Of a stretch of DNA of 61,832 nt, positions 1 through 61,832 are shown one piece after another. Every line of letters begins with the position of its first letter. The stretch's first letter is position 1. The notes beneath the pieces were generated by a model, which worked only from the letters and a program-made list of their open reading frames with translations, had not been told where the DNA came from and did no database searches. The stretch is from Desulfomicrobium sp. (GTDB lineage Bacteria; Desulfobacterota; Desulfovibrionia; Desulfovibrionales; Desulfomicrobiaceae). The stretch lies in contig JANJWV010000239.1 in NCBI GenBank assembly GCA_024709365.1, forward strand, positions 1 to 61,832, read 5' to 3'. The translations under genes were made by a program, and so were the position numbers.

Positions 1-112
1 ACACGCCCAACGCACCGTACCCTGCCCAAGACTCAAGGCCGGGAAGCATTACGAGGCCCGCGAGGAAGTTCCGACAGGCCTTGCCCGGTCCGCGACGGAA
101 CGCGCTCCCCGC

Positions 113-153
113 AAAAAACGCAGCCCCCTCGGATATCATTATCCTTGGGGGCT
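113..153 (-). terminator. Intrinsic terminator after the flgN-like gene
   Basis: Stem AGCCCCC..GGATA/TATCC..GGGGGCT (122-153); A-run at 113-118 gives a U-tract on the minus strand. Confidence 0.55.
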
Positions 154-195
154 TCGAATTGAGCACCGCCGATCTCATTGTCCCACGGCGATCGC

Positions 196-546
196 CTAGC
201 CTTTGCGGCTGACCACGCTGCGGCCCAGGGGGGTGACCATGGCGCCGTTGCGGTAGCCCGTGATGCGCTTGTTTTCCCGGCGCAGCTTCAGAAGCTCGTC
301 CTTGAGGGACTGATGCAGCTTGCGCGCCTCGTGGCGCAACATGGCGTTCATGTCCCGGATCTGCTCCAGCTTGTCGAGAAACGCCTCGTCCTGCCTGGCC
401 GACTCGTCGTTCACGTACATGCCGATGGCCTGCTCGCGTTCAAGGAGCACGGAACACAGACGCTCCGTGTCCCGCTCCCCGATGCTGGCCAGCTCTTCCC
501 GGCACAGCCCCATGATGCGCTCGTAGCCGTCGCCTGCCTCAGCCAT
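196..546 (-). CDS. FlgN-like flagellar export chaperone (small helical protein)
   Basis: 116 aa helical ORF ending ..ITGYRNG..VVSRKG, FlgN-like pattern; overlaps upstream gene by 8 nt. Confidence 0.5.
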   Translation of the reverse strand: MAEAGDGYERIMGLCREELASIGERDTERLCSVLLEREQAIGMYVNDESARQDEAFLDKLEQIRDMNAMLRHEARKLHQSLKDELLKLRRENKRITGYRNGAMVTPLGRSVVSRKG

Positions 547-1156
547 GGCTGTTCTTCTTGGCCGAGGCCTTCACGGACTCGCGCAGCTGGGCCACGATGG
601 CCTTGGTCTTTTCCACAAGGGGCAGGTACTCGTATTCCAGCAGGTCCGCCAGCAGGATCCAGTCCTCGTTCTCCTGGATCTCGATCATCTCCGAGAAAAG
701 CGAGGAAAGATCGCCCAGGGATACGTCGAAATCCATCGCCGAATTGGCCACGAATTCATTCCTGAGCACGCCGACCATGTTCATGAAGTCGCGGTTGACC
801 TCCAGCAGGTCCGAGTACAGTTCCAGGGCCTGGGCGTCGTCGGCCTGCCGGAACAGGTCGGCGACCTGCCGTCCGGCCGTGGCCATGAGGGACACGACCT
901 TGTAGAGTTCGCGGGTGATGCTCTGGGCCATCTCCGACGTGTGCACGGAGATGATCTCGACCCGGTCGATGTACGAGGCTTCCATGTCCTCGGCCTGATG
1001 GGGATATATCTCCGAAAATGCCTCGTTGTTGATCAGGACGTCCGTCACGATGCGGCTTTGCATCGACGTGTCCGCCATGACTTTTTCGATGATCTGTTCG
1101 AGGTTCTCGAAATTGTGGACCTCGAGGGGGGTGCGCTGGCCGTCTACGATGATCAT
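539..1156 (-). CDS. Conserved hypothetical protein, probably flagellum-associated
   Basis: 205 aa acidic ORF with natural composition; C-terminal ENEDWILLADLLEYEYLP motif; GGAGG RBS. Confidence 0.75.
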   Translation of the reverse strand: MIIVDGQRTPLEVHNFENLEQIIEKVMADTSMQSRIVTDVLINNEAFSEIYPHQAEDMEASYIDRVEIISVHTSEMAQSITRELYKVVSLMATAGRQVADLFRQADDAQALELYSDLLEVNRDFMNMVGVLRNEFVANSAMDFDVSLGDLSSLFSEMIEIQENEDWILLADLLEYEYLPLVEKTKAIVAQLRESVKASAKKNSHG

Positions 1157-1209
1157 TGTTCTGTCCTCCGCAGTGACAGGGGATAATTTTTCCGGATGCC
1201 TAGGGGCTA

Positions 1210-1225
1210 ATCAACATTCATGCCA
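1210..1225 (-). promoter_or_regulatory. Putative sigma54 (-24/-12) promoter
   Basis: Minus strand TGGCAT-GAATG-TTGAT, correct spacing, GA instead of GC at -12; about 55 nt upstream of the ATG at 1156. Confidence 0.5.
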
Positions 1226-2750
1226 GCGTGAGCCGGCGACCGAAGACGGCCAGAAGTTCGCGGTAGGCCGCGCACTGGGCCAGGAAGGCCGGCATGTCCG
1301 CGGCCTGGTCCCGCGACTGGTAGCGCCACATGGGATTGAGCACCCCCAGAGAAGGGCTCCCGGCAAAAACATCCTCGAGATTGCGGCAGTTGGCCAGAAA
1401 CCTGGCCTTCACGGGCGAATCCGGCCGCAGGGCCAAGAGCCGCCCCTGCTCCTCCAGGAGGGTCAGCATGAGGACGCAGCGCTCCAGCTCCGCGGCGAGG
1501 TCGCGACGGAAATCCGAGTCACGGCCGGGCCAGGTCGGACAGATTTCATCCTGGTTCCGGTCAAGAAATTGACGATAGACGTCGCGCTGAATCGCGATCC
1601 AGAGGCTGCGGTCTTCATGCCCATGTCCGGACAGGGAGACGAGATCCATGTAGCCCCGTTCGTCGCGGCGGGCCGTCCAGACCCTGGCGGGAAAACCGGC
1701 CGGAACCGTCCTCTCGCCGGACATGGCCGACGCCAGCAGTTCTCCGACGGCCCCGCCGTCCACGGCCTCCTGACAGGCCAGCCCGCGGGGGCAGCGCTCG
1801 CCGAAGGAGCACGGGTGGCACGGCAGGTCCGGTTCCAGGCTGATGGAGCCTTCCAGATAGGGGCCCGTGTCGAAGGGCTGGGCCGTGGCCAGGAAGACGG
1901 CGCAGACGGGCACGCCGAGGCCTGCGGCCAGATGCATGGTGCCCGTGTCGTTGGTCAGCAGGAAGTCCATGCGCGAGAGGACCGCGGCCAGGGTCGGCAG
2001 GTCCGTGCGTCCCGTCAGGTCCGTGCAGGGGTAGTCGGCCAGTTCCGCGAACCGTCGGGCCAGGTGCCCTTCCGCCGCCGTGCCCAGGAGCACCGGCGTG
2101 CGGCCCGTGCGGGACCGGATCACGCGTCCCGCCCGGACGAAAGCCTCCACGGGCCAGCGCCGGTAGTCCTGGCTGGCGCCGAGCTGGAAGGCCACTTGGC
2201 CGTCCGGGGCGTCCGCCAGCAGGTCGGCGGCACGGGCCATGGCGTCCTCGTCCGGAGCCCGAAGCCGGTATTCGCCGGGCTCGAGGCCGGCCACGCGCTG
2301 GAAAAGATCCACCAGGTTGAAGGGGCTGCAGCCGCGATAGGCCGAGGCCGCCTGCAGGAAAACGGCCCACGGCGAGGAGTACTGCCCGAAGCCGTCGCGG
2401 TCCAGGCCGAAGCCCTGGACGTCGCCGCCGTGGCAGGACCGCCCGAGGAGGCGGCCGGCCAGGGTCGGCGTGAGGTTCAGGACGCTGTCCGGCGCGTCGG
2501 CCCCGGCCGAGTCCAGCCAGGCGAACAGCTCGGCCGCGGCCAGGGTCCAGTCCTGGCCCAGGCGCGCCAGAAGCCTGGCGCCGGGCAACGGGTGGACGCC
2601 ATCGACGTCGCGCAGCAATGCGGCCGCTCCCTTGAAAGCGTCGAGGCAGACCAGGCTCGTTCTGGACCCGCGGCCCTTGAGCCCGCTGAAAACGGGCTGG
2701 GTCTGCAGGAGATCGCCGAACCGGGTCAGATTGATGACCTGGGTGTGCAT
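1218..2750 (-). CDS. Glycosyltransferase family 9 (heptosyltransferase-like) protein
   Basis: N-terminal TRFGDLLQ; QLGAS..RRWP; DLTGRTDL; NDTGTMHLAA; C-terminal extension. Confidence 0.85.
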   Translation of the reverse strand: MHTQVINLTRFGDLLQTQPVFSGLKGRGSRTSLVCLDAFKGAAALLRDVDGVHPLPGARLLARLGQDWTLAAAELFAWLDSAGADAPDSVLNLTPTLAGRLLGRSCHGGDVQGFGLDRDGFGQYSSPWAVFLQAASAYRGCSPFNLVDLFQRVAGLEPGEYRLRAPDEDAMARAADLLADAPDGQVAFQLGASQDYRRWPVEAFVRAGRVIRSRTGRTPVLLGTAAEGHLARRFAELADYPCTDLTGRTDLPTLAAVLSRMDFLLTNDTGTMHLAAGLGVPVCAVFLATAQPFDTGPYLEGSISLEPDLPCHPCSFGERCPRGLACQEAVDGGAVGELLASAMSGERTVPAGFPARVWTARRDERGYMDLVSLSGHGHEDRSLWIAIQRDVYRQFLDRNQDEICPTWPGRDSDFRRDLAAELERCVLMLTLLEEQGRLLALRPDSPVKARFLANCRNLEDVFAGSPSLGVLNPMWRYQSRDQAADMPAFLAQCAAYRELLAVFGRRLTLA

Positions 2751-2814
2751 GCGGGAGGATCAAACAAAAGGCGTGCCAAGACGTCCAGGACCCTGCCAAA
2801 AGGCAGGGACGGCC

Positions 2815-5418
2815 CTACCCGTCCTCGTCCTTGTCCAGGACCTCGTTCTTGTAGGCCTCGAACCGGGACGCGGCTCGGACGGCCGTGCCGACGAAGGCCA
2901 GAAACGAGAAGAAGATGAGGGAGATGTTCAGGATCAGCCACCTGTCCTGGCGCAGGTCGCGGCCCATGAAGTTCTGGTCGGGCACCAGGTAGTAGAATGC
3001 GGCGGACAGGGCGCCGGCCAGCACCAGGGCCGCTATTTCGAAGATGAGTAGGTACTTGCCCGAGAGAAGCATGAAGAGGATGCCGTTGCGCACGCCCTGC
3101 AGGAAGAGGAGCTTCTTCTCGAGGGCGGCGAGCCCCTGCTCGGCCTCGCGCATGGCCTCGTGCCCCTGCCGGAACTTCTCGGGCACGTACAGGTCCAGGT
3201 GGCTGATGAGACTGAGCTTCTCCCCGCAGGCATTGAACAGCTTGCTGAAGGACCCGAGCATCGACGGGAACGGGAACCAGGACGCCTCGCGCTGGATGGA
3301 CTTGAGCCGCTCCAGGATGGTCTTGCGCCTCGCCGACAGTTCCTGGATGTCCTTCTTGACCCTGGCCTGGATGTCGGCGCGGATGACGATGGTGCCGCGC
3401 AGGAGCCTGGCCATGGAGGCGTAGTTGTTGACCCCGGCGTAGCTGTTCAGCTCCTCGATGCGCTCGTGGAAGGACTGGTAGGCGTCGTGGTCCACGGGCA
3501 GCCACTTGGCCAGGAGGTCCGGCAGATGCTCGACGGAACCGATGACTTCGGCCGCCTTGGTCCGCGCCTCGTCCCACACCTCCCACAGGTCGCCCAGCAG
3601 GTGGGATCGGCCCGACTCCAGCTCCGGGTCCAGCAGGACGGCGCTGAAATAGTCCGGGTCGTCCCTGATCAGGTCGCGGATCACGGCCTGGGCCTCGTTC
3701 AGATAGCCGGACTTGATGAGGCAGACGGCCTGCCGGTACCTGGCCCTGGTCAGGCCGGGGGACTCGTTGCAGGCCCGGCTGTAGAGCCTGATGGCCTCCC
3801 GGAAGTCCCCCGAAACCTCCCGCAGGCGCCCCTGCAGCACCTGGATGTAGGACCGCTGCAGCCCCGTGTAGGCCAGACTCTCGGCCTCCTCCCAGAACCC
3901 CGCGGCGCGCTTGAACTCGTCGCGCTCCATGGCCATGAAGCCCAGCAGGATTCGGGGCTGATAATTCTTGGCGGACTTGAGCACGAAGCGGTCGAGCTTC
4001 TCCATGGCGCGTTCCTGGTTCCCGGCCCGCATGCCGTCCAGGGCGTCGCGGAGGTCCTCGTCGACCTGGGGGCGCTGGTCCTCGATGCCGCGCGGCCACT
4101 CCTTGCCCCTGGCCTTCCAGACCATGGCCATCATGCGCAGCTGGCAGACCAGATTGACCTCGAACAGTGCCTGCACCGTCAGGGCATGATCGCCCTTTTC
4201 AGCCAAGAGGGACGTGAGCCCGCGCAGGACGTCGGGCGCAAGCTGCTGTTCCAGGGCCGACATGATGCCCGGCAGGGCGTTGAGGTCGATGCGCGCGAAG
4301 CGGGACATTTCGGACACGTGGATATTGCCGGGCTGCAGTGTCCTGGTCGGGCACTTGCGGGGCATGTGCGAACGCAGTCCGCAGTAGAAACACGGGCTCT
4401 CGGAACCCGACACGATGCTGGTCGGCAGGAAGATGTTCAGGCGTCCGTACCTGCGCCCGCCCTTGCCCGACTGGAAGCGAACCTGGAAGAGATCCGAGAT
4501 CTTCGAGCTGTCCATGGACTGCCGCGAGTCCCCGGGGGTGATCCGCTGGTCCGCGATCTGGTAGATCGTGGACAGGGGCAGGTGCAGCGTGTTGGATTCC
4601 AGGGGCTCAAGCATATAGCGGACCTTGGACGCGAAATCCGGCGAAAAGGCCTGGTCCCCCGCCTCGACGGCCATGTACTGGCACGGCCACGGAGGGTTCT
4701 CCCTGTCCTCGAGCAGGGTCAGGAGTTCCTGCGTCAGGCGGGCCATGGCCCGGGGGGACTGGACGCGCAGAACGACGTTCTGGTCCTCGGCGTGCAGGTA
4801 GGAGATCTTGAGCTGCGACAGGACGGTCTCCAGCCGTTCGAAATACCCGCGCCAGCCCTTGGAGAAGAGCTTGTCCTGCCGCACGCCCTGGGGGCGGATG
4901 ACCCACAGCCAGCTCATGCTGAAGGACACGCTGACCTGGTCGTTGGCGTCCAGTTCGAACCAGTCCCCGGCCAGGCCGTCGGGGTTCTGGACATGCTTGA
5001 AGGACAGGCCGGCCAGACTGCGCCCCACCTCCCGCAGCCGGGCGCTGACGCGGACCGTGAGGCGCTTGGGGAACTCCGCGCAGAGGCGCTGCATCTCGGA
5101 CTTGACCTTGAGGGACTGCTCCAGATGCTCGTCCACGACCAGGCTGGCCTCGAAGACCGTGATGGCCGTGGCCATGGGGTGCAGCCGTGCCCAGTTGTGC
5201 AGCCGGGCCAGTCCCAGCATGACCTCCGGGGCCGGGAAGAACCACAGGGACTGCGTGCTCTCCGCCGCCAGGGACCAGCCCCCGATGTCCGTCAGGGACT
5301 GGAAGAAGCTCGCGGGCACGGCCTGGGCGTGCACGAGCCAGCAGGCATAGCCGTTGCAGAGAAGCCTTGGCTTCACGCTCTTCGTGACCCTGGTCAGAAG
5401 GGATTCGATGCAGGTCAT
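2815..5418 (-). CDS. Membrane-anchored TPR protein with CCHC zinc knuckle
   Basis: ATG 5418 after GGAGGAG; CFYCGLRSHMPRKC; TPR-like helices; coiled-coil region; two C-terminal hydrophobic segments. Confidence 0.75.
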   Translation of the reverse strand: MTCIESLLTRVTKSVKPRLLCNGYACWLVHAQAVPASFFQSLTDIGGWSLAAESTQSLWFFPAPEVMLGLARLHNWARLHPMATAITVFEASLVVDEHLEQSLKVKSEMQRLCAEFPKRLTVRVSARLREVGRSLAGLSFKHVQNPDGLAGDWFELDANDQVSVSFSMSWLWVIRPQGVRQDKLFSKGWRGYFERLETVLSQLKISYLHAEDQNVVLRVQSPRAMARLTQELLTLLEDRENPPWPCQYMAVEAGDQAFSPDFASKVRYMLEPLESNTLHLPLSTIYQIADQRITPGDSRQSMDSSKISDLFQVRFQSGKGGRRYGRLNIFLPTSIVSGSESPCFYCGLRSHMPRKCPTRTLQPGNIHVSEMSRFARIDLNALPGIMSALEQQLAPDVLRGLTSLLAEKGDHALTVQALFEVNLVCQLRMMAMVWKARGKEWPRGIEDQRPQVDEDLRDALDGMRAGNQERAMEKLDRFVLKSAKNYQPRILLGFMAMERDEFKRAAGFWEEAESLAYTGLQRSYIQVLQGRLREVSGDFREAIRLYSRACNESPGLTRARYRQAVCLIKSGYLNEAQAVIRDLIRDDPDYFSAVLLDPELESGRSHLLGDLWEVWDEARTKAAEVIGSVEHLPDLLAKWLPVDHDAYQSFHERIEELNSYAGVNNYASMARLLRGTIVIRADIQARVKKDIQELSARRKTILERLKSIQREASWFPFPSMLGSFSKLFNACGEKLSLISHLDLYVPEKFRQGHEAMREAEQGLAALEKKLLFLQGVRNGILFMLLSGKYLLIFEIAALVLAGALSAAFYYLVPDQNFMGRDLRQDRWLILNISLIFFSFLAFVGTAVRAASRFEAYKNEVLDKDEDG

Positions 5419-5524
5419 GCGCTCCTCCAGCTGCGTGGACCGCGGGGCCGGTTCATTCGGATACAACCCATGGGCCAACATGACACGCGGTCACGCCGAG
5501 CGCAACCCGCAGACCCATTGCGGC

Positions 5525-5553
5525 TTGACGGCGGGGGGCGCTTTTCCTAGTCA
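5525..5553 (+). promoter_or_regulatory. Putative sigma70 promoter of nadCAB
   Basis: TTGACG-17 nt-TAGTCA, 40 nt upstream of the nadC ATG. Confidence 0.45.
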
Positions 5554-5592
5554 AAAACCCTGACCGCAACACCCTCCATGCAAGGAACGCGC

Positions 5593-6465
5593 ATGTTTTC
5601 TCGATTCTTCCGCGACGAACGCCTGGCCATGCTGCACCGCCTGGTGGACCTGGCCCTGGAGGAGGACGGGCGGGACCTGACCTCCGAAGCCCTTTTCCCG
5701 CCGGCGTCCATGCTCCAGGCATCCATCGTGGCCAAGGAGGACGCCGTGATGGCGGGCCTGCCCCTCATCTCCGTGGTGCTGGGGCGCATGGGCTGCGCCG
5801 ATTCCGTCGTGACACTGCTGGCGTCCGACGGCGAAACCGTGGAGAGCGGCCGGGAAGTGGCCCGCATCCTGGCCCCGGCACCGGTCTTGCTCAAGGCGGA
5901 GCGGGTCATCATGAACTTCGTCTGCCATCTCTCGGGCGTGGCCACGGCGACGCAGCGCTTCGTGCAGGCCGTCGAGGGCACGGGCGTGCGGGTTCTGGAC
6001 ACGCGCAAGACCACGCCCGGTCAGCGCTACCTGGAAAAGTACGCGGTGCGCATGGGCGGAGGCCACAATCACAGGGCCAACCTCGAAGAAATGCTCATGC
6101 TCAAGGACAACCACATCGACCAGGCCGGCTCCATCACCGAGGCAGTGCGCCGGGTCAGGGAGGCCTACGCCCTCTGCCCGCCCCTTGAGATCGAGTGCCG
6201 GACCATCGAGGACGTGCGCGAAGCCGTGGCCCTGGCCCCGGAGCGCATCATGCTCGACAACATGCCGCCCGACACGGCCGCACGGGCCCTGGCCCTCATC
6301 CCGGCACACATCGAATCCGAGATCAGCGGCAACGTGACGCTCAAGACCATCCGGGCCCTGGCCGAGCTGCGGCCGACCTTCATTTCCACCGGCGCCATCA
6401 CCCACTCCGCCCCCGTGGCGGACTTTTCCATGCGCCTGACATCAACCCACAGGGGGCACGCATGA
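5593..6465 (+). CDS. nadC: Nicotinate-nucleotide pyrophosphorylase (quinolinate PRTase)
   Basis: LDTRKTTPG, GGGHNHR, LKDNHI, IMLDNM, ISTGAITHS motifs; AAGGA RBS before 5593. Confidence 0.95.
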   Translation: MFSRFFRDERLAMLHRLVDLALEEDGRDLTSEALFPPASMLQASIVAKEDAVMAGLPLISVVLGRMGCADSVVTLLASDGETVESGREVARILAPAPVLLKAERVIMNFVCHLSGVATATQRFVQAVEGTGVRVLDTRKTTPGQRYLEKYAVRMGGGHNHRANLEEMLMLKDNHIDQAGSITEAVRRVREAYALCPPLEIECRTIEDVREAVALAPERIMLDNMPPDTAARALALIPAHIESEISGNVTLKTIRALAELRPTFISTGAITHSAPVADFSMRLTSTHRGHA

Positions 6466-7481
6466 CGCCGACCCGAATCATCACCGAACGCAAGGAAGCA
6501 CTGGGCGCGAAGCTCTGCATCCTGGCCCACCACTACCAGGCCGACGACGTGGTCCGCCACGCCGACATCCTCGGCGACTCCCTCGAACTGGCCCGGCGCA
6601 TCGACGGGCTGGGCGCCGAGCACATCGTCTTCTGCGGCGTGCACTTCATGGCCGAGACTGCGGCCATCCTGGCCAGGCCCGGACAGAAGGTGCACATCCC
6701 CGACGAGGACGCCAGCTGCGTCATGGCCGACATGGTGCCCGCGGCTCTGGCGGAGAAGGTGCTGGCGGCCCTCAACCGGGACGGGGCGCGCATCATCCCC
6801 CTGACCTACGTCAATTCCTCGGCCGCCGTGAAGGCGGTGTGCGGCCGGCACGGAGGCAGCGTCTGCACGTCGGCCAACGCCAAAACCATGATGAAGTGGG
6901 CCCTGGACCAGGGCGACGGCGTGCTGTTCATGCCCGACGCCAACCTGGGACGGAACACGGCCCGCGCCCTGGGCATCGACCCGGCCCGCACCCTGCGCCT
7001 CGACGTCCGCGGGCAGGGACGTCATGTTGCGGCCGCCGACCCGGCAACGAGCATCTATCTCTGGCCCGGCCTGTGCGCCGTCCACGCCCTGTTCCACACC
7101 GAGCATGTCGAGGCCATCCGCCGCGACGAGCCGGGAGCCCTGATCCTCGTCCACCCCGAATGCAGCCCCGAGGTCGTGGCCATGGCCGACGGCGCTGGCT
7201 CGACCTCGTACCTCATCAAGGCCGTGGCCGAGGCCCCGGCCGGCAGCACCATCTACGTCGGCACCGAGTGGAACCTGGTCAACCGGCTGGCCCTGCGCCA
7301 CACCGACAGAACCGTCCGCCCCCTGCGCACGGCCCTGTGCTCGAACATGGCCAAGATCACCGAAGAAAACCTGGCCCGCACCCTCACGGCCCTGGACACG
7401 GCCGAACCCGTGCGGGTCGACGACGACATCGCCCGGCCCGCGCGCATCGCCCTGCAGCGCATGCTCGACGCCTGCCGATAG
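6462..7481 (+). CDS. nadA: Quinolinate synthase
   Basis: ILAHHYQ, GDSLEL, FCGVHFMAE, YVNSSA, CTSANA, HPEC motifs; ATGA overlap with nadC. Confidence 0.95.
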   Translation: MTPTRIITERKEALGAKLCILAHHYQADDVVRHADILGDSLELARRIDGLGAEHIVFCGVHFMAETAAILARPGQKVHIPDEDASCVMADMVPAALAEKVLAALNRDGARIIPLTYVNSSAAVKAVCGRHGGSVCTSANAKTMMKWALDQGDGVLFMPDANLGRNTARALGIDPARTLRLDVRGQGRHVAAADPATSIYLWPGLCAVHALFHTEHVEAIRRDEPGALILVHPECSPEVVAMADGAGSTSYLIKAVAEAPAGSTIYVGTEWNLVNRLALRHTDRTVRPLRTALCSNMAKITEENLARTLTALDTAEPVRVDDDIARPARIALQRMLDACR

Positions 7482-7491
7482 GACACATGCC

Positions 7492-9078
7492 ATGACATCC
7501 TCACGCATGAAGACCGAGGTCCTGGTCATCGGATCGGGCATCGCCGGCTGCACCGCGGCCCTGTGCCTGGCCGACAAGGGGCGCGAAGTCACCCTGCTCT
7601 CCTCCGGAGCCTCCCTCGACAACGGCAACACCGCCCTGGCCCAGGGCGGCATCATCTACAAGAACCCCGAGGAAACCCCGGAACAGCTGGCGCGGGACAT
7701 CACCAAGGCCGGCTGGGAGTTCAACTACGCCGACGCCGTCAGCCATCTCTGCGAGGAAGGACCCAAGGCCGTGGAGCGCATTCTCCTGGACCGCGTGCAG
7801 GTGCCCTTCGACCGCACCGAGAGCGGCGACTTCTACCTGACCCGCGAAGGCGGCCACTCCGTGCACCGCATCCTGACCTGCGCCGACTACACGGGCCGGG
7901 CCATCCAGGACAGCCTGGCGGCGGCGGTGCTGGCCCATCCCAACATCCGGGTCCTGTGCTGCCGCACGGCCATCGACCTGCTGGCCACGCGCCACCACTC
8001 CACCAAGCTCGAATACCGCTACCAGCTGAACAACCAGTGCGTCGGAGCCTACGTCTTCAACGGCGAGACGGGCGAACCGAACACCATCCTGGCCGACTTC
8101 ACGGTCCTGTGCACCGGGGGCCTGGGGCAGATCTTCCTGCACACGACCAACACGTCCGCGTCCATCGGCTCGGGCATGGCCATGGCCCACCGCGCCGGGG
8201 CCACGGTCATGAACCTGGAGTACATCCAGTTCCACCCCACGGCCCTCTTCCACCGTTCGGACCGCAAGTTCCTCATCTCCGAGGCCGTGCGCGGCGAAGG
8301 CGCCAGGCTCTTCAACGTCAAGGGCGAGCGCTTCATGGCCCGCTACGACGAACGCATGGAACTGGCCCCGCGCGACATCGTGGCCCGGGCCATCGTCGAC
8401 GAGATGCTCAAAAGCGGCGAGGACTGCGTCTTCCTGGACGCGGCCAACTACGTGGACCAGAACCTACGCAAGCGATTCCCGACCATCTACGCAAAATGCA
8501 AGGAAATCGGCATCGACATGTCCAAGGACCCCATCCCGGTGGTCCCGGCGGCGCACTATTCCTGCGGCGGCGTGCTGGTGGACAGGCGGGGGCGCAGCAC
8601 CCTGGAGGCGCTGTACGCGGCGGGCGAGATCGCCTGCACGGGCGTGCACGGGGCCAACCGTCTGGCCTCGACCTCGCTTCTTGAAGGGGTGCTGTGGGGG
8701 ATGAGCGCGGCCGACGACATCAACCAGCGCTATGCGGAAAATTCGTGTTCCCTGTGCCAGCGCCTGCAGGACTCCATCGCGGACTGGATCACCTCCGGCA
8801 AGACCGAGATGGAGGACCCGGCCCTCATCAACCAGGACTGGGCCACCATCCGCAGCACCATGTGGAACTACATGGGCATCATGCGCACCACGCCGCGCCT
8901 GGAACGCGCCTTCGAGGACCTGCGCAACCTCAACAAGAGGCTGCACACCTTCTACCGCTCCATCCGCGTGTGCAAGGAATCCGTGGACCTCTTCCACGGC
9001 TGCCAGACGGCCTACATCGTGACCACGGCGGCGCTGCGCAACAAGACCACGCGCGGCTGCCACTACCGCAAGGATTAG
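7492..9078 (+). CDS. nadB: L-aspartate oxidase
   Basis: IGSGIAG FAD motif, AQGGI, REGGHS, QFHPT, SEAVRGEG, HGANRLASTSLLEG, RGCHYR. Confidence 0.95.
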   Translation: MTSSRMKTEVLVIGSGIAGCTAALCLADKGREVTLLSSGASLDNGNTALAQGGIIYKNPEETPEQLARDITKAGWEFNYADAVSHLCEEGPKAVERILLDRVQVPFDRTESGDFYLTREGGHSVHRILTCADYTGRAIQDSLAAAVLAHPNIRVLCCRTAIDLLATRHHSTKLEYRYQLNNQCVGAYVFNGETGEPNTILADFTVLCTGGLGQIFLHTTNTSASIGSGMAMAHRAGATVMNLEYIQFHPTALFHRSDRKFLISEAVRGEGARLFNVKGERFMARYDERMELAPRDIVARAIVDEMLKSGEDCVFLDAANYVDQNLRKRFPTIYAKCKEIGIDMSKDPIPVVPAAHYSCGGVLVDRRGRSTLEALYAAGEIACTGVHGANRLASTSLLEGVLWGMSAADDINQRYAENSCSLCQRLQDSIADWITSGKTEMEDPALINQDWATIRSTMWNYMGIMRTTPRLERAFEDLRNLNKRLHTFYRSIRVCKESVDLFHGCQTAYIVTTAALRNKTTRGCHYRKD

Positions 9079-9093
9079 ACGGGACCGGGCGAA

Positions 9094-10800
9094 TCAGAGG
9101 GGGTTGGAGCGCGCTTCCCCGACCAGGCGGCGAAAGGCGGACGCCCCCTCCCCGGCCTCCATGGAGGCCACCTCCGCGCCCCTGACCTGCAGCCAGGCCA
9201 CCAGCAGCCCCAGACCGACCAGATTGCGCTGGATGTACACGTCTTCGCCGCCGCTGCGCGTGGCCGTCAGGTAGTTGCCCCGCGAATCCACGGCGAACCC
9301 CTCGGCCTCCAGGACGGCGCGCACGATCTCGACCCGCCGGACCCTTTCCCGGCTGCGCTCCCCGCCGAACATGCAGCGGAACTGGATATAACCGGGCGTT
9401 TCGTCGTCACACCGACATTCCACGACATACAGATTCTGCTCCAGCCGCAGGGTGCAGTGCATGAAGCACTGGGCCAGGACCGCGTAGCTGCTGTAGTGCG
9501 GCATGGCCGAGGCCTCGCCGTGCGGCGCTTCGGCGTGCTCGGACACGGGCCAGGACACGACCGGGTTGACGAGCCCCAGGAGAAAGGACCAGGCCGGGGT
9601 GGAGCGCACGTCCTCCATGGAGATGACCGCCCGTTCCGCCGCCGTGGGAAACAGGCCGCCGCCGAGATTGAAGGCGTTGATGACGACCGGGATCTCCAGG
9701 CGCATCTGCTTGATGCCGGTCAGACCCCGTGCGGGCTCTCCGGCGAAGGAGAAGATCTGGGACAGGCCGCGCTCCAGGCAGAGGCAGACCAGATCGTGCA
9801 GGGACCGGCACTGTTCGGGCCGCAGCGCCTCGCCCTGGGCGCGGAAGACGTGCAGCTGGCTGATTCGCGGGACAACCTGCCCCAGACGGCGCAGCAGGGC
9901 CCCGGCGTCGGGGCCGCCCCGCCACAGGTCGCAGGAGTTCGCGGCCTCCTTCCCTTCGGGGTAGACCAGCACAGTCAGCGGGTGCTCCTCGTCGGCCAGG
10001 CCGAGGCCAAGGCGCAGGGTCAGGGCCGACGGCGAGAACTTGCAGCACACCGCCCCGATCCAGGCCGTGAAGAAGTCGGCCGCCCGCACCCCGCTCCGCC
10101 TGCCGATGAGCACCGCGTCCTCACCGCTGCCGGCCAGCACCAGCACCTCCAGCAACCCGCCGCCCCTGGCCAGTTCCATGGCCTCGATCTCCAGTTCCGC
10201 GCGCAGGCGTTCGGGCAGGTCTGCGGACAAGACCATGGACACGAGCTTCTCGCTCACGGCCTCCACCAAAGCGTCGTCGACGAGATCGAGCTGCCGCAGC
10301 AGGGCGTCCAGCCGCGGACGCAGATCGTTGGCCTCGACGAGATACTGGTACAGGGCGGGCGTGATGACGAGCCCGGATTCACCGGCCGTATCCGGAAGGT
10401 GCATGCGGACCCAGGCCAGCGGGTGCCCCGAACGGACATCGGGGATGACTGCGAGATAGGGAGGGGTCGCCGCGATGGCCGCATGTTCCGTGGACATCCT
10501 GGCGTAGAAGGCGAGCTTGGCGAACCAGTCGTGCGCATCCATGAACTCCACGGGGTTCATGGCCTGCAGGAGGTCCACGAGTTTCCGGATGGCGATGGTC
10601 AGCCTGCCGGTCAGTTTCGAGATCATGCTCCAGTCCACGACCCTGTCGCCCGTCAGCAGATCGTCGTAGTAGGCCAGCAATGAGAAGCAGAAGGCCGACT
10701 GCCTCTGGATGTCCCGGAATGCGTTGTATTTGGCCCGGGGAATCGAGCCGGGCGCGAACGTCTCGAAGGTCCAGTGGGAGAAGAGGCCGAACTCGCCCAT
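9094..10800 (-). CDS. PEP-synthase/PPDK-related protein lacking recognisable catalytic modules
   Basis: ATG 10800 after GGAGGG; C-terminus (CRSLHDL..NLGGGL..SYAVL..YIQFR..RRVEIVRAVLEAEGF) resembles the tail of Desulfovibrionales PEP/pyruvate-binding-domain proteins. Confidence 0.55.
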   Translation of the reverse strand: MGEFGLFSHWTFETFAPGSIPRAKYNAFRDIQRQSAFCFSLLAYYDDLLTGDRVVDWSMISKLTGRLTIAIRKLVDLLQAMNPVEFMDAHDWFAKLAFYARMSTEHAAIAATPPYLAVIPDVRSGHPLAWVRMHLPDTAGESGLVITPALYQYLVEANDLRPRLDALLRQLDLVDDALVEAVSEKLVSMVLSADLPERLRAELEIEAMELARGGGLLEVLVLAGSGEDAVLIGRRSGVRAADFFTAWIGAVCCKFSPSALTLRLGLGLADEEHPLTVLVYPEGKEAANSCDLWRGGPDAGALLRRLGQVVPRISQLHVFRAQGEALRPEQCRSLHDLVCLCLERGLSQIFSFAGEPARGLTGIKQMRLEIPVVINAFNLGGGLFPTAAERAVISMEDVRSTPAWSFLLGLVNPVVSWPVSEHAEAPHGEASAMPHYSSYAVLAQCFMHCTLRLEQNLYVVECRCDDETPGYIQFRCMFGGERSRERVRRVEIVRAVLEAEGFAVDSRGNYLTATRSGGEDVYIQRNLVGLGLLVAWLQVRGAEVASMEAGEGASAFRRLVGEARSNPL

Positions 10801-10867
10801 CACCCCTCCCCGCCCCGCACGGACACGAGGCCCGCAGCAAAGCACCTGACGTTCACGATCCCCGGCC

Positions 10868-11521
10868 TCATGGCTTTTCCTTCCCCTCCGGGCCATCCTT
10901 TCCCTTCACGCCCGCCGCGTCGGCATCCTGATCCGGCGAAGGCTTGAGCAGATCCACGAAGGGCAGCATCTCCTCGCCCTTGCCGTGCCTGGTCCATTCG
11001 AGGACCCGGCGGTAGGCGGGCGACAGGCGCATGAGCTTACCGTAGGCGATGCGCGTGAAAATGTAGATCGGTATGAAAAAGAACGGGTAGAAAACGCTCT
11101 GCCCCACTCCCGGAATCGAGAAGGGCAAGTCCATGGGGATGCCGCCGAAACGCATCTCCATCCAGGCGAGAGCGAACGGCAGGGGCCAGATGGACAGGGC
11201 GAACGCTCCGGCCTGACTGAAAAAATACTTGCCGAAGGCTTCGTGGGCCTGCTTGTTGACGGCCTTGTAGGCGTCCTTGTCGGAATTGCGCAGCGCCTTG
11301 ACCGAAAGGTTGTGATGCTTGACCATTTCGTCGTGATAGGCGCCGTAGACCTTCCTGTTCAGCCTGCGGGCCAGAATGGAAGTGACGTCGCCGAGCATTA
11401 CGCACGCCAGGTTCAGAATCAGGGACCCGATCAGGAAACCCGCCCAGGGTTCGTCGGACACGCGGAATGCCCAGACCACGAAAGGATCGAGGGCCACAAG
11501 AAAATCCCGGAACATACCCAT
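10868..11521 (-). CDS. Conserved hypothetical membrane protein
   Basis: 217 aa, about 3 hydrophobic segments around a charged helix (YKAVNKQAHEAFGKYFF), WPLPFALAWM motif. Confidence 0.75.
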   Translation of the reverse strand: MGMFRDFLVALDPFVVWAFRVSDEPWAGFLIGSLILNLACVMLGDVTSILARRLNRKVYGAYHDEMVKHHNLSVKALRNSDKDAYKAVNKQAHEAFGKYFFSQAGAFALSIWPLPFALAWMEMRFGGIPMDLPFSIPGVGQSVFYPFFFIPIYIFTRIAYGKLMRLSPAYRRVLEWTRHGKGEEMLPFVDLLKPSPDQDADAAGVKGKDGPEGKEKP

Positions 11522-11623
11522 AGGTTCGTCAGTCCTTGATGATAAAGTGCGAGGACGGTCCCGCCATGCCTCGACCCAAAGCCTTATCCGACTCCGACGG
11601 CCTCGACAATTGTGAAAAGGGAG

Positions 11624-11655
11624 AAAAAAAGGCCCCGGCGTGAACCGGGGCCTTT
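11624..11655 (-). terminator. Intrinsic terminator after the TSUP gene
   Basis: AAAGGCCCCGG-cgtgaa-CCGGGGCCTTT with A7 on the left (U-tract on minus). Confidence 0.8.
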
Positions 11656-11680
11656 GTCACAGCCAGCAAGGGCGCAATGA

Positions 11681-12925
11681 CTAGCCGAAGATGCGGTAAT
11701 CGAAGAAGCCGCGCAGGACGTAATCGATACCCACATAGAAGGCCAGGACGATGAAGATGCGCTTGAGCAGCTTGTCGGAGAGGTACTTGGACGTGTACGG
11801 GCCGACGATGGAACCGATGGCGATACCGACCATCTCAGTGCCGATCAGGGCCCAGTCAATGGGGGTGCCCTTGGTCATGAGCGTCGCGATGCTGGTGATC
11901 ATGCTGACCAGAACGGCCAGAGCAGAGGTGCCGGCGGCCAGGTACATGGGCAGTTCGGTGATGGCAGTGAGGAAGGGCACCAGCAGGAAGCCGCCGCCGA
12001 CACCGAGGAACGCGGCCACGGCGGAGATGACGACACCGCCGACGATGGGCAGGATGGGGTTGAAGCTGAACTCGACGCCGCAGAAAGTGAAGTCGACCTT
12101 GGCGATGCTCATGCCGAGAATCTTCACGCCGGTCGGGGCAGTGCCGCTGCCGGCCTTCTGAGCCTTGACGGCGTCTTCAAAAGCCTTGGCGGCCTGCTTG
12201 GCCTTGCTCTTCTTGGCCTGACCCGCGGCGGAGGTGTCCCAGAACAGGAACATGCCCAGGCCCAAGACAAACAGACCGAACCAGCCCTGGTACTGCGAGA
12301 AGGACACCTTGCCTGCGGTCAGGGTCGCGGAACCCCAGGCGCCCAGCAGGGAGCCGGCGCCCAGAGCGATGGCCAGAGGGAACACGAGGCGGCCCATCTT
12401 GCCGTAGTTGATGGAAGAGATAAGGGCGGACAGACCGACCAGGAACTGGTTGGATGCACGGATGGAGTCCGTGACGGTCTTGTTCAGTTCGGGAGCGGTG
12501 CTCTTGAAGGTCTTGGCGTAGGCGCCGAGACCGAAAACGGTCATGTGGCCGACACCGGCCATGACGCCGCCGAATGCGCCGACGGTGGAGAAGATCCAGC
12601 CGACCCAGATGGCCCAGATCAGAGCCAGGACGACGTTGACCTGCGGGCCGCCGGGGATGCCCAGGAAGCCTGCGGGCTTGGCCGGGTCGATCTGACCCTT
12701 TTCGGTGCCCACGGGGGCCTTGGCGATGGCCTGCTGCAGCTTGTTGCCGGCAGGAGCGGCGGCTTTCGGCGCTTCGGCGGCGGGGGCGGCGGCAGGAGCG
12801 GCGGCCTGTTCAACGGCCGCGGGGGCGGCCTGCGGGGCGGATGCGTTGTCCTGGGCCCACAGGGGCGCGGATACGAACGCCAGGGCGACAAGTGCGGTCA
12901 CGAGCATGACATGAAAACGTTTCAT
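11681..12925 (-). CDS. Sulfite exporter TauE/SafE (TSUP) family membrane protein with N-terminal signal-like/Ala-Pro extension
   Basis: ATG 12925 after GGAGG; FSTVGAFGG and FLGVGGGFLLVP repeats, AAGTSAL; many TM segments. Confidence 0.85.
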   Translation of the reverse strand: MKRFHVMLVTALVALAFVSAPLWAQDNASAPQAAPAAVEQAAAPAAAPAAEAPKAAAPAGNKLQQAIAKAPVGTEKGQIDPAKPAGFLGIPGGPQVNVVLALIWAIWVGWIFSTVGAFGGVMAGVGHMTVFGLGAYAKTFKSTAPELNKTVTDSIRASNQFLVGLSALISSINYGKMGRLVFPLAIALGAGSLLGAWGSATLTAGKVSFSQYQGWFGLFVLGLGMFLFWDTSAAGQAKKSKAKQAAKAFEDAVKAQKAGSGTAPTGVKILGMSIAKVDFTFCGVEFSFNPILPIVGGVVISAVAAFLGVGGGFLLVPFLTAITELPMYLAAGTSALAVLVSMITSIATLMTKGTPIDWALIGTEMVGIAIGSIVGPYTSKYLSDKLLKRIFIVLAFYVGIDYVLRGFFDYRIFG

Positions 12926-13099
12926 AAAACCTCCCTTTCTCTCCCGTTGTACAAAGATGTGGTTCTGTCCGGAAATTTTCCTCGCCATCGTCGACGGAGC
13001 GCCTTTGGAGACGAAAACACTCGAAAATTGTTGCGCTCCTCTACCACCATCACGGAAAAATTGGCAACTTCCTTCTCTTCGCAACGCCCCTTGCTCCTT

Positions 13100-13172
13100 T
13101 TGTCACACTTTTCACCAAACGATGGCCCTCATTCCCGTTTTTTGGGGTCGAATTTAGTTCATTATTTCACAA
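13100..13172. promoter_or_regulatory. Two Rex/CRP-FNR-like 18-bp boxes
   Basis: TTGTCACACTTTTCACCA (13100-13117) and TAGTTCATTATTTCACAA (13155-13172): 13/18 and 14/18 matches to TTGTGAAATATTTCACAA. Confidence 0.45.
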
Positions 13173-13243
13173 GCACGACCACATGGTTCTCGCCTCCGGG
13201 AACAAACGGATGCAGTACAGCACAATTCCGCGGTTTGCATGAC

Positions 13244-13271
13244 AAAAAAAAGGCGCCCCGAAGAGCGCCTT
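13244..13271 (-). terminator. Intrinsic terminator after secF
   Basis: AAGGCGC-cccgaaga-GCGCCTT preceded by an A-run (U-tract on minus). Confidence 0.7.
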
Positions 13272-13295
13272 GCGTGCGGACAGTCCGAGCAGGGT

Positions 13296-14369
13296 TCAGG
13301 CCGCTGCGGTCTTGGGAGCCTCCTCCACGTCGATGCGCGGCTTGAAGAACCCGAGGACGGGAGCGGCAACGTAGATGGACGAGTAGGTTCCGGCCAGGAC
13401 GCCCAGCAGCATGCACAGGGCGAAGTCGTGGATCACGCCGCCGCCGAAGATGTAGAGGGCCAGGACGGCCAGGAAGGTCGTGCCCGAAGTGATGATGGTC
13501 CTGGACAGGGTCTGGTTCACCGAACGGTTGATGACCGTGTCCAGCGAGGGAGAGACCTTGGCCCGGAGATTCTCGCGGATGCGGTCGTAGACGATGATGG
13601 TGTCGTTCAGGGAATAGCCGACGATGGTCAAGAGCGCCGCGATGATGGTCAGGTCCACGTCCTTGTTCATGATGGAGAAGAAGCCCAGCGGAATCATGAC
13701 GTCGTGGATGAGGGCGACCATGGCGCCGAGGGCGTACTTGAGGCGCAGCACCACGCACAGAACCAGGGTGGCGACGGTGGCGGCGATGACGGAGATGCTC
13801 GTGGGCGCGTTCAGGAAATCGAGGACATAGACAACCGTGGACAGACCGGCGGCCATGAGTCCGGCGACCATCCACTTCTGCTCGAAGCGGCCGGAAATGT
13901 AAGTCGCGATGAGCAGGACCGCGTAGAAGATGGCCTGCAGGGCCTTCTCGCGCAGATCGGCGCCGACCTTGGGCCCGACCATTTCCAGGCGCTGGATCTC
14001 GTGCGCTCCGGCACCGAACTGGGCGTCGAGCCCGGCGGAAACCGCGTCGCGAACCTGATTGGTGGTCTGGTCGGCGAAGGAGACGCGCAGCAGCACCTCG
14101 TGGTCGGCGGCGTCGCCGAAGTCCTGCACGATGAGGCCGGGCAGGTCCGGGCTGTTGAGCGCCGTGCGGACCTTGTCGAGCTCGGCCTCCTGGCTGAACT
14201 TGACCTGGACGTTGAAACCGCCGGCGAAATCGATGCCGTACTGCGGCCCGCCCTTGAAAAGCAGGGACAGGGTACCGGCGATGAGCAGCACCGCGGAGAG
14301 GATGTAGGCGTATTTGCGCAGCCCGACGAAATCTATGCTCGTGTCGTGTCTGATGAGTTCAAAGGACAT
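13296..14369 (-). CDS. secF: Protein translocase subunit SecF
   Basis: YGIDFAGG, VGPKVG, HDV, GYSLNDTIIVYDRIRE, TLSRTIITS, GTYSSIYVA. Confidence 0.97.
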   Translation of the reverse strand: MSFELIRHDTSIDFVGLRKYAYILSAVLLIAGTLSLLFKGGPQYGIDFAGGFNVQVKFSQEAELDKVRTALNSPDLPGLIVQDFGDAADHEVLLRVSFADQTTNQVRDAVSAGLDAQFGAGAHEIQRLEMVGPKVGADLREKALQAIFYAVLLIATYISGRFEQKWMVAGLMAAGLSTVVYVLDFLNAPTSISVIAATVATLVLCVVLRLKYALGAMVALIHDVMIPLGFFSIMNKDVDLTIIAALLTIVGYSLNDTIIVYDRIRENLRAKVSPSLDTVINRSVNQTLSRTIITSGTTFLAVLALYIFGGGVIHDFALCMLLGVLAGTYSSIYVAAPVLGFFKPRIDVEEAPKTAAA

Positions 14370-14379
14370 GGTCGGCTCC

Positions 14380-15975
14380 TTAAATGCTCGGTTGGGTTCC
14401 GGGCTGCCGTCTGGCCAGCCAGGCGTCGAAGAAGATGCGGGACACGAAGATGGCCGTGAACATGGACGCCAGGATGCCGAGCGTCAGGGTCACGGCGAAG
14501 CCGCGCACGGGCCCGGTGCCGAACTGGTACAGGATGACGGCGGCGATGACCGTGGTCAGGTTGGAGTCGAGGATGGTCACGGTCGCGCGGGAAAAGCCGT
14601 TATGGATGGCCGAGGCCACGGATTCGCCGTGCCGCAGCTCCTCGCGGATGCGTTCGTAGATGAGCACGTTGGCGTCCACGGCCATGCCCAGCGTCAGTAT
14701 GATGCCGGCGATGCCCGGCAGGGTCAGGGTCGCGCCGAAGGCGGCCAGTCCGGCCAGGATCAGCAGGATGTCGAGAATGACCTCAAAGGACGCGATGAGA
14801 CCGGCCCTGCGGTAGTAGACCGACATGAAGACCACCACGAAGACGCCGCCGATCAGCGCGGCGATCATGCCGGCGTCGATGGATTCCTGCCCCAGGGAGG
14901 GGCCGACCGTGCGTTCTTCGAGGATCGTCACGGGCGCGGGCAGGGAGCCGGCCCGCAGGACGACGGCCAGGTCGTGGGCCTCCTCGGTGGTGAACTGGCC
15001 GGTGATGGAGGCGCGGCCGCCGCCGATGCGGTCCTGGATGACCGGGGCGGAGTGAACCGTGCCGTCGAGCACGATGGCCAGTCGCTTCTTGACGTTGGCG
15101 CCGGTCACGTCCTCGAAGATGCGGGCCCCGCGGGCGTTGAAATTCATGCCGACATAGGCCTGCCCGTAGGAGTCGAACTGCACGTTGGCGTCGGTGATGT
15201 ACTCGCCCGTGAGCACGACCTCGGCCTTGAGGACGATGGGGGTCTTGACCTCGGCCCCGCCGCGCTTGTCGACGAGATAGGCCAGCTCGCTCTCGGCGGG
15301 CACCTTGCCGGCCACGGCGGCCTGGACGTCCGCACCCTCGTCGACCAGCTTGAATTCGAGATGGGCCGTGCGGCCGATGATGTTGATGGCCCGCTTGGGG
15401 TCGTCGAGACCGGGAAGCTGGACGATGATGCGGTTGTCCTGCTGCTTGCGGATGTCGGGCTCGGCCACGCCGAACTGGTCGATGCGGTTGCGGATGGTCT
15501 TCAAGGCCTGATCCATGGTCAGGTCTTCGAGATATTTGACGTAACTTTCCGAGGCCGTCAGCACGTAACGCATCTGGCCGTTGCCGGCGTCCTCCCGAGT
15601 GGTCACCTCGAAGCTGCCGAAGCGGGCCTTGAGCAGGTCGTCAACCTCCGGCTGCTGTTCCTTCTTGAGGAGTGTGAACTCGAGTTGGCGCGTGCCCAGC
15701 AGGCGCGGCCGCAGAACGGGCACCTTTCTTTCGCGGGCCTCGACCCTCAGATCCTGGCCGACGCTGGTGATGGCGTTGGACAGCGCGGTGTCGAGGTCCA
15801 CGCCCAGGGTCAGATGAATGCCACCCTTGAGATCCAGACCGAGATTGATTTCGTCGGACGGCAGCAGGGCCCCGAGCGAAGAAGTGCGAACCGAAGGAAT
15901 GGACGGCAGGACGTAAATCAAGGCCACCACAATCACGAACGCGGCAAGCAATGCCCTCCAGCGCAAACTACCCAT
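14380..15975 (-). CDS. secD: Protein translocase subunit SecD
   Basis: LGLDLKGG, RIDQFGVAEP, VGPSLG, TLPGIAG, GMAVDANVLIYERIREE; start ATG 15975 (15984 also possible). Confidence 0.97.
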   Translation of the reverse strand: MGSLRWRALLAAFVIVVALIYVLPSIPSVRTSSLGALLPSDEINLGLDLKGGIHLTLGVDLDTALSNAITSVGQDLRVEARERKVPVLRPRLLGTRQLEFTLLKKEQQPEVDDLLKARFGSFEVTTREDAGNGQMRYVLTASESYVKYLEDLTMDQALKTIRNRIDQFGVAEPDIRKQQDNRIIVQLPGLDDPKRAINIIGRTAHLEFKLVDEGADVQAAVAGKVPAESELAYLVDKRGGAEVKTPIVLKAEVVLTGEYITDANVQFDSYGQAYVGMNFNARGARIFEDVTGANVKKRLAIVLDGTVHSAPVIQDRIGGGRASITGQFTTEEAHDLAVVLRAGSLPAPVTILEERTVGPSLGQESIDAGMIAALIGGVFVVVFMSVYYRRAGLIASFEVILDILLILAGLAAFGATLTLPGIAGIILTLGMAVDANVLIYERIREELRHGESVASAIHNGFSRATVTILDSNLTTVIAAVILYQFGTGPVRGFAVTLTLGILASMFTAIFVSRIFFDAWLARRQPGTQPSI

Positions 15976-16021
15976 GAGCGTCATCCTTATCCAAGGCAAA
16001 CAGGTTAGGTGTGTCGTCGAC

Positions 16022-16099
16022 AAAAAACACGCACCGGGGGGCGAAACCTCCGGCTACGCGTACAAAACAAGGCCTGTTCCCGGTTGCGGAAACAGGCCT
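16022..16099 (-). terminator. Two tandem terminator-like hairpins between yajC and secD
   Basis: AGGCCTGTT..AACAGGCCT (16070-16099) followed by a T-rich tract on minus; CCGGGGG..CCTCCGG hairpin followed by T6 on minus (16022-16027). Confidence 0.5.
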
Positions 16100-16125
16100 G
16101 CCTTATCGTAGGACGTGTGAAAAGG

Positions 16126-16476
16126 CTACTTTTTCTTGTCCTTGGCCTTGCCGGCGTCGGCGGTGATCACGGCCGAAATGAAGGCGCGGCCGACCTGCAC
16201 CTGGATGTCGTTGCCCAGATCCAGGGTCAGGATGTCGTCCTTGGCCTCCACCACGCGGCCGTACAGGCCGCCGGCGGTGATGACACGGTCGCCGCGCGAC
16301 AGGTTGTCGAGCATCTGCTTGTGTTCCTTCTGCTTCTTCTGCTGCGGACGGATGAGCAGGAAGTAGAATATGACGAACATGAGAATGAGGGGCATGAAGG
16401 TCATGAGGGGCCCGCCGGGCTGGCCTCCGGCCGCGGGCGCCTGTCCCATGGCGTGGGCGATACTTTCGAAAAACAT
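16126..16476 (-). CDS. yajC: Preprotein translocase subunit YajC
   Basis: FYFLLIRPQQKKQKEH, GDRVITAGGLYG. Confidence 0.97.
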   Translation of the reverse strand: MFFESIAHAMGQAPAAGGQPGGPLMTFMPLILMFVIFYFLLIRPQQKKQKEHKQMLDNLSRGDRVITAGGLYGRVVEAKDDILTLDLGNDIQVQVGRAFISAVITADAGKAKDKKK

Positions 16477-16558
16477 GATGTTTCCTCCGTTGACGTGATG
16501 TCGCGTTGTTTCGCGCGTTGGCTACCCTGCGGCAGCCAGAAATTCAAGACCAAACCGT

Positions 16559-17974
16559 CTAGATGCCCAGAATCTCCCGGTACTCGGAGACCTCGTTCCG
16601 CACCTGGACGATCTTTTCGAGGTCCTTGCCGCCGGCGGCAAGGGATTCGGCCTTATCCAGGTGGAAGGCGTATTTCTTGAACTGGCGTTTGTAGGCGAAG
16701 GCCTTGGCGTAGTTGAGGTGCGCGTCGAACCCTCTGCCCAGGGCCGCCTGGTAGCGGGCCAGATTCTCAAGCACTTCCGAGTCCCGCGGCACCGCTTTGG
16801 CCACGCGCTCCATGGCCGAAACGCTCGACGCGTAGTTGCCCTGCTCGGCCACGGCCCGGGCGTAGAAAAAGAGGGCGTACAGGTCGTCCGGATCGCGCAG
16901 CACCGTTTCCTGCAGCAGCCTGGCCGACGTGGCGAGGTCGCCGAACTCGAAGGCGTAGCGGCCGTACTCTCGTTTCCACAGGGTATCCGACGGGTTGCAC
17001 GCCATGGCCTCGGAGAAGCCCTTGCCGGCCTCATCGGCGCGCCCCAGTCGGCTCAGGGCGATGGCCCGGCCCAGACGGTCCTGACACGTCGACCTGGCAG
17101 GCGCCGAGAACAGGGCCAGGGCCGAATTCGCATCGGTGTACCAGGCATGGACGAGCATCTTCACGCGCTCGTATTCCGCATTGTCCGAGCGCCTCTCGCG
17201 CACCGTCTTGGGGAGCCTGGCCACGCGCTCCTGCATGTAGCCCACCCGGTCGTCGACGCCCGGGTGGGTGGACAGGTACGAAGGCACATCCCCTCCCCCG
17301 GACATCCACTGCAGCTTGCGGATCTTCTCGAAAGCCCCGACCATGCCGCCCGGGCCGAAACCCGCATCCACCAGGTAGCCGAGGCCGTACTGGTCGGCGT
17401 CGGTCTCGTTCTCGCGGGTGTACTTGAGCTGCATGGCCTTGGCGCCGGCCACGGTGCCCAGGGCCAGGGCACTGGCCCCCTCCCCTCCCCCCTGGGAGCC
17501 CACGAGCACGGCGGCCAGGATGCCCAGCAGCGACCCGGCGCCGGTCAGCTGGCTCTGCTCGATGGACTTGGCGATGTGCCGCTCGGAGACGTGGGCCAGT
17601 TCGTGGGCGATGACGCTGGCCAGTTCGTCCTCGCCGTCCAGATTGGTGATGAGGCCGGTGAAAATCGTGATGTGGCCTGCGGCCGAGGCGAAGGCGTTCA
17701 GGGCCCCGTTTTTGACCACGGTGACCTTGATGGGGAAGGGCTGCGGCGGCATGGCCGCCACGAGGCGGTCGACGATGGACTGCACGTAGCCGGTGATGCG
17801 GGTGTCCTCGATGACGGGGAAGCGCGTCTCGATGATGAGGTCGAACTTGCGGGCCAGCTCGAGTTCGTCACGGATGGTGAACTCGCCGAACGCGTCCGCG
17901 ACGCTTCGGGGGCAGGTCCAGGCGATGAGGAAGGCCAGCAGCCACGCAGCCGCCCTCGCGCCGCGGGTGCGCAT
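16559..17974 (-). CDS. M48 family metalloprotease with TPRs (BepA/YfgC-like)
   Basis: Signal peptide, NAFA, AHELAH (HExxH), YTRENETDAD, YLSTHP, C-terminal TPRs; TGATG overlap with nadE. Confidence 0.9.
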   Translation of the reverse strand: MRTRGARAAAWLLAFLIAWTCPRSVADAFGEFTIRDELELARKFDLIIETRFPVIEDTRITGYVQSIVDRLVAAMPPQPFPIKVTVVKNGALNAFASAAGHITIFTGLITNLDGEDELASVIAHELAHVSERHIAKSIEQSQLTGAGSLLGILAAVLVGSQGGGEGASALALGTVAGAKAMQLKYTRENETDADQYGLGYLVDAGFGPGGMVGAFEKIRKLQWMSGGGDVPSYLSTHPGVDDRVGYMQERVARLPKTVRERRSDNAEYERVKMLVHAWYTDANSALALFSAPARSTCQDRLGRAIALSRLGRADEAGKGFSEAMACNPSDTLWKREYGRYAFEFGDLATSARLLQETVLRDPDDLYALFFYARAVAEQGNYASSVSAMERVAKAVPRDSEVLENLARYQAALGRGFDAHLNYAKAFAYKRQFKKYAFHLDKAESLAAGGKDLEKIVQVRNEVSEYREILGI

Positions 17975-18876
17975 CACGCCCTCGCGCCCCTCGGGTCCAC
18001 CAGCACCGCCCCGTTGCGCTTGAACCCGCTGGCCAGAAAGCGGCGCACCGGCCCCGACCCTTCGAGGGCGGCCTTGCGCGCCGCCTGTTCGGCGGTCAGG
18101 CCGCGGTCGCGTTCGTCGCGGCGCAGGCGGAAATACTCGCGGAACATGTCCTCGACGTGGGCGTAGGATTCGGCCTCCAGCTGATCGAGGTCCGAGCTGC
18201 TTATCCCGAGCCCATCCGTGGGCACGGCCTCGATGGCCGCCTGCAGGGGCGCCGGATCGGCCAGGCGGGCGCAGAGCATGCGCGCCAGGTCGTACTCGGA
18301 GGATTTGGGGATGAGCTGGATGGGGCTCACGTCCCCCACGTCGCCGTGCAGGGTCCAGAAGCCGGTCAGCAGTTCGTCCAGCTGATCCGTGGAGAGGACG
18401 CAGCCGCCGTGAAGCTGAGCCACGTGGTACAGGAAGAGCATGCGGGTGCGGGCCTTGAGGTTGCCCTCGGCCACGGGATTCGTGTCCGGATAGATGCCCG
18501 CGAAGGTCGCGGAAATCTGCCGGTAGAGGTCCGTGAAGTCATGCTTGTGGGTGAGGGACACGCCCTCGGGCGCCATGGCGTAGGCTTCGGCCACGCGCGT
18601 CCCGCGATCGATCTCGGCCGGGGTGTTGGAGGCGATGGGCAGACAGAATCCCAGGTAGGGAATGCGCCTGGAGTGAAGCAGGGCCGCCAGGAAGGACGAA
18701 TCGATCCCCCCCGAGAGGCCCATGACGTAGAGCTTGCGGCCCGATATCCGCAGGTAGTCCTGCAGAAAATCACCCAGGGCATCCAGGAGCCCCTCGGAGG
18801 CCTTGACCTCCAGAAGCTCCAGCCAAAGATCGAAATCGTCGTCGCAGGGACATTCCATGCGGGGCAAAGCGGCCAT
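17974..18876 (-). CDS. nadE: NH3-dependent NAD+ synthetase
   Basis: GLSGGIDSS, GNLKARTRM, GFWTLHGDVGD, PTDGL motifs; no glutaminase domain. Confidence 0.9.
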   Translation of the reverse strand: MAALPRMECPCDDDFDLWLELLEVKASEGLLDALGDFLQDYLRISGRKLYVMGLSGGIDSSFLAALLHSRRIPYLGFCLPIASNTPAEIDRGTRVAEAYAMAPEGVSLTHKHDFTDLYRQISATFAGIYPDTNPVAEGNLKARTRMLFLYHVAQLHGGCVLSTDQLDELLTGFWTLHGDVGDVSPIQLIPKSSEYDLARMLCARLADPAPLQAAIEAVPTDGLGISSSDLDQLEAESYAHVEDMFREYFRLRRDERDRGLTAEQAARKAALEGSGPVRRFLASGFKRNGAVLVDPRGARA

Positions 18877-18885
18877 GCCTCCTCC

Positions 18886-20133
18886 CTATGAGTTCATCAT
18901 GTCCAGGAAATCCTTGTTGCTCTTGGTGCCGCGCATCTTGTCCAGCAGGAAATCCATGGTGTCCACGGAGTTCATGGGGCCCATGATGCGGCGCAGGATC
19001 CAGACCTTGTTCAGGACGTCGGGCTCCAGGAGCAATTCTTCCTTGCGGGTGCCGGAACGGTTCAGGTCGATGGCCGGGAAGACGCGCTTGTCCGCCAGGT
19101 GACGGTCGAGATAGATGTCGCAGTTGCCCGTACCCTTGAACTCCTCGAAGATGACCTCGTCCATGCGCGATCCCGTGTCGACCAGGGCCGTGGAGATGAT
19201 GGTCAGGCTGCCGCCCTCCTCGATGTTGCGGGCCGCGCCGAAAAAGCGCTTGGGCCGCTGCAGGGCGTTGGCGTCGAGGCCGCCCGACAGCACGCGTCCT
19301 GAGGACGGGGTCGTGGCGTTGTAGGCCCGGCCGAGGCGGGTGATGGAGTCGAGCAGGATGACCACGTCGACTTTGCGCTCGACCAGACGCTTGGCCTTCT
19401 CCAGGACCATCTCGGCCACCTGCACGTGACGGGTCGGCGGCTCGTCGAAGGTCGAGCTGATGACCTCGGCCTTGACCGTGCGCTCCATGTCCGTGACTTC
19501 CTCGGGACGCTCGTCGATCAGCAGGACGATGAGGTAGGCGTCGGGGTGGTTGATGCTTATGGAATTGGCGATGGCCTGCATGAGCATGGTCTTGCCGGTG
19601 CGCGGCGGGGCCACGATGAGGGCGCGCTGGCCCTTGCCGATGGGGGTCATGAGGTCGACGATGCGGGTCGAGTAGTTCTTGTCGCCGTTCTCCAGGCGGA
19701 ACTGCTCGTCAGGGTAGATGGGCGTCAGGTTGTCGAAGAGGACGATGCGCTTGGCCTCCTCGGGTTCGCGGAAGCAGATCTCCTTGACCCGCAGCAGCGC
19801 GAAGTAGCGTTCGCCCTCCTTGGGCGGCCTGATCTGGCCGGAGACGACGTCACCCGTGCGCAGCGCGAAGCGCCGGATCTGGGAGGGCGAGACGTAGATG
19901 TCGTCCGGACCGGGCATGTAACTGGACGTGGGCGAACGCAGAAAACCGAATCCGTCGGGCAGGATCTCCAGGACACCCTCGCCGAATATGGAGCCGTTCT
20001 GGGAAGCGCAGGCCTGGAGCAGCGCGAAGATGAGCTCCTGCTTGCGCAGGCCGCTCACGTTCTCGATCTGATACTCCGCGGCGATATCCATGAGTTCGGC
20101 CATGGATTTGGTTTTCAACTCGGAAAGATTCAT
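18886..20133 (-). CDS. rho: Transcription termination factor Rho
   Basis: [50 protein letters not shown]. Confidence 0.98.
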
Positions 20134-20388
20134 AACGAAACCTCGTAACAATGAAATGGCATATGCCTGTGACCGTAGGAGATAAGGAACAGACCAAAAG
20201 GTCGAAAATTATGTATTGTGAATTTCGAAAAATGATGGGTCAGAAAAGTGCTCTGGTATGAATATAAAAAACCCTTTCAGAAGATCGCACGGACAATATG
20301 TGTTTCTGCTTGAGGACTTGTAGTGTCTGGCAGGGATGGAACAACGGAATATCTGAACGGATCAAAAAAAACAAGAGCCAAGGGGCGG

Positions 20389-20919
20389 TTAATCGCCCTC
20401 GGCTTCATCTTCTTCGGCCTTGGCCTGGAGAATGTCGGCGAACAGGGCCTCGATGGATTTCTTGACCTCGGCCTGGTCCTGCTTCAGGGCAAAGGAGAGC
20501 TCCAGGGAAATGAGGCCCATGGCCTGTTCGAGGAGCCTGCGCTCGCCGAAGGACAGTTCCTTGTCCTTGCCGATGAGGATGAGCTCCTTGAGGACGTAGG
20601 CCACATCCTTCAGGTCGCTGCTCTTGAGCTTCTCGGAATACTCCCGGTAGCGGCGGTTCCAGTTCTGGCCGGAATAGCCCGTGAAATCGGAGCGGTCCTG
20701 CAGGTACGCGCGAATCTCCTCGGCCTGTGCAGAGGAGTAGACGCCGCGCAGCCCGACATTCTTGGCGTTGCGCACGGGAACCATCAACGTGACGTTATTG
20801 CTCAGAATACGCACGATGATGAGTTCCGTGGCGACGCCCCCGATCTCCTGGGTCTCAATCCTTTCGACCTTACCGACCCCCTGCGCGGGATAGACGACAA
20901 GTTCATCAACTGAAAACAC
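20389..20919 (-). CDS. carD: CarD/CdnL family RNA-polymerase-binding factor
   Basis: GTG start after GGAGG; VVYPAQGVG, VGLR, NWNRRYRE, LSFGERRLL. Confidence 0.92.
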   Translation of the reverse strand: MFSVDELVVYPAQGVGKVERIETQEIGGVATELIIVRILSNNVTLMVPVRNAKNVGLRGVYSSAQAEEIRAYLQDRSDFTGYSGQNWNRRYREYSEKLKSSDLKDVAYVLKELILIGKDKELSFGERRLLEQAMGLISLELSFALKQDQAEVKKSIEALFADILQAKAEEDEAEGD

Positions 20920-21015
20920 AAGCGACCTCCACAATAACGAAATCGGACTGCATGGAAAAAAAAGAATAGCGCAAAATCGAAACGGCGTCCACTAAGCTCT
21001 GAAGTCAGCCACAGG

Positions 21016-21612
21016 TCAGCGTGCGTGCAGGCGCGCCGTCGCGGCGTCCAGGCCTTCGCGGCAATACTGCAGAACCGACGTCACCGCAGCATCGAGAACC
21101 TGGCCGACCTGCTCCCACTCCGAGGGAAGAAAGCCCTTCAGCACGTAGTCGGCCATGGCCTCGGAACCATCGGGCCGGCCGATGCCCAGTCGAAGCCGGG
21201 AAAAATCCCGCGTCCCGAGATGGGCGGCCACGGACTTGAGACCGTTATGCCCGGCAAGCCCGCCCGAGAACTTGAAGCGCGCCGTGCCCAGGGGCAGATC
21301 CAGCTCGTCGTGCAGGACCAGGACGCGCTCCGGGGCGATGCCGTTCTTGCGACAGAGCTCCCCCACCGACTGCCCGCTCAGGTTCATGAAGGTCTGCGGC
21401 TTGACCACCAGCCAGCGCCGGGCCCCGTAATTCTCGCTCACGTCCCACACTTCGGCCTTGGCGCGCACGCCCCTGGCCTCGCACGATGCGCCGGGCTCGG
21501 CGGCCCAATGGGCCACGAGGCGGTCGGCAAGGAGAAAACCGAAATTATGGCGGGTCCGGGCATACTTTGGACCCGGGTTGCCCAACCCGACAATCAGGCC
21601 GTCGTACGTCAT
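21016..21612 (-). CDS. pth: Peptidyl-tRNA hydrolase
   Basis: GLGNPG, TRHNFG, KPQTFMNLSG, HDELD, GHNGLKS, RLRLGIGRP. Confidence 0.97.
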   Translation of the reverse strand: MTYDGLIVGLGNPGPKYARTRHNFGFLLADRLVAHWAAEPGASCEARGVRAKAEVWDVSENYGARRWLVVKPQTFMNLSGQSVGELCRKNGIAPERVLVLHDELDLPLGTARFKFSGGLAGHNGLKSVAAHLGTRDFSRLRLGIGRPDGSEAMADYVLKGFLPSEWEQVGQVLDAAVTSVLQYCREGLDAATARLHAR

Positions 21613-21654
21613 GGGGAACCGTCAGGGGAGAGAAATGGACAGGGCGGAGAGAAT

Positions 21655-21679
21655 GGAGGCCCTGCCGGGCAGGGCCTCC
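21655..21679 (-). terminator. Hairpin between rplY and pth (weak terminator or stability element)
   Basis: GGAGGCCCTGC-cgg-GCAGGGCCTCC perfect 11-bp stem; poor U-tract. Confidence 0.4.
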
Positions 21680-21691
21680 GGAATGAACGGA

Positions 21692-22282
21692 CTAATCTTC
21701 CTCGCCAGCCTTGGCGCCGCGACCGGCCTGGATGGTGACGACGGGGTAGTTGCGGTCGTATACGGCCTTGACCCCTTCGGGCAGCACCAGCTGCTCGACG
21801 AAGACCTTCTCGGCGATGTCCAGATCGGCCACGTCGACGACGATGGAGTCGGGGATGATGGTCGGCAGGCAGCAGACCATGACGCGCTCCTCGAGAATCT
21901 CGAGCTTGCCGCCCAGGACGACGCCCTTGGCGCGGCCCACGGTCTCGACCGGAACAGTGACCTGCACTTCCTTGTCGAGGTCGATGCCGATGAAGTCCAC
22001 ATGATCGTAGCGGCGCTTGACCGGGTGGGAGACCAGCTTCTTGAACAGGGCGTTGCGCTTCTCCACCTGCCCGTCGACTTCGATGTGCAGTTCGAGCATC
22101 TTCGAGTAGCGAACCTTCTCGAAAACCTTGCCCAAAGCCATGTTGTCTACGGTAAAGGAGATGTTTTCACCCTTGGAGTTGTAGAAAACACCGGGAACCA
22201 ACCCATTGGAACGCAAGCGGGCGCACGGGCCTTTTCCCCTTTCCTCGCGCTGCTTCAGCTGCAAACTAGTGACTTCAGACAT
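21692..22282 (-). CDS. rplY: 50S ribosomal protein L25 / Ctc (long form)
   Basis: GKG..RLR..G.VPGVFY, HPV..HVDF, GVVLGG, C-terminal beta domain. Confidence 0.95.
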   Translation of the reverse strand: MSEVTSLQLKQREERGKGPCARLRSNGLVPGVFYNSKGENISFTVDNMALGKVFEKVRYSKMLELHIEVDGQVEKRNALFKKLVSHPVKRRYDHVDFIGIDLDKEVQVTVPVETVGRAKGVVLGGKLEILEERVMVCCLPTIIPDSIVVDVADLDIAEKVFVEQLVLPEGVKAVYDRNYPVVTIQAGRGAKAGEED

Positions 22283-22332
22283 GCTTTTCTCCTTTATTCA
22301 TCAACTAAAAAATAGGTCTGTTCCGAACAGGT

Positions 22333-23277
22333 TCAGCTGAACAGCACGCTCACCGACGATTCGGAATGGATATTGTGAATTGCCTTGGCAATGAGACTGC
22401 CAACGGAAATAACCTTGAATTTGTCGCTCGCCGCGGCCTTGGGATTGAGCGGGATGGTGTCCGTGACGATGACCTGCGAAAAGGCCGAACTCATCAGGCG
22501 CTCCACCGCCGGACCCGACAGGACCGGGTGTGTGGCGCAGGCCACCACGTCCTCGGCGCCGTTCTCGGCCAGCAGGTTGCCGGCCTCGGTCATGGTGCCG
22601 GCCGTGTCGATCATGTCGTCCAGGACCACGGCGATCTTGCCCTTCACGTCGCCGATGAGCTGCATGGCGTGAGCCTTGTTGGGGCCCTCGCGACGCTTGT
22701 CGACGATGGCCAGGCCGACGCCGAGGCGCTTGGCGTACGCCCTGGCCCGTTCCGTGCCGCCGGCGTCCGGCGAAACGACGATCAGGTTGTCGCCGAGCTT
22801 GCGGATGTATTCGAGCAGCACCTGGGCGGCGTACAGGTTGTCGACGGGCTTGTCGAAAAATCCCTGGATCTGCCCCGAGTGCAGATCGATGGTCAGCACG
22901 CGGTCCACGCCCGCCGCGGAAATGAAGTCGGCGACCAGCTTGGCGCTGATGGGAACCCTGGGCACGACCTTGCGGTCCTGGCGGGCGTACCCGAAGTACG
23001 GCACCACGGCGGTCACGCGGCCGGCACTGGCGCGCTTCAAGGCGTCCAGCATGAGGCACAGTTCCATCAGATTGTGGTTGACCGGTGCGCACGTGGACTG
23101 GACCACGTACACGTCGTCGCCGCGGACGTTGGCGCCCATTTCGACCCGGATCTCGCCGTCGCTGAAAACGTCGACCAGGGACGGGGTAATCTTGCAGCCC
23201 AGATGATCGCAGATGCGGGCGGCCAGGGCGGGGTTTGCGGTCCCCGTGACGATTTTCAGTTCACCGACGCGTGGCAT
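22333..23277 (-). CDS. prs: Ribose-phosphate pyrophosphokinase
   Basis: [42 protein letters not shown]; ATG 23277 after GAAGGA. Confidence 0.98.
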
Positions 23278-23297
23278 AGTCTTTCCTTCAAAATGTA

Positions 23298-23373
23298 TGG
23301 CTGGGGCGGGAGGATTCGAACCTCCGAATGACGGAACCAAAACCCGTTGCCTTGCCAGCTTGGCGACGCCCCA
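23298..23373 (-). tRNA. tRNA-Gln (anticodon TTG), CCA encoded
   Basis: 76-nt cloverleaf TGGGGCG..ACGGG-TT-TTG-GT-TCCGT..GGAGG-TTCGAAT-CCTCC-CGCCCCA-GCCA; usual ispE-tRNAGln-prs synteny. Confidence 0.97.
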
Positions 23374-23466
23374 ACACAGGTCGCCCGGCCTGTCCGGCCT
23401 ACGGCTCCCCCGAGTAAAACAAAAAGACCGCCAGGTTTGTCGACCCGCAGCCCGACCAGAAAACCC

Positions 23467-24351
23467 TCACGAATCCAGCCGCACTGGCCTCCCGGAATGG
23501 TTGCCGTAGCAGACGTGCCCGAGGGAGCGCAGCCTGCCTGCGCAACGCGCGGCATTCTCGGAAGACGAAAAAAGAGCCACGAAGCTGGAGCCGCTGCCGC
23601 TCATGACACATGCATCGGCAAAACCATCCAGAATCAGCTCTTTGATACCGTAAAGCACTGGAAATTCTTGAAAAACGACTTCTTCAAAGCTATTCCAGAG
23701 CTCGGGCGGTTTCGTGAAGCAAAGATTCTTAATAGGGCTAAAATTCAGTGTCAACTCTTTTCTTGGACGCACCAGTCCCTGCGCCAGCATCTCGTCGTAG
23801 CGCCTGTAGGCCCACGCCGTGTTGACGTGCACCTGCGGGCAGACGACCAGCACGACGTAGTCGTCCAGGCTCATGGGCACGGGTTCGAGCCCTTCGCCGA
23901 TGCCCGTGACCCAGGCCGGGACGTTGGACAGGAAAAACGGCACGTCGGCCCCCAGGGACAGGGCCAGGTCCGCCAGCTCCCCAGAGTTCAAGGCCTTGTC
24001 TGCGGCCCTGCCGTTGAGCCACCGCAGCAGCGCGGCGGCATCGCTGCTGCCACCGCCGAGGCCCGCGCCCATGGGAATGCCCTTGTCCAGGTGCACGGCC
24101 AGGCCGGGTGCAAAACCCGTGGCCGCGGCAAAACGTTCGTAGGCCCGGGTCAGGATGTTCTCGCCCGCGGCCAGCGAAGGGTCCGAGCAGGTCAGGCGAA
24201 AGCCCTCCCCGTCCTCGGCCAGGGTCAGGACGTCGCAGGGCGAGGGCAGCGGGTAGAAGAGACTTTCGATCTCGTGATACCCGTCCGCCCGCACCCCGAC
24301 AATGTCCAGATAGAGGTTGACCTTACAGCCGGCCGTAAGCTCCTGCGGCAT
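23467..24351 (-). CDS. ispE: 4-diphosphocytidyl-2-C-methyl-D-erythritol kinase
   Basis: KVNLYL..DGYHEI, IPMGAGLGGGSSDAA, GADVPFF, MSGSGS. Confidence 0.96.
   Translation of the reverse strand: MPQELTAGCKVNLYLDIVGVRADGYHEIESLFYPLPSPCDVLTLAEDGEGFRLTCSDPSLAAGENILTRAYERFAAATGFAPGLAVHLDKGIPMGAGLGGGSSDAAALLRWLNGRAADKALNSGELADLALSLGADVPFFLSNVPAWVTGIGEGLEPVPMSLDDYVVLVVCPQVHVNTAWAYRRYDEMLAQGLVRPRKELTLNFSPIKNLCFTKPPELWNSFEEVVFQEFPVLYGIKELILDGFADACVMSGSGSSFVALFSSSENAARCAGRLRSLGHVCYGNHSGRPVRLDS
23725..23754 (-). promoter_or_regulatory. Putative internal sigma70 promoter in ispE for tRNA-Gln-prs-rplY-pth
   Basis: Perfect TTGACA (23754-23749), 18 nt, AAGAAT, inside a conspicuously AT-rich patch. Confidence 0.4.
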
Positions 24352-24363
24352 CTTCGCCCTCGC

Positions 24364-24389
24364 AAAAAAGCGCCCTTCCGGGCGCTTTT
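24364..24389. terminator. Intrinsic terminator after degP
   Basis: AAAAGCGCCC-ttcc-GGGCGCTTTT; U6 on the minus strand. Confidence 0.75.
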
Positions 24390-24392
24390 GGA

Positions 24393-25814
24393 TCATGACA
24401 GCGGGATGGTCCGGAACACGTTGCGTCCCTGTCGTTTGAGAAGGAGCATGACGACGCCCTTTTCCTTGGCGTCGCCAGAGATGACGTCCTGCAGGGCCTT
24501 GGCCGTGTTCACGGCCTTGCCGTTGGCCTCCAGGATGACGTCTCCGGCGGCCAGGCCGTTCTGGGCCGCGGGCGAACCTTCCGCCACCTCGACAACCAGC
24601 AGGCCCATGGCCCGGCCGAGTTCCAGGGCTCCGGCCTCGGATTCGGTCACGGGCCGCACGCTCAGCCCGAGCACGGCTTCGCCGGGGGCCTCGGGAGAGC
24701 CGCCGGGGCGGGCCTGGGCCACCTTCTCGGCGTTGCGCTCACCAAGGACCAGGGTCAGCTTCTCGGTCTTGCCGTCGCGCCACACGGTCACGCCGACCTT
24801 GGCGCCGGGCAGCAGGTCGCCGATCTTGCGGGTCAGGTCGCCGGCGTTGGCCACCTCGACCCCTTCCACGGACGTAATGACGTCGCCGGCCCTGATCCCC
24901 GCCTTGTCCGCCGGGTCACCGGGGGTGACGGAGGAAACGAGAGCGCCCTTGGCGTCCTTCAGACCCAGGGCCTTGGCGGAGTTGGCGTCCACGTCCTGGA
25001 TGGACACGCCGAGCCAGCCGCGCTTGACGGTCTTGTATTCCTTGAGCTGGTCGATGACCTGTCTGGCCAGACGGCTGGGGATGGCGAAGCCGATGCCCTG
25101 CCCCGAGGCTATGATGGCCGTGTTGATGCCGATGACCTGGCCGTCGAGGTTGATGAGGGGCCCGCCGCTGTTGCCGGGGTTGATGGAGGCGTCGGTCTGG
25201 ATGAAGTTGTCGTAGGGGCCTGCGCCGATGGTCCGGCCCTTGGCGCTGACGATGCCGGCCGTGACGGTGTGGTCCAGGCCGAAGGGGTTGCCGATGGCCA
25301 TGACCCACTGGCCGACCTTGAGGGCGTCGGAATCGCCGAAGGCCAGATACGGCAGCGTCCCCTTGGGCGCGATCTTGAGCAGGGCCAGGTCGGTCTCCTT
25401 GTCCGTGCCCACGATCTCGGCGTCATAGGACACCTCGCCGTTGCCGTCGGCGCGCAGATTGACCTTGATGGAATCGGCGCCCTCGACGACGTGGTTGTTG
25501 GTCACGATGTACCCGTCGGGCGACATGACGAAGCCCGAGCCCAGGGAACGCTGTTCGCGGGGCACGCGCCCCTGCTCGCCGAAGAAGCGCTCGAACTGGT
25601 CGAAAAAGTCGCCGAAGGGGTGCTGGCCGCGCGGCCCCTGGCGGAAAAACTGCTGCATGTCAGGCTGGCCCTTGACCACCTTGACCGTGCTGATGTTGAC
25701 CACGGCCCGGCCCGATGTCTCGGCCAGATCCGTGAAGTCCGGCAGCTGGGCGGCCGTGGCGGCCGACGCCAGGAACAGGCAGAGCAAAGCCAGGGAACGA
25801 ATTGCGTATTTCAT
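24393..25814 (-). CDS. degP: Periplasmic serine protease Do (DegP/DegQ/HtrA family), two PDZ domains
   Basis: Signal peptide, LGSGF, TNNHVV, TDLALLK, QTDASINPGNSGGPL, two PDZ repeats. Confidence 0.93.
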   Translation of the reverse strand: MKYAIRSLALLCLFLASAATAAQLPDFTDLAETSGRAVVNISTVKVVKGQPDMQQFFRQGPRGQHPFGDFFDQFERFFGEQGRVPREQRSLGSGFVMSPDGYIVTNNHVVEGADSIKVNLRADGNGEVSYDAEIVGTDKETDLALLKIAPKGTLPYLAFGDSDALKVGQWVMAIGNPFGLDHTVTAGIVSAKGRTIGAGPYDNFIQTDASINPGNSGGPLINLDGQVIGINTAIIASGQGIGFAIPSRLARQVIDQLKEYKTVKRGWLGVSIQDVDANSAKALGLKDAKGALVSSVTPGDPADKAGIRAGDVITSVEGVEVANAGDLTRKIGDLLPGAKVGVTVWRDGKTEKLTLVLGERNAEKVAQARPGGSPEAPGEAVLGLSVRPVTESEAGALELGRAMGLLVVEVAEGSPAAQNGLAAGDVILEANGKAVNTAKALQDVISGDAKEKGVVMLLLKRQGRNVFRTIPLS

Positions 25815-25847
25815 GAGATACCTCCGTTGCTACGAGGAGAAAGCGAA

Positions 25848-25863
25848 AGCATGAGCCGTGCCA
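25848..25863 (-). promoter_or_regulatory. sigma54 (-24/-12) promoter of degP
   Basis: Minus strand TGGCAC-GGCTC-ATGCT, exact GG-N10-GC spacing, 33 nt upstream of the ATG. Confidence 0.7.
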
Positions 25864-25917
25864 TCCGGCGTGCCGCCCCGGCCGCGCTGTGCAGCGGAAC
25901 GGCCGGCGCACATATGC

Positions 25918-26007
25918 GTGCACGAAAATGCACAAGAGCGCGTCGGGGCATCAACGAACGGCACAATTTTGCACATCAGGACAGTCCGGATCCTGCACAA
26001 AACGCAT
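25918..26007. promoter_or_regulatory. Repeated (G)TGCA-N6-TGCAC sites, candidate enhancer-binding-protein UAS
   Basis: GTGCACGAAAATGCAC (25918-25933), CGGCACAATTTTGCAC (25959-25974), weaker CTGCACAAAACGCAT (25993-26007). Confidence 0.45.
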
Positions 26008-26937
26008 GGTCATCCACTCCGACCAGTACATCCACCCGGGGCTCCCGGAACCCACGAAACCTACGTGCCCGCCGGTCTCCGGCATGACCATCGAAACGGC
26101 ATCGTTGGCGCGCACCTCGTTCACGGGAAAGCAGCGCGGCCCCAGGAAGGGGTCGTTGACGGCGTTGATGAGGCATGTCCTGCGTTCGATCCGTGACAGG
26201 AACTGCCCGGAACTGGAGCGCCGCCAGTAATCGAGGGCGTCGCGGAAACCGTGCATGGGCGCCGTGAACCTGTCGTCGAACTGGCGGAAGGTCCGCAGCC
26301 TGTGCATGCCCGTCAGGTCGAAGACGCCGGGAAAGACCCGACTCTTCCGGATAATCTTCTTTCGCAGCAGGTCAAGCAGGTAACGCATGTAGACGGCGCA
26401 CTCCGGCCGCTCCAGGGCCCCGGCCGCATCCTCCAGGTCGCACGGCACGGACAGGGCCACAGTCCGGCGCACGATGCCGGGAACCTGCGCCGGGTCCTCG
26501 CCCAGGTACTTGAGCGCGACGTTGGCGCCGAGGCTGAAGCCGATCAGGTCGACGCTGCGGTAGCGCCCCAGGGACTCGACCATGAGCAGGACCTCATGCA
26601 GGTCCCGGGTCCACCCGGAGTGGTACATGGTCGGCTTGCGGTTGAGCTCGCCGCCGCAGCTGCGGTGGTTCATGGCCAGAACGTCCAGGCCGTGATGCCT
26701 GGCGGCCCTGGCCATGCCGAGCACGTACTTGCTGCGCGAGTGCCCTTCCAGGCCGTGCAGGATAAGGGCCAGCCGGTCCGACCCTGACCGCGACCAGTCC
26801 AGATCGACGAAATCCCCGTCCGACGTCTCCAGGCGCTGGCGCTCGTACGGCACCCGCGCCCGGACCCGGAAAACATGGGGGAAAAGCGTCTGCACGTGGC
26901 CGCTGGAAAAGGGAAAGGCGGTCCGCAGCCGCACCAC
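25951..26937 (-). CDS. YheT family alpha/beta hydrolase
   Basis: GHVQT, DGDFVDLDW, LHGLEG, GFSLGA nucleophile, NDPF, GGHVGF. Confidence 0.9.
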   Translation of the reverse strand: MVRLRTAFPFSSGHVQTLFPHVFRVRARVPYERQRLETSDGDFVDLDWSRSGSDRLALILHGLEGHSRSKYVLGMARAARHHGLDVLAMNHRSCGGELNRKPTMYHSGWTRDLHEVLLMVESLGRYRSVDLIGFSLGANVALKYLGEDPAQVPGIVRRTVALSVPCDLEDAAGALERPECAVYMRYLLDLLRKKIIRKSRVFPGVFDLTGMHRLRTFRQFDDRFTAPMHGFRDALDYWRRSSSGQFLSRIERRTCLINAVNDPFLGPRCFPVNEVRANDAVSMVMPETGGHVGFVGSGSPGWMYWSEWMTMRFVQDPDCPDVQNCAVR

Positions 26938-26940
26938 GGC

Positions 26941-27426
26941 CTACTCCTCTACGTACACGCGGGTAATGAGGACCGGCTCCTTGGGCACGTCCTGATGAAA
27001 GCCGTGGTTGCCGGTGGGCACGGCGGCGATGGCGTCCATGACCTCCAGGCCTTCGGTCACGCGGGCGAACACGGCATAGCCGAAGTCACGCGCGCCGTGG
27101 TCCAGGAAGGCGTTGTCGCGCAGGTTGATGAAGAACTGGGAGGTCGCGCTGTCGACGACCTGGGTGCGGGCCATGGACAGGGAGCCGCGCAGGTTCTTCA
27201 GGCCGTTGTCGGCTTCGTTCTTGATGGGCTTGCCCGTCTGCTTCTCGCGCATGCCTTCGGTCATGCCGCCGCCCTGCAGGACGAAGTTCGGGATGACGCG
27301 GTGGAAGATGGTTCCGTCGTAGAACCCGTCGCGCACGTAGTTCAGGAAGTTCTCGCAGGTGATGGGGGCCTTGTCCTCGAACAGTTCGATCTTCATCGTC
27401 CCCATGGACGTTTCCATGACTATCAT
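26941..27426 (-). CDS. Cyclophilin-type peptidyl-prolyl cis-trans isomerase
   Basis: [41 protein letters not shown]; ATG 27426 after AAGGAG. Confidence 0.95.
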
Positions 27427-27476
27427 GATGGTTTCTCCTTGATTGTGTTTCGTTCGTTGCGCGCCGACCCGGCGCC

Positions 27477-27938
27477 TCAGGGCGCGTGCGGGGCCGACCA
27501 CTCCAGCACCAGGGCGTCCTCGCCGCTGTCGGCGTAGTAGCCCCTGCGCAGCCCGGCCTGCGTGAAACCGCAGCTTTTGTAAAGAGCCCGGGCCGCCGCG
27601 TTGCCGCCGCGCACCTCCAGCACCGCGCGCTGCGCGCCCAGAAGGCGCGCCCGCTCCAGGCAGTAGCGCAAGAGCGTCCCGCCGATGCCCTGCCCGCGGC
27701 GGGACGTGTCCACGGCGACATTGACTATTTCCAGTTCGCCCGCCACGATGTAGGCGGTCAGATAGGCGACCAGGCGCGGGCCTTCGAACACCCCGGCCGC
27801 GAAGAAGCGGTCCTGCCCCAAGAGGGTTTCGAACCGCCCGGCGTCCCAGGGGTCGTCGAAGACGGCGGCTTCCAGGCCGGCCAGGGCCCGGGCGTCGCCG
27901 GGTCCGAGCGGGCGGGTATGCAGGCCGGGTTCGTGCAT
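27477..27938 (-). CDS. rimI: Ribosomal-protein-alanine N-acetyltransferase (GNAT)
   Basis: PW, EIVNVAV..RRGQGIG, LEVR..N.AARALY...GF...G.RRGYY...EDA. Confidence 0.88.
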
Positions 27939-27971
27939 CGTGTTCAATCCTGAAAAAAAGTGCGGGTGCCC

Positions 27972-28493
27972 ATGTCGACGGAATCGAGTCCGGACAGGAT
28001 CTACGTGGTGGATGCCGAGAACCGCCCCCTGGCCGTCATGTCCCCCGAGGAGGTCCATGCGCAGGGGCTCGCGCACCGCGGCGTCCTGCTGCTGATCACG
28101 GACCGCCGCCGACGCCTCGCCCTGCGCAGGCTGCCGGCCGACCATCCCCTCCACCCGGGGCGCTGGGATGTGGCCGGGAGCGGTCATGTCGTCGCCGACG
28201 AGGCGGCCGAGGAGGCTGCCCAGAACCGTCTGCCCGCGGCAGCGGCCGATCTCGGGGACAGCCTGCGGCACGTGTGCACCCTGGCCGAGGGCGCCGGAAC
28301 TGGAGCCGAGATCGTCGAGGTCTTCGAGGCCGAACTTCCGGACCAGGCCGCCCAGACCCTCTCCAGGGACCTCTCCCTGCTCTTCGTGGACCGGGACGAA
28401 CTCGACGCCCTGGTCTCATCCTTCCCCGACCAGCTCTCGCCGGACCTGCTGACGGTCTGGCGGACCCGCCTGTACGAACGCGCGCCTAGTTGA
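27972..28493 (+). CDS. Nudix-fold protein (Idi/YfcD-like) with degenerate Nudix box
   Basis: [32 protein letters not shown]; the REUXEE part is absent. Confidence 0.75.
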
Positions 28494-29511
28494 TGTAGAC
28501 CTTGGAGAAGGTCGCCTCGTCCTCCAGGGAACGGCCCGTGCCGCGCACCACCGTGGTCAGTGGGTCGTCGTCGATGTGGACCATGAGGGCGCTCTGCTGC
28601 GTGATGAGCTTGTCCAGGCCTTTGAGGAGCGCCCCGCCGCCGGCCAGCAGGAGGCCGTTGGTGGCGATGTCGGCCACCAGCTCGGGCGGCGTCTTCTCCA
28701 GGGCCCGGCGCACGGCGGCGACGATGGCCGCCACGGGCTCCCTGATGGCTTCGCGCACGTGGGCGTCGGTCAGGACCACGGACTTGGGATTGCCGTCCAC
28801 GAGGTTCTTGCCGGCCACGCGGTACTGCAGAGGCTCGGCCAGGGGCACGGCGGAGGCGATCTGGATCTTGGCCGCCTCGGCCATGTTCTCGCCGATCAGG
28901 AGCTGGAACTCGTCCTGCACGTAGCGCTGGATGGCGTCGTTGAGCTCGTCGCCGGCGATGCGCACGGACTCGGAATAGGCCACGGCCGAGAGGGAGATGA
29001 CCGCCACCTCCGTGGTGCCGCCGCCGATGTCCACGACCATGTTGCCGCGCGGCTCGTGGATGGGCAGTCCGGCGCCGATGGCCGCGGCCATGGGCTCCTC
29101 GATGAGCTTGACCTCGCGCGCGCCGGCCTGCAGGGCCGACTCGACCACGGCCCGCTTCTCGACCTGGGTGATGCCCGCGGGCACGCAGATGACCATGCGC
29201 GGCTTGACGATGCGCATGCCGGTGATGACCTTGCGCACGAAATAGGAGATCATGGCCTTGGTCACCTCGAAGTCGGCGATGACGCCGTCCTTCAAGGGAC
29301 GCACGGCCCTGATGCGATCCGGGGTGCGGCCGAGATATTCCTTGGCCTCGCGGCCCACGGCCAGGATGGAGTCGTTGCGCACGTCGAGTGCCACTACCGA
29401 GGGCTCGTTGAGGACGATGCCGTCCTTGGGCGAGTAGAGGAGCGTGTTGGCCGTGCCGAGGTCCATGGCCAGGTTCTTGCCGAGAAAGCCGAAAAGCTTG
29501 CTGAAAAACAT
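28486..29511 (-). CDS. mreB: MreB/Mbl family actin homolog (orphan paralog)
   Basis: MDLGTANT, EPSVVA, RPLKDGVIADF, EEPMAAAIGAG, DIGGGTTEVA, LAGGGALL. Confidence 0.93.
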   Translation of the reverse strand: MFFSKLFGFLGKNLAMDLGTANTLLYSPKDGIVLNEPSVVALDVRNDSILAVGREAKEYLGRTPDRIRAVRPLKDGVIADFEVTKAMISYFVRKVITGMRIVKPRMVICVPAGITQVEKRAVVESALQAGAREVKLIEEPMAAAIGAGLPIHEPRGNMVVDIGGGTTEVAVISLSAVAYSESVRIAGDELNDAIQRYVQDEFQLLIGENMAEAAKIQIASAVPLAEPLQYRVAGKNLVDGNPKSVVLTDAHVREAIREPVAAIVAAVRRALEKTPPELVADIATNGLLLAGGGALLKGLDKLITQQSALMVHIDDDPLTTVVRGTGRSLEDEATFSKVYIN

Positions 29512-29526
29512 GAAGGCCCTACCTGC

Positions 29527-30558
29527 TTACGGGTGTGAGTCGGGGTTGTCGGGTTCGGAGGGCTCGTCGAATTCCGCCAGGATCGGCGGGGCGAGCTGCT
29601 TGACCTTGTTCTTCAAATACAGGTTCTCCAGGAAAAGCGCCAGGTAGTCGGCAGCCATCCGGGCGAAGGCGCGGATTTCCTCGTCGATGACGCGGCACTC
29701 CCGGTCGCCGAAGACGAGCACGCCGCGGCAGCGCCGGTGCACCTTCAGGGGCAGGGCCAGCAGCGTGTTCAGGGCCGGGCTCGGGACGTCGCGGCCGAAA
29801 AGCGGGGTACGCCCCAGCTCGCTCTTGCCGTCGCCGAAAAAGACCGACCGGTTCTTCTTGAAGACCCAGCCCAGAAGGCCGCTGCCCGTGCTGAAGGTCT
29901 GCTTGGCGGCCACGTTGTCGGGCATGAAGGGCTTGTTGCTGCCTTCGAGCAGGTAGTTGTCGCCCCACTCGTCGCTGACCACGAGGAAGGAGTACTCGTA
30001 GCCGCAGGCCCCGGCCAGCAGGGCCAGGTAGCGGTTCAGGAAATCCGACCACCGCGGGTGCTTCTCGCGCAGGGCGTGGACCTGCTGCATGACGCCGTAG
30101 AGGGCCTGCTCGCGGCTGGAGACGCCGGCCGCGCCCACGTCGTCGACGATGGCCGCGACCACCCCGGCGAACAGCGACAGCACGCGCTGGTCCTTGGAGG
30201 TGAAGGCGTAGGTCTTCTTGCTGTCCATGCACAGGGCGCCCATGCCCCCAGGCAGGGGGCAGCCCACGAAGACCTTGATCTGCTCTTCCTGCTCCGAGCC
30301 GTAGTAGCCCAGGAACGTGTTCTTCTCGTCGAACTTCTCCACGGCCAGGGGCGCGTTGTTCTTCAGTATCCAGCCGACCAGGCCGTAACCCGGGTCGATG
30401 CACAAGTCCTTGCGGATGGAATCCCCCAGGCTGAAGGACGCGCTCAGGTCGAAGCGGCCTTCGGGGTTGCGGCAGAACAGCACGACGGAATAGGCGTCGA
30501 AGACGCTTCCGATGCTTTCCAGCAGCCTGTTCAGGGACGGGTATTTGGTCGTGGTCAT
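29527..30558 (-). CDS. Tandem GAF-domain protein without output domain
   Basis: Two GAF-like repeats (PGYGLVGWILK..GCPLP..GALCMDS and GSGLLGWVFK..ALPL..GVLVFG). Confidence 0.75.
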   Translation of the reverse strand: MTTTKYPSLNRLLESIGSVFDAYSVVLFCRNPEGRFDLSASFSLGDSIRKDLCIDPGYGLVGWILKNNAPLAVEKFDEKNTFLGYYGSEQEEQIKVFVGCPLPGGMGALCMDSKKTYAFTSKDQRVLSLFAGVVAAIVDDVGAAGVSSREQALYGVMQQVHALREKHPRWSDFLNRYLALLAGACGYEYSFLVVSDEWGDNYLLEGSNKPFMPDNVAAKQTFSTGSGLLGWVFKKNRSVFFGDGKSELGRTPLFGRDVPSPALNTLLALPLKVHRRCRGVLVFGDRECRVIDEEIRAFARMAADYLALFLENLYLKNKVKQLAPPILAEFDEPSEPDNPDSHP

Positions 30559-30759
30559 GTGATGCGTGCGCTCTTGCTGCAGTCCGGGACGGAGCCGGAC
30601 GCGAATCCGGTCAGACGGACATAGAGGGAAACGTGACCGGCGGCAACAGTGCCGGCACGGGTCGGATCATCTGGAAAATCCAGTTTACGGACAGGGCAAA
30701 ACATGCCACACAGTCTACACACAACGGTAACAAACACAATGGGATAGTTGGCCGCCCGC

Positions 30760-32472
30760 ATGTCCTGGCACAAAGCTTTCTCGAAAATTCCAGCCCTGGC
30801 CGCCCTGAAAAACGGGCAGTTGCTGCCTAAATCCCCCCTGCGCGGCCTGGGGGAGCTGCGGACGTTTCTCGATTATGTACACATCAGGCACTGCCTGCTG
30901 AAGCCGTATTCCGAGCAGCGCAACTATCCCCTCGTCGACGCCCGCGACCTGCTCCCCTCCTTCGAACCGAACCTGACGGAATACCCGGAGCTTCCGGGTT
31001 TCTCCATGGTCGCCTTCGAACGCCCCCTGGACTATTTCAACGAGGTCTTCCAGTTCGACCTCCTGCACACCTGCCGCGACCCCGACCTCCGGGTGGCCGG
31101 CGACAGCTGCGTCCTGGAGAGCCCCCTGCACGTCAGCAACCTCGACGCGTTCCTGGCCCATCTGCCCCGGGAGCTGCGCGAGGAGTTCCGGGCCGACACC
31201 CAGGACCGCCAGATCTCGGACATCGCCAGTTACAGCCTGCTCGTGGGCTACCTCTCCCGCATGGACCGCGCCCATGTCCTGTCCCTGGACCGCGAAGGAC
31301 AGTTCTACCTTTCGGGGATCTACGCGTCCCTGCCCTCGGACCTGGACACGGAACTCAAGCGGTTCGGGCTCAAGGCGCGCAAGTTCCGGCCCGACGACAA
31401 CATCCTCTACGAGCGCAACCGCGAGTTCGTGTACCAGTTCCTGATGGAGCTGTACGGCTACCCCATCTCCTCGGAACGCAAGACCTCGGCCGCCATCTTC
31501 GCCAGGCGCCTGCACAAGATGGGCGAACGTTTCCTGATCAAGGCCCTGGGCCAGTCGGACCGCACCCTGACCTCCATCTTCAGCACCGGGCCGGGCCAGC
31601 CCTACCCGCAGGTGGAGAAGGTCGCCCTGGTGCCGGTGGAGACGAGGGCCGCGGAGACCCTCGATTTTCTCGAAAGCGAAGGTTTCTTCCTGGACCGCAG
31701 GAAACGGGTCGTCATCCTGCGCGTGGTCTACAGCCAGCACAAGTTCGACCCCAACAACGTCCGCCAGGACCGCGCCCTGTCCGTGCTGCGGCAGGAGATC
31801 GTCCATCCCCTGACCGGCCGGGTCTGCACGTCCGTCAACCTGGTCAAGGACACCTACACCATGAGCCTCAAGCTCAACGACATCGTGCGCGGCGAGTTCG
31901 TCGGCACGGCCGTCTACAAGCGCAACGAGCTCGTGGAGAACACCGAGAGCCACGCGAACCGGCTCAAGTTCCTGCACTCGTGGCTGTGCAAGCACCAGCG
32001 GCGCATGATCGCCTACTCCGACGAATTCTACTCCGAGATCGTGCACGTCCTGGACGGCTACCTCTCGGACCCTGAGCTGACCGACGAATTCGACGACCTG
32101 CGCGACCTCTACCAGGAGGTCTGGGGCTCCTACAGCTTCATCAAGCAGGCCCGCAAGATCAAGCAGCTCGAAGACCTCAAGGACCGACTCCACAAGGGCA
32201 AAAGAATCTCGTATCTCGAAACGCTGACCCTGGCCACGGCACTCATCTCGGAGCTCAAGTTCGAGTTCGCGACCTTTTTCAAGCCTCTCATCAGCCAGGC
32301 CATCCACTTCGCTGAAGCCATGCTCAACGACCGCTACCTGATCCGAACCTACGTCCGGGAAAAGGACGACAACCTCACGGAAAACGGCCTGCGCATCAAG
32401 AAGCTCTACCGCAGGCTCGTCTCCCTTGTTGACGAACTGAAGGCCATACGCAAAACAAGGGCCGAAGCATGA
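30760..32472 (+). CDS. Conserved hypothetical soluble protein (about 570 aa)
   Basis: Long ORF with strong GC3 codon bias and natural composition; no motif recognised. Confidence 0.8.
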   Translation: MSWHKAFSKIPALAALKNGQLLPKSPLRGLGELRTFLDYVHIRHCLLKPYSEQRNYPLVDARDLLPSFEPNLTEYPELPGFSMVAFERPLDYFNEVFQFDLLHTCRDPDLRVAGDSCVLESPLHVSNLDAFLAHLPRELREEFRADTQDRQISDIASYSLLVGYLSRMDRAHVLSLDREGQFYLSGIYASLPSDLDTELKRFGLKARKFRPDDNILYERNREFVYQFLMELYGYPISSERKTSAAIFARRLHKMGERFLIKALGQSDRTLTSIFSTGPGQPYPQVEKVALVPVETRAAETLDFLESEGFFLDRRKRVVILRVVYSQHKFDPNNVRQDRALSVLRQEIVHPLTGRVCTSVNLVKDTYTMSLKLNDIVRGEFVGTAVYKRNELVENTESHANRLKFLHSWLCKHQRRMIAYSDEFYSEIVHVLDGYLSDPELTDEFDDLRDLYQEVWGSYSFIKQARKIKQLEDLKDRLHKGKRISYLETLTLATALISELKFEFATFFKPLISQAIHFAEAMLNDRYLIRTYVREKDDNLTENGLRIKKLYRRLVSLVDELKAIRKTRAEA

Positions 32473-32504
32473 TTTTCCTCATCCTTTAACAGCAGGATAC
32501 ACCT

Positions 32505-33587
32505 ATGTCCGAATTGCTGACCACCCCCCTTCACGCCTGGCACAAGGAAAACGGCGCCAGGATGGTCCCCTTCGCGGGCTGGGACATGCCGGTCCAGTAC
32601 GTGGGCATCCTCGAGGAGCACAAGCACACCCGGGCCGCCGCCTCCATCTTCGACATCTCCCACATGGGCGAGTTTCTCCTGGCCGGCGACGGCGCCACCG
32701 ACGCCCTGGCCCGGGTCGTGACCCACAACCTGGCCACCCTGGCCCCGGGCAAGTGCCGCTACGGCTTCCTCCTGAACGAGAAGGGCGGCGTGCTGGACGA
32801 CCTCATCGTCTACCGCCTGGAGACGGAGAAGTACATGCTCGTGGTCAACGGCGCCTGCATCGACTCCGACTTCGCCTGGATCGGTTCGCGCATCCCCAAG
32901 GACCTGACCTTCGTCAACCAGAGCTTCGGCATCGCCAAGATCGACCTGCAGGGCCCGACGTCCTTCGACGTCCTGTCCAGGGTCATCCCCGGCGACTGGG
33001 CGACCCTGGGCTATTTCGGCTTCCGCGAGGCGGAGGTCGAGGGCTTTCGGCTCATCGTCAGCCGCACGGGCTACACGGGCGAGTTGGGCTACGAGTTCTA
33101 CCTGCCCTGGGCCAAGGCGCAGGTCCTGTGGGACCTCCTCATGGCGGACCCAGACGTGCGCCCGGCGGGCCTGGGCGCCCGAGACACCCTGCGTCTGGAG
33201 GTGGGCCTGCCCCTCTACGGCCAGGACCTGGACACCGAACACACCCCCGTCGAGGCGGGCTACGGGGCCATGCTCAAGAGCGAGGCCGACTTCATCGGCA
33301 AGGCCGGCCTGGAAACGGTGCGCGAAAAGCTCATCGGCCTGCGCATCGACGGCCGCCGCAGCGCCCGCCATTACGACGAGGTCTTCGTCGGCGAGACCAG
33401 GGTCGGCACGGTCACCAGCGGCTCCATCGCGCCGAGCCTGGGCTGCTGCGTGGCCATGGCCTACGTGCGCGCCGACATGGCCGACGAGACGTCCTTCACC
33501 ATCAAGGGCGCACGGACGAGCCTTGAGGCCGTCCGCGTCGACATGCCCTTCTTCACCGCAGGCACGGCCCGCAGAAAGCTGGGCTGA
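32505..33587 (+). CDS. gcvT: Glycine cleavage system aminomethyltransferase T
   Basis: TPLH, FAGWDMPVQY, FDISHMG, SRTGYTGELGYE, GLGARDTLRLE. Confidence 0.96.
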   Translation: MSELLTTPLHAWHKENGARMVPFAGWDMPVQYVGILEEHKHTRAAASIFDISHMGEFLLAGDGATDALARVVTHNLATLAPGKCRYGFLLNEKGGVLDDLIVYRLETEKYMLVVNGACIDSDFAWIGSRIPKDLTFVNQSFGIAKIDLQGPTSFDVLSRVIPGDWATLGYFGFREAEVEGFRLIVSRTGYTGELGYEFYLPWAKAQVLWDLLMADPDVRPAGLGARDTLRLEVGLPLYGQDLDTEHTPVEAGYGAMLKSEADFIGKAGLETVREKLIGLRIDGRRSARHYDEVFVGETRVGTVTSGSIAPSLGCCVAMAYVRADMADETSFTIKGARTSLEAVRVDMPFFTAGTARRKLG

Positions 33588-34309
33588 TGTCTCGCCTCAA
33601 CTCCTTCCATCTGGCTCCCGCCCTGTGGCGGGAGCCTTTCGTGCTGGACGGCGAGGAGGCCCGCCACCTGATCCGCGTGCTGCGCGCCCGGGTCGGCGAC
33701 ACGGTGCGCCTCTTCGACGGCCGCGGACGATGGGGGATCTTCCGCATCGAGCGGATCGGCAAGCGGGACGCGGGCCTGGGTCTGGTGGAAGAACACGCTG
33801 AGCCCGCGCCGGCTTTCCCCCTGACCTTGGCCGTGGGCTGGTCCAAGGGGCTCAGGCGCGGGTTTCTGCTGGAAAAGGCCGTGGAGCTCGGCGCGACGGC
33901 CGTGTGGTTCTGGCAGGCCGCCAGGTCCCAGGGCGAGGTCCCCGAGGACGGGAACGAAGGCTGGGAACGCCAGCTCATCGCCGCGGCCAAGCAGTGCGGC
34001 ACGGCCTGGCTGCCCGAGATCCGGACTTTCACCGGGCCCGGAAACGTCGCACAGGCCGCAGAAGGCATGAGTTCGAAAGTGCTGTGCTGGGAAAGGGAGG
34101 ACGCGCGCCTCGTCGATCCCGACGCACTGGCGACCCGCCAGGGCTGCGTGGCGGTCCTGGGCCCCGAGGGCGGGCTGGAGGACAGGGAGGCCCGCGTCTT
34201 CATGGAGCACGCCTTCACCCCGGTCAGCCTGGGCCCGAGCATCCTGCGCTTCGAGACCGCCGCGACCTTCGTCCTTTCCCTGCACCTCTGGGCGGCCAGC
34301 GGAAGATAA
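33587..34309 (+). CDS. rsmE: 16S rRNA m3U1498 methyltransferase
   Basis: HLIRVLR, EKAVELG, AAKQC, LGPEGG, SLGPSILRFETA. Confidence 0.93.
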   Translation: MSRLNSFHLAPALWREPFVLDGEEARHLIRVLRARVGDTVRLFDGRGRWGIFRIERIGKRDAGLGLVEEHAEPAPAFPLTLAVGWSKGLRRGFLLEKAVELGATAVWFWQAARSQGEVPEDGNEGWERQLIAAAKQCGTAWLPEIRTFTGPGNVAQAAEGMSSKVLCWEREDARLVDPDALATRQGCVAVLGPEGGLEDREARVFMEHAFTPVSLGPSILRFETAATFVLSLHLWAASGR

Positions 34310-34331
34310 TCCCCGCCCCGCCCGCCGCGCC

Positions 34332-35735
34332 CTACAGCCGCGACATCCGGTCCAGTTCCCCTTCCAGCAGCCTGCGCAAATCCTCCTCCAGGTCCATGGC
34401 CCGGTCCGTGCCGCCGTCCCTGACCGTCTTGAAGAACTCCGCGCACAGGGCCCTGGCCTCGCGGTCCCAGGTGCCGGTCAGGCCCTGCTTTCCGCCGTCG
34501 GCCGGGACCGGCAGGAAGTCCTTGTCGCGCACGGCGTGGGACCAGTGGATGACGTACCAGTAGTGCATGAGCAGGCGGTCCAGGAGGATGTAGACCCACT
34601 GCACCGTCCCCAGGGGCCCGACCTGCACGCGCCGCCGGCCGATGCCCATGCCCATGAGCCGCCCCCTGACCAGCCCTTCCCCCTTGAACAGCGCGGCCAG
34701 CCCCGCCGCCGCGCCGCCCACGCCGGCGAAGAGCCCCAGGCTGTGCCCCAGGGTGGCCAGGTCCAGGGCCGCCCCGGCCGCGCCGCCGGCGGCCACGGCC
34801 GCGGCCACGAGCCGGGTCTTGCCAAGGCCGAAGACGGTCCAGGTGGTGGTCGAAAACAGGTCCTCGCGCAGCACGGACTGCTCCGGCAGCGCGAAGGAGC
34901 GCCTGTCGTGGCGGAACTGCAGGCAGACCTGGTCGTGCAGGCGGCCCTCCTCGGCCCGGATGCGCTCCTCCAGCCGCCTGGCCAGCACGGCCTCTTTGGC
35001 GGCCCGATCCTCGTCCTCGGCCAGGGGGGCGGACTCGCTCATGGTCAGGACGCGCCGCAGGAAGTCCACGGTCAGGGCCGCGCACTCGGCGTTGCGGCGC
35101 TTCCAGTCGCGGGCGAAGGCGTCCACGACCCGGCCCAGGGCCCCCTCCCAGTCCTGCTCCAGGGCGCGCAGGCTCTCCAGGAGGCGCAGGCGCTCGGCGA
35201 AGGTGGCCCGCAGGGCGTTGAAGACGCGGACCATGTTGAAATGCCGGCGCAGCTCGGCCTTCCATTCATCCAGGAACTCCTCCTCGCCCGTCTTGCAGTT
35301 GAGGATGGCCATGCGCGGACGGCCCGTCAGCCGCAGGATCTCCATCTCGGCCTTGTCCACCTGCCGCATGGGCCGCGAGGCGTCGAGGACGTAGATGATG
35401 CCGGCACCCGCGATGACCGGCGTCAGGAGTTCGCATTCGTGGGCCATGCCCGGGTCGTCGGCGAACTCGGCCAGGAATGCCGGCAGCACCTCGGACTCGG
35501 GTCCCGAAAACTTCCGCATCCAGCCCAGGGTCTGCACGGGGTTCTGGAACCCCGGCGTGTCGACGAAGGCGATGACCTCGCGGCCGTCGATGGACACCGG
35601 GTAGGCCTTGGCCGCCACCGTTTCGCCGGGCCGGGCGCTGATGCGGATGGCGTCGTTCTCGACGAGGGTGGCCACCACCGAGGACTTGCCCTCGTTGGGG
35701 TGTCCGATGACGGCGAAGACCGGAATGTCGCTCAT
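34332..35735 (-). CDS. P-loop GTPase with DUF3482-like membrane-associated C-terminus
   Basis: GHPNEGKSS (G1), DTPG (G3), Gly/Ala-rich hydrophobic hairpin; ATGA overlap with upstream gene. Confidence 0.75.
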   Translation of the reverse strand: MSDIPVFAVIGHPNEGKSSVVATLVENDAIRISARPGETVAAKAYPVSIDGREVIAFVDTPGFQNPVQTLGWMRKFSGPESEVLPAFLAEFADDPGMAHECELLTPVIAGAGIIYVLDASRPMRQVDKAEMEILRLTGRPRMAILNCKTGEEEFLDEWKAELRRHFNMVRVFNALRATFAERLRLLESLRALEQDWEGALGRVVDAFARDWKRRNAECAALTVDFLRRVLTMSESAPLAEDEDRAAKEAVLARRLEERIRAEEGRLHDQVCLQFRHDRRSFALPEQSVLREDLFSTTTWTVFGLGKTRLVAAAVAAGGAAGAALDLATLGHSLGLFAGVGGAAAGLAALFKGEGLVRGRLMGMGIGRRRVQVGPLGTVQWVYILLDRLLMHYWYVIHWSHAVRDKDFLPVPADGGKQGLTGTWDREARALCAEFFKTVRDGGTDRAMDLEEDLRRLLEGELDRMSRL

Positions 35736-37225
35736 TCTGCAGCTCCGAAGATGTCGACGCGAAGGGGTGCGAGCCGTTCGACGGCCGAGGACCAGACTTC
35801 CCGGTCCACCGCTGACGGCGCGGTCAGCCACCGGCCGTGCGAGGGCCGGCCGCAGAGCACGAGGGTCAGGCTGCGCCCTCCCGTCTCGTCGCGCCCCAGG
35901 GTTTCGAGGGCCTGAAGATTTTCCCTGATGGGAGGCTGCCACGCCTCCACCAGCACGATGTAGCGTTCGCGTCCGCCGGTCCATTCCAGCCCGGCGCACT
36001 CGCCCAGGACCCGCCCCACGTCGCCGCTCTCCAGGGCGGCCGCGACCACGCGCACCGGCCGCTCCCCGCCGACGCGCAGCGCCGTGGCGGCCAGATCCTC
36101 CCCGGCGACGCGGCCCTCCAGTTCGGGCGGCAGCAGGAAAACGCACCCGGCCTCGTCAGTACCGGCACGTCCGGCCGGCGAGGCGGCTTCACCGGCCGTC
36201 GCGGTCCGAAGGGGCAGCGGCCTGGACACGGGCTCCGTGGAATCGGGGGTTCCGACCAGGGGGGAACGCATGCGGTCCGCGATGCGCCCCAGAGCGGGGT
36301 GCGCAAAGCCCCTCTCCAGCCGCCGCAGGGAGTGGCGGGCCAGGGCCAGCAGGACAAGCCGCGGCAGCAGGGCGTAGGTCAGCAGGCACATGGCCAGAAA
36401 CGGCCACCAGGCGACGAGGTCCGAGCTGGCCAAAGTCGCGATGCCCTCCTTGAGGACGATGCGGCTGCCCTCGACCTGCCCCGGAGTCGGCGTCAGCCCC
36501 CACTGCGCGGGCAGCCAGGACCAGGGCAGCGCAAGCAGGGACGCCAGGGCGTGCATGCCCTGCGCCCCGACCTGCAGGGTCGACTGCCAGCCGAAGGCCA
36601 GGTCCGTGACCGTCACGCCGACCAGCAGCCCCGCCAGGGAGCCCGCGGCCAGGCACAGCCCGCCCAGATGCAGGAGCCCCAGGCATTCCCAGGCCAGCAT
36701 GCGCGCCGGCCAGCCCTGCGCCAGAAAAAGGGAGCGCAGGAATCCGGCCTGCGCCCCGAGCCGCCCCTGTCTGCGCCACAGCAGGCTGAACAGCGGACGG
36801 ACGGGGATGCGGAACTGCCCCATTCCCATGACCCTGGCCGCAAGAAGCAGTCCGGCCAGCAGGCAGAGAGCCGCCTGCGGGAAGACGGCCAGGAGCAGGA
36901 AGACCGAGACGTTGACGGGTTCCGCGCCGGAATACGCGAGCAGGCCGCGGGCAAGGGACGCTCCCGCGGCCAGCCCCGCGACGGCCAGGACGATGCGCAG
37001 GACGTTCAGCCCCGATGCCAGGGCCGACGCAGGCGTCGCCCCGACGTCGGCGCGGCGGCGGTCCAGCCAGAACATGCCGAAGCCTTGCGCAGGCACGGAG
37101 GCCGCCTGGGCTTCGAGCCCGAGCCTGCGGTCGCGCTGCAGGGTCGCGGCGGGGTCGGCCAGCCTGTCCTGTTCCAGGAACCATTCCAGATCGAGAAAGT
37201 CGCCGAGGCGCATGCCGTGTTTCAT
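35732..37225 (-). CDS. DUF2868-like membrane protein
   Basis: About 4 TM segments, PVNV, DLAFGWQSTL, WWPFL...Y.LLPR, C-terminal EAWQPP motif. Confidence 0.7.
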   Translation of the reverse strand: MKHGMRLGDFLDLEWFLEQDRLADPAATLQRDRRLGLEAQAASVPAQGFGMFWLDRRRADVGATPASALASGLNVLRIVLAVAGLAAGASLARGLLAYSGAEPVNVSVFLLLAVFPQAALCLLAGLLLAARVMGMGQFRIPVRPLFSLLWRRQGRLGAQAGFLRSLFLAQGWPARMLAWECLGLLHLGGLCLAAGSLAGLLVGVTVTDLAFGWQSTLQVGAQGMHALASLLALPWSWLPAQWGLTPTPGQVEGSRIVLKEGIATLASSDLVAWWPFLAMCLLTYALLPRLVLLALARHSLRRLERGFAHPALGRIADRMRSPLVGTPDSTEPVSRPLPLRTATAGEAASPAGRAGTDEAGCVFLLPPELEGRVAGEDLAATALRVGGERPVRVVAAALESGDVGRVLGECAGLEWTGGRERYIVLVEAWQPPIRENLQALETLGRDETGGRSLTLVLCGRPSHGRWLTAPSAVDREVWSSAVERLAPLRVDIFGAAE

Positions 37226-37289
37226 GACGGTCAGCCATACCAGCACCGGGCCGGGATGGCAAAAGACGGGAAGGCGCGCCGTCCGGTCC

Positions 37290-37318
37290 TTGTCAACGCA
37301 TGCGCGAACCGCTAGCAC
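37290..37318 (+). promoter_or_regulatory. Putative sigma70 promoter of the radical SAM gene, overlapping a divergent TTGACA
   Basis: TTGTCA-17-TAGCAC on plus; TTGACA on minus at 37296-37291. Confidence 0.35.
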
Positions 37319-37412
37319 GGCCCTGCCGGAGGGGCCCCGCCCCGAAGGGCCTCAAACCCGAAAATGGTCATGCGCCGCGCCGATGCCGCGGCCGCACGGA
37401 CCGGACGATGCC

Positions 37413-38294
37413 ATGACGAATTCCGGACACACCATGTTCCGCCCCCCGGCCGAAGCCGCCAGCGTCCTCATCCGCGTGGCCGACGGCTGCCCCCACAACT
37501 CCTGCGCCTTCTGCGCCATGTACCGGGGCGTGCCCTACCGCGAGCACGGCCCGGCCGAGATCGAACGGGCCGTCGCGCAGGCGGCCATCCGGCAGCCAGA
37601 CGCCCGTCGCGTCTTCCTGGCCGACGGCGACGTTCTGGCCCTGCCCGCACCGACCCTCGACGCCATCATCGGCACGCTGCGCGCGGCCTTCCCGCGGCTG
37701 GCCCGGGTGAACTGCTACGCCTCGGGCCAGGCCCTGGCGGCGAAAACCGACGCCGAACTCGCCGGGCTTCGCCGCGCGGGCCTGCACACCCTCTATCTGG
37801 GTCTGGAGAGCGGCTCGCCGCAGGTGCTCGCGAACATGGCCAAGGCCGGGACCGTCGAGGACATGGTCCGCGGCTGCCGGCGGGCCCGGGAAGCGGGCCT
37901 GGCCGTGTCGGTCATGGTGCTCGTGGGCCTGGGCGGCCGGGACCTGTCCGCGGTCCACGCGCGGGAGACCGCCGCGGCCGTCAACGCCATGCAGCCCGAC
38001 CTGCTGTCCTTCCTGCGCCTGGTCCCTGTGCCGGGCACGCCCCTTGAGCGACGCATCGCAAGCGGCAGGTTCCGGCAGCTGACCGAAGAAGAGGCCGTGC
38101 GCGAGGCGCGCGCCATCCTGGCGGGCCTCGACCTGCAGCGCACGGTCTTCCGGGCGGACCACGGCTCGAACGTCCTGCCCATGGCCGGCCGGCTGCCCCG
38201 CGACCGGGAGGCGCTGCTGGCCGAACTCGACGAACTGCTGGGGTGCGGAGTCCTGGACGCTTCCGGCCCCGGGCCCATGCCTTCCCTGCTCTGA
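37413..38294 (+). CDS. Radical SAM protein of unknown function
   Basis: FRPPAEA..GCPHNSCAFCAMY, FLADGD, YLGLESG, FRADHGSN. Confidence 0.88.
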   Translation: MTNSGHTMFRPPAEAASVLIRVADGCPHNSCAFCAMYRGVPYREHGPAEIERAVAQAAIRQPDARRVFLADGDVLALPAPTLDAIIGTLRAAFPRLARVNCYASGQALAAKTDAELAGLRRAGLHTLYLGLESGSPQVLANMAKAGTVEDMVRGCRRAREAGLAVSVMVLVGLGGRDLSAVHARETAAAVNAMQPDLLSFLRLVPVPGTPLERRIASGRFRQLTEEEAVREARAILAGLDLQRTVFRADHGSNVLPMAGRLPRDREALLAELDELLGCGVLDASGPGPMPSLL

Positions 38295-38433
38295 GATGAC
38301 GGACGATGGATAATCCGGGGAACGCCCAGATGGCCTCTTTCGCTTCGTCCAACCTTCATGTAGACGATGAAGACGCGTCCTTAGGCGAACAGCCGGACCG
38401 CCGGACCGCACAACCTCCAGCGAGCATGCACCG

Positions 38434-39480
38434 ATGATCGACCTCAACTTTCTCCAGGCCTCGACCGATGGCCTGATGCGGCAGTTTCCCGCCAACGCGA
38501 TGGAGCCCGGCGGGCACCAGCCCGAGGGGAGCTTCCTCATGACCACGGCCGCGCTGGTGGCTGCGGCCTTTCTGGGCTACGCCGTCCTGCGGCGTCGGGG
38601 GGGCGCGGGCGGCGGAGGACAGCGGTCCGGAACCACCACGGCTCCGCGGGAGATCTCGGCCATCCTCGAAAAGGCCCTGCTCATGCGCAGCCGCGTGGAT
38701 GCGAGCTTCCACCCCATCGCCACCTCCCGCCAGACCATCTCCTGCGCCCTCATCGACCTCACCCCCGAGGGCGTGACGCTTGAGATGCCCCTGGGCGTGA
38801 CGCCGTCGGAAAGCTGGATCGGCAGGCTCATGGCCTGTTATTTCCGCATCCCGCGCGAAAACAGGGAACCCTATTTCTACACCTTCGTGTCCGAGGTGAA
38901 GGACGTGCGCCGCAAGGGGGAGTTCCATCACCTGACGCTCGAAACTCCGCCCAAGGTCGAGCTGGGGCAGAAGCGCCGCCACCTGCGCCTGGAGCTGCCG
39001 CAGCGGGACATCAAGGACTTCCGGGTCTGGCCCGCAGCGGAGGACGGCTCCTTCCATTTCGAGCCCGACCCGCAGAAGTGGCCCGCTCCCCTGGCCGCGT
39101 ACACCCGCGGCGAACACGCCGGGATGCACGTGCGGGACCTCTCGGGCGGCGGCATCAAGCTTTCCTTCGACCCGACGCATTACACGGGGCTGGAGGATTT
39201 CGTCTCCAAGCACCCCGTACTCTTCATGCGCCTGGAACTCGAACCGGCCGGAGGGCTGTCAGTCTCTCCCTACTTCCTGGCAGCGCGCCTGCGCACCAAG
39301 ACCCAGGACGTGGACAACGGCCAGTTCATGCTCGGCTACGAGTTCGTGGAGTGCTGCTCCTCCGACGGCGGGGAGACCATCGACTGGGTCAAGATCGAGC
39401 CCGAGAACGGCATCGACGAGCTGGTCACCTGGGTTTTCAAGCGGCATCTGGAGCTTTACCGGGAACGGGAAATCGTTTAG
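38434..39480 (+). CDS. Membrane-anchored PilZ-domain (c-di-GMP receptor-like) protein
   Basis: N-terminal TM segment; QKRRHLR (RxxxR) and DLSGGG (DxSxxG); start uncertain. Confidence 0.7.
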   Translation: MIDLNFLQASTDGLMRQFPANAMEPGGHQPEGSFLMTTAALVAAAFLGYAVLRRRGGAGGGGQRSGTTTAPREISAILEKALLMRSRVDASFHPIATSRQTISCALIDLTPEGVTLEMPLGVTPSESWIGRLMACYFRIPRENREPYFYTFVSEVKDVRRKGEFHHLTLETPPKVELGQKRRHLRLELPQRDIKDFRVWPAAEDGSFHFEPDPQKWPAPLAAYTRGEHAGMHVRDLSGGGIKLSFDPTHYTGLEDFVSKHPVLFMRLELEPAGGLSVSPYFLAARLRTKTQDVDNGQFMLGYEFVECCSSDGGETIDWVKIEPENGIDELVTWVFKRHLELYREREIV

Positions 39481-39531
39481 AGGCCAGACGTTTTTCACTC
39501 TGAAACCTGATTTTGGGAGGACGACGTATTT

Positions 39532-40350
39532 ATGGATGAGGGCTCGGACAGTCGACTTTGGACCGCACTACGGCGCTTCTTCTCGCGCAGAGGCGAATGC
39601 CATCTCGAAGAGGCGATCCAGGAGGCCAAGAACGACGGCGAACTGCAGAACGACGAAATGTCCATGCTTCTGAACGTGCTGCAGCTCGATGACAAACAGG
39701 CTTACGAAATCATGATCCCCCGCACGGACATCGTCTGCGCGGAAATCGACGAGACGATCACCGATGTCGCCAAGAAATTCTTCGAGAGCGGGCACTCGCG
39801 CATGCCCGTCTACAAGGAGACCAAGGACCAGATCGTCGGCATCCTGCACTGCAAGGAGCTCCTGCGCTTCTTCGTGGGCGAAGAGCAGCCCGGGAGCCTG
39901 AGCGAGGTCCTGCGCACCCCCTATTTCATCCCGGAGACCAAGAACGTCAAAAACATCCTCCTGGACTTCCAGACCAACAAGCAGCACATGGCCATCGTCC
40001 TGGACGAGTACGGCGGAACCGCCGGCCTGCTGACCCTTGAGGACGTCCTGGAGGAGATCGTCGGCGACATCGAGGACGAATACGACCCGGTCCGGCCCGA
40101 GGACATCCAGCCCGCGGACGACGGTTCCTACCTCGTCTCGGGGCGGACGAGCCTGGAGGACCTCTTCGAGGAATGCGGCATCCGGCTCGAGTCCGAACAG
40201 GTCGAGACCGTCGGGGGGTACATCAGCGAACAGCTCGGCCGCGTCCCCGAAGCCGGCGAATCCCTGGAGCTGCAGGGCCACACGTTTCTCATCAAGGAAG
40301 CCGATGTCAAACAGATCCAGTGGGTTCTCGTCACCAGGCCGTCATCCTGA
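39532..40350 (+). CDS. corC: CorC/HlyC family CBS-domain Mg/Co transport-associated protein
   Basis: [44 protein letters not shown]; corC-lnt synteny. Confidence 0.9.
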
Positions 40351-41869
40351 TTCCCTCCTGTTCCGTCTGGGGCCCGCAGGCCTGGCGCTCATCGGTGCGT
40401 GGTTCGGCTTCGCCAACCCCCTGGCGCATTTTCCGCCGGCCGTCCTGCTCCTTCCCGCGGCCCTGATCCTCGCGGTATCCAGGGCCCGGAGCTACGGACA
40501 CGCCTTCCGCACGGGCCTGCTGACCGCGCTGCCCGGGTACGCGGCCAGCCTCTACTGGCTGGCCATCCCGGTCCATGACTACGGGGGCCTGCCCTGGGCC
40601 CTGGCCCTGCCCTGCCCGGTCCTTGTCGGCGCGGTGCTTGCCGCCTACGCCGGGCTCTTCTGCACGGCCATGTACGTGGTCCGCACGCGGCTTCACACGC
40701 CCCTGGCCGTGCTCTTGAGCGGACTGCTCTGGGCGGCCCTGGAACTGGCGCGCAACCATCTCCTGACGGGCTTTCCCTGGATCACCCTGGCCTCGGCCCT
40801 GGCCCCGTGGCCGGCGACGCTGGGCCTGGCGGCCTGGATCGGCGGCTACGGCCTGTCCGGAGTCGTCGCCGCCATGGGCCACGTCCTGGCGGCGGGCCGC
40901 CTGCGCACCGGACTGGCCTTCCTGCCGCTCCTGGCCCTGGTCCTGCTGCCGGGCTACCTGCGCGCGCCGGCCGAACCTGCGGGCACAGCATCGGTCAGCA
41001 TGATCCAGGGCAACATCGACCAGAGCCTCAAATGGGACGAGAGCCTGCAGGCCTCCATCCTCTCGACCTACGTAAAGCTCACCCGTGAGGCCGTGGACGC
41101 GGGCGCCCCGGACCTCGTGGTCTGGCCCGAGACGGCCATGCCCTTCTATTTCCAGGACCCGTCGGACTTCTCCACCGCCGTGCGCGCGGCCGTGAAGCAG
41201 GCAGGCGTCCCGCTTCTGGCCGGTTCCCCGGCCTACTCCGTACCCACGGAGCCCGGCGCTCCCCAGTACGTGCTGCACAACCGCGCCTACCTGCTGAACC
41301 GTGGGGGCGAGGTCGTCTCCTGGTACGACAAGGAGCATCTGGTGCCCTTTGGCGAGTACGTGCCCCTGGGCGAATGGCTGCCCTTCATCACCAAGCTGGT
41401 GCCGGGGCAGTTCGAGTTCCGGCCGGGCATCAACTCGGCGCCCCTGACGTCGGGCGCCATGGCCATGGGCCTGCTGATCTGCTACGAGGCCATCTTTCCG
41501 GAACTGGCCCAGGCCAGGGTCGAGTCCGGGGCCAACGTGCTCGTCAACATCAGCAACGACGCCTGGTTCGGGCGCTCCTCGGCCCCGCTGCAGCACCTGC
41601 ACATGGCCGCGCTGCGCGCCGTGGAGCAGAACCGCGCCATCATCCGCTCCACGAACACCGGGGTGAGCGTCGTCATCGGCCCCGACGGGGGCCTGAAGGC
41701 CCCGTCCGAGCTGTTCGCCACCCTGGTCGTGCACGACCCGGCCGTACCGCTCTTGACAGAGACGACCTTTTACCACGAGCATATGTTTTTGATTCACACC
41801 ACCCTCCCCGCCCTGGGCCTGGTCCTGCTGACCCTGGCCTGGCTGAAGTGGGGCAGAAAACAACACTGA
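40304..41869 (+). CDS. lnt: Apolipoprotein N-acyltransferase
   Basis: TGFPW, QGNI, WPETA, YDKEHLVPFGEY, ICYE, NDAWFG, RAVE; ATG 40304 after AAGGAAG (start uncertain). Confidence 0.93.
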   Translation: MSNRSSGFSSPGRHPDSLLFRLGPAGLALIGAWFGFANPLAHFPPAVLLLPAALILAVSRARSYGHAFRTGLLTALPGYAASLYWLAIPVHDYGGLPWALALPCPVLVGAVLAAYAGLFCTAMYVVRTRLHTPLAVLLSGLLWAALELARNHLLTGFPWITLASALAPWPATLGLAAWIGGYGLSGVVAAMGHVLAAGRLRTGLAFLPLLALVLLPGYLRAPAEPAGTASVSMIQGNIDQSLKWDESLQASILSTYVKLTREAVDAGAPDLVVWPETAMPFYFQDPSDFSTAVRAAVKQAGVPLLAGSPAYSVPTEPGAPQYVLHNRAYLLNRGGEVVSWYDKEHLVPFGEYVPLGEWLPFITKLVPGQFEFRPGINSAPLTSGAMAMGLLICYEAIFPELAQARVESGANVLVNISNDAWFGRSSAPLQHLHMAALRAVEQNRAIIRSTNTGVSVVIGPDGGLKAPSELFATLVVHDPAVPLLTETTFYHEHMFLIHTTLPALGLVLLTLAWLKWGRKQH

Positions 41870-41882
41870 TCGGACACACACC

Positions 41883-42993
41883 ATGTTGCAATATTCGGAA
41901 CTCAAGGCCAAGGCCGCCCAGCTCGACGAACGCTTCACCGACTTCTGGAGGCGTCTTTGACCTTCGCGGCCACAAGGAGCGCCTGGCGCAGATCGAAAAA
42001 CAGCTCTCCTCGCCCGGCGCCTGGGACAAGCCCGACCTGCTGACCCCGGTCCTGCAGGAGAAGACCCAGCTCGAAAGCCGCGTGGGTGAATGGGAAGACC
42101 TGGCCCGCGCCCGCGACAACTCCCAGGAGTGGCTGGAGATGGCCTCGGCCGAGCAGACTGAGGAAATGCTCCACGCCCTGGAGGACGCCCTGACGGAAAT
42201 GGAGTCCAAGCTCGAAGGGGCGCAGATGCGCACCCTGCTGAGCGACCCCGAGGATGTCAGCGAGGCCATCCTGGAGATACATCCCGGCGCCGGCGGCACC
42301 GAGTCCCAGGACTGGGCCGAGATGCTCCTGCGCATGTACCGCCGCTTCGCCGAGCGCACGGGCTTCAAGGTCGAACTGCTGGACCTGCTGCCCGGCGACG
42401 AGGCCGGCGTGAAGAGCGTGACCCTGCACATCCACGGTCCCTACGCCTACGGCCAGCTCAAGGGCGAAAAGGGCACCCACCGCCTGATCCGCATCTCGCC
42501 CTTCGACTCCAGCGGCCGGAGGCACACCTCCTTCGCCTCGGTGGACGTCTACCCCGACGCCGGCCAGGACATCGAGATCGAGGTCCGCGACGAGGACATC
42601 CGCGTGGACATATTCCGTTCCAGCGGCCCCGGCGGCCAGTCCGTCAACACCACGGACTCGGCCGTGCGCATCACGCACATCCCCACGGGGCTGGTGGCCC
42701 AGTGCCAGAACGAGAAGTCCCAGCACAAGAACAAGGAGGCGGCCATGAAAGTCCTCAAGGCCCGCCTCTACGAGCTGGAACTGCAGAAGATCGCGAACGA
42801 AAGGCAGGCCGAGTACGTGGCCAAGGGTGCCATCGCCTTCGGCTCCCAGATCAGGACCTACACGCTGCAGCCCTATCGGCTGGTCAAGGACCACCGCACG
42901 GGCACGGAGACGAGCAATGTCGACGCGGTGCTCGACGGCAACATCGACGCCTTCATCCACAACTACCTCCTCCACCTCCATGCCTCTGCCTGA
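41883..42993 (+). CDS. prfB: Peptide chain release factor 2, programmed +1 frameshift after codon 25
   Basis: MLQYSELK..WRRL then CTT-TGA-C; the +1 frame continues DLRGHKE..GAGGTESQDW..SPF..GPGGQSVN. Confidence 0.97.
41947..41961 (+). promoter_or_regulatory. RF2 autoregulatory frameshift cassette
   Basis: Internal SD GGAGG (41947-41951), 3-nt spacer, CTT TGA C (41955-41961). Confidence 0.95.
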
Positions 42994-43834
42994 GCTGCCC
43001 TCTGACGAGGAGCTCTTGGGCGAACTGGAGACTCTGGAGCGGGAGCTGCGGCTGCACGCCACGGGCGGGGACGTCTCGGCCCTGGTCCGTCTGATCCGCT
43101 CGGACCCGGCCTGGCCGCAGGTGCTCAGGACCAGACGGATGGACCAGTGGTTCGTGCTGCCCCTGAAAGACGGCGCCTACCCGGCGCTGGCGGAGCTCAA
43201 ACGGCACATGGAGGAACTGACGGCGCTGCAGGGCCAGGACCCGTTGACCGGGCTGGTCAACCGCCGCGGCTTCGACCAGGCCATGGCCCTGGAGGCGGAA
43301 CGCAGCGGACGGTTCAGGACGCCGCTGACGCTGTGCGTCATGGACCTCGACGATTTCAAGGCCGTCAACGACACGTACGGCCACATCTGCGGGGATACGG
43401 TGCTGAAGGCCGTCGCCTCGGTCCTGCAGGCCGAGACGCGCCTGATCGACACGGCGGCCCGCATCGGAGGCGAGGAGTTCGCCATCCTCCTGCCGGGCAC
43501 GGGCCTGCTCCGGGCCTGCAAGCTCCTGGAGCGGATTCAGGCCGCCATCGTCGAGGCCCGGATCCGCTGCGGCGACGAGGCTCTGTCCGTGACCATGTCC
43601 ATGGGCGTGGCCAGCTACCGCGGCAAGCAGATCCCGGACGCTGCCCTGCTGATGGAGGAGGCGGACCAGGCCATGTACCGCGCCAAACGGGCGGGAAAGA
43701 ACCGCATCGAGGCCGCCCCGATTCTGGACCTCGTCCTGGGCGAGGACCGCTCCCTGGTCCACCAGAACGAGAAACGCTTCCTTTTTTCCTCATTCTTCGC
43801 TCCGTCCCCGCATGCCGGGGAGGACAGGGGCTGA
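42980..43834 (+). CDS. Diguanylate cyclase (GGDEF)
   Basis: DPLTGLVNRR, DLDDFKAVNDTYGH..GD, RLID I-site, GGEEF, ADQAMYRAK..GKN; overlaps prfB by 14 nt. Confidence 0.92.
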   Translation: MPLPELPSDEELLGELETLERELRLHATGGDVSALVRLIRSDPAWPQVLRTRRMDQWFVLPLKDGAYPALAELKRHMEELTALQGQDPLTGLVNRRGFDQAMALEAERSGRFRTPLTLCVMDLDDFKAVNDTYGHICGDTVLKAVASVLQAETRLIDTAARIGGEEFAILLPGTGLLRACKLLERIQAAIVEARIRCGDEALSVTMSMGVASYRGKQIPDAALLMEEADQAMYRAKRAGKNRIEAAPILDLVLGEDRSLVHQNEKRFLFSSFFAPSPHAGEDRG

Positions 43835-43835
43835 C

Positions 43836-44642
43836 ATGACCGATTCCAACACGACTTTCAGCATTTCCGTGGCCAGCGGCAAGGGCGGCGTGGGCAAGAC
43901 CAACCTGGCCCTGAACCTGGGCTTCGCCCTGCACGAACTGGGACAGACCCTGGTCCTCCTGGACGCGGATCTGGGCCTGGCCAATCTGGACGTCCTGCTG
44001 GGCCTCTCCCCGGACAAGAACATCCAGGACCTCCTGGGCGACACGAGCGCCGAGAGCGTCGTCGTGCCCCTGGCCAAGGACGGGTTCGTCTTCCTGCCGT
44101 CGGCCTCGGGCGTGGCCGAGCTGGTCGAACTGGACGAGGACGTGCAGAGCCTGCTCCTGGGCAAGCTCGACGCCCTCTTCCGGCAGTACGACTACCTCAT
44201 CCTGGACCTCGGGGCCGGCATCAGCCCCACGGTGCTGTCCTTTGCGGCCATGCCGCAGGAGCGCATCGTGGTCATCACCCCCGAACCCACGTCCCTGACG
44301 GACAGCTACGCCCTGATCAAGGTGCTCTGCACCCAGCACCAGATCCGCAACTTCCAGATCATCGTCAACATGGCCGAGTCCGAAAAGGAGGCCAAGAACG
44401 CCTTCACCCGGCTGGCCCAGGCCTGCGAGCACTTCCTGAACCTGCCCGTCAACTTTCTGGGCATGGTCCACCGCGACCCCATGGTCACGGAGTCCGTGCG
44501 GCACCAGGTGCCACTGCTCAAATTCGCCCCCAACTGCCAGGCCGCCCGGGACATCCGCGAGATCGCCCGGAAAATCTCGGAACGCAGAAACAGGCTGAAG
44601 GATCTCATCGCCCGCAGCCCAATCCTCAAATCAAGCGTGTGA
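43836..44642 (+). CDS. MinD/FlhG (FleN) family ATPase
   Basis: SGKGGVGKT deviant Walker A, DADLGLANLD, D.GAGI, TPEPTSLTDSYALIK. Confidence 0.88.
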   Translation: MTDSNTTFSISVASGKGGVGKTNLALNLGFALHELGQTLVLLDADLGLANLDVLLGLSPDKNIQDLLGDTSAESVVVPLAKDGFVFLPSASGVAELVELDEDVQSLLLGKLDALFRQYDYLILDLGAGISPTVLSFAAMPQERIVVITPEPTSLTDSYALIKVLCTQHQIRNFQIIVNMAESEKEAKNAFTRLAQACEHFLNLPVNFLGMVHRDPMVTESVRHQVPLLKFAPNCQAARDIREIARKISERRNRLKDLIARSPILKSSV

Positions 44643-44650
44643 AGCATATC

Positions 44651-45502
44651 ATGAAACATCTCATCCTCGTTCTGACGCTCCTGATCCTGGCGGCCGTCCC
44701 ACTTTCGGCACAGGCAGGAACCGAAACCGCCCTGGTCTTCACCGCCAACACCTTCGGCGAGCACTCGCCCTGCCCCTCCTGAGGGGGCAAGTCGTACGGC
44801 GGGTTGGCCCGGCGGGCCACCTTCTTCAAGACCGTTCGCGAGAACGGCGGCGCGGTGTTCATCGGCGGCGGATACGAACTGGCAGTCCCCGGCACCGAGG
44901 GTGACCGGCATCCCGCGGCCGTGGAGCAGCTCAAGCGGGCCTACGGCATGCTGGGATACGACATCTTCCTGCTCAGCCCGGCCGATGCGGCGGTGCTGAG
45001 CGGCTCGAAGGTGCAGGCCCCGCGCGCTTGGCAGCCGCCCCTTGACGAGCCCGCCCTGGTCGAACGGAACGTGCCCGGCGGCCGGCTGGCCTTCGTCCTC
45101 TTCCCCGACTCCGGCCGGGCCGACCCGGCCATGGAGGATCGGCTGGTCGACTTTGCCCGCGAACTGCGGGCAAAGGGGAAATACAACCTCGTCATCGGCG
45201 TGAGCACCTGGGGCTCGGCGCGGGAAAACGCCTTCATCGACACGAGCGACCCCGTCTTCGACATCATCCTGGGCTCGGGCGAAGGACCCGGCTATTCGGG
45301 CCTGTACATGTGGGACAACCGGGTGCTGTGGGTGCGCGCCTTCACCAAGGGCAAGAGCGTGCACACCGTGACCATCCCCGCCCTGCCCGCCCCCGGGGAA
45401 AAGGTCGTGTGGACTCCAGAGCAGTCCGTCAGGACCCTGGCCCAACCCCTGGGCGACAACATCGCCTCGGCCCCGGACATCCAGGCCATCTTCACCCGGT
45501 AA
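44651..45502 (+). CDS. Exported UshA-like selenoprotein candidate (CxxU), 283 aa, Sec at codon 44
   Basis: ATG 44651 gives signal peptide MKHLILVLTLLILAAVPLSAQA then ..FTANTFGEHSPCPS-TGA-GGKSYGGLARRATFF, in frame with the track ORF 44804-45502; SECIS-like hairpin follows. Confidence 0.88.
44802..44821 (+). promoter_or_regulatory. Bacterial SECIS-like hairpin
   Basis: GGT-[T bulge]-GGCCC-GGC-GGGCC-ACC starting 19 nt after the TGA; G-leading loop. Confidence 0.7.
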
Positions 45503-45576
45503 CACGCCAATTTCTTGCATTTTCGCCCGATTCCCCCTAACTGGAAACCAATAATAGATTGCCCCAAGGATACGAC

Positions 45577-46416
45577 ATGTCCATTTTCCCCGGGCCCACT
45601 CAGCCCTTCTACAAGATGCAGGGCAGCGGCAACGACTTCATCGTCATCGACAACCGCGCCCGCTCCATATCCCCCGACGTCATGCCCCTCTGGGCCAAGG
45701 CCCTGTGCCCCCATGCCTTCAGCATCGGCGCCGACGGCATCATCTTTCTCGAAACGGACGACTCGGGCCTCGCCGCCACGCGCTGGCACTTCTTCAACGC
45801 CGACGGCTCCCGCGCCGAGATGTGCGGCAACGGCTCGCGCTGCGCGACCCTGCTGGCCCACCGCCTGGGCATGGCCCCGGCCGAGCACCTCATGCTCACG
45901 GACGCCGGCCCCGTCCGCGCCAGGGTTTTCGCCGAGGCCGGCGAGGTCGAGGTGCAGCTGACCCCTGCCCGGGACCTGGCCCTGAGCTTCCCGCTGCAGC
46001 TCGGCGACGAAGCCTGGACGGCACATTTCGCCAACACCGGCGTGCCGCACACGGTCATCGTCACGGACGACGTGAAGGGTCTGGACGTCAGGGGCCTGGG
46101 CGCCAAGGTGCGCTACCACGAGCGCTTCGCCCCGGCCGGGACCAACGCCAACTTCATCCAGGTCGTCGGCCCCCAGGAGCTTCTGCTGCGGACCTACGAG
46201 CGCGGCGTGGAGAACGAGACCTTCGCCTGCGGCACGGGCGCCGCGGCCTCGGTGGCCGTGGCCCACGCCCTGGGCCTGTGCGAGGCCACGGCCCGCGTGA
46301 CCACCTCGGGCGGCGAGGTTCTCGGAATCACCGTGAACGGATCGGACATTTTCCTGCGCGGCAAGGCCACCGTCGTCTACCAGGGCGAGTTCAGCCCCGC
46401 CGCCATGGGCCTCTGA
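45577..46416 (+). CDS. dapF: Diaminopimelate epimerase
   Basis: KMQGSGNDF, GADG, NADGSRAEMCGNG, TGVPH, ERGVENETFACGTG. Confidence 0.96.
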   Translation: MSIFPGPTQPFYKMQGSGNDFIVIDNRARSISPDVMPLWAKALCPHAFSIGADGIIFLETDDSGLAATRWHFFNADGSRAEMCGNGSRCATLLAHRLGMAPAEHLMLTDAGPVRARVFAEAGEVEVQLTPARDLALSFPLQLGDEAWTAHFANTGVPHTVIVTDDVKGLDVRGLGAKVRYHERFAPAGTNANFIQVVGPQELLLRTYERGVENETFACGTGAAASVAVAHALGLCEATARVTTSGGEVLGITVNGSDIFLRGKATVVYQGEFSPAAMGL

Positions 46417-46464
46417 AGCCCCGAGGCACACGCAACAACCACAGCCCAAACCCGGGAGGAAACG

Positions 46465-47343
46465 ATGCAATTCAAAGGAGCCTTCACAGCCCTGGTCACT
46501 CCGTTCTCAGGCGGCCAGATCGACGAGGAAGCCTACCGGCAGCTGATCGAATGGCAGGTGCAGAGCGGCATCAACGGCGTCGTGCCCTGCGGCACCACCG
46601 GCGAATCCGCGACCATGAGCCACGAGGAGCACAAACGCGTCATCCGCATCTGCGTGGACCAGGTCAAAGGCCGGGTGCCCGTCCTGGCCGGGGCCGGGTC
46701 CAACAACACGGCCGAGGCGGTGGAGCTGACGCAGTTCGCCAAGGACGCCGGGGCCGACGGGGCGCTCCTCATCACCCCCTACTACAACAAGCCGACCCAG
46801 GAAGGCCTGTACCAGCACTTCAAGCGCATCGCCTCAGAAGTCTCCATGCCCTTCATCGTCTACAACGTGCCCGGCCGCACCGGCGTGAACCTCCTGCCGG
46901 CCACCGTGGCCCGCCTGAACAAGGACATCAAGGACGTCATCGGCATCAAGGAGGCCACGGGCGACCTGAACCAGGTCTCCCAGGTCCTCGAATGCTGCGG
47001 CCCGGACTTCCAGGTCCTCTCGGGCGACGACTTCACGGTCCTGCCGCTGCTGTCCGTGGGCGGTTGCGGCGTCATCTCCGTGGTCTCCAACATCCTGCCG
47101 GACAAAATGAGCGACATGTGCGCGGCGTGGTTCGCAGGCGACCTGCCCACGGCGCAGAAGCTGCATTTCGAGCTGGCGCCCTTCTCGCGCATGATGTTCC
47201 TGGAGACCAACCCCATCCCGGCCAAGACCTCCCTGGCCCTCATGGGCCGCATCAAGCTCGAGCTGAGGCTGCCGCTGGTACCCATGAGCCCGGCCAACGC
47301 CGAGTGCCTGCGCGCCTTTTTGGCCGACAAGGGCCTCATCTAG
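46465..47343 (+). CDS. dapA: 4-hydroxy-tetrahydrodipicolinate synthase
   Basis: ALVTPF, GTTGES, PYYNKP, YNVPGRT, GIKEA, LSGDD, TNPIP. Confidence 0.97.
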   Translation: MQFKGAFTALVTPFSGGQIDEEAYRQLIEWQVQSGINGVVPCGTTGESATMSHEEHKRVIRICVDQVKGRVPVLAGAGSNNTAEAVELTQFAKDAGADGALLITPYYNKPTQEGLYQHFKRIASEVSMPFIVYNVPGRTGVNLLPATVARLNKDIKDVIGIKEATGDLNQVSQVLECCGPDFQVLSGDDFTVLPLLSVGGCGVISVVSNILPDKMSDMCAAWFAGDLPTAQKLHFELAPFSRMMFLETNPIPAKTSLALMGRIKLELRLPLVPMSPANAECLRAFLADKGLI

Positions 47344-47360
47344 CCCGCCTTGTTCCACGC

Positions 47361-47396
47361 AAAAAAGGCCGCCTTCCCGCGAGGGAGGGCGGCCTT
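47361..47396. terminator. Terminator between convergent dapA and pyrR
   Basis: AAGGCCGCCTTCCC-GCGA-GGGAGGGCGGCCTT, A6 on the left. Confidence 0.8.
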
Positions 47397-47418
47397 CGTC
47401 GTTGTTGGCGGCGGTGGG

Positions 47419-47949
47419 TCAGGTCAGCACGACCTGGTCCAGGCCGTCACGCTCCTTGAGGAAGACGTTGATCTGGCGGTCGCGCTCGGTGGACACGGTC
47501 TTACCGGTGAAGTCGGCCTGGATGGGCAGCTCTCGGTGTCCGCGGTCCACGAGGACCAGGAGCTTGACGCACCGCGGCCGGCCGAAGTCGAGGATGGCCT
47601 CCAGGGCGCTGCGGATGGTCCGGCCGGTGAAGAGGACGTCGTCGATGAGGATGATGGTCTTGTCCTCGACGGGAAAGTCGATGCGCGTGGCGTTGATGTT
47701 CGGGGTCGACTTGGACGTGGTCCAGTCGTCGCGGTAGAGATTGATGTCCAGTTCGCCGCAGGGCAGGTCCCGGCCGGCGCGCTCCGACAGCAGGCGGCAG
47801 AGCCTGGCCGCGAGGTCCGCGCCGCGGCGCTGGATGCCCACCAGGGCGATGGATTCGTGTTCGGGAACCTGCTCCAGGATCTGGCAGGCCAGACGGTCGA
47901 GGCAGCGCTCGATGTCGGCCGCGGACATGATTTCCTTGCCGCTGTGCAT
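47419..47949 (-). CDS. pyrR: Bifunctional pyr regulator / uracil phosphoribosyltransferase
   Basis: GIQRRG, LDINLYRDD, IDDVLFTGRTIRSAL, DRGHRELPIQADF; ATG 47949 after GGAGG. Confidence 0.95.
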   Translation of the reverse strand: MHSGKEIMSAADIERCLDRLACQILEQVPEHESIALVGIQRRGADLAARLCRLLSERAGRDLPCGELDINLYRDDWTTSKSTPNINATRIDFPVEDKTIILIDDVLFTGRTIRSALEAILDFGRPRCVKLLVLVDRGHRELPIQADFTGKTVSTERDRQINVFLKERDGLDQVVLT

Positions 47950-47975
47950 GGGGACCTCCGTGGATTGTGCCCTGT

Positions 47976-48021
47976 TCACTAAGGGCCCCAAGTTGTAATT
48001 GCAAGGGATTCGTCCTAAGGA
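47976..48021. promoter_or_regulatory. Overlapping divergent sigma70-like promoters (pyrR and SPFH operon)
   Basis: Minus TTGCAA-17-TAGTGA; plus TTGTAA-17-TAAGGA. Confidence 0.35.
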
Positions 48022-48053
48022 TGCCCGATCGAAACCGCAGCCACGGAGGACGC

Positions 48054-49193
48054 ATGGGCGCGAACAATGTCTTCTTTCTTGAACTCATCGAATGGTTTGA
48101 CGACAGCGGACAGGAAATCGCCCGCCGCTTCCCCCAGGAAGGGTCCGGCGAGATCAAATACGGCGCGCAGATGGTCGTGCGCGAGTCCCAGGCCGGCATC
48201 TTCTTCTACAACGGCAAGGCCGTGCACGTCTTCGGCCCCGGCCGGCACACCCTCAAGACCGCCAACATCCCCATCCTGAACAAGATCATGGGCATCCCCT
48301 GGGGCCTGGAAAGCCCCCTGCGGGCCGAAGCCTACATGATCAACACCAAGGTCTTCCCGAACCTCAAGTGGGGCACGCGGGAGCCCGTGGCCTTCAAGGA
48401 CTCGGAGCTGGGCCTCATCCGCCTGCGGGCCTACGGCATGTTCAACATCCAGGTCGTGCAGCCCCTGCTGTTCATCAACTCCCTGGTGGGCACCATGGCC
48501 TCCTTCTCCGTGGCCGACCTGAGCGAGTACCTCGGCAAGGTCATCGTCTCGCGCTTCAACGACTTCCTCGGCGAGAACATGGACACCATCCTGAACCTGC
48601 CCAGCCGCTACGAGGGATGGTCCGACGGCCTGCGCCAGCGCCTGCAGGATGATTTCCGCCACTTCGGCCTTTCTCTGAACCAGCTCTACATCAACGCCAT
48701 CACGCCGCCGCCCGAAGTCCAGAAGGCCATGGACGACAAGACCAAGCTCGGCATGTTCGAGGACATGAACAAGCTCATGCAGCTCAAGGCCGCCAGCGCC
48801 ATGGAGAAGGCCGCCGCCAACCCCGGCACGGCCGGGGATTCCATGGGCATGGGCGTGGGCTTCATGATGCCGGCCCTCATGGCCCAGGCCATGCAGATGG
48901 CCGGGCAGGCGGCGCAGGCTCCCCAGGCGCCCCAGGCCCCGGGCCTGCAGTGCCCCGAGTGCCGCCAGCCCATCCGCCAGGACGACAGGTTCTGCCCGTC
49001 CTGCGGCCATCAGCTCGTGGTCTTCGAGCAGTGCCGCGGCTGCGGCAAGAACCTCGCGCCGGGCACGCGCTTCTGCCCCCGCTGCGGCCAGCAGGCCGGG
49101 AGCGTCCGCGAGACGGTCAAGTGCCCGTCCTGCGGACAGGAGAACCTGGCCTCGTCCACGTTCTGCAACCACTGCGGTGAGCGCATGGCCTGA
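48054..49193 (+). CDS. SPFH/Band-7 (YdjI-like) protein with C-terminal zinc ribbons
   Basis: VVRESQA, FGPGRHTL.T.NIP, KWGT..P, LRAYG; six CxxC motifs at the C-terminus. Confidence 0.85.
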   Translation: MGANNVFFLELIEWFDDSGQEIARRFPQEGSGEIKYGAQMVVRESQAGIFFYNGKAVHVFGPGRHTLKTANIPILNKIMGIPWGLESPLRAEAYMINTKVFPNLKWGTREPVAFKDSELGLIRLRAYGMFNIQVVQPLLFINSLVGTMASFSVADLSEYLGKVIVSRFNDFLGENMDTILNLPSRYEGWSDGLRQRLQDDFRHFGLSLNQLYINAITPPPEVQKAMDDKTKLGMFEDMNKLMQLKAASAMEKAAANPGTAGDSMGMGVGFMMPALMAQAMQMAGQAAQAPQAPQAPGLQCPECRQPIRQDDRFCPSCGHQLVVFEQCRGCGKNLAPGTRFCPRCGQQAGSVRETVKCPSCGQENLASSTFCNHCGERMA

Positions 49194-49195
49194 GC

Positions 49196-50413
49196 ATGAC
49201 CGAGGCCCTGCTCTCCCATCAATGTCCGCAGTGCGGCGCGCCGGTTGAACTCGACGAAACGGACAGGATCTTCGCCTGTCCGTTCTGTCAGGTCCGCCTC
49301 TTCATCCATTCGGGCGGCCCTTTCCGCTACTTCATGAAGCCGCTCATCGAAAGCCCGGACACCCTCGTCTACGTCCCGTACTGGCGCTTCCGGGGCAACG
49401 CCTTCGTTCTCGACCCGCAGGCCATGCACCACAAGATCCTCGATTCGAGCCTGCTGGCCGTGGACATCCAGGCCCTGCCCCCGTCCCTGGGCCTGCGCAC
49501 CCAGGCCATGAAGCTGTCCTTTGTCGAACCGACCACGCCGGGCCTCTTCCTGCCCCCGACGTTCGACAACGGGGACTTCAAGGCCCGGCTGCTCAAGGCC
49601 GTTCCCGGCCTGGCCGCGTCGTCGGGGCCCAGCCTCACGGCCTGCGTCGGCGACGTCATGTCCCTGATCCACCTGCCGGTCTTCCAGGGCGAGAACCTCG
49701 TGGACGGCCTCACGGGCAAGCTCCTCGGGCCGGCCTGCATCGATGAGGCCCGGCTCGAAAAGGCGGGCAGCCACCTGCGCTTCTCCTCGACGCTGTGCCC
49801 GCAGTGCGGCTGGGACCTGGTCGGCGAGCGCAGCAGTCTGATCCAGACCTGCCCCCACTGCGACACGGCCTGGGAGCCCGGCCCCGAGGGCGGGACGCGC
49901 GTCACGCCGCACTTCCTGCAGACGCCGGAGCAACCGGCCCTGTACCTGCCCTTCTGGAACCTGCGCTTCCGCGCCAAGGGCTTCCGCCTGCAAACCTGGG
50001 CCGACCTGATCCGGCTGACCAACCTGCCGCGGGCCCTGCTACCCTGGATGGAATCCACGGCCTTCTCCTTCCGGGTCCCGGCCTTCAAGATCAGGCCGGA
50101 GCTCTTCCTGAACCTGAGCGCCCAAGTCAGCCTCTACCAGCCCGACGCCCCGGAACTGGAGACGCTGCCGAAGACCCCGCTGCATCCCGTCACGCTGCCG
50201 CAGAAAGAGGCCTTCCAGGCCGTTCCCGTGGTCCTCGGCCGCCTCGCCCCGGCCCGCAAGAACCTCTTCCCCAGAATCCGGGGCGGCTCGCTGCAGCCCC
50301 TGGAGGCGAACATCGAATACCTGCCCTTTGTCGACGCGGGCCATGAGTACATACAGCCGGAGATGAACATGGCCATCCAGAAAAACGCCCTCTTCTGGTC
50401 GGCGACGCTCTAA
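49196..50413 (+). CDS. Zinc-ribbon protein (YdjG-like)
   Basis: CPQCGA..CPFC and CPQCG..CPHC; YVPYW and YLPFW repeats. Confidence 0.7.
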   Translation: MTEALLSHQCPQCGAPVELDETDRIFACPFCQVRLFIHSGGPFRYFMKPLIESPDTLVYVPYWRFRGNAFVLDPQAMHHKILDSSLLAVDIQALPPSLGLRTQAMKLSFVEPTTPGLFLPPTFDNGDFKARLLKAVPGLAASSGPSLTACVGDVMSLIHLPVFQGENLVDGLTGKLLGPACIDEARLEKAGSHLRFSSTLCPQCGWDLVGERSSLIQTCPHCDTAWEPGPEGGTRVTPHFLQTPEQPALYLPFWNLRFRAKGFRLQTWADLIRLTNLPRALLPWMESTAFSFRVPAFKIRPELFLNLSAQVSLYQPDAPELETLPKTPLHPVTLPQKEAFQAVPVVLGRLAPARKNLFPRIRGGSLQPLEANIEYLPFVDAGHEYIQPEMNMAIQKNALFWSATL

Positions 50414-50450
50414 AAAAAAGCGCCCCGGAGCACGACTCCGGAGCGCTTTT
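50412..50450. terminator. Bidirectional intrinsic terminator
   Basis: AAAAGCGC-c-CCGGAG-cacga-CTCCGG-a-GCGCTTTT between convergent genes. Confidence 0.8.
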
Positions 50451-50517
50451 CACGACACGTGAAGGCACGACGCGGCCTCCCGCATTCCCGGGCAACGGCC
50501 GCCGGAAGGACACCCCC

Positions 50518-50934
50518 CTATTTCTCCGTAAAAACGGGCTCCCGGGGAGAGAGGCCCATGATCTTCGAGGCGTTGTGCAGCCGCAGCCGCACATCGTCGA
50601 GATCGTAGGGCCTGGAGACGTAGTCGTCGGCTCCGGCGGTGATGCAGCGCCGGATGGCGCCCACCGCCCCGCGCGGCACGCCGCCCATGACAAAGGCGTC
50701 CCGCAGGGACCCGTCGGAGCGAAGACGGCCGAAAAACTCCTCGCAGTCCAGAAAATCGGCATGCCAGTCGGCCAGGACGATTCGCGGCGCCGCGGCGGCC
50801 TTGAGCGCAGACCAGGCCGCTTCCTCGGACTCGGCCACCGCGCAGTCGAAACCCCAGGTCCGCAGAGCCTTGACCAGCACATTGCGGGACAGGCACGCCT
50901 CCTCGACGATCACGATGATGGGCCCCTTGTTCAC
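50518..50934 (-). CDS. Single-domain response regulator, atypical receiver
   Basis: GTG after GGAGGAG; IVIVEE, IVLADW, AGADDYVSRPY. Confidence 0.8.
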   Translation of the reverse strand: MNKGPIIVIVEEACLSRNVLVKALRTWGFDCAVAESEEAAWSALKAAAAPRIVLADWHADFLDCEEFFGRLRSDGSLRDAFVMGGVPRGAVGAIRRCITAGADDYVSRPYDLDDVRLRLHNASKIMGLSPREPVFTEK

Positions 50935-51012
50935 GCTCTCCTCCTGCAAATCGTGTTCATTTCCTTGCGGCCCGCGGCGTTTGCCGGGCGGGACCGTGTC
51001 ATAGCCAGGGTC

Positions 51013-52185
51013 TTACCCCTTCGACGGCTCCGAGGCCCCCGCCTCGGCAACCTGACCGGCGGCTTCTGAACGTTGGATGACATGCCCGAAGATGTATGTA
51101 CAGATGGGCACGCCCAGGACAAGTCCCCAGATGTGGAAAAGCTTGGCCCCGATGGTCAGGATGAACAGCACGATGACCGGGTTGATGCGCATGTATGAAC
51201 CGTAGATCCTCGGGTTCAGCACATAACCTTCGATGAGGTGGATGATCGTGATCATGACGATGGCCAGGAGCATGGTCGTCAGACCCGATGCCTGCAGGGC
51301 GATGAGGCAGATGGGCACGGAGCTGATGAATACGCCCAGGACGGGAATGAAGCTGCACAGAAAGACGATGACCGTCAGAAAGGCCATGCTCGAACCAAGC
51401 CCCAGCAGGGACACGCCCAGGGCCGTCAGGATGGAGTTCAGCACGGCGATGGCGAACTGCGCCTCCAGGGACTTGCCCAGAACCGTGGCGAAATCGCGTA
51501 TGCTGCCGGCCACCTCCCGGTAGACGAAATCGAGCCTGGATTTTTCCAGGGAGCGGACGCTGACGCTCAGACGCGGCAGATCGAGGACGATGAGGAAGGA
51601 GAAAAGCAGGGCCAGGAGAAAGGCCGAGGCGATGGCGGCGATGCGCCCGCCCACGCCACGCACGAGGTCGAGAAGCTGGTTGACCTTGTTCTGTCCGTCG
51701 GGGTGTTCGGCCAGGTTGAAGACCTGCTGCAGCAGGGCCGCGACCCTGGACTTGCCCATGATCGGCGTGCCGTGCTCCCCGCTTGTCCCCAGTTCCGGAA
51801 TGGCGTTGGCGATGAGCGGATAGCGTTCGCCGAGGGCCCCGAGTTCCTGGTCCAGGCGCTGGACGTACTGCGGCAGCTGCGTGACGAAAAGGACCGTCTG
51901 TTCCTTGGCGCGGGGCACGAGAAAGACGCCCACGGCCACCAGCACGCCGAGAAACAGCGTCGTGACCAGCACCACGCGCGTGGCGCGGTGCGGGATCAGG
52001 TTCTGCAGGTGGTTCACGCCGCGGTTCTGCACGTAGCCGAAGACGAAGGTCAGGAAGAGCAGCAGAAAGAAGGACCGCAGGATGAAGACCACCCCGAAGA
52101 CGCCGCCCCAGACCATGAACCTGATGAGCGTGGGTTTGGCCCTCTCGGAGAGGCTGCACGGGTCGGGACTGCACTGCAAATTCAT
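51013..52185 (-). CDS. AI-2E (UPF0118/PerM) family transporter
   Basis: Multi-TM; SFIPVLG, IEGYVLNPRIYG, INPV, GLVLGVP. Confidence 0.9.
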   Translation of the reverse strand: MNLQCSPDPCSLSERAKPTLIRFMVWGGVFGVVFILRSFFLLLFLTFVFGYVQNRGVNHLQNLIPHRATRVVLVTTLFLGVLVAVGVFLVPRAKEQTVLFVTQLPQYVQRLDQELGALGERYPLIANAIPELGTSGEHGTPIMGKSRVAALLQQVFNLAEHPDGQNKVNQLLDLVRGVGGRIAAIASAFLLALLFSFLIVLDLPRLSVSVRSLEKSRLDFVYREVAGSIRDFATVLGKSLEAQFAIAVLNSILTALGVSLLGLGSSMAFLTVIVFLCSFIPVLGVFISSVPICLIALQASGLTTMLLAIVMITIIHLIEGYVLNPRIYGSYMRINPVIVLFILTIGAKLFHIWGLVLGVPICTYIFGHVIQRSEAAGQVAEAGASEPSKG

Positions 52186-52194
52186 GAAGACACC

Positions 52195-53436
52195 TCAAAG
52201 GAGTATGTGCCGGCCGTCTCCGTCGAGAAACGGCCTGCCGTAAGCTGTGCCGGCCAGGCCCAGAAAGCCGGCCAGCGTCGCGCCGATGTCGGCCAGGGTG
52301 GGGCGCACCCCGATGCTTCCGGATTCAAGCCCCGGAGCAGTGGCCAGAACGGGCACCCGCTCGCGGGTGTGGTCCGTGCCGGCCCAGGTCGGGTCGCAGC
52401 CGTGATCCGCCGTCAGGATGCACAGGTCGCCGGGCGCAAGCCGCCCGAGCAGTTCGGGCAGGCGGGCGTCGAAGGATTCCAGCGCGCGGGCGTACCCGGC
52501 CACATCCCGACGATGGCCGTGAACCGAATCAAAATCAACGAAATTCGTCACCACGATGGTCCTGTTCCCGGCCCCGTCCCAGGCCGCGAGGGTCGCGTCC
52601 ATGAGGCCGTCCTGGCCGTGGGCGCGAATGCTTCGCGTCACGCCGCGATGGGCGAAAATATCCGCGACCTTGCCCACGCTCAAGACCATTCCGCCGGCCC
52701 CGGTCAGCCCGTCGAGGATGGTCGGCGTCGGGGCGGGGATGGAGAAGTCCCGGCGGTTGCCGGTGCGCCTGAACGTCGCCGCATCCTCACCGACAAAGGG
52801 ACGCGCGATGACGCGGGCGATGCGCAACTCGTCGACCAGGGTCCGGGCCGCGGCGCAGACCTCCAGGAGGCGTTCGAGGCCGAAGCGGGTTTCGTGGGCC
52901 GCGATCTGCAGGACCGAGTCCGCCGAGGTGTAGACGATGGGCTTGCCCGTGCGCAGGTGTTCCTCGCCCAGACGGGCCAGAATCTCCGTGCCCGAGGCCT
53001 TGCAGTTGCCGAGCACGCCGGGCAGGCCCGCGCGGGACGAGAGTTCGTCCAGCAGCGCCTGCGGTACGGACTCCTCGGCGGGCTCGAAATAGCCCCAGTC
53101 GAAGAGCACCGGGGCTCCCGTCATCTCGAAATGCCCGCTGGGCGTGTCCTTGCCGCGGCTGATCTCGGTGGCGCAGCCGTATGCGGCCGTGACGGGTCCG
53201 GCCGGGGACAGTCCGTCGGGCATGGCTCCCGTGGCGAGTTCTGCGGCCAGCCCCAGCCCCATGGCGCACAGATTCGGCAGGCGCAAGGGGCCCGAACGGC
53301 CCTCGTCGGCCAGCCCGCGGGCGCAGGCCCGGGCGATGTGCCCCAGCGTGTCGGCCCCCTGGTCGCCGAAGCGGGCTGCGTCGGGCGCCCCGCCCACGCC
53401 CAGGGAATCGAGCACGATCAGGCAGGCGCGTCGCAC
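52195..53436 (-). CDS. deoB: Phosphopentomutase
   Basis: VLDSLGVG, GKDTPSGH, YTSADSV, RVIARPF, NFVDFD..GHRRD, TADHGCDPT..DHTRE. Confidence 0.96.
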   Translation of the reverse strand: MRRACLIVLDSLGVGGAPDAARFGDQGADTLGHIARACARGLADEGRSGPLRLPNLCAMGLGLAAELATGAMPDGLSPAGPVTAAYGCATEISRGKDTPSGHFEMTGAPVLFDWGYFEPAEESVPQALLDELSSRAGLPGVLGNCKASGTEILARLGEEHLRTGKPIVYTSADSVLQIAAHETRFGLERLLEVCAAARTLVDELRIARVIARPFVGEDAATFRRTGNRRDFSIPAPTPTILDGLTGAGGMVLSVGKVADIFAHRGVTRSIRAHGQDGLMDATLAAWDGAGNRTIVVTNFVDFDSVHGHRRDVAGYARALESFDARLPELLGRLAPGDLCILTADHGCDPTWAGTDHTRERVPVLATAPGLESGSIGVRPTLADIGATLAGFLGLAGTAYGRPFLDGDGRHILL

Positions 53437-54182
53437 GCAGCCCCTCCCCCGGCGGCCACGGCCAGCACGTCGTCCAGCAGGCCGCTGGCCCCGAAACGGA
53501 ACGTGCGCGGGCCGACCCAGCCGGAGCCGAGGATGTCCTCGGTCAGCTCAAGGTAAACCATGGCGTCGGCCATCGTGCGCAGGCCGCCCGAGGCCTTGAA
53601 GCCGGCCTCACCGCCTCTCTCGGCGATGGTTTCGAGCATGACCCTTGCCGCCTCGGGCGTGGCGTGCACTGCCGCCTTGCCCGTGGAGGTCTTCAGGAAA
53701 TCCGCGCCGCAGTCCAGGGCCAGTCGGCTCGCCGCCCGGATCACCTCCGGCCGGGCCAGGACCCCGCTCTCCAGGATGACCTTGAGGCGCACGGGGCAGG
53801 CCGCCCGACACGTGGCCAGGAAGTCGCCCACGGCGGTCTCGCGTCCTTCGAGAAAGGCCGCGTAGGGAAAGACGAGGTCGATTTCCGTGGCGCCGAGCCT
53901 CACTGCGGTGCGGATCTCGTCCGCAGCGGCCGCCGGATCAATCCGGCCGGCAGGGAAATTGGCCACCGTGGCCGCCTCGACGCCGGCGAGCCCCATCCGG
54001 TCCAGATTCTCCAGCACGCGCGGCAGATGCTGTGGAAAGACGCACAGGGCGGCCACATGGCCGCACGGCCCGTCGGCCTTGGCGCAAAGCGCATCGATAT
54101 CGGCCCCGCTCTCGGTGCCGGAGAGCGATGTCAGGTCCAACAGGGAGACGATCTGCACGGCCCGCTCATATCTGTCCCGCAT
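53418..54182 (-). CDS. deoC: Deoxyribose-phosphate aldolase
   Basis: LDLTSL, ATVANFP, EIDLVFPY, LKVILE, DFLKTSTGK, GFKASGG, FRFGAS. Confidence 0.95.
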   Translation of the reverse strand: MRDRYERAVQIVSLLDLTSLSGTESGADIDALCAKADGPCGHVAALCVFPQHLPRVLENLDRMGLAGVEAATVANFPAGRIDPAAAADEIRTAVRLGATEIDLVFPYAAFLEGRETAVGDFLATCRAACPVRLKVILESGVLARPEVIRAASRLALDCGADFLKTSTGKAAVHATPEAARVMLETIAERGGEAGFKASGGLRTMADAMVYLELTEDILGSGWVGPRTFRFGASGLLDDVLAVAAGGGAACDAPA

Positions 54183-54372
54183 GCATGCCCTCCCGGGCGT
54201 CAGGTTGATTTCTCAGGTCGGGACGACAAGGCTTCTCATTTCCACCCAAGTCCAGACCGACTCAGACGACAAAAACACGGAGCGCCCTCGGGCGCAAGCC
54301 CCGGGCACATCCCGTGCCGAACGTCCTGTTTTCACTTGTTCCGGGCGTCGCGGTCGGGTATGGTCTCTCCCC

Positions 54373-55122
54373 ATGACCAGACCACGCCTCCACGCCCTGC
54401 TCCTGACCGTCTTCCTGTTCGCCCTGCCCCCCGCGTTCAGCGCCTTGGCCGGGGAGGTGATCACCGTCTCGCCGTATTGGAAAGGTTTTACCGGCCCCGA
54501 CGGCCAGGGGCTCTACCACGAACTGATGCACGCCGTTTTCTCCCGACGCGGGGACACGGTCAGGCACCTGGAGGTGCCGGCCAAGAGAGGGCTGCTCATG
54601 GTGCGCGAAGGCCAGGCCGATATCTACACCTGCCAGACCAAGGCCGAGGACGGGCTCGAACTCGCGCGAGTGCCCATGTACGAAGGGGAGTTCCACGCCC
54701 TGTTCCTGAGCAGGACCTTTCCGCACTGGAGCGGCGTGACGTCCCTTGAGAACAAACGGCTGGTGTGGCGGCTGGGCTACTATTCGCCGGACGATTTTCC
54801 GGTTCCGGTGCAGTTCGACGAAACCATGACCGGCACCGAAGCCCTGAAGCGGGTGGTCCGCGAATCCTCGGATTGCTACATCGACGATTACCATCTGATC
54901 ACGGAAACCGTGAACGCCTACCAGCCGCCCCTCGACGCCATAAACTACCGCATCGAGTCCGTCGGCTTCCGGCAATACGCCCCCGTCTTCGCCACCAGTC
55001 CGCGCGGACGGGAACTGCGAGACGCCTTCGAACAGGGGATGCGCGCCCTGGCGGAACAGGGGAAGCTCCTGCCCATCTACGAAAAGTGGAAGCTGCCCAT
55101 GCCCAGGGCCTACCAGCGCTAG
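54373..55122 (+). CDS. Periplasmic substrate-binding protein (family 3-like), orphan
   Basis: Signal peptide, G.GLY.EL...F, P.KRG...V..GQAD, G.L..IYEKW; TTGTTC-17-TATGGT upstream. Confidence 0.7.
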   Translation: MTRPRLHALLLTVFLFALPPAFSALAGEVITVSPYWKGFTGPDGQGLYHELMHAVFSRRGDTVRHLEVPAKRGLLMVREGQADIYTCQTKAEDGLELARVPMYEGEFHALFLSRTFPHWSGVTSLENKRLVWRLGYYSPDDFPVPVQFDETMTGTEALKRVVRESSDCYIDDYHLITETVNAYQPPLDAINYRIESVGFRQYAPVFATSPRGRELRDAFEQGMRALAEQGKLLPIYEKWKLPMPRAYQR

Positions 55123-55131
55123 GGGCATTCC

Positions 55132-55596
55132 ATGTCCTCGGGAGCCAAAAATCTGGCGGCGCGGTCCATGCTCTTCATGGTCGGAGCGGCCTTCGTCCTC
55201 TACGGCGTCGTCATGCCCATCCTGCCGTACGCAGGAGCACGGGCCGAGGCGGAGATCACCACGGTGCGCCGGGAACTGGGCGACCGCCAGGACCCGTTGG
55301 CCAACCGCTACAGCTGGTCCGTCGGCTACGAGTTCGCCCTGCCCGACGGCACGGTTGTGCACGGGAACACCAAGGTCATCGGTTCATCCTACAGCGCCGG
55401 GATCGCCAAAGGCCCTGCCGTCGCGCACTACCTGCCGGCCCTGCCCTGGGTGAACGCCCTCGAGCGCGACACCCGTCCGGACATGGGCAAGGCCGTCGTG
55501 GTGGCCGCCGGAGCGCTGCTGTGCTTCGTGGCAGTGAAAGGCCCCAGCCTCACCTCGCGCCGGCGCTCACGTTCTCCCCGAGGGTCAGTTCCCTGA
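55132..55596 (+). CDS. Small membrane protein (DUF3592-like)
   Basis: TM, beta-rich region (VGYEF..G..V.G..V.HYLP..P), TM. Confidence 0.6.
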   Translation: MSSGAKNLAARSMLFMVGAAFVLYGVVMPILPYAGARAEAEITTVRRELGDRQDPLANRYSWSVGYEFALPDGTVVHGNTKVIGSSYSAGIAKGPAVAHYLPALPWVNALERDTRPDMGKAVVVAAGALLCFVAVKGPSLTSRRRSRSPRGSVP

Positions 55597-56494
55597 GCCC
55601 GCCCCCGAAACGATCCACCCGCCAGACCCTGAACAGATCCGCCTCGGCGGCCTGCGCATCCCTGTAGCCGATGAAATAGACGCGCTTGCCGTCCATGGAC
55701 CAGACCTGGTCGAAGGCCGTGATGTCAGGCGGGGTGATGCGCATGTTTTTGCCCTTGCCGGTCCAGCGGTCATGGAGGGACAGGGCCGAGTTCGGCTCGC
55801 GCATGACTCGCTCAAACCGCGGCGTACCGGGTGCGCTGTGACCGAAGACCAGCAGGCCGGGGTCCGTCGGGCAGACGGACAGGCGGTGCGCGCTGGTGAC
55901 CCCGCCCGCGAGGCTTCCCATGATCTCCTCCAGGGGCACCCGCTCCTTCAGCTTCCCGTCCGGCCCGATCCAGTAGGCCGCGACCATGTCGTGCGTCACC
56001 AGGGCGCCGTCCGGGCTCGGGGAAAGGGAGCAGAGAAAGCCCGCGCCGCTGTCCCCTTCGGCAAAAAGGATACGCCTCCCCGAACCATCGGAACGCACCG
56101 CCACGATCTGCGTCATGCCCTGCCCGTCGCGGGCCAGGACGGCGACGGTCCTCCCGTCCCCGGACCAGACCGGCGGCGAGTACGCTGCAAGGCCGGCGGT
56201 CAGCCTGCGCTCCCCGCCCGAAACCAGGTCGTAAAGCCAGAGTTCGTCCGCCGAGTCCTGGCCATTGCCGCCGCCGAACCTGAAGAACGCCACGGTACGG
56301 CCGTCTGGACCGACACCCGGCAGGAAACCCGGACAGAGCTCCCGCCTGCCGCCGCCGTCACCGCTGCAAACCCAGACCGACCCCTCGCGGGCGAACGCCA
56401 GCACGTCCCGCTCCGCCCCCGAGCCGCCGCGGGCATCACCCGGCCAGGCCAGCAGGCCTGCACAGGCCAGCCACGAAATGAACAGACTCGCCAT
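55550..56494 (-). CDS. Exported TolB-like (PD40) beta-propeller protein
   Basis: Signal-like N-terminus; GPDGRTVAF, WSGDGRTVA, SPDG, WSMDGKRVYF repeats; start may be 56500 or 56506. Confidence 0.7.
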   Translation of the reverse strand: MASLFISWLACAGLLAWPGDARGGSGAERDVLAFAREGSVWVCSGDGGGRRELCPGFLPGVGPDGRTVAFFRFGGGNGQDSADELWLYDLVSGGERRLTAGLAAYSPPVWSGDGRTVAVLARDGQGMTQIVAVRSDGSGRRILFAEGDSGAGFLCSLSPSPDGALVTHDMVAAYWIGPDGKLKERVPLEEIMGSLAGGVTSAHRLSVCPTDPGLLVFGHSAPGTPRFERVMREPNSALSLHDRWTGKGKNMRITPPDITAFDQVWSMDGKRVYFIGYRDAQAAEADLFRVWRVDRFGGGLRELTLGENVSAGAR

Positions 56495-56502
56495 GCTCAC
56501 GC

Positions 56503-57648
56503 TCAAACTTCCTCCCCCGAACACAATCCCTGCCCGTCGTCTTCGTTGCCGGCAGATCGCGCCAGGACCTCACAGCGCAGCTGCAGCAGCACCTCGGCAC
56601 TCTTCGGGCCCTGGTCGCGATGCTTTTCCGGCAACCGCACGGCCTTGATCAGATGCAGCTCCGCCTCGGCCCGCGCCCGCACGTCCCCGCCGCCGTCGGC
56701 GACGACCAGCCTGAAGAACGGCTCCACGATCCCCGCCTTGTCCAGTTCCAGCAGCATCCGCACCCTGGTGGAGGCCCGGAGCTCCCCGTAGCGCCCCGCG
56801 GCCATGTGCCAGCGCGCGGCCAGGCGCCCCGCAGCGCGATAACGGTTCGGCAGGCGCAGGCGCAGGGCCAGGGTATCGGACAGCTCCTGGCCCGTATCCT
56901 CGTGCCCGAAATGATGCGGCAGCATGTCCGGCGGGGTGAGGGTCTTGCCCAGGTCGTGGCAGAGGGCCATCCACGCGCCCACTGTCTCGCCGGCGCAGCG
57001 GTCCATGACGCGGGCCGTGTGCTCCAGCACGCTCGCGTCGTGGAAGGCCGGCGGTCCGGCGGGAATGGCGTCGGCGGCCTGGAATTCGGCCAGCCACGGC
57101 GCGAGACAGCCGCCGTCGCGCAGAACGCGCAGAAAATTGCCCGGAGCAGGCGCGGCGCAGGCCTTCAAGACCTCCTGCCCGACACGCTCGGCCGCGACCC
57201 GCCCCAGATCAGGCGCAACGGTCCGCATGGCAGCCAGAAGATCCGCGTGGACCGAAAAACCGGGAAAGGCGGCGGCGAACCGGGCCGCACGGACGGCGCG
57301 CAGGGGGTCGGCCAGGAAATTGGCCTGGGCCACGGGGCGCAGGATGCCGTCGCGCAGGTCCGTCAGGGCCAGGGGATGGGCCAGGAGACGGCCGTCCTCG
57401 TCCTCGGCCAGGGCGTTGACCGTCAGGTCGCGGGAGGCCAGGTCCTCCTCGATGGTCGGGTATTCGGAGATCGTGTACTGGCTGCCGCCGCGCACGAAGA
57501 CCGGGATGCCCTGCCCGACCCTCGTCAGGCCCGGAACGCGCCGCCGAAGCTCGGCCTCGGTCCCGCCCACGGCGACGTAGTCGAGGTCCACGGGGGAGAG
57601 CCCCAGGACCTTGTCGCGCACCGCGCCGCCCACGAGATAGATCCGCAT
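56503..57648 (-). CDS. Class II tRNA nucleotidyltransferase with HD domain (probably CC-adding)
   Basis: YLVGGAVRD..DLD, EDL.SRDLTVNA, DPLR..RAARF, ERV..E..K, LCHDLGK. Confidence 0.85.
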   Translation of the reverse strand: MRIYLVGGAVRDKVLGLSPVDLDYVAVGGTEAELRRRVPGLTRVGQGIPVFVRGGSQYTISEYPTIEEDLASRDLTVNALAEDEDGRLLAHPLALTDLRDGILRPVAQANFLADPLRAVRAARFAAAFPGFSVHADLLAAMRTVAPDLGRVAAERVGQEVLKACAAPAPGNFLRVLRDGGCLAPWLAEFQAADAIPAGPPAFHDASVLEHTARVMDRCAGETVGAWMALCHDLGKTLTPPDMLPHHFGHEDTGQELSDTLALRLRLPNRYRAAGRLAARWHMAAGRYGELRASTRVRMLLELDKAGIVEPFFRLVVADGGGDVRARAEAELHLIKAVRLPEKHRDQGPKSAEVLLQLRCEVLARSAGNEDDGQGLCSGEEV

Positions 57649-59900
57649 CAACCCTCCGCGCGTTCCCTTTGCATCCCCGCGCGCACGCAGCGCAGGACGT
57701 CGAAATCGAACTCCCCGCCCAATGCCTCGGCCACCTGGGACAGCCCCCCGTAACCCTTGCGCCGCGGGGACTCCAGTTCTTCCTGGATGCGGGATAACTG
57801 CGCCCTGGTCAACCCCGTGACCTCCACGGCCGAAGCGAGCCCCAGGGACACGGCCTTGGTCAGGTGGGCGTAGACCGTGGCCGCCTTGAGCCCCCGCAGG
57901 TCAGCCGCGCCCTGCACGGACCCGGCCTGCCGGAAGCAGTCCAGGCTGGCCTGCTCCGTGGAGGAGAGGCCTTCCTCCCGGACGCGGACCTTCTCCACGC
58001 GCGGCGCAGGCAGAGGCGGGAGCCCTTCCGGGCGGCCATGCGCGTCCTCGTGCCGCCGCAGGGCCTCCACGAAGCGTTCCCCGTAGGCCGAGAGCTTCAT
58101 GCGGCCGACGCCGGCGATGCACAGCAGGTCGTCAATGCTGCCGGGCCTGAACCTGACCATCTCCAGGAGCGTCTTGTCCGCGAACACGGCGTAGGGCGGC
58201 ACGTCCTGCTCCCTGGATATCTGCAGCCGCAACGCGCGCAGGCTTTCCCACAGCGTCCGTTCCTCTTCGGATACCGGCTGCGCCTCGCCGGATGGAGCCT
58301 GGCCGGCCGGCGCTGCGACAGCCCTGCGGCTCCGTGCGGCCGGCACGGGGTCCCGGCGCAGGGAAACCGGCAGGCGGCCCTTCATGACCTCCCAGCTGCG
58401 GGCGTTGAGCTTCAATGCGCCGTAGCCTTCGAGATCCACGTCGGCCAGGCCCGCGGCCACCAGCTGCCTGTAGACGCTCAGCCATTCGGCCCGCGAGAGC
58501 TCCGTGCCCACGCCGAAGGTCGAAAGCTGCGCGTGCCCCCAGCGCTCCACGGCCCGCGTCGCCTTGCCGGCCAGCACGTCGGCCAGGTGCCCGACCCCGA
58601 AGCCTTCGCGCACGCGGAAGATGTTGGACAGGGCCTTCTGGGCCGCCACGGTGCCGTCCCAGGTCTCGACGGGGTCCAGGCAGGTGTCGCAGTTGCCGCA
58701 GGGCTCGGGGAGGTCCTGGCCGAAGTAGCGCAGCAGGACCTGACGCCGGCAGCCGGCCGTTTCGCAGTAGCCCAGCAGGGCCGTCAGCTTCTGCTGCTTG
58801 AGGCGCTCGTGGCGCTTGCGGGCCTCGCCGTCGCCGTGGGGCGCGGGCATGGCGGCGTCGTCCATGGCCACCAGACGGCGCAGCATGGCGATGTCGCCCA
58901 GGCCGTAGGTCATCCAGGCAACGGCGGGCAGGCCGTCGCGGCCCGCGCGTCCCGTTTCCTGGTGGTCGGCCTCCAGGCTCGTGGGCGGGTCCACGTGGGC
59001 CACGAAACGGACATTGGGCTTGTCCACGCCCATGCCGAAGGCCACGGTGGCGACCATGACCACGCCCTCCTCGCGCATGAACCGCTCCTGGTTGGCCTCG
59101 CGCGCGGCGGCGGAAAGGCCGGCGTGGTACGGCAGGGCCGTGAACCCTTCCCCTGCCAGGGCCTGGGCCGTGGCCTCGACCTTCTTGCGTGACATGCGGT
59201 AGACGATCCCGGCCTCACCCGCAGGACGGGAGCGCAGGAAGGCCAGGAGCTGCTGCTCGGGCCGGTCCTTGAGGGTCACGAGGTAGCGGATGTTGGGCCG
59301 GTCGAAGCCCGAGGCGAAGACGCGGGCCGAGTCCAGGCGCAACTGGCGGATGATGTCCGCGCGGGTCATGTCGTCGGCCGTGGCCGTCAGGGCCAGGCGC
59401 GGCACCCCGGGGAAGAGGTCGGCCAGCTCCCCCAGGCGGGTGTACTCGGGCCGGAAGTCGTGGCCCCACTGGGACACGCAGTGGGCCTCGTCGATGGCGA
59501 AGAGGGCCAGGGGGACGCGCGCGAGGCGGTCCAGAAAGCCCGGCGCGAAGACGCGTTCGGGGGCGACGTAGAGCAGGTCGAGGCGTCCGGCCATGAGCTC
59601 GGCCTCCACCTCGCGGGCCCGGGCCGGGTCCAGGGAGGAATTGAGGCAGGCCGCGCGAACGCCGTTCTGGGTCAGGCCCTGCACCTGGTCGCGCATGAGG
59701 GCGATGAGCGGGGAGACGACGACGGCCGTGCCGGGACGGACCAGGGCCGGGATCTGGTAGCACAGGGACTTGCCCCCGCCCGTGGGCATGAGGACCACGG
59801 CGTCCCGGCCGGCCAGGACGGTCTCGATGACCGCCTCCTGGGGGCCCTGAAAGGCGTCGTAGCCGAAAACCGAGCGGAGGACTTCAAGGGGCGTGGGCAT
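57648..59900 (-). CDS. recQ: ATP-dependent DNA helicase RecQ
   Basis: PTGGGKSLCYQ, DEAHCVSQWGHDFRP, TATA, AFGMG.DK, QETGRAGRDG, Zn/RQC, HRDC, C-terminal HTH. Confidence 0.96.
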   Translation of the reverse strand: MPTPLEVLRSVFGYDAFQGPQEAVIETVLAGRDAVVLMPTGGGKSLCYQIPALVRPGTAVVVSPLIALMRDQVQGLTQNGVRAACLNSSLDPARAREVEAELMAGRLDLLYVAPERVFAPGFLDRLARVPLALFAIDEAHCVSQWGHDFRPEYTRLGELADLFPGVPRLALTATADDMTRADIIRQLRLDSARVFASGFDRPNIRYLVTLKDRPEQQLLAFLRSRPAGEAGIVYRMSRKKVEATAQALAGEGFTALPYHAGLSAAAREANQERFMREEGVVMVATVAFGMGVDKPNVRFVAHVDPPTSLEADHQETGRAGRDGLPAVAWMTYGLGDIAMLRRLVAMDDAAMPAPHGDGEARKRHERLKQQKLTALLGYCETAGCRRQVLLRYFGQDLPEPCGNCDTCLDPVETWDGTVAAQKALSNIFRVREGFGVGHLADVLAGKATRAVERWGHAQLSTFGVGTELSRAEWLSVYRQLVAAGLADVDLEGYGALKLNARSWEVMKGRLPVSLRRDPVPAARSRRAVAAPAGQAPSGEAQPVSEEERTLWESLRALRLQISREQDVPPYAVFADKTLLEMVRFRPGSIDDLLCIAGVGRMKLSAYGERFVEALRRHEDAHGRPEGLPPLPAPRVEKVRVREEGLSSTEQASLDCFRQAGSVQGAADLRGLKAATVYAHLTKAVSLGLASAVEVTGLTRAQLSRIQEELESPRRKGYGGLSQVAEALGGEFDFDVLRCVRAGMQRERAEG

Positions 59901-59936
59901 GGAAAAACCTCGGGAAGACTGTTGGGACCGGGCTTT

Positions 59937-59966
59937 GGCCTACAGGACGCCCGAAGCCTCTGTCAA
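59937..59966 (-). promoter_or_regulatory. Putative sigma70 promoter of recQ-cca
   Basis: TTGACA-18-TAGGCC upstream of the ATG at 59900. Confidence 0.35.
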
Positions 59967-60228
59967 AGCGCAGAGACGGCGCGATGCAAAAATGCCGATG
60001 CGACCTGACCCGGGGCCGACTTCCACTCGGGAGTCGTCAGGAGTTTGCGGGGCGGCACCGGCGACTGAGGCCGTAGTGGTCCCCGCCGGCAGGAGACCGC
60101 CGCGCGCGGCGTGCGGCCCCGCCCGCCGCCACGTCCACCCTGCGGCTTGTCCTCGCCGCCGGGCCCATGTATGTGCCGCACATCGGACGCGCGGCGTCTT
60201 CCCTTCATCATCTTACCACTGACGCGAC

Positions 60229-61113
60229 ATGACCCTCTACGCACTGCTCGGCGCCCTGGAACAGGGCTTCCTTTACGGCATCATGGCCCTCGGGGTGTAC
60301 CTGACATTCCGCATCCTCGATTTCCCGGACCTGACCGTGGACGGCAGCCTGCCGCTGGGGGCCTCGGTCAGCGCCGTGACCATCACGGCCGGGCACAGCC
60401 CCTACCTGGCCCTGGCCCTGGCCACGGCGGCCGGGTTCGCGGCCGGGGCCGTGACGGCGCTGCTGAACACCAAGCTCAAGATTCTGCACCTGCTGGCCTC
60501 GATCCTGACCATGATCTCCCTCTACTCCATCAACATCCGCATCATGGGCGGCCCCAACGTGGCCCTGCTGGGCACGCCCTCGGTGCTGACGGACCTGGAG
60601 GGTCTTGGCCTGCCCCTCTTCCAGGTCACGCCGGCCTTCTTCTTCCTCGTGGCCGCGGCCGTCACGGCGGCTCTCATCTGGTTCCTTCACACGGAGTACG
60701 GCCAGGCCATGCTGGCCACGGGCGACAACCGGCAGATGATCACGGCCCTGGGCGTGAACACGGACAACGTCATCATCTTCGGGGTGGGCCTGTCCAACGC
60801 CCTGGTGGCCTTCAGCGGCGCCCTCATCGCCCAGAACCAGGGCGCGGCCGACGTGAACATGGGCGTGGGCACCATCGTCGCCGGCCTGGCCTCGGTCATC
60901 CTCGGCGAAACGATCTTCGGCAAGGCGACCATCGCCCGTGCCTGCATCGCCGTCATCGTCGGCTCCGCGGCCTACCGCACGGTCATCGCCCTGGCCCTGG
61001 GCCTCGATCTCGGCGGGTTCTCCTTCACGCCAAGCGACCTGAATCTCATCACCGCCTTCCTGGTCATCATCGCCCTGAGCCTGCCCATGCTCAAAAGGAG
61101 GTTCGCACGATGA
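60229..61113 (+). CDS. ABC transporter permease (COG4120-type, putative aromatic amino acid uptake)
   Basis: FRILDFPDLTVDGS, LYSINIRIMG, SNALVA, ADVNMGVG..GLASVILGE. Confidence 0.88.
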   Translation: MTLYALLGALEQGFLYGIMALGVYLTFRILDFPDLTVDGSLPLGASVSAVTITAGHSPYLALALATAAGFAAGAVTALLNTKLKILHLLASILTMISLYSINIRIMGGPNVALLGTPSVLTDLEGLGLPLFQVTPAFFFLVAAAVTAALIWFLHTEYGQAMLATGDNRQMITALGVNTDNVIIFGVGLSNALVAFSGALIAQNQGAADVNMGVGTIVAGLASVILGETIFGKATIARACIAVIVGSAAYRTVIALALGLDLGGFSFTPSDLNLITAFLVIIALSLPMLKRRFAR

Positions 61114-61832
61114 TCCGCGCCACCGGACTGAACAAGTATTTTCACCGGGGCAGTGTGAACGAAGTGCACAGCATCCGGGACCTGTCCATCGACATCGAAC
61201 AGGGCGACTTCATCACCATCATCGGCTCCAACGGGGCCGGCAAGTCGACCTTCCTGTCCTGCCTGGCCGGGACCCACGCCCTGGACTCGGGCACCATCGC
61301 CGTCGACGGCACCGACGTGACCCGCTGGCCCGAGCACCGGCGCGCCCGCTTCATCGGCCGCGTCTTCCAGGACCCCCTCATGGGCACCTGTGCCGGCGGC
61401 TCCATCGCCCAGAACATGGCCCTGGCCCTGAAGCGCGGCCAGCGGCGCGGCCTGTCGCGCGGCGTCAAGCCCGCCGACCGGGATCTTTTCCGCGAACGCC
61501 TGCAGGTGCTGGGCCTGGGCCTCGAAAACCGGCTCCAGGACCGGGCGGGGCTGCTCTCGGGCGGCCAGCGCCAGGCCCTGACCATGGTCATGGCCACCCT
61601 GGTGCGCCCGGAACTGCTGCTTCTGGACGAGCACACGGCGGCCCTGGACCCCAAGACCGCGGCCCAGATCCTCAAGCTGACCGAGAACATCGTCACGGCC
61701 GGCGGCCTGACCACCCTCATGGTCACCCACAACATGCAGCAGGCCCTGGCCCTGGGGAACCGGCTGATCATGATGCACCGCGGCCGCGTCATCTTCGACG
61801 TGCGCGGACAGGACAAGGCGGCCCTGACGGTC
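61110..61832 (+). CDS. ABC transporter ATP-binding protein (COG1101-type), truncated by window end
   Basis: Not in the ORF track; ATGA overlap; GSNGAGKST, RVFQDP, LSGGQRQAL, LLDEHTAALDP, VTHN. Confidence 0.9.
   Translation, partial: MIRATGLNKYFHRGSVNEVHSIRDLSIDIEQGDFITIIGSNGAGKSTFLSCLAGTHALDSGTIAVDGTDVTRWPEHRRARFIGRVFQDPLMGTCAGGSIAQNMALALKRGQRRGLSRGVKPADRDLFRERLQVLGLGLENRLQDRAGLLSGGQRQALTMVMATLVRPELLLLDEHTAALDPKTAAQILKLTENIVTAGGLTTLMVTHNMQQALALGNRLIMMHRGRVIFDVRGQDKAALTV

What the first reader, a model, noticed from the sequence alone, without database searches (positions are those of the whole stretch)
44651..45502. Hidden exported selenoprotein with a CxxU motif
Seen: the track ORF at 44804 lacks a sensible N-terminus. 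An in-frame ATG at 44651, 8 nt after the flhG-like stop, gives a clean signal peptide (..SAQA/G) and runs to C41-P-S-TGA44, then continues GGKSYGGLARRATFF to 45502 (283 aa). Established: CxxU and CxU are typical Sec redox motifs, and UshA-like selenoproteins are known from computational surveys of deltaproteobacteria but, to my knowledge, have no demonstrated function. Inference: a periplasmic Sec protein that pipelines would truncate or call a pseudogene.
Basis: partly seen in the sequence, partly recalled or inferred. Interest (0 to 1): 0.85.

Follow-up and report, generated by a model that had tools for sequence, protein, structure and literature searches.

The report
Catalogued selenoprotein on dead nucleotidase fold
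A gene that looks broken by a stop codon is an intact gene, kept in many related sulfate-reducing bacteria and already catalogued but untested, predicted to encode an exported selenocysteine protein whose nucleotidase-like fold lacks the usual metal-binding residues, so it likely works as a selenium-based redox enzyme in the periplasm.

Summary
44651-45502 is one 283-codon frame with a signal-peptide-like start and a single TGA in C-P-S-U. It passes NCBIfam NF049981, UshA-like (seleno)protein family 2 (263.6 bits, cut-off 140), a family listed in a 2026 review as GenBank-annotated only. TGA is kept in 31 of 32 family genomes with a match; the other has Cys. The genome has selA, selB, selD and tRNA-Sec. 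A hairpin 28 nt downstream is kept in 56 of 61 Sec copies and 0 of 4 Cys copies. The predicted fold is the 5'-nucleotidase/SoxB N-terminal domain (Z 24), with 0 of 8 metal-site residues and no substrate domain, so it is not a nucleotidase. Sec is kept where Cys41 is lost, and distant relatives are fused to tetrahaem or glutaredoxin modules. A periplasmic selenol/thiol oxidoreductase is the most likely role (about 0.5). Second copies sit in a ccmF-TPR-metal-ATPase cassette, and this genome lacks CcmH and a clear CcmG. That raises a testable but unproven role in cytochrome c maturation or metal stress. Verdict: a real, ordinary member of a known, uncharacterised family.

The parts
44651..45502 (+). 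Gene for UshA-like selenoprotein family 2, 283 aa with TGA read as Sec; mature form about 28 kDa
44651..44716 (+). Predicted cleavable signal peptide, residues 1-22 (no lipobox Cys, no twin-arginine motif)
   Evidence: sequence read directly, hydropathy; similar N-termini in homologues
44771..44782 (+). C41-P-S-U44 motif; the TGA is 44780-44782. The model puts it in a short hairpin right after the degenerate first metal motif
44805..44819 (+). SECIS-like hairpin: 6-bp stem 44805-44810/44814-44819 and 3-nt G-first loop 28 nt after the UGA, overlapping codons L-A-R-R-A
   Evidence: consensus from PMC13188914 passages
43812..44642 (+). Context: MinD/ParA-family ATPase gene, part of the conserved corC-lnt-prfB-GGDEF-minD-like run upstream
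45559..47396 (+). Context: dapF, dapA and a 14-bp terminator-like hairpin (47365-47396); likely end of the transcription unit

Best explanation
The gene is predicted to be read through its UGA as selenocysteine and exported to the periplasm, where the protein likely acts as a selenol/thiol oxidoreductase on a nucleotidase scaffold that has lost its metal-site residues. Shown: intact conserved frame, Sec machinery, a hairpin kept only in Sec copies, Cys homologues, 5'-nucleotidase-like predicted fold, and replacement of all eight metal-site positions. Inferred: SelB reads the hairpin and inserts Sec44, and the signal peptide is cut. Sec44 is the reactive residue, and Cys41 is a dispensable resolving partner forming a Se-S bond. 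A DsbD/CcdA-type membrane relay re-reduces it (the genome has three DsbD-family genes). Its substrates are oxidised or metal-damaged cysteines of envelope proteins, possibly including apocytochrome CxxCH motifs. The substrate and the electron donor are not identified.
For: Fold: 5'-nucleotidase/SoxB N-terminal domain, Z 24.3 and 24.0, rmsd 2.6-2.9 over about 240 residues, Foldseek E 2e-14, model pLDDT 93.6. Against two intact 5'-nucleotidases from relatives, the positions D,H,D,N,H,H,H,H read N,F,G,P,A,T,G,G in the query. 29 of 30 family-2 rows keep 0 of 8 and one keeps 1 (column counts). The Cys/Sec site is what is conserved instead: CxxC in 45 of 47. Sec is kept while Cys41 is lost in G001, G027, G028 and G029 (two separate branches) and in distant L149, which fits a reactive Sec better than a structural bridge. 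Distant relatives are joined to electron carriers: four CxxCH motifs in 6 of 20 loci read (Cytochrome_C554), and a glutaredoxin CxxC plus a two-Cys membrane domain in 5 of 6 long hits. Second copies sit directly after ccmF and a CcmI-like TPR gene, ahead of rhodanese and MauE genes, in 8 of 8 loci fetched for second copies (the last two genes seen where the locus reached them). DsbD-family genes are present in this genome.
Against: No activity data, and no paper testing the family turned up. The main copy lies in a housekeeping run that says nothing on function (32 of the 35 loci compared). The redox fusions belong to more distant relatives: the glutaredoxin fusions score 99-111 bits on family 1 and only 30-40 on family 2, and they are one clade, 84-90% identical. 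Their membrane domain was not named DsbD/CcdA by Pfam; that label is my reading from recalled motifs. The free glutaredoxin-membrane homologue does not co-occur with the gene (10 of 301 genomes against 182 of 301). The cassette copies are one clade, so one event. The gene is cleanly missing from its slot in 5 of 5 no-match genomes checked. Intact 5'-nucleotidases carry a Cys pair in the same loop.
Confidence: 0.5

Rival explanations
1. It is a periplasmic binder or reductase for soft metals and metalloids (Zn, Cd, Hg, As): the selenolate and Cys41 chelate or reduce the ion and pass it to export or detoxification systems.
For: The second-copy cassette carries two ZraP-like genes and a heavy-metal P1B ATPase immediately downstream. 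Among 20 distant loci, three lie directly after hgcC-arsM, one between arsC and a thioredoxin gene, and one beside a chromate transporter. C-P-x-C-G resembles a metal knuckle (recalled).
Against: 15 of those 20 loci have no metal-related neighbour among the 82 of 100 neighbouring ORFs scanned. The ars-linked copies fall in one clade. The cassette is a single origin. The main copy is in a housekeeping run. Loss of Cys41 in several lineages would halve a chelating pair.
Confidence: 0.2
2. It specifically fills the role of the missing CcmG/CcmH in System I* cytochrome c maturation, keeping apocytochrome CxxCH motifs reduced for CcmF and CcmI.
For: G000 has ccmE (CPSKY type) followed by a ccmF-A-B-C-D-I-like run, no CcmH match and no CcmG over the cut-off. 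The cassette order is ccmF, TPR, this gene. PMC3601427 (passages) says CcmG is absent or undetected in System I*.
Against: The same review reports that the Desulfovibrio operon makes holocytochrome in E. coli without CcmG or CcmH. The gene is missing from whole genera (g15 0 of 52, g10 0 of 8). G000 has TlpA-like thioredoxins that could do the job. The main copy is not near ccm genes.
Confidence: 0.1
3. It is a sulfur-transfer or polysulfide-handling protein in which Sec44 forms a transient selenopersulfide.
For: SoxB ties for the best fold match (Z 24.3). A rhodanese gene is in the cassette. A multihaem selenoenzyme for sulfur respiration exists (PMC13510729, abstract start and one passage seen).
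Against: SoxB's tie with the nucleotidases reflects the shared domain, and its metal site is lost here too. There are no sox or sulfur-respiration neighbours at the main locus, and that paper does not mention UshA.
Confidence: 0.1
4. The Cys-Sec pair is only a structural bridge in a metal-free ligand-binding or scaffold protein, or in a residual phosphoesterase.
For: Intact 5'-nucleotidases have two cysteines in the same loop before the GG-x-A-R helix. Cys-only copies occur in genomes that have selA (G108, G191). Residues away from the motif are also nearly invariant (E76, S185, W187, E192, W227, R229).
Against: Cys41 is lost while Sec is kept in at least two family-2 branches, which breaks a bridge. 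Sec and its hairpin are maintained across the order. 0 of 8 metal-site residues remain.
Confidence: 0.08
5. The TGA is a nonsense mutation or read error, and the real product is the 232-aa downstream ORF or nothing.
For: Databases mostly hold the truncated form, and the bare motif is common by chance.
Against: TGA at the same codon across genera, Cys in the exceptions, a hairpin tied to Sec copies, conserved upstream coding sequence and independent contigs with the same TGA.
Confidence: 0.01

Closest known systems
NCBIfam NF049981 UshA_like_Sel_2, 'UshA-like (seleno)protein family 2' (listed as CxxU, 'GenBank annotated', in the table of PMC13188914)
   Same: 263.6 bits over a cut-off of 140, profile positions 2-261 of 262, CxxU motif, one Sec.
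   Different: Nothing found; this is an ordinary member. No function is given for the family in the passages seen.
NCBIfam NF041198 UshA_like_PCGU (COG0737 UshA-like, CxU; PMC2398784)
   Same: Same degenerate nucleotidase-like domain with Sec just after the first metal motif, and exported.
   Different: 28.6 bits against a cut-off of 275. CxxU instead of CxU, 283 aa against a 519-position model, and no CxxCH cytochrome domain. Family 2 is a separate long-branch clade (100/100).
5'-nucleotidase/UshA, NadN, CD73 and SoxB (calcineurin-like metallophosphoesterase N-terminal domain)
   Same: Predicted fold, Z 22-24 over about 240 residues, 11-17% identity; GG-x-A-R helix; exported.
   Different: 0 of 8 metal-site and catalytic positions are kept, and there is no C-terminal substrate-binding domain (the match covers only residues about 30-360 of 500-565-residue chains).
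CcmG/CcmH and TlpA periplasmic thiol reductases
   Same: Exported, with a two-residue CxxC-type redox motif; linked to ccmF and a TPR gene in one cassette.
   Different: Different predicted fold, uses Sec, absent from whole genera, and no activity shown.

Membership tests
NF049981 UshA-like (seleno)protein family 2 | HMM score at or above 140 bits over the full model | tested here: met
   263.6 bits, positions 2-261 of 262; 254.8 bits from DNA
NF049981 UshA-like (seleno)protein family 2 | CxxU motif with Cys homologues | tested here: met
   C41-P-S-U44; CxxC in 45 of 47
Bacterial selenoprotein gene | selA, selB, selD and tRNA-Sec in the genome | tested here: met
   (all over cut-off)
Bacterial selenoprotein gene | SECIS: 3-9 nt loop with G first, 16-37 nt after UGA, 4-16 bp stem (PMC13188914) | tested here: met
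   3-nt loop, G first, 28 nt, 6 bp; 98% paired in 61 Sec copies against 31-53% when slid, and 71% in 4 Cys copies. It is not the minimum-energy fold of the 51-nt window
Bacterial selenoprotein gene | Selenium incorporated in the protein | not testable with these tools
   needs 75Se labelling or mass spectrometry
NF041198 UshA_like_PCGU (family 1) | HMM score at or above 275 bits; CxU motif | tested here: not met
   28.6 bits, CxxU
NF041198 UshA_like_PCGU (family 1) | C-terminal multihaem domain (seen in both members tested that passed the cut-off) | tested here: not met
   the query has one Cys besides Sec and no CxxCH
5'-nucleotidase/UshA/SoxB metallophosphoesterases | Calcineurin-like N-terminal domain fold | tested here: met
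5'-nucleotidase/UshA/SoxB metallophosphoesterases | Dimetal ligands and catalytic His (DxH, GD, GNH, H, GHxH; roles recalled) | tested here: not met
   0 of 8 kept
5'-nucleotidase/UshA/SoxB metallophosphoesterases | C-terminal substrate-binding domain | tested here: not met
   the protein ends at 283 and aligns only to the N-terminal domain
CcmG/CcmH thiol reductases | Sequence family match (thioredoxin-like CcmG or helical CcmH) | tested here: not met
   no Pfam match and only the two UshA-like NCBIfam matches; the model matches the phosphoesterase fold
CcmG/CcmH thiol reductases | Genomic linkage to ccm genes | tested here: inconclusive
   yes for the single-origin cassette, no for the main copy
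CcmG/CcmH thiol reductases | Reduces apocytochrome disulfides | not testable with these tools
   needs an assay

The most novel reading that the evidence does not exclude
A dead 5'-nucleotidase domain has been repurposed as a non-thioredoxin-fold selenol reductase of the periplasm, and in Desulfovibrionales it is the unrecognised partner that stands in for CcmG/CcmH of System I* cytochrome c maturation, duplicated with ccmF and ccmI in a metal-stress cassette to keep haem attachment running when thiols are poisoned.
Probability: 0.1. Interest if true: 0.75.

Novelty: new member of a known kind. Interest (0 to 1): 0.33.

Why it matters
As an annotation it matters little: NCBI has a model for the family, and this scan already holds 277 notes that mention UshA selenoproteins. 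What is useful is the functional lead. The family is in 182 of 301 sampled genomes of the order, is truncated in most protein databases, and is named after an enzyme it almost certainly is not. If it is a selenol oxidoreductase, it adds a metallophosphoesterase-fold pseudoenzyme to the short list of non-thioredoxin redox scaffolds. If the ccmF link holds, it would bear on the open question of what keeps apocytochromes reduced in System I*. Natural Cys variants make it easy to express and test.

Tried and rejected
Sequence search of solved structures with the single protein gave nothing significant; the profile reached 5'-nucleotidases only weakly. Pfam names neither the protein nor any of 128 aligned members convincingly. 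Motif plus hairpin as stand-alone evidence was rejected, with 290 chance sites. The 51-nt minimum-energy fold does not show the conserved hairpin and is unremarkable (z -1.94, 9 of 200 shuffles as good), although the 55- and 60-nt windows do form it. The glutaredoxin-membrane protein as obligatory donor was rejected (10 of 301). 'Cys copies occur only where selA is missing' was rejected: it fits G034 (85% complete), but G108 and G191 have selA. A homodimer-with-zinc prediction on a natural Cys homologue gave no verdict. No plasmid record matched. The back-translation scan found only one true relative. RNA-library contigs cover the gene but cannot show transcription. No promoter-like site lies near the gene. 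Locus-tag searches, using D. vulgaris tags recalled from memory, found only an IHF paper, seen as a listing. No language-model look-alike search was obtained for this protein. Haft and Tolstoy 2025, Haft and Gwadz 2023 and Goddard 2010 were not held and were not read, and no supplements were read; any of these could already discuss this family or its neighbourhood. PMC13326102 has no mention of UshA in its main text, and PMC1914089 lists other Desulfovibrio selenoproteins only.

Full report
Observation. The window has an ATG at 44651, eight bases after the stop of a MinD/ParA-family gene, and a frame to TAA at 45502 with one internal TGA at 44780-44782. Read with TGA as Sec it gives 283 aa: a signal-peptide-like start (read by eye; hydropathy peak), then C41-P-S-U44. 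The ordinary caller reports only 232 aa from 44804. The bare pattern is not informative in this 65% GC genome, where a loose version matches 290 sites, so the case rests on comparison.

It is a selenoprotein gene. The protein scores 263.6 bits on NCBIfam NF049981, UshA-like (seleno)protein family 2 (cut-off 140), and 28.6 on family 1 (cut-off 275). 32 of 35 genomes of the family match; 31 carry one in-frame TGA and G034 has Cys (G002 was counted from the table, not read at codon level). A close relative is a Desulfomicrobium. In the order, 182 of 301 sampled genomes match, 180 over the cut-off, and most listed rows have one TGA (97 rows were not listed). Of 150 representatives, 47 cover the N-terminal region: 45 have CxxC, one CxxW and one neither. 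Most of the other 103 start downstream of the TGA, as do most of the 77 close hits. G000 has selA, selB, selD (itself with a TGA) and tRNA-Sec. Contigs of two other studies span the TGA unchanged.

SECIS. In 65 distinct copies matched by my pattern (L031 and L032 were missed by it), the string GCCCGG(C/A)GGGC is present in 56 of 61 Sec copies and 0 of 4 Cys copies. The same codon choice occurs in 1 of 68 background A-R-R-A/G sites of the genome. The 6-bp stem is 98% paired in Sec copies, 31-53% when slid, and 71% in Cys copies. The loop is always 28 nt from the UGA and starts with G, and G001 shows a double change that keeps a pair. This fits the consensus in PMC13188914 (passages). These copies are related, so the counts are not independent, and the hairpin is not the minimum-energy fold of the 51-nt window.

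It is not a nucleotidase. The model (pLDDT 93.6, 128 sequences) matches the N-terminal domain of SoxB and 5'-nucleotidases (Z 22-24) and stops where their substrate domain begins. Against two intact 5'-nucleotidases from relatives, the eight metal-site positions D,H,D,N,H,H,H,H (roles recalled) read N,F,G,P,A,T,G,G. 29 of 30 family-2 rows keep none, while distant relatives keep 0-4. Family 2 is one clade on a long branch (100/100). The CxxU lies in a short hairpin eight to eleven residues after the first degenerate motif; I could not measure distances.

Which residue matters. Sec is kept and Cys41 lost in G001, G027, G028 and G029, on two branches, and in distant L149. Sec is replaced by Cys in G034, where no selA was found (85% complete), in G108 and G191 (no stop; G108 read as Cys), which have selA, and in one of two tandem copies in genus g30. 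The position-44 chalcogen is the constant. Against a purely catalytic reading, intact nucleotidases also have a Cys pair in this loop.

Context. Of 35 loci compared (chosen to span genera, not at random), 32 place the gene in the run corC-lnt-prfB-(GGDEF)-(minD-like)-(ihfB)-gene-(dapF)-(dapA) (names). A terminator-like hairpin follows dapA. In 5 of 5 genomes without a match, ihfB is followed directly by dapF or dapA, so the gene is truly lost there, and whole genera lack it (g15 0 of 52). Eight second copies, all Sec, share one cassette: zraP-like, ccmF, CcmI-like TPR, this gene, heavy-metal P1B ATPase and M23 peptidase in all eight. Rhodanese and MauE genes follow in the five that extend far enough, and a divergent histidine kinase lies upstream in six. 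The four tested form one clade. G000 does not carry this cassette as such. Its own ccm run is of the System I* type: CPSKY CcmE, no CcmH match and no CcmG over cut-off (PMC3601427 passages). It also has three DsbD-family genes and TlpA-like proteins.

Wider family. 162 of 401 phylum genomes have a more distant relative, mostly with TGA. Of 20 loci read, 18 have TGA and 6 carry four CxxCH motifs. Three sit after hgcC-arsM, one between arsC and a thioredoxin gene and one beside a chromate transporter; the rest have housekeeping or unnamed neighbours (82 of 100 neighbouring ORFs scanned). Five of six long database hits fuse such a domain, with a single Cys, to a glutaredoxin CxxC and a two-Cys membrane domain that I read as CcdA-like although Pfam did not name it. 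They are one clade closer to family 1, and the free glutaredoxin-membrane protein occurs in only 10 of 301 genomes.

Mechanism. The most likely reading (0.5) is a periplasmic selenol/thiol oxidoreductase: Sec44 attacks, Cys41 resolves, a DsbD/CcdA-type relay resets it, and envelope protein cysteines are the substrates. All of these steps are inferred. Rivals are metal(loid) binding or reduction (0.2), a specific CcmG/CcmH stand-in (0.1), sulfur transfer (0.1), a structural bridge (0.08) and a pseudogene (0.01).

What is known. PMC13188914 lists family 2 in a table as CxxU, GenBank annotated (passages). PMC2398784 and PMC9312934 list the CxU family (passages). Searches found no functional study. 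Three relevant papers were not held and no supplements were read, so print coverage is not excluded. PMC12285233 was seen in passages only and added nothing. Earlier notes of this scan had nothing by sequence or place, while 277 mention UshA selenoproteins; of the eight shown, the closest known family named is always family 1.

Verdict. The finding is a real selenoprotein gene and a new member of a catalogued, untested family. Interest is 0.33. The boldest reading not excluded, a selenol reductase serving System I* cytochrome maturation, has probability about 0.1 and interest 0.75.

Noticed in passing
L076-L083 (for example G151:C1:294000-313999, G003:C30:1-20000): A cassette shared across genera: histidine kinase (divergent), two zraP-like genes, ccmF, CcmI-like TPR, a second Sec copy of this gene, heavy-metal P1B ATPase, M23 peptidase, rhodanese, MauE. 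It looks like a mobile envelope and metal-stress module.
   Followed up: partly
L046 and L075 (G194, G149; genus g30): Tandem duplicate with a Cys copy directly upstream of a Sec copy; only the Sec copy keeps the exact hairpin.
   Followed up: partly
P0225, P0227-P0230; G000:C51:128-1366 (L107): Fusions of an UshA-like domain to glutaredoxin and a two-Cys membrane domain. G000 has the unfused glutaredoxin-membrane half next to a DsbD-like gene, with no Pfam family.
   Followed up: partly
G000:C183, L002:451-2277: A 608-aa distant paralogue with a long Pro/Ala-rich linker and a C-terminal UshA-like domain that has only 2 of 8 metal-site residues and no Cys/Sec motif.
   Followed up: partly
L066 / L084 (G007:C1:1190609): A divergent UshA-like gene with C-P-G-U beside type II secretion genes.
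   Followed up: no
L142-L144, L148: Distant CPxU relatives lie directly after hgcC-arsM, or between arsC and a thioredoxin gene near a DF-family selenoprotein gene. No HgcA motif was found in the stretches fetched.
   Followed up: partly
window 41955-41961: prfB has the usual internal frameshift site: a short first frame ends in TGA and the gene continues in the +1 frame (programmed frameshifting recalled).
   Followed up: yes
window 44643-44650: ihfB, which lies between the minD-like gene and this gene in most of the order, is missing from this slot in the window and in the four other loci of genera g1 and g6 compared.
   Followed up: no
window 23301-23373 (-): One tRNA, the only Rfam match in the window.
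   Followed up: no
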